Notes under the pieces: model-generated | The model's input: only the letters and a program-made list of their open reading frames with translations | What the model was told of the DNA's origin: nothing | The model's database searches: none | Made by a program: the position numbers and the translations under genes | NCBI RefSeq assembly: GCF_018977255.1 | Contig: NW_024704760.1 | Span: forward strand, 5,890,001-5,954,000 | DNA: 64,000 nt | DNA from: Callorhinchus milii | Lineage: Eukaryota | Reading direction: 5' to 3' | Shown: piece by piece, positions 1 to 64,000 of the stretch | Position numbering within the stretch: the stretch's first letter is position 1 | How the letters are laid out: every line of letters begins with the position of its first letter

Positions 1-1732
1 AACAACCTATAGTTATCATAACAAGTTCGCTTCCATTTTCTTAACCAATTTAACTCCTGAAGGCCCAGCTTACTGACATTTTTATCTCGAGTGATTTACA
101 GCCTCCTTGTAACACTTGGCACACTTGGGTGGATGTTCTGCAACTCAGCTCAATATATTAAAACAGTATTTTCTGCAGGTCATCTTGATGTGGCTAAGAA
201 CCATACTGCCTTCATCTAATCAATATCAAGCAACTTCTATAATCAAGGCCGTACTTGTACAAATCAGTTTGCCATAAGCAAGCCAACATAGTAATTCACT
301 TCTAATCACAATAGTAATTCACATCTAATCAAAAGAAGCACACTAACTTATCGGACACAATAATTCTATTCTATCTTGCTTCTCCAAAAGAATAATTAAG
401 TTCTGATCACAACAGTAAGCCAACACACATCATCCCAAAGAACTTTCTGAAGGAAATGATAGATAACTGTAACTGAATTTTTTTAAAAAAGTAGCAAACA
501 GTGAGGTATATTTTACAACAGAGTTACGTACAACACTAAGCACAGAAACCAGCCCGTCTGGTCCATTTTGGTATTTATACTCCTTGTGAGGATCCACCCC
601 TCTTAATTCCCTCTCCCTTACCCCTCTATTGCCTTCCAACTCATACAGGATACATGTCATCCCATTATTTCCTGGATAAGGAGCAGATAATATGTTGCAT
701 ATAATTTTATGATCATGTTGTAAATTATTCAGTACTTTATTTGAGATTTTTTATTTTTAAATACTTTCTTTGAGATCTTGAACCCCTTCCACTATAGTCT
801 CTGCCCCAGTCACAACTAAGACTGTGCTACTCAGGGTTGATAAATGACATTCTCTTAGATTAAGATCAGGCAAACCACGTTATGATCTGATTATTACCCG
901 GGGAACTTAAAATTTAAATAACTTGTTTCTGAAAATGTTACTAGACGATGTTGATAACTGATAGTTTTATAAAGTTTTATTATCGTGGTTGATCATAACA
1001 TGGTTTTTGCTTGTGAATTGCACATGTACAGTGACTACACTTTACAATAAGATCCTATGATATGTTTGCTTCAGCCACTTGATAAGGTGCTATATCAAAT
1101 GCAAGGATGAATAATTATTTGTTTGAGATTCTCTACTTATTTCTCTACTTATCTAGGCCTGATCATTTTCAACAATATTCAGCATTTTGTTTCAAAATAC
1201 TCTTGCGACATATTTCTCCCACAAAATATACAGTCACTACATTTGACGGTATATTCTGTGAAGCACTTTGAGACGTCTCAGTGATGTGATAAGGCGCTAA
1301 ATCAAATGCAAGGATTATTATTATATGAGAATGCTAATAGAACAGGTATGTTTAGTGTACAACTGGGTTTGCTGGAAATCCTTAAACATCAATATTCATC
1401 AATTTTTGCAATTCGGTGAAGGTAAATTTCCATCGATAAAATCCATTTTTTTTTACCTCATTTCAGTGAAGACAATTTGACACAAACAGAAGCCAACAAT
1501 AGCTTTCAAAAAGCTTATTCTTAACTAGGATTTTAACTAGTTTAATCTTCTCTCAGTAATTAGTTTCAAAATATGAAGCTAATCAATATTTTTGTTATTT
1601 TTGATTCTCAATGGATAAAATGACATTTATGGTGTATTTGTAATTAATTTTTCAATCTTTCCGATCTGATTTAGAAATGGCCAATTTCCAAATCGACACA
1701 TCACCATGAGACTGATGCCTGTGGCGACGTTA

Positions 1733-2060
1733 CAACAACAACAAATTACATTTTGTAAAGCACACGTCGGGAGGATATACCAAGATGCTGGAGAGTCCGG
1801 GATCTGGACCCAAGTAGGGGTTGGGACCAGGGAAGGTGTGGAGGGCAAGGAAGGTAGGGGTAGGAGGATTACCGAATGCGCGATCGAAGAGGAGGGTCTT
1901 GAGACTTGCTTCGAAGGAGGCAAGAGAGGGAGCGAAGTGAAGGGACTCTGGGATTGAGTTCCAAAAAATGGGGGCAGAGAGGTTGAAGGCTCGACCGGCA
2001 ATGATGGGGTGAGCCGGGCGGGGGGTGTGGAGCAATGCCAACCTGCTGAGCGGAAGGAGT
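1733..2060 (-). mobile_element. L2-clade LINE 3' fragment
   Basis: Minus-strand peptide GRAFNLSAPIFWNSIPESLHFAPSLASFEASLKTLLFDRAF (L2 ORF2 C-terminus) with a (GTT)n tail. Confidence 0.8.
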
Positions 2061-2617
2061 GGACTGGTTGATACAGGGTTAGCAAGATGTGGAGGGACAA
2101 GCTATGTGCTTTTAGCTGATTAAACTTCAGCAGCACCCCCAACGCACACTTTGGGGTCTCTAATACTCTGGAACAGTAAGGATGCATCCCTCCAGGAAGA
2201 AGGTGCGCATTCGATTTCAGACATGGAAATTTCCATGTTTAGGTGGCATGCAAATGTGAAACTGTCTGGTTTGGATGCTCTAAAGCATGGTCTCTGTTTC
2301 CACATGTGCCAAGACTAAAGCAAACAAAAAAATGAACCTTTGCAATAGTCCAAAAGGGTAAGAAAATACAACAAAAATACAAAATTAAATTTGTTTAGCG
2401 CCTTTCACGTCGGGAGGACGTCCCTAGGTGCTGAACAGTCAGGGGTTTGGATAAGAGTGCATCAAAGTAAATAATAAGGTGCACATTTATATTCCAAAGT
2501 AGTATTGAAACATTTTAGTTTGATCTTTTATGAACTTGAGCAAAATCAAAACTTCAGAACTATGCACACACCGTATGCAAATGATAAGAATCGCGCATTA
2601 AACTTGTGATGCAAGTT

Positions 2618-2623
2618 TTTATT
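2618..2623 (-). terminator. Candidate RH2 polyadenylation signal
   Basis: AATAAA on the minus strand about 830 nt after the stop codon; not verifiable without transcripts. Confidence 0.35.
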
Positions 2624-3447
2624 TCTAAATACTAATGTCAACTTTACAAATTATCTTCATAGCATAAATACCGTTTATATATAAAAAATATACAGTGAGG
2701 GCGACATGCACATGCACAGGCAGTTTTACATTGTTAATTTTTAGCACAAATGTTTGCAGAACGCAGGCAGGAGAGAGAGGACTTTGTTGAATGGATCGGA
2801 AATGTGTTAACTTGCATACTGTGGAAAGAGGAACTATGTACAATATAATCCCTGGTTTCTGTTGATCAATATCAGTATTATTTGGATTTCTGTATCACAA
2901 ATACAGCACATTGTTTATACATTGTATATCTGTACTCCGATAGTTTTTGTATTCTTAAAAGAAGTGGGGTTTCTCCCTACATTGTAGAAACTGTATAACA
3001 ATGGTTAAAGTTAATCAAATTGGCCAGAAATTATTTTTGTCTCCAGGATATATGATTTTTCAAATGAAATGTTGTGAGATTTAACACCTCATAATCCACC
3101 CATCGTTCGTTATTGATGAAGGATGGATTTCCAATCAAAAAGGGCGAGTGAGAAATAAGCAAATAAATTGATCAAAGGTCAATAATAACCCGTTTTGGAG
3201 GGATGCTTGTTACTGTAGATTCTAAGAATATAAGTAAGTTTGTGTTCGTGTTCATTCCACAGTATGCAAGTTCGTATTCGTGTTCAGAGTGTTTATAGGG
3301 GAATTCAGATAATTATTAAAATACTTTTTGTACACAAAAGGATTTTAGTAGCTACCTGAGTTCCCCTACAAACAATTGTCCACATTAAGATCCCCTATAA
3401 AGAACTGTACACATCTCAATCGGTCTTTCTGCTACTATCGGTTGTTC

Positions 3448-6400
3448 CTATGCCGGGGAGACTTGACTCGTTGATACGGAAGAAACCTCTGTCTTGCTTT
3501 GAGATGTTACTGATGAAGAATCATCATCTCCAAACGGATTCTTGCCGCAGCACACTGTGGTGATCATACTGCTACGGAACTGAAAGCAAAGTTTCCACAA
3601 GGCAATTCAGATAGATATTCTTGTGCATCAAAACAACTCTTTTTAAGTGAATTTAAAGCTGAACCATTCACAATTTCAAAACATTATATTTGGGTGGGTC
3701 TGAAGAGTATTTCTCCCGGACCACAAGCCTTGGATCTTATATTGGTGTAAAAAATGGTATCCCACAGGAATTTCTGTTCCAATTTTGGGAAAATAAAAAA
3801 GTGATTTGTATACAAGCGTGAGAAAGAATGTTTTCACGCAATTTCTACACAAATATGCAGCAAAATAAAAAAAATTCTCAAATCTCAAATGTAAAAAGAA
3901 ATTTGGAGGCACTTGAATTGTATTTGTTGCTATTATCTGCACATTTATACGTGTAAAATGTCTGCAAACATGTTGTGCATTCTTGAATCATGATTGCAGA
4001 AACTGAATCACTAGATGTACGTGTATGTCTGTGCACTGCGGCTAAGCTAAAAGCATTTCAAGCACTATCCTTATTGAAACCAGTTCAACACGTTTTTAAT
4101 ATACAGAGGGGAAAAGAGAAATTTGCATTTAATATTTCACTGATTGGTATATTCAACGAGTCATTCTGTAGACTACATTAAATTAGGTATACGGATTTCA
4201 AGCATAATAACCAAACACCCTGCTGGGAAGTGATGATTATTTCGCATAACTATTAATAAATAGTTAATGTTAATTAATGTCAACTATTAATGTTAATTAA
4301 TGAAGAACCTTCCCATCTCATAACAACCACTTTCAAAACCGTGAGAATTTTACATTTGATCTGTTGAAATAAAATATGCAATGGATTATTAACACATTTA
4401 CTTATCATTAATAATAGTCCTTGCATTTGATATAGCACCTTATCACACCATTCAGGTTTCTCAAAGCACTTCCCGGGATATACTGTAAAGTACATTGACT
4501 ATATTTTGTGGGTGAAACGCGGCAGCCAATTGCACACAGCAGTGTCCCACAAACAATTATGGATTGAGTGATCAAATATAGCTTAAAAGAGTTGCAGAAA
4601 GTCAGCAGTGTGTAAAAAAAAGACTAATAACAAACATATTCTTTGACACTGTAAGCTTACAAACGTCAGCAGTGGAATACTGAGGGGAGATTTCCAGTAA
4701 AAAAAAATTGCAAAAAACTTTGTCTTCCCAGGTTTTAGTTTGTTAACTTTGTGATATTTTGTATTATTATTAATATTTTGTATTTGTATTATTGACTTTA
4801 CATTTTGTGGGCAGAATTTGTGAGGTTTAAGGTCTTTCTCTCCAATGAAATAATTAAGGTATTCCATTCTTACCTGCTTGTTCATTAGTATGTAGATGAT
4901 TGGATTGTACAACACAGAACTTTTAGAGAAGAATGAGGGGATAGTCATGAGTAGAGGTGAAATCCATGCCCCTTGATGAGTGAAGATCCAGATTGACAAA
5001 CTGGCATAGGGTAGCCAAGCGGTCAAAAATCCAATGACCATTAGAATGACCATGCGGGTGACTTCTTTCTCTGCCTTCTGGGTGGTTGCAGACTCTTGCT
5101 GCTGCGCTGCGGCCTGAACGAAACAAGTTCCCATGTTATTGCATCTAAACAAAAATGCTCTTAAAATACACCAGCTCATCGAATACATGTTTAAAACTGA
5201 ATAATTGAGTGCATTGTCATAATAATAATAATAATATTATACATTGAATGATGAGGAGGAACAATGCCTATTCAGGCCATATAGTTATTGCACAATAATT
5301 GATTAATACCTATTATTAAGGTTTTCAAGGTTTTGATGAACGCACCATGATTGCACGCTATTTGAAATGGCATGGCTGTCTACCAAAAAATTATGATCTT
5401 ATTTGTTGAAAACTTTGGTGTTTTGTTTCCCCCTCAGCTTTCCTTTAAAGCTTTCATCCAGTCTCTGATCAAGCTCCTCCGAATCTCTTCCACTTGGTTC
5501 TCTCCCTCTATGCTTTCAAAACCCATCTTGTAAAAAAAAATGTTCTCTTTGACTAAGTAAATAAGTGAAAATCATTGCCATGCAAAATAAATAATAACTC
5601 CTGCTTGCAGCCACAGAATCTGCAGGACATGTTAACGGCTTGAGAAATGCGACTTACCTCCTTAACTTTACAGATTAAACGTCCATATGAGAAGAATATG
5701 AGTGTAACTGGAAATGCAAAATGCACGCTAAACAAGTACATAAGGTAAGAGTCATTGTTGTACAGTGGATTCGTGGTGTAGAAATCTGGAGTACATGAAC
5801 ACTGGAATCCTTCTGGGATGAACCTAAAGAGAAAAACAGCTTCTTAAAATATAAAGCGTATCTATTTTGCAGCACAAAATGATCACTTCTAGAAGAGGGT
5901 TACCTCTCATCATCATCATAATCCTTTTATATCACATTGTCTCAAATGAAAGGATTTTGCTGTGAAGTGTAGTAACTGTGTATTTGTAGGGGAACACAGC
6001 AATTTCCAACAAACAGCTACAAAGTGCGTGACTAATTTTATTTGAAGAATCGTTTTCTCAGACTCGGGGAGAACCCACCTTATGTTTTCACAACAGTGTC
6101 AGTCGGATATTTAACATCCACGTGAACAGGCAGGGGAACTCGCTTTAATGTCTCATCCAAAAAGGATGGGATTTCCAACAATTCAGCAACCGTCTGATTT
6201 AGAATGCTTCCAACTGAGCCAGGTTGACACCTAAAGAATTAGCGTGTGATTTGACCACAACCCTCTGGCATAAAGCTAGGCACGTTCACAGTATAAGGTG
6301 CCATTGAGAGAGTCAATAGTCCTTTTTGTGTTGCATATTATTTTATTTGTTTTTGTATCTTGTTTTTCAATTCCTCCACACCAAGTCATCTATTACCAAG

Positions 6401-7882
6401 TTTTCCAATTTGTAGCAATGTGTTCTGTGGCTGGGTGCTCTGAGATAAATGTGCCTTTATTGAAACCTTACTTGAATGTGTGTCTTTTTATAAAGCCTTG
6501 CCCGAAATACTTTGCGGGTTCTTTTATTTGCGGGAGAGTTATTTAAGAAACAAAGTTCAGTTGATACATATATATATACTCTCAATTTTGATTGAGAGCC
6601 ACGACACGCGAGAAGGTAAGGAAGGCAGTACTTCCACACTATTGAGGGGAACCAATTTTGACGTAAAGATCTGCTAATAATAATAATAATCTGTGCGTTT
6701 GATATAGAGCCTTATCACATCGTCGAGACTGTTCAAAGCGCTTCACGGAGTACGTGGTAAAGTGGATCGACTGTACACTTTGTGGGCGAAACACGGCAGC
6801 CAATTGTGCACACCAGCGCCTTATTTTGTATATCCTATTTCATATTTCACAGCTCGAGTGAAATACTTGCCTCGATGGGGATTTGGGTTTTTTGTTTTCT
6901 CACCTGGACCAGCCAACGAGTGGGGGCACTGCAGCCGTTAGAGCCATGAACCACGTGAAGCCCATTCCCATTAGAGCATGAGACGTCCCAAACCTGAAGT
7001 TGCCCATTGGCTTGCATATCACTATGTACCTTTCTATGGCCAAAACCACCAGAGACCAGAGGGCTACCTGGCCTGTAGAGAGACATCAATAACATAAGAG
7101 AGAGGCAAACAGGGAGAAGGGCAAAAAACAATAAAGGAAAACGTTAAGACAGATAACTGTGGAGATCCATTGGTCTTTTATCGGAATAACGTTCTCTCTA
7201 CCGTAATACTTCGCACCAGTTTGAGCTGGCAATCAAAACGTGATACAACAACATTTTTCGATATTTAACAACGCCCAATCTAAACTGGAGTAAATTATTT
7301 AGTTTGTGTTTGGAATATGCAGTCATACATTTCACTGCTCTTTCTTGGCAGTGGAGGGAACCTCAGCTTTTCACAGATGATAATAATCTTTGCATTTGAT
7401 ATACATAGCGCCTGATAAAAGTTCTCAAAGCGCTTCACAAAATACACCGCAAAGCCAATCGACTGCATATTTTGCGGATATATTTCAGACGTGCGCTACG
7501 CATTTTTTTTTTTGCACCTACCTCCCAGCGTTGCGAAGAAACCTTCAAAAATACAGCCGATTGGCCCGAAGATGAAATAACCGTTCATGGTCGTGTAGAA
7601 GCTTAACACGAATCCGAACATGATCATGACCAGGTTGGCAACAGCCAGGTTGACTAGAATGTAATTTAGAGGCTGCCTGAGCTTCTTGTGTTTGACTGTC
7701 ACCAGCAGTGTCAAGCCATTGATTGGTAGCCCAGCACATATGAGAAGGAACATGTAAGCCGAAATCGAGGAGAACAGCCATCGGTCAGCCAAGTAATACT
7801 GCGGGTATTCAAAAGGATTGCGAACTACACCAGTCCTGTTGGACATAGGGATGTAAAAATTACTCCCTTCTGTGCCGTTCAT
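3448..7882 (-). CDS. RH2: RH2 (rhodopsin-like, green/blue-sensitive) cone opsin, 355 aa; coding exons 7882-7522, 7072-6904, 5823-5658, 5113-4874, 3579-3448
   Basis: Starts [32 protein letters not shown]. Has E113, ERY, K296, NPIIY and the C-terminus [12 protein letters not shown]...VSPA*. Exon lengths 361/169/166/240/132 match the RH1/RH2 structure, with GT-AG junctions in phase. Q122, P189 and A264 indicate RH2 rather than RH1. Confidence 0.96.
4408..4575 (-). mobile_element. SINE 3' half in RH2 intron 4. Similar fragments at ~1200-1325, 6676-6822, 7379-7480, 8325-8478, 11062-11186, 13625-13740, 14066-14235, 21525-21745, 34196-34372, 37085-37195, 37504-37680, 41101-41295, 44512-44650, 45910-46027, 46985-47115, 57520-57680
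   Basis: Recurrent TGTGAAGCGCTTTGAGACGTCTC...ATAAGGCGCTATATCAAATGCAAGGA(TTA)n block on either strand; boundaries approximate. Confidence 0.85.
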
Positions 7883-8003
7883 ATTTAACAAAAAAAAATC
7901 ACGAGCACTGAGGAAAATATAACTTGAGGGTGGTAAACGTTCCAACTATTCTAGAAGACGACTGGAAGGTTTCTCAGCATAAAGCGCAATTTATTGACTT
8001 CTT

Positions 8004-8098
8004 GGATTAGTTTTATACCCTTTTTTTTTAAGCAGCGCCGTGGATTAGGGGCAAGGGCAAAAAGCTTTAAAGGAATTGCCAATCTAAGTACGATTAAG
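8004..8098 (-). promoter_or_regulatory. RH2 proximal promoter: TATA box plus CRX/OTX-type sites
   Basis: On the minus strand: TATAAAA at 8011-8017, TAATCC at 8004-8009 and 8042-8047, and TAATC near 8092-8097. These lie about 120-215 bp upstream of the opsin ATG. Confidence 0.7.
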
Positions 8099-9307
8099 CA
8101 AGATTGTTTGCCAAAACCTGGTGCAAAGCTCTTTATTTTCTCTTAAGACTTTTTGTCATCCGGGCGGGGGGATTTCAATTGACGTGGAAATTAAATGTTT
8201 CAATGAACATCTCGATGTGTGAATAAACCTTATATTTAAGTCTTTCGGCCTTCAGGACCACAAACCCCAAACTTGGGACTGAACTAATGGTTAAGCACAT
8301 ATTTCCTCTCATATTTTTATTTTTATAGTGACTGTGGGACACTGCTGCCACGTTTTGCTCACAAAATATACAAGCGACACTTAGACACCCTACAGTATAT
8401 TCTGTGAAGTGCTTTGAGACATCTCAACGATATGATAAGGCGCTATATCAAATGCAAGGACAATTAATATTATTATTAAAGCAAACCCTATTTTGCTCCA
8501 GTAGATTCACACGCCTGAGAATTATGAAAAAGGTAAATATTATTATTTGTTCATTGATAGGAATTGGAAATTCTAGTGGAAAATATATCTTGGATGTATG
8601 TGGGTCTCAGATCTGTACGCCTAATGTATCTTTTGTGGGTGAAAGGAGGCAGCCAATTGCTCACAGCAGCGTTCCACAACAGTGGTGGATTGAGTGACCT
8701 AATTATTATTATCATTTTAAGGCATTAAAGGTTAAGCTTATTTAAGGTTAAGGTATTTCCATTCAAGTATTTTTCATATAAACGTTTTGCCAACTTACCA
8801 AAAGTGTGTTGGAAAGTCTGAACACCTTCTAGCACCGTAATGTTTTTTGATCATTGTAAACCAATATTTCGAAATGATTCTGTATTTTTTCAACGCGGTG
8901 GCTTTGTGGCATCTTTTAATCAATAAACGTGCACACACATGCAAATTAACTGGGTTAATACAAATAACACAAATGGATTTTTAATCAAATACAACTTGAA
9001 ACGGTTTCTGTTCAGATGAATTATTGAGTGATGATCAGTTTCTCCTCAACTTCAGTCTCTTTAAAAATCGAGAAAAAGCAGTGGGTGGAGTTTTCTTGTA
9101 ATATTGTAATGTTTTCTTTCTTATCTTGTAAAATAATTAGAATTGCGTCCACTGATCGGAACGTTCCCTCCGTTTGGGTTCGATTATATTATGATGTGGA
9201 GTAAATGTGTTTAAAATGATTACTGGTTATGTCACGTGGGTCTCTGTAAAATGCATCAACTATTTTAACAGATCTGCCGAATGCAAATCTGATAATACAA
9301 TTTGCAG

Positions 9308-9624
9308 AATTTATACACAGTACATTCTGATAGAATAATAATTTATACGCAGTACATTCTGATAGAATAATAATTTATACGCAGTACATTCTGATAGAAT
9401 AATAATTTATACGCAGTACATTCTGATAGAATAATAATTTAAACGCAGTACATTCTGATAGAATAATAATTTATACGCAGTACATTCTGATAGAATAATA
9501 ATTTAAATGCAGTACATTCTGATAGAATAATAATTTAAACGCAGTACATTCTGATAGAATAATAATTTATACGCAGTACATTCTGATAGAATAATAATTT
9601 ATACACAGTGCATTCTGATAGAAT
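9308..9624. repeat. Minisatellite, ~10 copies of a 32-bp unit (AATTTATACGCAGTACATTCTGATAGAATAAT)
   Basis: Head-to-tail near-identical units with a few variant positions and no spacers. Confidence 0.95.
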
Positions 9625-12600
9625 TTGCTTAGCTTCACGATACAAATTCACTGTGCGTTTTAAAGCGGAGGTGTGAAATGTGAACGCTGAAATGGAACTG
9701 AACCACTAAAGTGAGCAGTCCTTTGATTGTGGGAAATGAACCTTCGTTGAATCAGACTTCTTCCATAATGAGACGGTCACAATACCATTTATGATCGATT
9801 AATGTTAACCTGGTACCAGGGACCACTTTCCTGACTCCTTGTGCTAAAGCTTTGTGGCCTATATAACCTTAAATTACTCCTAGAATTGTCATTTCAGTTG
9901 AACGTTACGATTCTGAAAGCTGACAATTCAAAATCAAACCTTTTTATTTAAATGCTGATCCATACAGTATCAGCCCAATATTTGTGTTCACCTTTTAATG
10001 AATTTGTTTGTAGAACTTTTTATGATCAGTTGTAATTGCAAAAATATGAATTCATGATGTACACAAATGTTTATCAAGCTATTAGTCTAGTTTGGCAATG
10101 TTTATTTGATTTGTTTGTAACAGAAATGTGTGAAATAATTGGTAAAGTACGATAACATCTCTTTCAATACTTCAGCCAATTCCATTGCTTCACGTATCCA
10201 TCAGGTTAGATTGAATCAGTAAGATGTTCAGATTTTCTGACACAAGCTAAAACAATTAAAACAATTAAAGCAACTGTCAACTAATTCTCCTGAACAAGTG
10301 TCATGGCTAAGAAACTTGCGCTCCCTAATCCAGTTGATGCCTTATAGCCTCTTGTATGTAAGCGCTCTGGGGCACTACCCTGCGTGAGGAGCGCTATATA
10401 AGTGCAAGTTGTTATTGTTAATAATAATCCTTGCGTTTGATATAGAGCTTTTCATGTCATTTCACATCTCAAAGCGCTTCAGAGAATACACTGTAAAGCC
10501 ATATACAACAATTTGCATTTATACAGCGCCCTTCACGCGGCCTAGCGTCCTGGATCACTTATACAATACTCAAAGATGAATCAACAACGGAAGTGGAAAG
10601 AAAACGAGCAAAACTAAATCCCAACTGAATGTGAGTGATTTTACAGAAAAAGGATTGATAATTGTGCATTGGACCTGCAATAATTTTGGGTGATGATTGT
10701 GCGTTTTATTCAAACAATTTCGGAAAGGTTAATTTCCTATATTACATATTGATTGATTAAAATTGATAGAAAGTCTCACATGTGCAGCTAGGGCAGTTGG
10801 GGGAACATTAATTAACTGCAGTAAGTGAATTCAGAAAGCAGCATTGATACAGCTTCTATTTACAGTTATTTTAGGACACAGTTCATGTGAGGCGCTGAGT
10901 GAGTCTGGCTTGTATTTCTTTGAGAGAAAATATGGACTGTTCAGTAGAGGATACGTTGAGTCAGAAAATTTGGTTTTTTTCATGCCTATTATATATATAT
11001 TTACATCAGAGACACAATTAATAAAAACAGCCTGATATTGAAAAAGCAAAGGTGATAATCCTAATAATAATCCTTGCATTTGATATAGCGCCTTATCAAA
11101 TCTTCGAGATGTCAGAAAGCACTTCACAGAATATACTGTAAAGTGAATTGACTCTATTTTTTGGGTGAAACGTGGCAGCCAACTGCATTAGGTTAGGGAC
11201 CTTAATATTAATAGTACCAGATGGTACAGTAAACTCTCCTTATCCCATAACAAGATTCACACTCTTCCTTCTAAACAGGATTAGATCGACCGGCAGAGAC
11301 AATATCTGATCAAAAAAGTGCTATCACCCGCCAGTCTTAATTTGGTGCACAACTCAAGTCTCTGGTCGTCTAAAGCAGGATGTATACTGAAACCTTTAAT
11401 GTATCTGAACCCAGATTAGGAGAAACAGTACCAGCACTTATTACAAGCTGCATTAGAGTATTTTACCAATGTTTTCTTTAGTTTTGAAGACAAAATTTTG
11501 ATTGGATATTTGCCAATGATTGCATACCCGATCCGATTCAGAATCTCACCCCTTGTTAATTCCCAGGAAATGAAATGTGGTGGTTGGAGTTTAATAGAGC
11601 AGGCAAAATAACAAGAAAATAGAAAATAAACAAGGTGTTACTAAGCGTACAAAGATAACAGAATTTGATTTGCCATGACAGGTAGTGCACATGTGTGTGT
11701 AGCTTATGGGTTCTGATCACTGTTGGGAATGTAAAATCACAGCTGCCACTTCAATGAACTGCTGGGGGAGTGATGCATTAATGGAGATACTGGTCTTCAG
11801 ATGAGATGTTAAACCAAATGAAGCATTTAGATTTGTGATCGACTAGTATTCTGGGTTAGACTTGTATGCAGAAGGGTTTGCACTATAAGCACCATATTAG
11901 CCTACCGTGTGGAGCTCTGCAGAAGGCTCGTGTTAAAACACATTAACACTTTGAGGTTTGCAATTGCCCTTCTGTACCACAAAAGAAAATTTAAAACAAA
12001 ATGTGGCAAGATCAAGGTATTGACATTTATTTTAAGATGCCCAAATTATCCCCCAAATTGCAGTATTTCTAAATGATCTGAAGTACTTGCAAACCGGTTT
12101 CACTAAAATACATTTAGTCTCTAACGACTTGAAATTGGAAGATGCTTTTAATAAAACTAGAACAAAGCAATTCCATACACTCAAATATTTTATTGTACAA
12201 TTTAAAATCCTGCATGTTGACTGGATATTGTCTTTTTAATATGTTGATTAGCAGATTTAGCCTGTTCCAGTAAAACTGTAACTGACAAGATGGTGTAACA
12301 AGATTTACAGCAACTTTAGTCAGCTGTTACGATGATTAACACAGATGGTCTTGGCACAATTGCATTTTAACAGGCTGAACTTAAGCGTCTTGGAGGAACC
12401 TCACTGAATCTGATCCAATCTCCTTGATGGCCTGTAGCTGTCTCGATGTCTGCACATTATGAAGGATAATTAAACGTCATAATGACCTTTGAAAAATCCT
12501 TAAATTATTTCATTTGGAAGCCAGTTACCTGCAGGTCTTAAAAACCTTTTACAATATATTTTTTCTCCTGAGCCATTGACGAACAGCCTTGAGTTCCAGC

Positions 12601-15600
12601 AACCCCCTCCCCCCCCCCACCCCTCTCTTCCCCCGCTTCCTTCCTCCTTGGTCTTTGCGATGTTTGCCCTAGGTGAAAAGTGTTATATACAAGTGTGATT
12701 TGTTGTTGTTGTTGTTGTTTTGGGTGTTTTGAGAGCCTAATATAGTTACAAATATATGTTACAAAGTGACTTCCAATGTAGTTATAATTTCCTTTTGCAG
12801 CGATTGGAAATATCTTGGAAAGAGTTCAGATGTCTATCAACCAAGAAAGAAGCCTTAATCACTGTATAATAATAATAATAATCCTTGTATATAATTTAGT
12901 ACTTTATCACGTCTTTGAAACTTCTCAAAGTGCTTCACAGAATATAAATAGGAGTTGAAGTAAGAAGTTTTAATGTTCCTTATTAAACAAAGTCAGGTGG
13001 TCACTTTAATAACAGTAATCAACTAACCTCAATAGCCCCAAAGAAGAATACTTATCTTAATGAGCTCAGAACACCTTCTCTCTCGATCCCGAATGACTCT
13101 GATATTGTTTCTCATGACTGAAATGAAATAAGGACTGAAATTGATAGTGCTAATCTACTTGTTCCTTGTTTGTAAATCACAAGACTAGCGAACTGAATCC
13201 TTTCCAATATTTGTTGACCGTGAGAGTCATATTTTCTCCAAAATTGTATCAATTAATCAATGTTTTAACCCTTTTTTTCCCCAGGAAAAGTCAATTAATG
13301 CCTCCTCCTTATACCCAGCCTTCAAGCAAAACCTATGACTTGAGGTACCATTGATGCAAAAGAGTAATTAATCGTCTCATCTTTTAACTACACTGAAATA
13401 TTTGTAGAGTTGATAATGGAATTTGAAGAGTAACATAACATTTTGTCGGTATTTTTTCAGCATTAAAACATTGTTCTTTTGTAACCAAGATTATACTCCT
13501 TTATGCTCATAAATTGGAACTGCAAGTCAATAAAACTGCAGCTTCCTGTTTTTCTTTCAAAGCTGTAATAACATTTGTATCATTATTAACCACTCCTAAT
13601 TAATTTACAAAGGATAGATGGAGGTAATAATAATAATAATCCTTGCATTTGATATAGTGCCTTATCACATTGTTGAGATGTCTCAAAGTACTTCACAGAA
13701 TATACTGTAAAGTGAATTGACTGTATATTTTGTGGGCGAGGTAGGAGATAAATGCAGGTGACAGATGATTTAAGGTTCTTTTCATCCTCTAATGAGATTC
13801 ATACATTGCTTCTTGAACAGGATAAGACTTTAGACACTGACAGCATCTAATCAACTGTAAATGGTATCAGTCACATGCAGCAAAGCACAGGACACATAAT
13901 CCCTGACCACTGCCTAAAGCAGGATGTATGCACAAACATGTAGATCAATCTGTTAAAAGCAGATAAAAAAGTATTAGGAAGATGACAAAATTAATTAGGG
14001 CCAGGCGAATAGAGGTTTATTTTTATTCCCTAAAACATTAAACAATAATTTAGCAAATATTAAAATAATAATCCTTGCTTTGTTTCATATAGTGCCTTAT
14101 CAAGTCCTCGAGACGTCTCAGAGAACTTCAAAGAATGCACTGTAAAATGAATTGACTGTATATTTTGTGGGCGAAACGCGGCAGTCAATTGCGCACAGCA
14201 GCGTCCCACAAACAGTCGTGGATTGAGTGACCAATTTTTTTTGTTATTTCAATGTAACTTAATGTTACTTAAAAGGGTCAGCGAGCATCCCACCGCATTT
14301 GAACACCTTCTGTTCAATATATTGTTTATTGAAACCGTCAGAAGATAATCAGACAGGAAAAGTGTAAGCAGCAATGGTGAAAAGTGTCTGTTTCATGTTT
14401 TCCACCGAACCACCCAACAATTGATGGGAACGTTTTCAGCCATTGTGGCTCCAGCTCTCTGGAACTGGTGTCAGGCTATTTAATCAGAGGGCATCACAGT
14501 TGAGGATGACCTTGTCTTCACCCAATATACACAGATGAAACGCATTACAGCATCACTATCAGTGCTAATTATAGCGATCATGACCAGGGATACTAATTGT
14601 TTGTGTTTCCCCATCACTAGACCAGGTTTATTGAAGCCAATTCTACTTCTTCCAGTTGCTTTTATCAGCCAAAAACATTCTGTGGAGGAAAAACTACTAA
14701 CAAAATCATAATGTGGAGAAAGACTTGCGTACAAACTTTTGACTATATATCTCAAATATCATTGATTTGTGTAATCACTTCTTAAATGGTACTAATAAAA
14801 GCCACTGTAATTCAGTCATCACCTAGCAGTCACTGTATTTATTGCAGTTATTTGTAGGAAAGGTTGTGGTACGCTTTATTTCAAAGGCATTAAGGGTTAA
14901 GGGATCTTATTTTATAATCGTGCAATATTCGCTAATGCTGCAATAAAAAGTAACACTATATTTCCCACTATATTGCTGCTATTTCTTCAATGTTGGCCCA
15001 CTTGTAGCCAAAATATTCTGTGGTTTTAAAGTTCTACCATCTGATCTTTGGCACTCAATAGATATGGGAAAGCCTTAAATGCCGTTTTAATATCAATGGA
15101 GAGTTTCAAAAAAGATTTGAGGAGAAATATGTTCTGTATATGATATTGAACACAAAACTGCCATTCGTAAATGAGTCCTTCGTGAAAATAAATTACTTTG
15201 ATTGGTTTTGTAACCAGATTGTTCAAGGGGAATACAGCAGCTTTGCTGGAATTTTTATACAGAATTTTACATGGAACTTGGGCAACAAAAAGCAAAATGA
15301 CTGCAATGAAATTTGCGATTAATTGTAATTAATGGGAAGAGTATTAGCAGCATACAGTGATATGTTATAGTATAAAGGCGAGGAGTCATTTTGAGGAATA
15401 ATGTTTTTTAACTAACTTCAGACAAAATACATTGTGCCTCGATCCAGCTGGAGGTGACAACTATTTTATTTTAATTTTCTATTTTTTTTGTGAAGTAGTT
15501 TTTCCCCCAACTATTTAGACTGATAAGAAAAACAGTTTATTTACAATGTTGTTCTGTATTTCAGAATTGTCCTCAATAAAAAGTGATATTGCAATTGTCT

Positions 15601-15904
15601 ACATGGAATTATCGACACCAGAAAACAGCCCGTGACATTTGGTTAGATATTTAGTATGCTAAAGCAGAGAGCCATAAAAATAATATGACACAATTATTGA
15701 CTAGATCATTTATCAATGCACATTGAAGAAGGCAATATTATTGATGTTATCATATTCTGTCACAGTTGAATAACTCAGAAACCAAAACTTATAAATAATA
15801 CTGGTTGTAACAATGTGGTTGTAAAGAGTTTATTGAGAATGAGATCTCTTTTGTTTCTATGAACACCAAATATTTTAATGGAAGCATTATTTTCAGAAGA
15901 GTGT

Positions 15905-15999
15905 TCAAAATAAACACTCATCTGCTATATAAAAGCCAAGCAAGTTAGTTAGCTCAATCAGAAAGCTCTATTCAACAGAACTGACTCAACCTCAAAACA
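15905..15999 (+). promoter_or_regulatory. MLN: Motilin promoter and short non-coding exon 1
   Basis: FOXA-like AATAAACA at ~15909, TATATAAAA at 15926-15934 and a GTAAGT donor at 16000. Mammalian MLN also has a non-coding first exon. Confidence 0.6.
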
Positions 16000-16276
16000 G
16001 TAAGTGCTACATTTCAATATCTATATGTTAAGGATGTGTGAGTGTACATTTGCACACGGTTAGATTTAGTCAAGTAAACAACATACCAATTTTAATTGCA
16101 AATTACTTATTCATTGTTTGTGCCTGTAAATGTCAGTTGCAATTTGTGAACTATTTATTTTTGATAGCAATTTGTAAGAGATCGTCTTGGGACAAGGTGA
16201 CCAAAGAATGTGAATGGGAAAGATGTTGAATGTAGATGAAGTTAAATGTAAATTCCTTTTTTAACAATTGCCAATA

Positions 16277-16755
16277 TGGAGAATGATACCAAGGATGGGG
16301 AAGCTTAGCTATGAGGACAGGCTGGAAAAGTTAGGACTTTTCCCATTAGAGAAGAGAAGGTTACGCGGGGACCTGATAGAGGTCTTCAAGATCATGAAAG
16401 GTTTCGACAGGCGAGATAGGGAAAAGCTGTTTCCGCTGGTAGGTGTGTCTGTGACTTGTGGTCACAGTCTTAAGATATCTACCAAAAGAAGCAGAGAGGA
16501 GGTTAGAAGAAATGTTTTCACTCAGCGAGTTGTTAGAATTTGGAATGATCCGCCTGAAAGGGCAGTGAAGTCCGATTCGATAACAGCTTTTAAGAGAGAA
16601 CTGGATAGGTATCTGGAGAAGACAGGTTTGCAGGGTTATGGGGAGAAAGCTGGTGAGTGGGGTTAATAAAAGTCAGCTGCTCTGTCAAAGAGCCGCACAG
16701 ACTCGATGGGCCGAATGGCCTCCTTCTATGCCGTAACATTCTATGATTCTATGAT
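16277..16755 (+). mobile_element. CR1-clade LINE 3' fragment in MLN intron 1
   Basis: ORF2 C-terminus RMIPRMGKLSYEDRLEKLGLFPLEKRRLRGDLIEVFKIMKG...FTQRVVRIWN; 3' UTR GGGCCGAATGGCCT; (ATTCTATG)n tail. Confidence 0.9.
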
Positions 16756-17187
16756 ATGGTTTCAAATGTAGATTCAGAGAACAGCCAACACGCTATTCAA
16801 TTTGAATCACTGCAAGAGAATAAAAAATGAAGCTTACACCAACAACTATTTGTTCATTTTCTATTGTGCACTAGCCAGTTTTGTACTGTACTGCACACAA
16901 ATGTCAATATTTCCAGAATCACCTGAAATACTGTGCAAGATTAAAGTAAAAGACTGATTCCGACTTTTAAGGTGGAATTATTACTGTTGATTATTACTTA
17001 TTTATAATTCAGAAATCTGGTTTGTTTTGAAGCAAAAGCTACTTGGGTATTTGGTATAAATGAAGAGCTTAGCTTTCGTAATAGGAGGCATCTGTAAAAC
17101 AACTGGATAATGCTTCCCTTAGAAGAAATATTGAAATGTAGCACTTTCACTCGTTCGTTAACATTTTCTTTTCTTTCAGCTTCGAAG

Positions 17188-19256
17188 ATGGTTTCCAAGC
17201 GAGTAATCATAAGCCTCCTGGTGGTGTGTGCTGTGGCTATGCTGGCAGAGAGGACTGAGGGGTTCCTGAGTTTCCTCAGCCCATTTGATCTTCAAAAGAT
17301 AATTGTATGAAAACATTTTCAACAACAACAACAATTTACATTTATATAGCGCCTTTCATGTCGGGAGTTCGTCCCAAGACGCTGGGCAATCAGGGATTTT
17401 TACCCGAGCAGGGGTTGGGATCAGGGGTGGAGGGCAGGGAGGGCGGGGGTAAGAGAGTGACCGAAGGCACAGTTGAAGAGGAAGGTCTCAAGACGTACCT
17501 TGAAGGAAGCAAGGGAGGGAGCAAGGCAAAGAAACTGTGAGATGGAGTTCCAAAGGGCGGAAAACAGTTTAAACACTTGCCCCAAATTTCACCTAGTCTT
17601 GGAGTGGAAGATCAATTTGTCTTGAAATGCACAATTTCCTTGAAATTGTGAAGAAAAATCTTTTAAAAATCCAGTCTTAAAATAGATGCTAGTTTTCTAC
17701 AATTCCCTTAAAAGAACAATTTCCCAAATTAAGGCTGAGATGACCAATTATTCACAAACCTGCTCAATCTTCAATTTAAGACCAAAAAGTCCTGCAGGCT
17801 CAGGTTGGGCAGAATTTCAGGTCTACTTAAGCTGTAACAAATGTTATTTTAGGCCAGTTCTTGCTTGTAATCTATAGCATCTGGAGAAGTGGTGGTTAAA
17901 CGATATTATTCAAACAGGTGCATTACTGTAACAAAGTGGAATTTAATTTTGCAGAGGTTGTATTCAATGTGTCAAAGATGCTACTTGCTATATTGTTTAT
18001 TACTTACTACTATTCTTTCATTGAAAGGCCAAAAACAGAATAAGAATGGAGAAAAATATGGCAGAAAACCTGCAACGGAGATCTGAAGAAAATGGTTCCC
18101 CAGAAGGATTGGGTAGAGATGAGACCGCAGAAGAGATAGTAAGGGTATTTAATAAGACCAATATGGAGTTCTGTAGCTTAGTGGTTAGAGCTCTCGCCTC
18201 GCAAGCGTCCTCGCAGGAGGACTTGGGTTTGATTCCCGGGCAGAGCAAAATGTTGGGCAAGTTTCCTTACTTTACTGACCTAACAGTAAGTAGGTTGTTA
18301 GTCGATTGGAGAATTGTTTTTCCGGGGGCTAATAAACCCTTCAAAAAAATTATAATACTTTTGTCATTCAATCCACAATTTTTTGTGGGACACTGTGGCA
18401 CTGTGGCGCTGTGCGCAATTGCCTGCCACATTTCACCCACAAAATACACTTTACAGTATATTCTGTGAAGTGCTTTGAGACAGCTGAAAGACTTATCAAA
18501 TGCAAGGATTATTATTATTATGATAATGGCATGTACCTGCTTAAAATGCCTGTACATAGATCTATAACAGCAACGACATCATTACAAAATATACTAACTG
18601 CAGTATAAATAAACAGGCAAGTCGATTCCATTTGGTAATATTGAAAATGATTACATTTGTCATACAGCCTTAGAGATGGACTGCTATAATAAGGATAAAT
18701 AGAAATCGGTTGATCAAATAAAACAGAATACAGTTTCACTATTATTTGTTCACACACTGATTTTATTTCTTGACGAATTGTGCTCAGGTCTGTGTTCCTT
18801 TGGAAGTTGGAGTCAAAATGAACGCGAAACAGTTATTGAAATATGAAAATCTTGTGGGTGAAATTTTGTCAGAAGGCACCAATGGTAAGACAGGTTTCAT
18901 TTCATTTTTAGGAATCTGATCTTAATGTCAAAAGATTGATAGAAAAAAACGTTACATTTCCATGCTACTGTGTACAGATTAATACCAATTTGGGGATACA
19001 AAATATTACAAGACAAACATTCTTTTTTTATGGGTGGAAAACAAAATTAATAAATAGATTCTACCTCTTCTGAAGACTCAGTTGATAAATCTCGGATTCT
19101 GCTGACTGAGTTGGCTGACCTCAATCAGGTAAGCAGTAACGATGACATAATAGGTCACAATGCCAAATTATCAAAGGTATTCATAACCATAATAAAATGT
19201 CAAATTACTGAAAACATTTTTAATCGTTGTGGTTTTTTCAATAAACAGGCCAATGA
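17188..19256 (+). CDS. MLN: Promotilin precursor, ~112 aa; coding exons 17188-17304, 18028-18144 (alternative in-frame donor at 18138), 18788-18884, 19249-19256
   Basis: The signal peptide MVSKRVIISLLVVCAVAMLAERTEG resembles human MVSRKAVAALLVVHVAAMLASQTEA. Mature region FLSFLSPFDLQKII|AKNRIRMEKNMAENLQ-RR; associated peptide VCVPLEVGVKMNAKQLLKY (human LTAPLEIGMRMNSRQLEKY). Phases 0/0/1 are consistent. Lies directly upstream of LEMD2, as human MLN does. Confidence 0.88.
17320..17560 (-). mobile_element. L2-clade LINE 3' fragment in MLN intron 2
   Basis: Same family as 1733-2060; tail AGCGTCTTGGGACG...GAAAGGCGCTATATAAATG(TTG)n. Confidence 0.75.
18164..18520 (+). mobile_element. Full-length tRNA(Ala-like)-headed SINE with L2-type tail, in MLN intron 3
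   Basis: A box TAGCTTAGTGG, B-box-like GGTTTGATTCC, family body, and AAATGCAAGGA(TTA)n tail. Confidence 0.85.
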
Positions 19257-19341
19257 CGTGGAGAAGATCACAGCTGGAAGATCCTTCAATGCTGCAACTG
19301 AAGATTTATGGAACATTATCATTGATTGTCACTTAGTAATT

Positions 19342-19347
19342 AATAAA
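19342..19347 (+). terminator. MLN: MLN polyadenylation signal
   Basis: AATAAA about 85 nt after the TGA, followed by U/GU-rich sequence. Confidence 0.65.
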
Positions 19348-19544
19348 GTTACGTAATCATAGCAACTCTGTGCTTCTGTTTTTCTCCTGTCTTATAGTTT
19401 TGACATTTAATTCATTGTAAGAATCCTGCATCAAGGTCACGGTAAGACAAGTTGCCCTTTCTCCAGTACATTAAAATAAAGTGGCTCTGAGAACTCCCCA
19501 AACAAAACATTTTCTTCACCACACACTGCCACTCAACTGAGCCA

Positions 19545-19742
19545 GAGGAGGGTGACTGAAGGCACGGTCGAGGAGGAGGGTTTTGAGACGGGCTTTGAAG
19601 GGGGCAAGGGAGTGGGCGAGGAGGAAGGACTGCGGGGTGGAGTTCCAGAGGGTGGGGGGGCAAGAGTGGCAGAAGGCCCGCCCACCTGCCAATGGTGGGG
19701 CGGGCGAGACGGGGGACGTGAAGCAGGCCCGGAGCCCCCTGC
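19545..19742 (-). mobile_element. L2-clade LINE fragment
   Basis: Minus-strand GRAFCHSCPPTLWNSTPQSFLLAHSLAPFKARLKTLLLDRAF. Confidence 0.75.
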
Positions 19743-19852
19743 GTTCCGCCCGCAAAATATACCGTCAATTCACTGCACAGTACATTCTGTGAAGCGCGTC
19801 GCGACGCCTCGCAGTCGTGGTGCGGCGCTATATCAAGTCCATTATACCATTG

Positions 19853-20181
19853 TGGAGTCCTGTAGCTCAGTGGTTAGAGCACTCGCTTTGCAAGTGAGAG
19901 ACCTGAGTTCAATTCCAGGCAGGACGAAACCTTGGGCAACTTTCCTTACTCCACACAGAGCCCTAATAATAATCCCTCCAAAACTAAAAACAATAATTAA
20001 ATTGGTCATTTTCAATCTACGACTGTTTGTGGGACATTGCTGTGCCCAATTGGCTGCCGCGTTCGCCCACAAATATACAGTCAATTCACTTTACAGTGTG
20101 TTCTGTGAAGCGCTTTGGGACGTCCTCCCGACGTGAAAAGCGCTATATCAAATGCAAGGATTATTATTATTATTATTATTA
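19853..20181 (+). mobile_element. Young full-length tRNA-headed SINE between MLN and LEMD2
   Basis: Intact A box TAGCTCAGTGG and B box GTTCAATTCC; near-identical to 42869-43190. Confidence 0.9.
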
Positions 20182-20395
20182 TCAAACGCAAGGATTCGTA
20201 TCGTCACGTCAACGAGGAGTCTCGAAGCGCTTCACCCAACATATTAAGTAAATATTAAGCGTCACGAGCCTCACATCGTTGGGCTTTCTTCTTCTGGTTG
20301 GCGGTGGTGGTGGTGGTGGCGGTGGTGGTGGATTGGGGATGAAGACAGGTGTGAGAGGACAAAACAGCTGTGATTGTATCAAGTGCAACAGGTGA

Positions 20396-28570
<8,175 letters not shown>

Positions 28571-29629
28571 ATAAGATCCAGAGGAAGTCAGGATTGGATT
28601 CCACAGTATTCCATGAATACTCTGTTGGGTGATTGGGGCTATTGCATGTACTTTCAAAGCAATATAACAAAGATCAAGTGTAGTATCTGGTCTTATGAGT
28701 TACTCCTTGGGCCATGTGCCTGCAGCTGCTTTTCTTTTGAGGTGTGGACATGTTTAGCGTTCCATGATCTGAACTTCCCTATAATGTGTTATGGGAGGTT
28801 GAGCTTCTGTTGGGAGAGCTGTGCCCTTGGCCTGCTGATGGCACGATCGGGATTGACAGAGGCCTGACCTGAGGAGTTCGATTCTCCCTCACAAAGAGGA
28901 GCAGAGAAAATTGAATGAGGAACTAGCTAGAGCCCTTGGCTCAGTCGCAAGTCTCAGGCCAGGCTTGCCCGGGCCAGAGAGATGATCTGGTCATCTGACT
29001 TGCTCGGGTGGTCGTGAGAAAAAGAATCAGGTCCGCGTTGTCCTTTGATGAATTGGGACTTCGTGTTGGGGTGGGGGTGGAATTAGGATCATCTGAGTAA
29101 CAACTCCAGTTCCCATTTGAGCAACGCAATTCGTTTTAATTTGACTGAATGGGGATGAGTGCAATCTAACCTTGTTCAGCGAATTAAAAATACCTATAAT
29201 TTGGTTCATCCATTGGCGGGTGGCAAGCACACGCCAAGTGCTTTGTAGATCATTCTCAGCCTTTATTTTTCAGCCACAGTAAAACTTGCGTAAGTCATAT
29301 CAGTCGGGACTATAACATTTAATATGACGCATCTGAAGTATGAGCTGCAGGCAAACTTGCACAATTGCTGTATCATATACAACTTGTGCAAAGTAATAAG
29401 TAAGTTGGAATTTACACAACTAACACCTAACAAATACACTAAAGAAGTACAAGTTTAGTGTCACTAAACTTGCATTTAGTTGCACCTGTATTGCCTGATG
29501 CAACAATGGCAAGTCAAGGACTTATTTCAACGGTACACTATTGCGTATGCAGTATTTCATTACTGTAGCTGGTAAATTGAGTGAATTGTCTTATTAACAG
29601 TGTTAAAATCTGCATTTTTTTTAACATGA

Positions 29630-30030
29630 CAATGCCACCTCCATTTATACAGCAACGTTTCATGTCAGAAGAACATATCAAAGCACACTACATTGCTGGC
29701 TGGGCAACTTGAGATATCTTGACATGGGGGCGAGAGTCGCGGGGGATGGGGAAGGGTGGGGAGGGTAAAGATGACCAAAAGATGTATTTTGAGATGGGCC
29801 TTGAAGAAGGGGAGGAAGGGAGTCAGAGGGTTTCTGGAATGGAGTTCTGGAGAGCAGGGGCAGAATGGATGGATGCCTACCTCCCGAAGGTGGGCTACAG
29901 GAGATGATGCAGGAACAACGGAGCATCTGGTTCAATGTGGTTGAATGTGATCACAGGTGGTGGGGTGGGATGGGGAGAGATTGGAAGGATTTGAATATGA
30001 GAATGAGGATCTTGAACTCGATCCACAATG
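29630..30030 (-). mobile_element. Degenerate L2 LINE fragment in the putative LEMD2 3' UTR
   Basis: Purine-rich segment homologous to the other L2 fragments (TTGAAGAAGGGGAGG...GGAATGGAGTTC). Confidence 0.6.
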
Positions 30031-30148
30031 GAGGTTTGGGATTTTTAATATTTTAATGTAACCAAGGGCTGTCTGAGTTTATTGCTTCAGATAATTTTAT
30101 ACTATGTCCAATGAATCTGCATACTGTTTTATTAATCTGTTTTTATTA

Positions 30149-30154
30149 AATAAA
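30149..30154 (+). terminator. Candidate LEMD2 polyadenylation signal
   Basis: AATAAA in a U-rich context about 1.6 kb after the stop codon. Confidence 0.4.
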
Positions 30155-33100
30155 GTTCACTTAAAAAGAACATAACATTGTCATGTAACTCATTGTAGGG
30201 CATCGCTGGCACAGATTAGCTGCTGCATTTGCACAGATATATTAAAAAAAAACTCACTGTATGTTGTACTTTGAGACCTTATACAATCAAAGTGCATATT
30301 TTGTTTCATCATCTAGTTTACTTAAGCTCCAATGTCAAGAGCTGATCATTTATAAATTCCTGCAGAATGAATCCTGCAGTAGTGAGCAATCAGTACAGAC
30401 AGTCACGGTCAAACTGATGTCAAATTTTAAAATCCGATTGATGCTGCAGACGTTTTATATGAGTTAAGAATTGCATTAGAAAAGTTCAGTAACAGTTTGA
30501 GAATACTGAACACTTGGGAAATTTTAAGTTTAGGCCAAGCCTGTATATGCAAATGTCAAGCTTAATTTAGGAATTCTATTCAAATGGGAGTTAATAAATA
30601 GCACTGGACGGAATAAAACATAATTTCACCCACAAAATAGTCAATCCATTTTACATTATATTCTGTGAAGTGCTTTGAGACTTCTCAATGACGTGATGAG
30701 GCGTTATATCAAATGAAAGGATCATTATTAATTTATGAAGGAATTGCCACAGACTACTTTGAGTTAAAAACAAGCACCTAAGAGTTAATTCATTTTGATG
30801 TTGCAGTGATTGAAATCAACAGGAAATCTGTATCCACATGACCCACATCAGCAAAACAATTTAAAGCTTACATTAAGGACTGGTGGCATTGGTCAAGGGA
30901 TCAGAAGAAATGTTTTTCATCAAAATATAATCAAAAGATTTGTAAAGAACAATTCAAAGCATTTATGGTGAGGACAAAATTGGAACAAATTTTCTGCATC
31001 GCAAGCTTATTGTTTATATCTTTCTGCTGAAAGGAAATGAGATGTTCATTGTTCAACTTGATTTTAGTTCCTGTTTCTGAGTGTGTTAGTGCAAACTTTA
31101 TATTCATTAACGTAAGTAAATAAACCAAAGATAGGTTGTATTTGGAGATGCATTTATTAGTTTTAGAGTTTAATTCTGTGCCTTGGGACGTCCTCCCGAT
31201 ATATAAATGCAAGTTGTTGTTTGATAACATGATCAAAAGGTATGTCGTTTAACGAGATGCAACAGGGCATATTTTTCTGTAATATTTTCTTTGCAAATTG
31301 AAACTAACATAAAAACAGGCGTCTATGCAGATTTGAATTCACTCTCTGTGATAATTCGAGTTTGTTAGACAACAGAGATTGCTTTCTGGGCCTGCCCTGT
31401 CATTGTCGTTAGGCCTGAGTAGATAGTACACAGTGTAACGCTGAAGGCTTCTATGCTATGCATTTGGGTCTGGTTGAGTAAGTAATGTGATTGCATTCAG
31501 ACCTTTGTGACGTTCACTTTACAACTGGCCCTCAGTTTCCATATTTTGACATTTTCAGACATTGTTCGCCCGCTAAGTCAGGTTTAATTTATTTTTAAGC
31601 AATAGTTAGCAACCAGATAGCTACAATTGCATTCAAACTGGAATTCAGGAAGAATGTCTTGTGAAGTGTTTCACAGAGTGACTGCAATATATCAGATGTC
31701 ACAATCAGTGGAAAATTAGGTGCTGTTAAGTAGATGTTTGGCATAATGAAGTTGCCACTGGATTAATCTATAACGGTGTGTGTTGACAGCGTACAAATTT
31801 TTAGCTGTGGATTTTAATGCAATGTGATAGTCATTCCCTCCACGAGTTTTCCGTGTCAGGAAGTGTACATGTGCAGCTGTTTGTGAATGATCTCATAGAA
31901 TTCAGACTCTGCAGAGGTAAGGCAGCAGTAGTCTGAGTGAACGCAGCTGTAATATGAGTGCACCTTGTAAGGAAGAAGAATCCCGTGCCAAGCATAATAC
32001 CGAAATGGCCACTAACCTCGTCCCAGCAAATGACCTTCTGCTTCCTATTATGGTGTCTGGCTGAAGGTAAAAACATCTTTTAGATATTCATCATTTGGTT
32101 TTTCAGATAAAACATGGGCATAAAAGAAAATGCACAAGTTATTAATACAAGTTATTAAGTTTAATACACATTTGTTCGTGACTTGTTCATGGCGAGCTTA
32201 TTTAGAAGAAGTCGACATTGGAAAAATGTATATAATCCTTGCATTTATTTTGCATTGCATTTATTATCACGTCAGAAGGACGTCTCGAAGGGCTTCCCAG
32301 GATTTACTAGGAGATGGAGTGAACGTATATTTGTAGGAGAACATGGCAGCACAATTATTAATATATATGATACACCGTGTTAATAAGATTCAGAAGTATT
32401 GTTTGATCACAGCCATCATGCAAAACCAACATAAATAACGAAAAGTGAAAATATCTGATTTAAAGCACCGTCGAACTTTTATTTTGTATAGTAAATGCAC
32501 ATTTCTTCTTTCTACATGTGAAAAGCTTACTTCATGCTTCCCTCCTCTTAGCCATCAATGCCCCCAATTAAAATTGATCAGTCACTTCACGGCTATTTGT
32601 GGGACATTGCTGTGTGGAAATTGGCTGCCATTGCCAATTTGTCCAGCAAAATACAGTTGCTATATAGTAATTCCTGTGTAGCTTTTAGAGATGTCCTAGC
32701 GACATGATAAGGGGCTATAGTACTACTACTAATAATAAATATTGGAACCTAGTCAGGTAGTGTTGGTCAGATGCTTCACAAGCCACTGAAGATACTAACG
32801 GTTTGCATTGTGCTATAGTTTTTAATCCTCTATTCATGTTCAGATCAACATGAACATATTATGATTCAAGTGGCCTTCGCTGATTGTGCATCAGTAGTGG
32901 TTCTACACATTTATTGATGTAAACCAAAGCCACTAAATGAATTACTTGCAGAAGGGAAGTATTCTAATCATGCAGAATAAACAGACGACATGCTGCTTCT
33001 ACACATGGTTTGAAATCACAGAAATAATTAGCGAAGATGAATCTGATACCTCTTTGTCAGGACAGATGCAATTTCAAATGACTCGCTAAGATCATACTTT

Positions 33101-36083
33101 CAAAATTATTCCTACATGATTTATTTTGAAAGATCTACATTTACTTAGATTTTGCTAGTATCGGACATTAGAGTAAACTTTTGCTGACTTGCATATTTTC
33201 TACTGCAAATTTAGAATGTCAGAATAATATCTTGTGCGATTTATTCTACTCTGTTTAAGTTATTATCACCCAGTGCTTATCAGTCGAGTGCTTTCCTTTA
33301 AAGGGGACACTGCTTTCCTGTTTGTTGGATGGCAGAAGAGCCCAGAAAAGATCCAAGTGTGTCATTTCCAGGGTGATGACATTGTGTGGGAGTGACGCAG
33401 CCACACAATTATCCTCATTGCAATGTGCATTTGTTAGTCAACACCAAATATTTTGCCAAACATTTCACGAAGGCAGTACCCCTTTAAATTGAGTAACTAC
33501 ACACTCCGGCTTGTGGTGGAAGCATCTGGACATAGTACAAAGATCCATGCCAAGGATTCCGCAGTTTGTCATGTGTCCCCTTAACCGTGTGGTCTGATAG
33601 CCAACCTTTATTGTTGCTAATAGATTTTTCCCTTCATTATCTGAGAGGATCATTCCAGTAGCATGTTGCAGAGAGAAAGCATTTGTCAAGCCAGTAAGTG
33701 AAACATTATTTTATTTTGATTGACTTACAGCGCAGCTTTCACTTATTTGCTTTTGCGATTATTTATACCCGGTGTGGGCTGACATTTGTGTGTTAAGCAG
33801 TCGGAAAACATTTTTTTTTAAGCAGCGTATGATATTGTTTCAAACTTTTGAAAATGAGATGTGCTAGCTTTTGAAACGTACCAAAGCCAAGACAATCTGG
33901 TTCCAGGAGATTTGCTCTTCATTCCTGAAGATTGGTGTGTTTGAGTGAGGGTTAGGGACGGGAAAGCGGGGCGGTGGTGGGGGTGGAGGGGAGTTGGGGA
34001 GATTGTCATTGTGAAGGCGATCAAGCCAAGACTGAACAGAGGAGATGTGGTGGGGGGATTGGTGAAGGTTCTGCAGGGGGTTTGCTTTGTTTCTTTACTT
34101 ACTTTCCAGGATCCTGCTTTCATGCTTAGTTGGTGCCCAGGATGAAGTCTCCAAACTGGACAGATTTTAGATGTGTGTGAAAGCAGTGGACATAATGATA
34201 ATAATAATTTTATCCTTGCATTGGATATAGCGCCTTATCAAGTGTTCGAGACGTCTCAAAGCGCTCGACAGAATATACTGTGAAGTGAATTGACTGTATA
34301 TTTTGTGGGCGAAACGCGGCAGCCAATTATGCACAACGGTGTCCCACAAACAGTCGTGGATTGAAGTGATCAATTTATTATTAGTTTTTTTAAATCAACG
34401 ATTTAAGGATTATTCAAGAGAAAGCAGGTTCCACGGTTTTTTAATATTAAAACTTCATTCAACGCTGAACGGGCTGATTGGTTGAATGGCTTTTTTGCAT
34501 GCCGTATTTTATGTTCTTACGAAGACTAATCCAAGAATTTAAGCAGCTCAGTATTCTAACTGGGATGGATGCCTGTCAAATTCAGGACATTCTGTTTCAG
34601 ACAATCCGCCATTGCTGTTATCCAGTCAAGAAATGATTAGCCACCAATAAAGGAATGTTTGTTTGACTTCATTTTTGTCTTAAAGGCAGGTGAAAGTTAT
34701 CACCTTTAAAAGACTTTAACTCATGGTATCTAAGCTTTGTGTTTTGCCCACAAAATATGGGGTCAATTCACTTTGCAATATTCTGCGAAGGGCTTTGAAA
34801 TGTCTCGAGAACGTGATAAGGTGCTATATCAAATGCAAGGTTTATTATTTTTATTATTAAACTCCTCTCTATCCCAAAGGTTACTGTCCAAAAATGATTA
34901 ATATTAAATAATTCATAAATCCTTTTATTGTTCATAACTGAATGAACTCTCTGCTTTTAACTTTTGTTAAAAAAAGTGTAACCTTAGTTATACCCCAGGC
35001 ATCCCTATACTCCCTATTTGCAGCTGTCCCATTCGCTGTTAATCTGCCTGTTCTTTTGGACCTGCATAAATCAGGTTATAACTGAATGTCCCATTCCACA
35101 CAGATCAATGCCTTGCTCCAAATACAGGCACAAATCTGCTCCTTACTCTCTCGGGGACATGTAATCACTTTGTTTCTTGATACATGATAATCCTTGCATT
35201 TGACATAGCACGTTTCATGTCCAGGAGGATGTCTCAAAGCGCTTCACAGGATTTACAGTGTTGTGACTGTATTCTGCAGATGAGTGCCGCAGCTCATTTA
35301 TGCACAGCAATGTCACGCAAACAACCTTGAAGTGAATAACCAATTGTTGGCAAAGGCGCTCTTTTCAAAAATTGCCTTGGGATTCTTAATGTCCACCTAA
35401 CCAGGCAGGTGGGTCCTCAGTTTTAATGTTTCATCTGATGGACAACACCTCTATTAATGCAGCACACCATCCAGCAATGTATTGGAGTGTTACCTTCGAT
35501 CATACGAGTTCAAAATTCTGACATGGGGCTTGAACCTGTAACCAATTGACTCAGAAGCGAGAGTGCTACCTACAAAGGAGATGGTTACTGCACCACAGGA
35601 TTTACTGTAAATACAGGCTGTGAGCCAGAGTGACTCCTAGTTAGAACAACGGAATCTGTCAGTCTGGGATAATATCGTGTCACTGTCATTACAAGGAAAG
35701 CAGAGCTCTCTGCACCAACGAGCAAAGTTTACCTGTGTCACAACACCGGTGAGGTTTTAATATTAAAAAGCCATGGACTCCGCTTTTTTTCTTGAATATT
35801 CCTTAAATCTCAGTAAATCCATTGCACTCCTCGAAAATGTCTTAAACTGGAAATGTTTAAATCTAAGAGATCTCTGTACTATAATCCTTGGGCTATCTCC
35901 CCAACGTGTGGTAAAGTTCAGAATACAAGTGGACAATAATAATCAAAGTAATCAATTTATTTTTTATTTTCACCCCCATTATTAATCTCACTCACTTGAC
36001 ATATTGGTACTGCACCTGACATGTATCATGCTTGAGCCAGAAAAGCTGCCCTATAATTAGCCCCTCCAGAGGTGTCTATTGTT

Positions 36084-36455
36084 AATAATAATAATAATCT
36101 TTGCATTTGATAAGGCGCCTGATAATATATTTGAGACGTCACAAAGCGCTTCATAGAATATACTGGAAAGTGAATTGATCGTATATTTTGTGGGCAAAAC
36201 GCAGAAGCCAATTGCGCACAGCAGCGTCCCACAAACAGCCATGGATTGCGTGACCAAATATTTTTTTTTCTGTGGAAGGGATTATTACACCCCGGAAAAG
36301 CGATCTGCCAGTCGACTGACAACCGGGTTCCTATTTACTGCTAGGTAAACAGAAACGTGTGGAGTAAGGAAACTTGTAAGCAATGTTTCGCCCTGACCGG
36401 GAATCAAACCCAGGTCCTCTCGCTTGCGAGGTGAGTGCTCTAACCACTGTGCCGC
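36084..36455 (-). mobile_element. Full-length tRNA-headed SINE
   Basis: Reverse-complement head (GCACAGTGGTTAGAGCACTCACCTCGCAAGCGAG), body and (TTA)n tail. Confidence 0.85.
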
Positions 36456-36747
36456 AACCACTATCTCGCCCTCCAGCACAGGAAGTCATCATTTGAGCAG
36501 TTTTAGCCGACTGGAGTTACCAATTCATTAACTTTACCTTGAATATTATTGATAAATGCATGGCTAAAAAAAGGGATGCAACTTCTTCTTGAGCTAAAGG
36601 GTTTCTGTCTTCCAGGCCATCAAATCTAAAAGGACATTTTCTGTAACCTGAACCTGAAAAGTCTCTGCCACTTTTGGCGTAGCTGGGAAGATATGTAAAC
36701 TCCAAGAGACTTGATCAGTAACTCGATTTGGCGATAAACATTTGAGA

Positions 36748-39700
36748 ATGTACTTGCTGGATAGTGTGGAGATGACTGACCCACAGAAGAGGATTCTTGA
36801 ACCTTTCGTACATCAGGTCGGTGGGCACACCAGCATGATGAAATATGATGACACCACCATCTGCAAACCTCTCATCTCCCAGGAACAATTGTTCTATGAG
36901 TCCCTGCCTCAGGAAATGAAACCATTCACTCCTCAGTATAAAGGTACGGTGCTTAACAATACGCTGAACACTCTCCTGTTCAGACTTTTTTTTCATTTCC
37001 AGTGGAAAATTCTGGCTGTTGGCAAAATAATTTCAGAATATTTTAATATAAAATGTCATATTGTCATATTTTATTAAGATGTGCCAAATTATCCACTTTA
37101 GAATATATTCTATGAAGTGCTTTGAGACGTCTCGACGATATGATAAGGCTCTATACTAAATGCAAGGATTATTATTATTATTATTGATGCACAGTAAATT
37201 GCATCATCTTTACCTATGATGGTGCCATTTTTCAGGAATGCATTTAGAACAAAAATTGAAAGTAGAAGGAAGGTTATGTCTGCAAAATATGAAACAGAAA
37301 TGCTGCCCATATCTTTTGTAATAGTCCCAAAATTCCTTACGGAAATCGCTCCGTACAGAGTGATGTAGTACTCCAAGCAAAGTCATAACTTAAGCATGTA
37401 TTGGAACGGGATGATAGCAACTACACTGCTACTACCCCACTGAGTGTTCAGTACTCGGTACATTATGATGGGAGACAGATAGTATAAGGATTTTAAAGTG
37501 CGAATAATAATAATAATCCTTGCATTTGATATAGCGCTTTTCACGTCTTCTCAACATCTCAAAGCACTCCACAGAATAGACTGTAAAGTGAATTGACCGT
37601 ATACTTGTGGACAAAACGCGGCAGCCAATTGCGCACAGCGGCGTTCCCACAAACAGTCGTGGATTGAAAATGACCAATTGTTTTGGAGGGACAATTTTCA
37701 TAAGCGAGATTGCACTCTTTCAAATGTGTAAAATACATGTTTGTATTTGCAACGACAACTACTACAACAAATTACGTTTGTATAGCATCTTTCACGTTGA
37801 GATGACGTCCCAAGGCGCTGAATTTACGTTCCTTTAGACTTGTGCCATTATCTTTGATCTAACAATGATGATTATTTTAGCCTTATAGGGTAAACTTCAT
37901 GATGCAAAGTGATAATTGAACATTTCTGCTGCAAAGACAAGAGAAATTACTGCTCGTGACAAAGAGCATTTTAAAAAAAACTCAACACATCATAGCTTCA
38001 GCGTTTGGTTATGAACTACTTGTATAATAGAGTCACATGCGTGGCACAAAGGGATGAAAGGGATATTGAATGCAGAGCCAGTGCATAAGCAAATGTGCCT
38101 GTGCACAAGTTTAAATGGTTCGGTCCTTCAAGTGCCTATGAAAAATTATCTGCATTATTACCTTCCGCTCACTGTTTTTTGATAGGAGGATCATGTACCT
38201 GCAGAGGTATCTTTGCTTTCTGTGTAATGTGTGCAGGTAAAATAATTCACAGATATCATATAGAAGTTATCTTCTGCATTAATTATGTGTGGGTATACAC
38301 ATTTCAAGCAGCAGAGGTTGTCTGTATGCAAACTATGCAACTCGTCTAGCAACAAACATGAAGGTCATAATTTGCATTAAAATGCTTTGTACAGAAGTCC
38401 AACTGAATGACTGACGAGACACAAATAGCCTGTAATTGGATTGTACAGGTTGAGTGAAAAGCCAAAGGAGATGTCCTTTTGAACTAGGAGTTTGCAGCAA
38501 TTGAAAATGAATTACAGTGTCGTGGAGCCTTTATAGCAGCGATAAAAGTAGTAAGATAAATGGTGCATTGTTCAGTTATGCAGATATATGTCTGGCCAAG
38601 AAAATTGTCCCATGACTGTAACCCTGATATCTAAGATATTTGCTTATATAATTTAACCCTCTGTAAAATAGCTATTCACCTCTGCACACATACACGCAGC
38701 ATAAATTTAGCTGTCTATGTACTGTAATGTTTGGAAATTAGTTGCCAACGAATTTTAGCTTTAGTGTGTTTATATTGGATAGAGCCAAGACTTTTTTTGA
38801 TAAGAGATAAAAGGTGACATAGATGTTTATTTTTGACGACGTGAAAATCTCAAGGGCATTCTCACTCCTCGCCCTAAATTTAGAAGGAATGTGCTTCAAG
38901 CGGAGAAATAACAGTCTAATAATAACCACTTGGGAACAATGGCCTTTATGCTTGAAAAATAACGGATATTTAAAGAAACGGAATATAAAGTGTTATACAC
39001 CTTATCTAGTAATTTTACGAATATTGTCTCCTCTCTCCCCTTTAAGTTTCTCAAGGCCCAGCTGTCACTGCTGACTATTGTGAGGTCAGGAAGCTAATCT
39101 GTTCCCAGGTTTATGTCAGTGCTGCTGCTGGTATGAAGCAAACGAGAGTTATTTGAATGACTCATCCTCTCAAGTTTCCTTCCCTTGTGTGGAGGAGTTC
39201 CTCGCTTCTCTGTTACTTCTTCCCTGATGAAATGGGACGTCCTCCTGACGTGAAAGCGTGGCATGAGTGGAATATATGTTGCGGTTGTTGTTGCACGCGT
39301 GTGATCAAATAATCAAAAGACTCGCCGTGCCACCGATATTATGCTCTTAAAGACTTTTACAGCTTTTGCAGATTAAAAAAAACATTTGAAAGACACTGCT
39401 GCTCTTTACACGGTTTTCAACTCAGGTTTGGAGGAGAGGGGCAAAATACAGGGGGACTGAGAGAGATCTCAAAGTGGCAGCTCCCAGTAGGAAGAACAAC
39501 AACAACAACAACTTGCCTTTATATAGTGCCCCTCATGCAGGGTAGATTCTCAGAGCACTTATGGAAGCACCTGAACGTCATGCTGCATAAAGGAATTATG
39601 CATGATATATGGTGAGAACTTCACTAAAATCAATTGAATGACCACATTTTATTTGAGGGGTTAACACCCTCTGCCAATGGACTAACGACCTGGTCCCTAC

Positions 39701-42700
39701 TTACTACGAGGTAAACAGAAGCGTGTTTGAGTAAGGAAACTTGCCTAAGGTTTCATCCCGCCTGGAAATCGAACCCGAACCCACTCGCTTGCGAGGCGAG
39801 CGTGATAACCAATATGCTACAGGACTCCTAACTCAGGTTTGAAAGAGGACTTCTGTAGGCTAAGGAACATTATTTTTTTACTGCTGGTGGTAATAGGACT
39901 GACCCCATAAAATGTATTTTTGTACTATCATTGTGTAACCTGACCATCAGCACTGGCCCACGTACTGTGGAAAGCTCTGAACTTTTATGGCATCATTCTG
40001 CACTTAGCAATGCTTACTTTTCCTGGTCATTTGTGCTGTCTCTTAATCATGCAATGCACAACCAGACCACGTGTCGACACAGCGCTTTTCAGCATCTCAT
40101 TCATCAACGCCATTTATGTTTAACAAGCAGCTAATTTCAGCCCTGCTAATGGGTGCACTCAAATATCACCCTCCATCGTACAATTGTAGTGCCAGTGGTG
40201 CCTCGCTGTGTTTCAAGTCTTTCTCGTGAGCGAAACACATTCAGTCACATATGCTCTCGTGCAGCGCTTTAGTTTACTACGTAAACCTGGGCCATTTTGT
40301 GATCAATTGGAAACAAGTTTAAAATTCCCAAACTGTCGCGTTTTCTGGAACTTTGGTACTTTGCTGTTTAAATATGGAAGAAGTTTTTCAAAGTAGTTCT
40401 CGCTCCAAAATTGCTGATTCCATCAGAAGATGAGACTGAATGAAAAGTAGCAGTGTGTGTTGTTCAGTGTTGCTTCACAAACCCACAAAATACATAATCA
40501 CTCACTCCCCTTTCCAATATATTCTGTGAAGAGCTTCGAGACATCTCAATGAGGCGCTATAATCAAATGCAAGGATTATTATTATTTTTATTATTATTAT
40601 TACATTTGGCTGGTACTGCTGGCAGAAAGACATTTCGTGGTACCTAAATGAGTTTTAACTTGGCGAATTGAATTGTCTGTCGTGACGCGATGGACTGCTT
40701 TGCCGTTTCAGGGACCATTTCAGTCTGTCTTGAGAAGGACAGCAGCGGCCAGCTGAGTTTGGTGGCTTGTCCTCAAGCCCAAAAGATCAGCGGCGCAGAG
40801 AAAGGAGGACCTGAGGCTCCGGCAATGGCAAAACGGAAGCACAAGCGAGGAAGCCAGCGTGTAATGGGCAGCAGTGATCACAGTGCTGGTATCATCGAGA
40901 GCTCCCAGCTGGAGGGAAGCAGCCATGACAGGTAATCCTCGCTTTGCTTTCTCCTGCAGCACAGTCCAATGCTTCCTTCCCAGTTCCATCAAAGGCAGGT
41001 TGAGGTTAATTTCGGCCAATACTTTTTCTCTTAAGTGCTCGTCTTTAACTCAAAGCAGACTGCGTGGTAATAATTCCCTTTCTCCCCTGCGGATAAATCA
41101 ATAATAATAATAATAATCTGCGATTCGATACAGCACCTTGTCATGTCGTCGAGACGTCTCAAGGCGCTTCACAATACATACTGTGAAGAAGATTGACTAT
41201 ATATATATGTATATATATTGTGGGCGAAACGCGGCAGCCGATTGCGCACGGCAGCGCCCCACAGACAGCCGTGGATTGAGTGACCCAATTATTATTTGCT
41301 TGTTTGTTTATTTGTTTGTTTTTCAAATCGAGCTTGGACTAAAAAAATATTAGTCATATGAAAATTCTGTCACGGGTTCTGTAAACAGGAAGCACAAGCC
41401 AGTGTGGAATGGGCGGCAGTGGCTACAATGATGGCATCAAGTGCTCTGGGATGCTACCCTGCATGAGGGGGGGTGGGTCTATATAAATGCAAGTTGTTGT
41501 TGTATCATCATTGACAGCCCCTTACTGGAGGGTTCAGCAATGCCAAACTCTCTCATGACATGACCTGCAATGCATTGGGAAGCTAAGGATAAGGCGGGTT
41601 ATTATTTCGGGCTGTTTTGATGCCACAAATATATATTCTAAATGTACTTGGAATGTCACAGCAGCTACACTTCCTCCAGGGCTCTGAGGTTGGCCGTGAG
41701 AATCTGTTCCGGCAATCTGTTTCAGATGATGGACGGAAACCAGGGCTCCAACTCAGAGAAAAACTGCTTCAACCCTTGGAGTCTGCAATGTCACAGGGAG
41801 CAGCTCAGCCGCATGTGCTCGGAGTCCAAGGAGAAGAAATTATACAGTATCCTCTCGCTACCTGAAGGGCGCTGTATAAATAAATGCAAGTTGTTGTTGT
41901 TGTTGCTTTACACACCTGATCACACAGCGATATATTCCAATGTTATAGCAAACACCATTCCTAGAGCAGCAATGGTGAATTATAACAATAATTTTTACAT
42001 TCGAAATGCAAGTAGTTCCTTCTCAAATCCTTAAAAAGTCTCAAAGTGCTTTACGGGATTTACTGTATAGATTTACTGTCTTGTTTAAAAATTATTCCCT
42101 CTTTTTACCTTTTTTCCCAAAACACAGTCAATCCACTTTACAGTATATTCTGTGAATAGTGTTGAGACGTCTCAATGACACGATATTAATCCAAAAAATA
42201 ACCCTTGCAATTGATATAAGTGCTCTGAGAGCCTGTCCTGTGCTTCACAGAATATGCTGTAAAGTGTAGTGACTGTGTCTTTTGTGAGCAATAAGGCACT
42301 CTATCAAATGCAAGGATTATGATTATTAGACTTTTTTAAAAAAACTTCTTCTGCTTGTTTAATCGCATCTTCTGCTTGTTTAATGACGTGCGATATTTGC
42401 AGTAGTGATGTTTCGTCTCCACTGGAGGACGCTATTTTGAGTGGTTCACATTATAACAAACCATGCATTTTTTTTTACACACACCCATGATCGCTTTGGA
42501 TTAAAACTTTATTGCAGTTCATAAATGTGTAATCTGTAACTTCGTCTGTAATGTTCGTTTTCATCGTTCTGTTTTGTGAAAAAAATATAATCCAAAAAAT
42601 AGATTTTTTGGAATATCTTTGAAATTTCATGTAGTTGTTCAGAGTCCGAACGTAAAAAGTTATTTCGAAAGCAATTGCTGCCAACATCAGAATAATTAGT

Positions 42701-45348
42701 GTGTTAAAGATTTGAAAAGTTATTTTTATTCAGTTCCTTGTGCAGAATACTGAAAAGCAAATTAATTAATTTCTGATTTGGAAAAAACGGTCAACAGACT
42801 AGATTAAGTTGATGCTTTGCCAGTAGATTGAAATGATATAAGAGACACACTACACGATGTACACGATGTGGAGTCCTGTAGCTCAGTGGTTAGAGCACTC
42901 GCTTTGCAAGTGAGAGACCTGAGTTCAATTCCAGGCAGAGGGCGAAACCTTGGGCAAGTTTCCTTACTCCACACAGAGCCTAATAATAATCCTCCAAAAC
43001 CCAAAACAATAATTAAATTGGTCATTTTCAATCTACGACTGTTTGTGGGACATTGCTGTGCGCAATTGGCTGCCGCATTCGCCCACAAATATACAGTCAA
43101 TTCACTTTACAGTGTGTTCTGTGAAGCACTTTGGGACGTCCTCCCGACGTGAAAAGCGCTATATCAAATGCAAGGATTATTATTATTATTACAACGTATG
43201 TTATGTCTCATATAAACCAGCCACATATTATTACCTTTGTATGTCTTATATTTCAACAAGCCTGAAGAGAAATGTAATGATTCTACATCATCTGAGCAAG
43301 TCTGCATCGTGCCAAAAAAAGCCCAACATGCTTTCAGCCACTACAACAAGAACAACAACAACTACACCCCCAAACTCTATCCCTCTGTCCCTCCGTCTTG
43401 CTCCTTCAGGTCGAGCCCGAACCTTCCTATTCGACCGTGCCTACCAGTCACCCCCTCCCACCTCCCAGCTCGGAGTCGTGATCTGCCACTGTCCAGCGCT
43501 CTGGGACTCTGCCTTTCATGAAACATTGCAACTTGTTGTTGTTGTCGTTGTTAAATGAACCTATTGGAGTATCAAAATAGAAAATGTTCGCATGTATCTT
43601 GTTCCAAAAAAGAACTCTTGTTTTCCTTAACACTGAAATCAGGATTTCTCTTACTGGAAAATGTCGTGTCGCAGTTCAAATGTCCCAGCATCCTGGATTT
43701 AAAGATGGGCACCAGACAACATGGGGACGATGCCTCAGAGGAGAAGAAAGCCCGACACATACAGAAGTGTGAGCAAAGCACCTCGGCATCACTGGGAGTC
43801 CGCATCTGTGGAATGCAGGTAACTGATCACAGACCTATTTATTTACATCTTTTGCCAATTACAGATAAGAGCGCAAGAAATGCTTAACGAAAAAAGACCA
43901 ACCCAGGTCGCCTTCCACCTTCCTCGCGGTCGCACGCATGTATTGTATTGTCCGGATCTACCCATGTACTGTTTCCCATAATGTTATTTCCTAAAAGAAA
44001 ACTATCTAATCTGTGTTTGAAGGAATCAACATTTCTTGCTTCAGGCGTCTCCCTAGGGAGCCTTTTCCACAGGTCCAGTTGATGGATATTTTTTTTCGGT
44101 AATGTGGTGCTCACTCACTTCTGCGCTAAAGTGTCACCGTATGTTAGCAACTCAATTGCCAAAGTAGGGCTTCAACCCGCGGCTTTCTGACATGGAGACG
44201 AGAGTGCTACCAACTGAAAGGGGCTGAAATGTTGCATGTATTGCATCCGTGTAACGTGACAGCATGGTAATGGGTCATTCGGCCCAACTGGTCCGTGCTG
44301 GTGTTGTGTTTATTCTTCACGCGAGTCCCCACCCCTCTTATTCCCATCTCCTCTATTCCCTTCTCCTTCATGAATGCACTAAATGTCCTTTTATTTATGC
44401 GGATGGTTTCTGCTTCAACCCATATTGATTGATAACTATGCATAACTGTGTGCATTTGTTAACACTGAACAGTTAATGACAAACAGCAATGTGCCTACAA
44501 TAGCACTTTGGAATAATAATAATAATAATCCTTGCCTTGATATAGTGCTTTATCATGTCTTCAAGGCGTCTCAAAGCGCTTCACAGAATATACTGTAAAG
44601 TGAATTGACTGTATATTTTATGAGCGAAAAGTGGCAGCCAGTTGCCCACTGTTTTTATGCCACTGTCTGTTTATATTGGCTTTATAAATGTAGCCCAGAA
44701 GCACATTATGCAGCATTATTTGGATCCAGCTGTAGATAAAATTACAACCATCATATTTATTGCGCTGCATATATCTCTAGAGTGGAAAAACTTTACGTTT
44801 AAAAAATTAAAGGATCAATTTTATAATTTACTTTATTTCAGATTTACCAGCCTGAGAGCGGTCACTTCCTGTGTCGGAACAAGTATTATGGACGATCTCT
44901 TTCGACTGAAGGTTTCAAACAGTCCCTTTACCAGTTTCTACACAACGGCACGTACCTCAGGAAGGACTTGATCGAGCCTGTTCTACTTCGACTCAAAGCT
45001 CTCAAGGCAGTGATAGAGAAGCAGAGCTCCTATAGATTCTACTCCAGTTCACTTCTTATCATTTATGACGGAAAAGAGATGAAAGCAGAACAGAAAAGGA
45101 ACAGTGCGGAGATCCAAATGCACAAACTTTCGTGCAATAACTGTAACTGTAATCTCTTTTCCGACGTCTCCCCACAGCCTGGAAATGGTTCAGCCAAGAT
45201 TGAGGTTCATATGATAGATTTCGCTCACACGACATACAAGGATTTCCAGTCTTACCAGGGCACTCACGACGGACCCGATAAAGGTTATATCTTTGGCCTG
45301 GATAATCTAATTCAAATTCTTCAGACGTTAAGGGATGAAACCGAATAA
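36748..45348 (+). CDS. IP6K3: Inositol hexakisphosphate kinase 3, ~421 aa; coding exons 36748-36943, 40712-40931, 41680-41846 (in-frame alternative acceptors 41662/41665), 43643-43818, 44842-45348
   Basis: Contains [26 protein letters not shown], the PxxxDxKxG motif ([25 protein letters not shown]), [10 protein letters not shown] and MIDFAH. Splice phases are consistent. The position downstream of LEMD2 matches IP6K3 synteny. Confidence 0.92.
39655..39828 (-). mobile_element. SINE 5' half (tRNA head)
   Basis: Reverse complement of GGAGTCCTGTAGC...CTCGCCTCGCAAGCGAG...GGCAAGTTTCCTTACTC. Confidence 0.75.
42869..43190 (+). mobile_element. Young full-length tRNA-headed SINE inside the IP6K3 U12 intron
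   Basis: Near-identical to 19853-20181, including the shortened middle region and the GGGACGTCCTCCCGACGTGAAAAG tail. Confidence 0.9.
43362..43552 (+). mobile_element. L2 LINE 3' fragment
   Basis: [12 protein letters not shown]...TFLFDRAY followed by a (GTT)n tail. Confidence 0.65.
43870..44085 (-). mobile_element. CR1-like LINE 3' fragment
   Basis: The minus-strand translation [25 protein letters not shown] resembles a CR1 ORF2 end. Confidence 0.6.
44255..44420 (-). mobile_element. Degenerate CR1-type 3' end, also present at ~538-650
   Basis: Contains CATTCGGCCC (reverse complement of the CR1 tail GGGCCGAATG) and shares CACCCCTCTT-A-TTCCC-TCTCC with 595-620. Confidence 0.5.
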
Positions 45349-45556
45349 ACTGCGTGTGACAGAAGAATGTCTAACTGTGCGGCGAAGAACTGAAAATAAG
45401 TTGTATGACTTTTTTGTCGCTCTTTCTAATGTGGTTCAAGGGTTATTGAATTTTATGATCCAAGCCTCCGGCATTGTTCCAGATGGAGAGGTGTAAAAGT
45501 ACATCCTTTGTAAGATACCTATTTGCCATTCTTTAGTTGTAATAATGAATGTTGTA

Positions 45557-45562
45557 AATAAA
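45557..45562 (+). terminator. Candidate IP6K3 polyadenylation signal
   Basis: AATAAA about 210 nt after the stop codon. Confidence 0.45.
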
Positions 45563-46396
45563 GGAAGAATTCAGCACTATCACTTATTGAAGATAAAACC
45601 ACAGTGTACAGTGGAAATCAACTCTGGTGTTTGCGAGTGATAAAACTCAAACAGCGTTGAATCCAAATCATATCACTGCGTGTTCTGACGGTTTCAGTGC
45701 AGCTTTCTGCACGATAATTTACAGTCTGCGAGTAACATGCTCTATAAATGTTGGAAGCATTACACTGTTTATATATATAAAAAATTGTTTTTTTAACTCA
45801 TTCACTGCCTGGCTGCTGCTTTTGCAATATGACTTACTTCCTCCACTCAGAAGGTAAACGACAACCGGGACAGGTGGCAGGAAAGGGGCTGAGGCCAGGA
45901 CACTGGATTCATTTTGCCCACAAAACCTACAGTCGCATTGCAGTATATTCTGTGAAGCGCTTTGAGAGGTCTAGAAGATGTGATAAGGCGCTGTATCAAA
46001 TGCAATGATTATTATTATTATTATTATAAAGTAGCTTGATCCTGTGATCTGGGGTCGTTAGGGTGGGTGTTCTGGAAGGATAAGCTCCAGTGGGCCGAAT
46101 GGCTTTCTTCGTCCAAACTAATTTCAGAATCTCGTGACTCTCACTGTTGTAGCGACAATTCACACCTATTTGGGGTCAGATCAGACAGTGGAACTAGTGC
46201 AAACCGGGGCCTGCAGGAGTGAATTAATTAAAGTATCTCATTTTAAAAAAAAGGTAAGTTACACATGTGAGTCTTCCTGAAATTAATTCAGCATTTTCTG
46301 GGGGAGTTTGTTGCTCTGGATCAGTTTTTTTTTCATCCACAGGTTAGCTTTTATAGGTCAGTTTACATAAAGGTTATAAAAAATGGCATCTATGTA

Positions 46397-46700
46397 GGGC
46401 GAAATGTTGGGCAAGTTTCCTTACTCCACACGCCTTTACTTACCTCGTAGTAAGTACGAACCCGGTTGTTAGTCAATTGGCGGATCGAGTTTCCGGGGTA
46501 ATAATTCCCTCAAAAAAAATAATAATTTGGTCACTTCAATCCACCACTGTTTGTGGGACACTGCTGTGTGCAATTGGCTGTCGCGTTTCGCCCAAAAATA
46601 TACAGTCAATTCACTTTACAGTAAATTCTGTGAAGCGCTTTGGGACATCGCGAAGACGTGATAAGGCGCTGTATCAAATGCAAGGATTATTATTTATTAT
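46397..46700 (+). mobile_element. 5'-truncated tRNA-headed SINE
   Basis: GGGCGAAATGTTGGGCAAGTTTCCTTACTCC through to the AAATGCAAGGATTATT tail. Confidence 0.85.

Positions 46701-64000: not shown

Follow-up and report, generated by a model that had tools for sequence, protein, structure and literature searches.

The RH2 locus of the elephant shark

The window, by which we mean the whole 64,000-nucleotide stretch of Callorhinchus milii DNA that was analysed, contains the only RH2 cone opsin gene of the elephant shark. The gene is intact and occupies five exons on the minus strand, and the features of the locus are as follows.

3448..3579, minus strand: RH2 opsin exon 5, coding portion up to the TAG stop, placed by frame and splice ends
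4874..5113, minus strand: RH2 opsin exon 4, with W265, Y268, S272, S292, S295, K296 and NPIIY
5658..5823, minus strand: RH2 opsin exon 3, AG/GT ends, extracellular loop 2 and helix 5, with F178, E181, C187, T188, P189, F191, L207 and H211
5781..5783, minus strand: codon TTC for Phe191, where 181 of 182 relatives have Tyr
5790..5792, minus strand: codon ACT for Thr188, where 181 of 182 relatives have Gly
5820..5822, minus strand: codon TTC for Phe178, where 174 of 182 relatives have Tyr
6904..7072, minus strand: RH2 opsin exon 2, AG/GT ends, with Q122, ERY at 134-136 and A167; the joined protein equals NP_001279976.1
7522..7882, minus strand: RH2 opsin exon 1, ATG at 7882 and GT donor, Met1 to codon 121, with N83, S94 and E113; 100% match to NP_001279976.1
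8005..8096, minus strand: likely proximal promoter, from a motif scan only, with TATAAA at 8017 and TAATC at 8096, 8047 and 8009
9308-9624: 32-bp tandem array of 9.9 copies with 96% matches, 1.4 kb upstream of the RH2 start
20567-21391, plus strand: exon 1 of a gene with a LEM domain (Pfam LEM, E 3.6e-14)
about 36700-45345, plus strand: exons of an inositol polyphosphate kinase gene (Pfam IPK on the last exon, E 7e-37)

We take the TAATC motifs upstream of RH2 to be candidate CRX-type sites. The neighbours of the opsin gene in the window are a LEM-domain gene, presumably LEMD2-like, and an IPK gene, presumably IP6K3-like; our search found no published RH2 synteny with which to compare this arrangement. 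Just left of the window, at locus L014, a frame at about 7067-7700 (plus strand) has a C2CH pattern that we take to be THAP zinc finger-like. A motif scan for a motilin-like motif found none.

The RH2 frame is open over 355 residues with canonical AG/GT splice ends. The joined protein was identical to C. milii NP_001279976.1, a record that is not independent of the window assembly. When the protein was compared with ABU84866.1, which we assume to be a retinal cDNA, 354 of 355 residues were identical; E5K was the sole difference, and Thr188, Phe178 and Phe191 were equal in both. Exon 3 is present as a single copy in the genome assembly, and a separate RH1 of the same genome (locus L002, contig C12) reads CSCGVDYY, that is, G188.

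The protein matched Pfam 7tm_1 and Rhodopsin_N. It has the hallmarks K296, E113, E181, C110-C187, ERY and NPxxY, and it keeps the cone-type residues Q122, P189 and S295. Its predicted structure (mean pLDDT 78.8) was best matched by dark-state bovine rhodopsin, with residues 187-189 in the plug strand. In a tree of 39 selected rows the window RH2 was sister to four elasmobranch RH2 proteins (support 95/88) within an RH2 clade (93/85, unstarred), apart from RH1, SWS, LWS and pinopsin. The branch leading to it measured 0.30 changes per site; from the same node, the elasmobranch RH2 branches measured 0.16-0.24. The sister group (Heterodontus, Carcharhinus, Hypanus and Mobula) is 75-77% identical to it and shares P189 and the S/C loop at 186-187. 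Unlike the window RH2, however, the proteins of Heterodontus, Carcharhinus and Hypanus have G188, Y178 and Y191 together with A292, and that of Mobula has G188, Y178 and Y191.

The gene, sequence, retinal expression and spectrum of elephant shark RH2 have already been published; PMC11886822 gives the retinal expression with reference to Davies et al. 2009. The sequencing-run contigs that we examined, including those marked as possible RNA, were unspliced through the RH2 introns and were uninformative on expression.

Thr188, Phe178 and Phe191 are genuine residues

The first-pass annotation had singled out a threonine at bovine position 188 in exon 3 (codon ACT, 5792-5790), flanked by Phe178 and Phe191. 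Exon 3 aligned without gaps to residues 178-232 of bovine rhodopsin (1f88), so the bovine numbering of F178, T188 and F191 is correct, and the frame and this alignment place Thr188 as had been proposed. It had also been argued that a change from GGN to ACT takes two substitutions and is a poor candidate for a base-call error. Indeed, any glycine codon requires at least two base changes to become ACT, and from GGT the route passes through Ser or Ala.

We then compared the assembly with sequencing-run contigs. From 24 listed runs, all from one organism, eight (X1-X8, from three studies) were examined; the contigs of 8/8 spanned codon 188 and showed no alternative letter anywhere in exon 3, with the caveat that rare alleles are lost in contigs and one run is possibly the assembly's own source. 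Because ABU84866.1 and all eight runs agree, Thr188 is not an error. At the level of contigs this answers the read check that the annotation had called for, and Thr188, Phe178 and Phe191 are real and fixed in the runs examined. That Thr188 stems from misassembly or a miscalled base, or that the gene is a dead copy, can be dismissed with near certainty, given the concordance of the second record and the runs, the open frame, canonical splice ends and single-copy exon 3, and the measurement of a recombinant pigment (PMC5677336).

The same contigs pointed to purifying selection on RH2 in the living population. Variants across the eight runs fell at 39 intronic places and three coding places, all three synonymous. 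Non-synonymous base variants numbered 0, against 8.6-9.5 expected at the intron rate, in a test that is crude in that X5-X8 cover exons 1-2 poorly and ABU84866.1 differs by E5K. One low-depth contig had a 1-base deletion at 7802 (depth 3), a likely error.

Thr188 is rare among vertebrate visual pigments

To place the three residues we used 195 proteins from two homologue searches, from which we removed the query, ABU84866.1, a concatenated model and 10 others that were broken or mis-spliced. The remaining 182 RH1/RH2 proteins had an intact loop, 148 with P189 and 34 without it. Residue 188 was Gly in 181 and Ala in one (a killifish RH2), and Thr in none. This agrees with the near-invariance of Gly188 that the annotation had stated for visual pigments, and Thr188 is not a common state among these relatives (0/182). 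F191 was likewise found in 0/182. The annotation was right that both Y178F and Y191F are present in the plug; as an exceptional change, however, Y178F did not hold up, since F178 occurs in 7/182 relatives, including geckos, loosejaw and whale shark RH1, and is merely uncommon.

A motif search of the supplement of PMC13112434, comprising three overlapping RH1/RH2 alignments and ancestral sequences, gave 864 matches to SCGPD, three to SCTPD, three to SCSPD and none to SCAPD. All three SCTPD matches were elephant shark RH2 itself. Thr, Ser or Ala versions of the rod motif SCGID/SCGVD were looked for in the same supplement and none was found. One darter RH2 (RH2-1) in it combined F191 with G188, showing that F191 does not require T188. 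Both of the SCSPD matches that were displayed were king penguin RH2, with Ser188, with ECY replacing ERY and with the K296 region lost to a gap; by appearance this is a decaying gene or a bad model.

The comparison was widened to 146 new representatives at 50% identity, of which 113 could be scored. Thr188 occurred in 16 of the 113; 15 of these had Tyr113 and were 27-31% identical to the query, and one was misaligned. SWS-, LWS- and pinopsin-like rows had Gly188 except for two odd gene models with Arg, in a thin sampling of the non-RH2 cone classes. Residue 188 was Glu in VA opsin and Ala in parapinopsin. A check for convergence showed that T188 is absent from the deep-sea RH2 pigments of Maurolicus, Scopelarchus, Aristostomias and Stenobrachius. 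Within the sets examined, elephant shark RH2 is the sole vertebrate visual pigment with Thr188.

Several further observations concern the same site. The killifish protein with Ala188 is RH2 of Nematolebias whitei, represented by a database protein only, and its cluster-mates from Fundulus and Kryptolebias have Gly. Among other opsin-like exons of the elephant shark genome, L003 (pinopsin-like) and L005 (pinopsin- or parapinopsin-like) had Gly188, and L006, L010, L011 and L013 had Thr188. An exon-3 search, with 3 matches among 4 candidates, yielded no second holocephalan RH2, and Rh2 is described as lost in Chimaera phantasma (PMC12952989). We found no discussion of Thr188 in elephant shark RH2 in the literature covered, which largely excludes subscription journals and the 2009 primary description; residue 188 is also absent from the RH2 tuning-site lists in the accessible text of PMC5677336, PMC11886822 and PMC7193153.

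A putative blue-tuning cluster in the retinal plug

Elephant shark RH2 absorbs maximally at 442 nm in vitro (PMC5677336, citing Davies et al. 2009), whereas shark RH2 peaks, measured or predicted, lie at 518-528 nm (PMC11886822). The reconstructed ancestral jawed-fish RH2 peaks at 488 nm, and M207L (-7 to -10 nm), A292S (-11 nm) and D83N (-1 nm) are known shifts (PMC7193153). All three changes are present in the window RH2, giving a predicted peak of 466-469 nm, compared with 442 nm measured, and a gap of 24-27 nm. The plug residues act in the right direction: G188T in bovine rhodopsin shifts the peak by -12 nm, from 500 nm in wild type to 488 nm (Sakai et al. 2022, PMC8871353), and Y178F in shark RH1 shifts it by -3 nm and lowers thermal stability (PMC10068813). 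Together they would close 15 nm of the gap, on values that come from rod opsins and with additivity assumed. More generally, all eight non-Cys substitutions at bovine 188 that formed pigment, as well as G188C, shifted the peak by 5-14 nm, with G188A at -6 nm (PMC8871353). A spectral value for Y191F was found neither in the literature covered nor in 12 of 13 VPOD supplement files, which also held no entry for G188 or Y178F.

The published geometry of the pocket suggests how such a cluster could act. Residue 188 has been modelled near the retinal C11=C12 bond and Glu181 (PMC8871353). In bovine rhodopsin (1U19) the Tyr191 ring lies 5.2 Å from the Gly188 C-alpha, and Tyr191 packs on Ala272 and joins a hydrogen-bond chain via Glu181 to Glu113 (PMC5025775); these values are from a published 1U19 figure legend and not from the AlphaFold model, which has no retinal. 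The window RH2 has Ser at 272 where bovine rhodopsin has Ala. The Thr188 side chain may therefore change the local polarity near C11=C12 and Glu181, and loss of the Tyr191 hydroxyl could free the space that it needs and rearrange the hydrogen bonds that link 181, 191 and 268. T188 and F191 would then be coupled, one hydroxyl being gained beside one lost.

On balance, we favour the reading that Thr188 acts with Phe178 and Phe191 as a blue-tuning cluster within the retinal plug, in a cone pigment that probably still bleaches; Phe191 probably has a share in it. The cluster could account for about half, or more, of the shift not explained by known sites, and an altered balance of meta I, II and III would be a likely side effect. 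In a lineage in which SWS1 and SWS2 have been lost, as in cartilaginous fishes (PMC11886822), a blue-shifted RH2 may serve to cover blue light.

Other sites could contribute. The window RH2 has further rare residues: S94 (codon 7603-7601, minus strand; Thr in 128 of 148 RH2-like proteins), A167, S272 and V299. T94A shifts whale shark RH1 by -19 nm (PMC10068813), so S94 competes with Thr188 as a tuning site. Nor is the plug cluster needed to reach about 440 nm: G188, Y178 and Y191 are all kept in the RH2 of Scopelarchus, which microspectrophotometry puts at 444 nm, and in the RH2 pigments of Maurolicus, whose values of 441 and 435 nm are predictions only (PMC5677336).

Kinetic and near-neutral alternatives

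The changes might instead act mainly on how a bleaching pigment divides among meta I, II and III, on its release of retinal or on its thermal noise, rather than on its colour. After ultraviolet irradiation of meta II, bovine G188T yielded 11% dark state, 2.9% meta II and 86.1% meta III, compared with 21.6%, 13.7% and 64.7% in wild type (PMC8871353). In bovine rhodopsin, Y191F displaces meta I in the direction of meta IIb, and mutation of Tyr191 lowers transducin activation (PMC5025775); the reduced thermal stability of shark RH1 with Y178F points the same way. The annotation's suggestion of altered meta II behaviour is plausible to this extent, as G188T alters the photoproduct mix and Y191F moves the meta I/II equilibrium forward. 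On the other hand, Y178F leaves that equilibrium unchanged (PMC5025775), and the large unexplained blue shift is matched by G188T in both sign and size. We consider it unlikely that kinetics or stability is the main effect, and such an effect is in any case compatible with blue tuning.

A further possibility is that the changes are near-neutral or compensatory, the product of drift on a long lone branch, with little effect on colour or kinetics. The length of the branch (0.30 compared with 0.16-0.24), rare residues at 18 conserved RH2 columns, the loss of Rh2 in Chimaera phantasma and the killifish A188 with G188 in its two close relatives are all in keeping with this idea. However, two successive changes would have had to occur at a site that is Gly in 181/182 relatives, every pigment-forming substitution at bovine 188 moved the peak, and non-synonymous base variants were absent from the eight runs. 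We regard drift without functional consequence as improbable.

Thr188 and photoregeneration

We finally considered whether Thr188 restores an ancestral bistable trait, such that the cone pigment partly photoregenerates or recovers by itself, as the annotation had proposed. Its comparison of residue 188 across opsins (Thr in Opn5m, Cys in Opn5L1 and a photocyclic G188C rhodopsin) is in accord with PMC8871353, PMC12579811 and PMC8766551. Thr or Ser is found at 188 in most bistable opsins, and Gly188 has been proposed to arise with monostable pigments (PMC8871353). In Opn5m, Thr188 is required for full bistability, yet T188G still interconverts partly (PMC12579811, PMC8766551). Cys188 is the key to photocycling in Opn5L1, in Opn5m T188C and in a coral opsin, and C188S abolishes recovery in the coral opsin (PMC12579811, PMC8766551, bioRxiv 10.64898/2026.05.24.727572).

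The direct precedent speaks against the proposal. Bovine G188T has the same site, fold and substitution as the window RH2, and differs in its rod background (E122, I189). It is blue-shifted and monostable, thermal recovery is absent, and light returns less of it to the dark state than of wild type (11% against 21.6%); only G188C photocycles, via a thiol that Thr lacks, and the authors conclude that G188T or G188S alone does not make a bistable opsin and that further residues are needed (PMC8871353). As G188T is monostable and Opn5m T188G partly interconverts, Thr188 does not suffice for bistability and is not strictly required for it. For the same reason the Gly188 of monostable pigments, which the window RH2 lacks, is a correlate rather than a determinant.

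The window pigment was also compared with each class of opsin. Its Thr188 is of the Thr/Ser type of Opn5m-like bistable opsins and differs from the Cys188 of photocyclic opsins (Opn5L1, G188C rhodopsin and AtAntho2c). Its E113 departs from the Opn5m-type arrangement, in which residue 113 is not Glu (usually Tyr) and Glu181 is the counterion. Opn5m is a distant family, with Thr188 representatives that have Tyr113 where the window RH2 has Glu113, and Opn5L1 is a photocyclic opsin with Cys188, whereas the window protein has Thr188 and is nested in RH2. Parapinopsins carry E113 and are bistable despite it. Ordinary bleaching is favoured because E113, Q122, P189 and S295 are kept and all 15 well-aligned Thr188 opsins have Tyr113; residues 122, 189 and 295 have described roles in bleaching, fast-decay cone pigments (PMC13112434).

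The case for a benefit in dim blue light is weak as well, as photoreversal of meta II was driven by UV and needs a second photon within the lifetime of that state. Meta II photoreversal in the bovine work used 360 nm light (PMC8871353), and in ancestral RH2 half of the retinal is released within about 0.5 min (PMC13112434). With an assumed photosensitivity constant, we estimated the odds of a second photon within 10-100 s at 1e-5 to 1e-2 for 1e2-1e4 photons per square micron per second.

What can be said for photoregeneration is that the published G188T work is limited to a rod opsin, not a cone pigment with F191, and that the window pigment has more plug changes, of the kind of extra residue called for by Sakai et al. 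In its boldest form, Thr188 with Phe191, Phe178 and Ser272 would supply the residues that bovine G188T lacked, and this would be the first vertebrate visual pigment in nature to have returned to photoreversibility and partial bistability; we give this very little credence. With self-regeneration following Cys188 in four opsins, and Glu113, Gln122 and Pro189 kept, a restored bistable trait is very improbable as a whole.

Significance

A photoreversible pigment would break the monostable rule of vertebrate visual pigments and be of optogenetic interest, an outcome that published G188T makes unlikely. If the three residues do form a blue-tuning cluster, position 188, with 191, would be a natural tuning site missing from the RH2 site lists in the text consulted. 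It would help to account for the peak of an RH2 pigment that is among the bluest and that would fill the blue range in a lineage without short-wave cone opsins. Elephant shark RH2, a working cone pigment back at Thr, is in addition a natural test of the proposed role of Gly188 in the transition from bistable to bleaching pigments.

Follow-up and report, generated by a model that had tools for sequence, protein, structure and literature searches.

The motilin gene and its surroundings

The window analysed here, a 64,000-nucleotide stretch of the Callorhinchus milii genome, carries on its plus strand a motilin gene with four coding exons (17188-17304, 18028-18144, 18788-18884 and 19249-19256), the junctions of which are read from splice signals, conservation and the public record of the protein. 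The joined reading frame runs through 112 codons, for 112 amino acids, without an internal stop, and all three coding introns are bounded by GT and AG. In this frame the precursor reads as the initial annotation had it: a signal peptide of 25 residues leads into FLSFLSP, and the first dibasic pair, RR, comes 30 residues after the signal. The features of the locus are as follows:

15926..15999, plus strand: TATA-like box (15926) and probable non-coding first exon, with a putative start and a GTAAGT donor at 16000
17188..17262, plus strand: signal peptide, 25 amino acids; ATG at 17188, exon acceptor just before 17180, T-E-G preceding Phe1
17263..17304, plus strand: residues 1-14 of mature motilin, starting FLSFLSP; GT donor at the end
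17305..18027, plus strand: phase 0 intron within the mature peptide, 723 bp, GT-AG
18028..18144, plus strand: exon for residues 15-30 (18028-18075), then RR, then the start of the propeptide
18052-18057, plus strand: KN, residues 23-24, aligned with the KK site of motilins
18076-18081, plus strand: RR, residues 31-32, aligned with the cleavage site of ghrelins
18788..18884, plus strand: exon for the motilin/ghrelin-associated peptide (Pfam PF04643)
19249..19347, plus strand: last exon, with the final codons, the stop (19254-19256) and AATAAA at 19342
20568..21394, plus strand: first exon of a LEM-domain membrane protein (LEMD2-type), downstream of motilin; Pfam LEM E 4.9e-14
43555..45345, plus strand: inositol polyphosphate kinase (IPK) exons (IP6K3-type); Pfam IPK E 4.5e-25 and 7.2e-37

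The top database matches of the window protein are C. milii promotilin records, and one of them, NCBI XP_007892418.1 (P0003), is an exact suffix of it. At the exon 3/4 junction (18788-18793) two residues distinguish the public isoforms P0003 and P0200, which suggests alternative splicing at sites separated by a few bases. Residue 1 is aromatic (Phe1), as in motilins, and the signal peptide, the intron-split mature peptide and the motilin-associated peptide follow the motilin precursor layout (PMC6533539, in excerpt). PF04643 scores 20.8 bits (E 3.5e-4; cut-off 22) against the exon at 18788-18884 alone and 24.5 bits against the whole of P0003; PF04644 finds no match in the mature-peptide exon of the window, and a PDB sequence search with a shark motilin profile returned no hormone.

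Phylogeny and neighbourhood agree with these records in naming the gene motilin, as the initial annotation did. In a tree built from 32 precursors, 19 of motilin and 13 of ghrelin, with GRLN-LP left out, motilins and ghrelins separate at 100/100 and the window protein groups with the motilins; this split persists at 100/100 after mature residues 1-7 are removed. Mobula protein P0009, called “ghrelin-like” by NCBI, groups with the motilins too and carries their heptapeptide; its name is likely wrong. Furthermore, LEM and IPK genes both lie downstream of motilin on the same strand, found in a Pfam scan of 150 of the 269 stop-free segments of the window. We take them to be LEMD2 and, by synteny, IP6K3, in agreement with what we take to be the human order, MLN-LEMD2-IP6K3. 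Rhodopsin-family opsin exons (4586-7945, minus strand; Rhodopsin_N E 5e-24), presumably of RH2 by synteny, lie about 9 kb upstream. SEC13, CAND-type, CCDC174 and IRAK2-type genes, names that except for CCDC174 we assign from motifs, are found together on another contig (G000:C12:18100001-18400000; L015-L034, L046-L055), and the window is on C19; it thus lies outside the SEC13/TATDN2/IRAK2/CCDC174 block that marks the ghrelin locus of bony vertebrates (PMC4797157, in excerpt). The gene is the already annotated C. milii motilin, the main idea about it is in print and its novelty is low: what remains new is a small processing variant and a modest question of pharmacology.

A heptapeptide common to chondrichthyan motilins

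Why does this motilin begin like a ghrelin? All 120 bony-vertebrate ghrelins examined start with GSSFLSP, so that their residues 3-7 are those of C. milii motilin, as had been noticed initially; this set (109 of the 120 matches listed among 436, plus 11 from a second profile search) was chosen by a ghrelin profile and is biased towards the SFLSP motif. Shark and ray ghrelin-like peptides start with GVSFHP instead. Because the background probability of a given pentamer at a fixed position is ~1.4e-6, the match is not a product of chance; it reflects the paralogy of motilin and ghrelin.

The idea that SFLSP is unusual did not survive comparison. All 11 chondrichthyan species compared, sharks, rays and chimaera alike (Heptranchias, Heterodontus, Pristiophorus, two Scyliorhinus, Stegostoma, Rhincodon, Mustelus, Mobula, Hemitrygon and C. 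milii), have exactly FLSFLSP, which is the normal start of their motilins; these promotilins also share the precursor layout and are 49-59% identical to P0003. The initial annotation saw a contrast because it set the peptide against human motilin, and the human form is the derived one.

A profile search gave 56 representatives: 11 ghrelins, 7 sequences without a usable N-terminus and 38 of motilin type. Scored against SFLSP, one of these 38 (the chondrichthyan) reaches 5/5, three (bowfin, reedfish and sturgeon) reach 4/5, four, lungfish included, 3/5, and 13, which are tetrapod sequences, 0/5. Coelacanth motilin starts with FISFFSP and teleost motilins with H-x-x-F-F-S-P, Ser6-Pro7 being present throughout (Table 1 of PMC8419268, in excerpt). 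Ser3, Phe4, Ser/Thr6 and Pro7 are common to the motilins of chondrichthyans, lungfish, coelacanth, reedfish, sturgeon and bowfin. Since the heptapeptide is identical in all 11 chondrichthyans and close in these bony fishes, it most likely represents retained ancestry, and the proposed resemblance of the core to the ancestral motilin/ghrelin ligand is, on this conservation, the most likely reading.

Predicted length of the mature peptide

The signal peptide is probably cut before Phe1, and T-E-G-F is invariant across chondrichthyan motilin precursors. Where the other end of the hormone lies is harder to predict. KK occupies residues 23-24 in five of five aligned bony-vertebrate motilins; at the same position the 11 chondrichthyan motilins have KK (six), RK (one), KN (three: C. 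milii, Stegostoma and Rhincodon) or NE (one). As the KK site after residue 22 is missing not only from C. milii but also from Stegostoma, Rhincodon and Mustelus, it is typical of chondrichthyans without defining them. In C. milii its loss to KN makes RR the next site, hence the predicted length of 30 residues. The “unusually long” mature peptide of the initial annotation therefore stands as a plausible prediction; as a peculiarity of C. milii it does not, because whale and zebra sharks have lost KK too.

What does set C. milii apart is that it alone of the 11 species has no dibasic pair before residue 31: nine of the ten others have one at 12-13. It also has Glu as residue 22, in place of the Gly that would serve as amide donor. 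A dibasic pair at 31-32 is present in all three KN species and in two of the other eight (Fisher p 0.06, for about two independent origins), which points weakly to a link between the two changes. The RR of C. milii aligns with the RR/PR cleavage site of ghrelins, and with KK lost this makes the 30-mer, near the 28 residues of ghrelin, the most canonical of the predicted products.

Counting to the first dibasic pair would leave only 10-11 residues for nine of the 11 chondrichthyan motilins. Cleavage at a single Lys is uncommon; in C. milii motilin, Lys23 is preceded by Arg20, Arg18 and Lys16. Dibasic rules are unreliable, since ghrelins have internal dibasic pairs elsewhere in the sequence and the human hormone is cleaved at one lone Arg (PMC3863518, in excerpt). 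From the sequence, convertase cleavage at RR seems somewhat favoured over cleavage at Lys23. Because the activity of mammalian motilin sits in residues 1-7 (PMC8419268, in excerpt), lengthening at the C-terminus would be likelier to change stability than selectivity.

Ligands, receptors and the role of the peptide

If residues 3-7 are those of ghrelin, could the peptide be acylated like ghrelin? GOAT depends crucially on Gly1, Ser3 and Phe4 (PMC3863518, in excerpt), and C. milii motilin has Phe in place of Gly1. The genome offers a better substrate, and an enzyme:

G000:C56:317230-316116 (L083:7230-6116), minus strand: chimaera ghrelin-like gene, peptide starting GVSFHP
G000:C1 near 74229000-74230100 (L057:2396-1366), minus strand: large exon of GOAT/MBOAT4, split over two frames in the assembly

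In the C56 gene, GT-AG introns separate three coding exons, all open, which encode a 25-residue signal, GVSFHP and an RR after 22 residues; an IRAK-type kinase exon, probably IRAK1, lies about 10 kb away on the opposite strand (G000:C56:306580). GVSFHP, which C. milii motilin does not carry, begins the octanoylated ghrelin-like peptides of shark and stingray (GRLN-LP; PMC2803784, in excerpt), which are members of motilin's family and share its Ser3-Phe4 but come from a separate gene, the chimaera counterpart of which is that on C56. As this gene supplies a Gly1-Ser3-Phe4 peptide, GOAT has a proper substrate. C. milii motilin is thus very probably not acylated if GOAT needs Gly1: the caveat of the initial annotation, that this need argues against octanoylation, holds, and its suggestion that Ser3 may be modified becomes unlikely.

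The C56 gene came from a scan for a signal followed by G-x-S/T-F. PF04643, PF04644, coelacanth ghrelin and a GVSFHP-based pattern had found no ghrelin-type ligand over the genome; the pattern missed the gene by fixing the next codon, and the Pfam and ghrelin profiles missed it as well. The notion of a genome without any ghrelin-type ligand is overturned by this gene beside an IRAK-type exon. The PF04644 genome search gave sub-threshold matches only, one of which, an exact ghrelin-like octapeptide on C3, is a chance match with no signal peptide and a stop after 16 codons. For GOAT, inactivation by frameshift was considered and rejected: in the published elephant-shark sequence (BK009985) the GOAT frame stays open at that site (PMC5298278 supplement), and the frameshift is probably an assembly error or indel. 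An Atlas search with the GOAT exon added “MBOAT” only.

Bony vertebrates keep ghrelin downstream of SEC13. In C. milii, ghrelin profiles found no orthologue in the 300 kb around SEC13, the interval downstream included, and a slightly stricter signal-plus-G-x-S/T-F scan there gave three candidates, none credible. Since the same profiles also missed the C56 gene, their silence is weak evidence; it fits the description of the elasmobranch ghrelin-like peptide as a paralogue of ghrelin (Hara 2018, cited in PMC6533539, in excerpt). TATDN2 was not located, downstream of SEC13 included; TatD-family exons on two small contigs (G000:C414 and C459; L039, L042) are clearly unlike the chromosomal copies on C2 and C3 and may be extra paralogues or foreign DNA.

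Which receptors await these ligands? Judged by the first coding exon of each gene, which is open in all three, there is one MLNR-like gene on C4 (best match MLNR) and there are two GHSR-like genes, on C11 and C105 (best match GHSR). G000:C105:52088-53059 (L067:1213-2184) is an interval on the contig with a GHSR-type first exon. With these, the positions of two ligands, three receptors and GOAT are known within a single chondrichthyan genome.

The closest pharmacological precedent is coelacanth motilin, which shares Phe1, Ser3, Phe4, Ser6, Pro7 and the lack of Gly1 with the C. milii peptide and differs in Phe5, a length of 22 residues and assayed GHSR agonism, the C. milii peptide being known from sequence. 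The synthetic coelacanth peptide binds coelacanth GHSR (IC50 9.55 nM; tracer Kd 0.58 nM), resembles ghrelin in EC50 and Emax as an activator of it and needs no acyl group for this; at human GHSR it is only a weak agonist, and for the motilins of human and zebrafish, binding to the GHSRs tested was either absent or not quantifiable (bioRxiv 10.1101/2023.06.03.543543). Cross-activation is therefore not general among motilins. The same preprint, in whose text “Callorhinchus” does not occur, aligned four shark motilins, none of which was assayed, and proposed that the dual role may persist in Chondrichthyes. No chondrichthyan motilin assay or peptidomics was found in the literature searched, although Hara et al. 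(2018) may cover such sequences; the available parts of PMC12714231, PMC5126056 and PMC10213974 hold nothing bearing on the question. By analogy with the coelacanth, C. milii motilin has a slightly better than even chance of activating a GHSR. The cross-activation first suggested for this peptide is plausible, then, but no surprise: it was shown for the coelacanth in 2023 and predicted for Chondrichthyes.

From how the gene is built, its orthology, its conservation and the genes present in the genome, we infer processing and pharmacology as follows, giving the whole a probability of roughly 0.6: C. milii motilin would be an unacylated gut peptide, probably of 30 residues, with an inherited N-terminus, a predicted agonist of MLNR and likely of GHSR. 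It would be released in the intestine, cut at RR and activate MLNR and also a GHSR, with Phe1, Phe4 and Leu5 plausibly providing the hydrophobic contacts made in ghrelin by the acyl chain; the acylated ghrelin-like peptide would be the dedicated GHSR ligand, and the motilin N-terminus would probably descend from an ancestor shared by motilin and ghrelin. The species thus makes a clean test case for a question left open in 2023, whether dual MLNR/GHSR agonism by unacylated motilin is ancestral in gnathostomes; a natural acyl-free peptide with ghrelin residues 3-7 would further reveal how GHSR can be switched on without octanoylation.

The most serious competitor, tentative as it is, takes the peptide for an ordinary MLNR-selective motilin that has kept its heptapeptide for MLNR only and is cut at Lys23 to 22 residues or shorter. 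The basic residues at 16, 18, 20 and 23 would allow this, KK or RK at 23-24 in seven of the 11 chondrichthyans and the invariant KK of the aligned bony-vertebrate motilins speak for a cut there, in humans motilin and ghrelin show no cross-reaction, and a separate gene exists for an acylatable GHSR ligand. However, coelacanth motilin activates its GHSR with a less ghrelin-like start, cleavage at a single Lys is the rarer event, and the absence of any earlier dibasic pair is peculiar to C. milii.

An extension of the dual-agonist reading is doubtful: cartilaginous fishes would have lost true ghrelin and kept SFLSP in motilin to serve MLNR and GHSR, the chimaera 30-mer, cut at ghrelin's site, would be an acyl-independent hunger signal, and the acylated ghrelin-like peptide would serve the second GHSR.

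It is improbable that SFLSP converged on ghrelin in stem chondrichthyans, possibly once the ghrelin orthologue had been lost. This reading draws on position 5, which is Leu in chondrichthyan motilins and in ghrelins and Phe or Ile in the motilins of the four early-branching bony fishes and the coelacanth, and on the paralogue status of the elasmobranch ghrelin-like peptide. Yet the sharing of Ser3, Phe4, Ser/Thr6 and Pro7 with bony-fish motilins confines it to one position at most, and at that position the state equals that of the paralogue; retention of Leu5 is the simpler reading, though not proven. C. milii motilin resembles bony-vertebrate GHRL in residues 3-7, in the aligned RR and in predicted length, and differs in lacking Gly1, in its side of the tree and in its LEM/IPK rather than SEC13 locus.

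Least likely of all is a motilin acylated on Ser3 by GOAT and acting as the ghrelin of stomachless C. milii: Ser3 and Phe4, a GOAT gene and the lack of a ghrelin match beside SEC13 would suit it, but residue 1 is Phe rather than Gly, the C56 gene with its open exons accounts for GOAT retention, and coelacanth motilin is active without an acyl group. Wrasse have lost ghrelin and GOAT together (PMC5840709, in excerpt).
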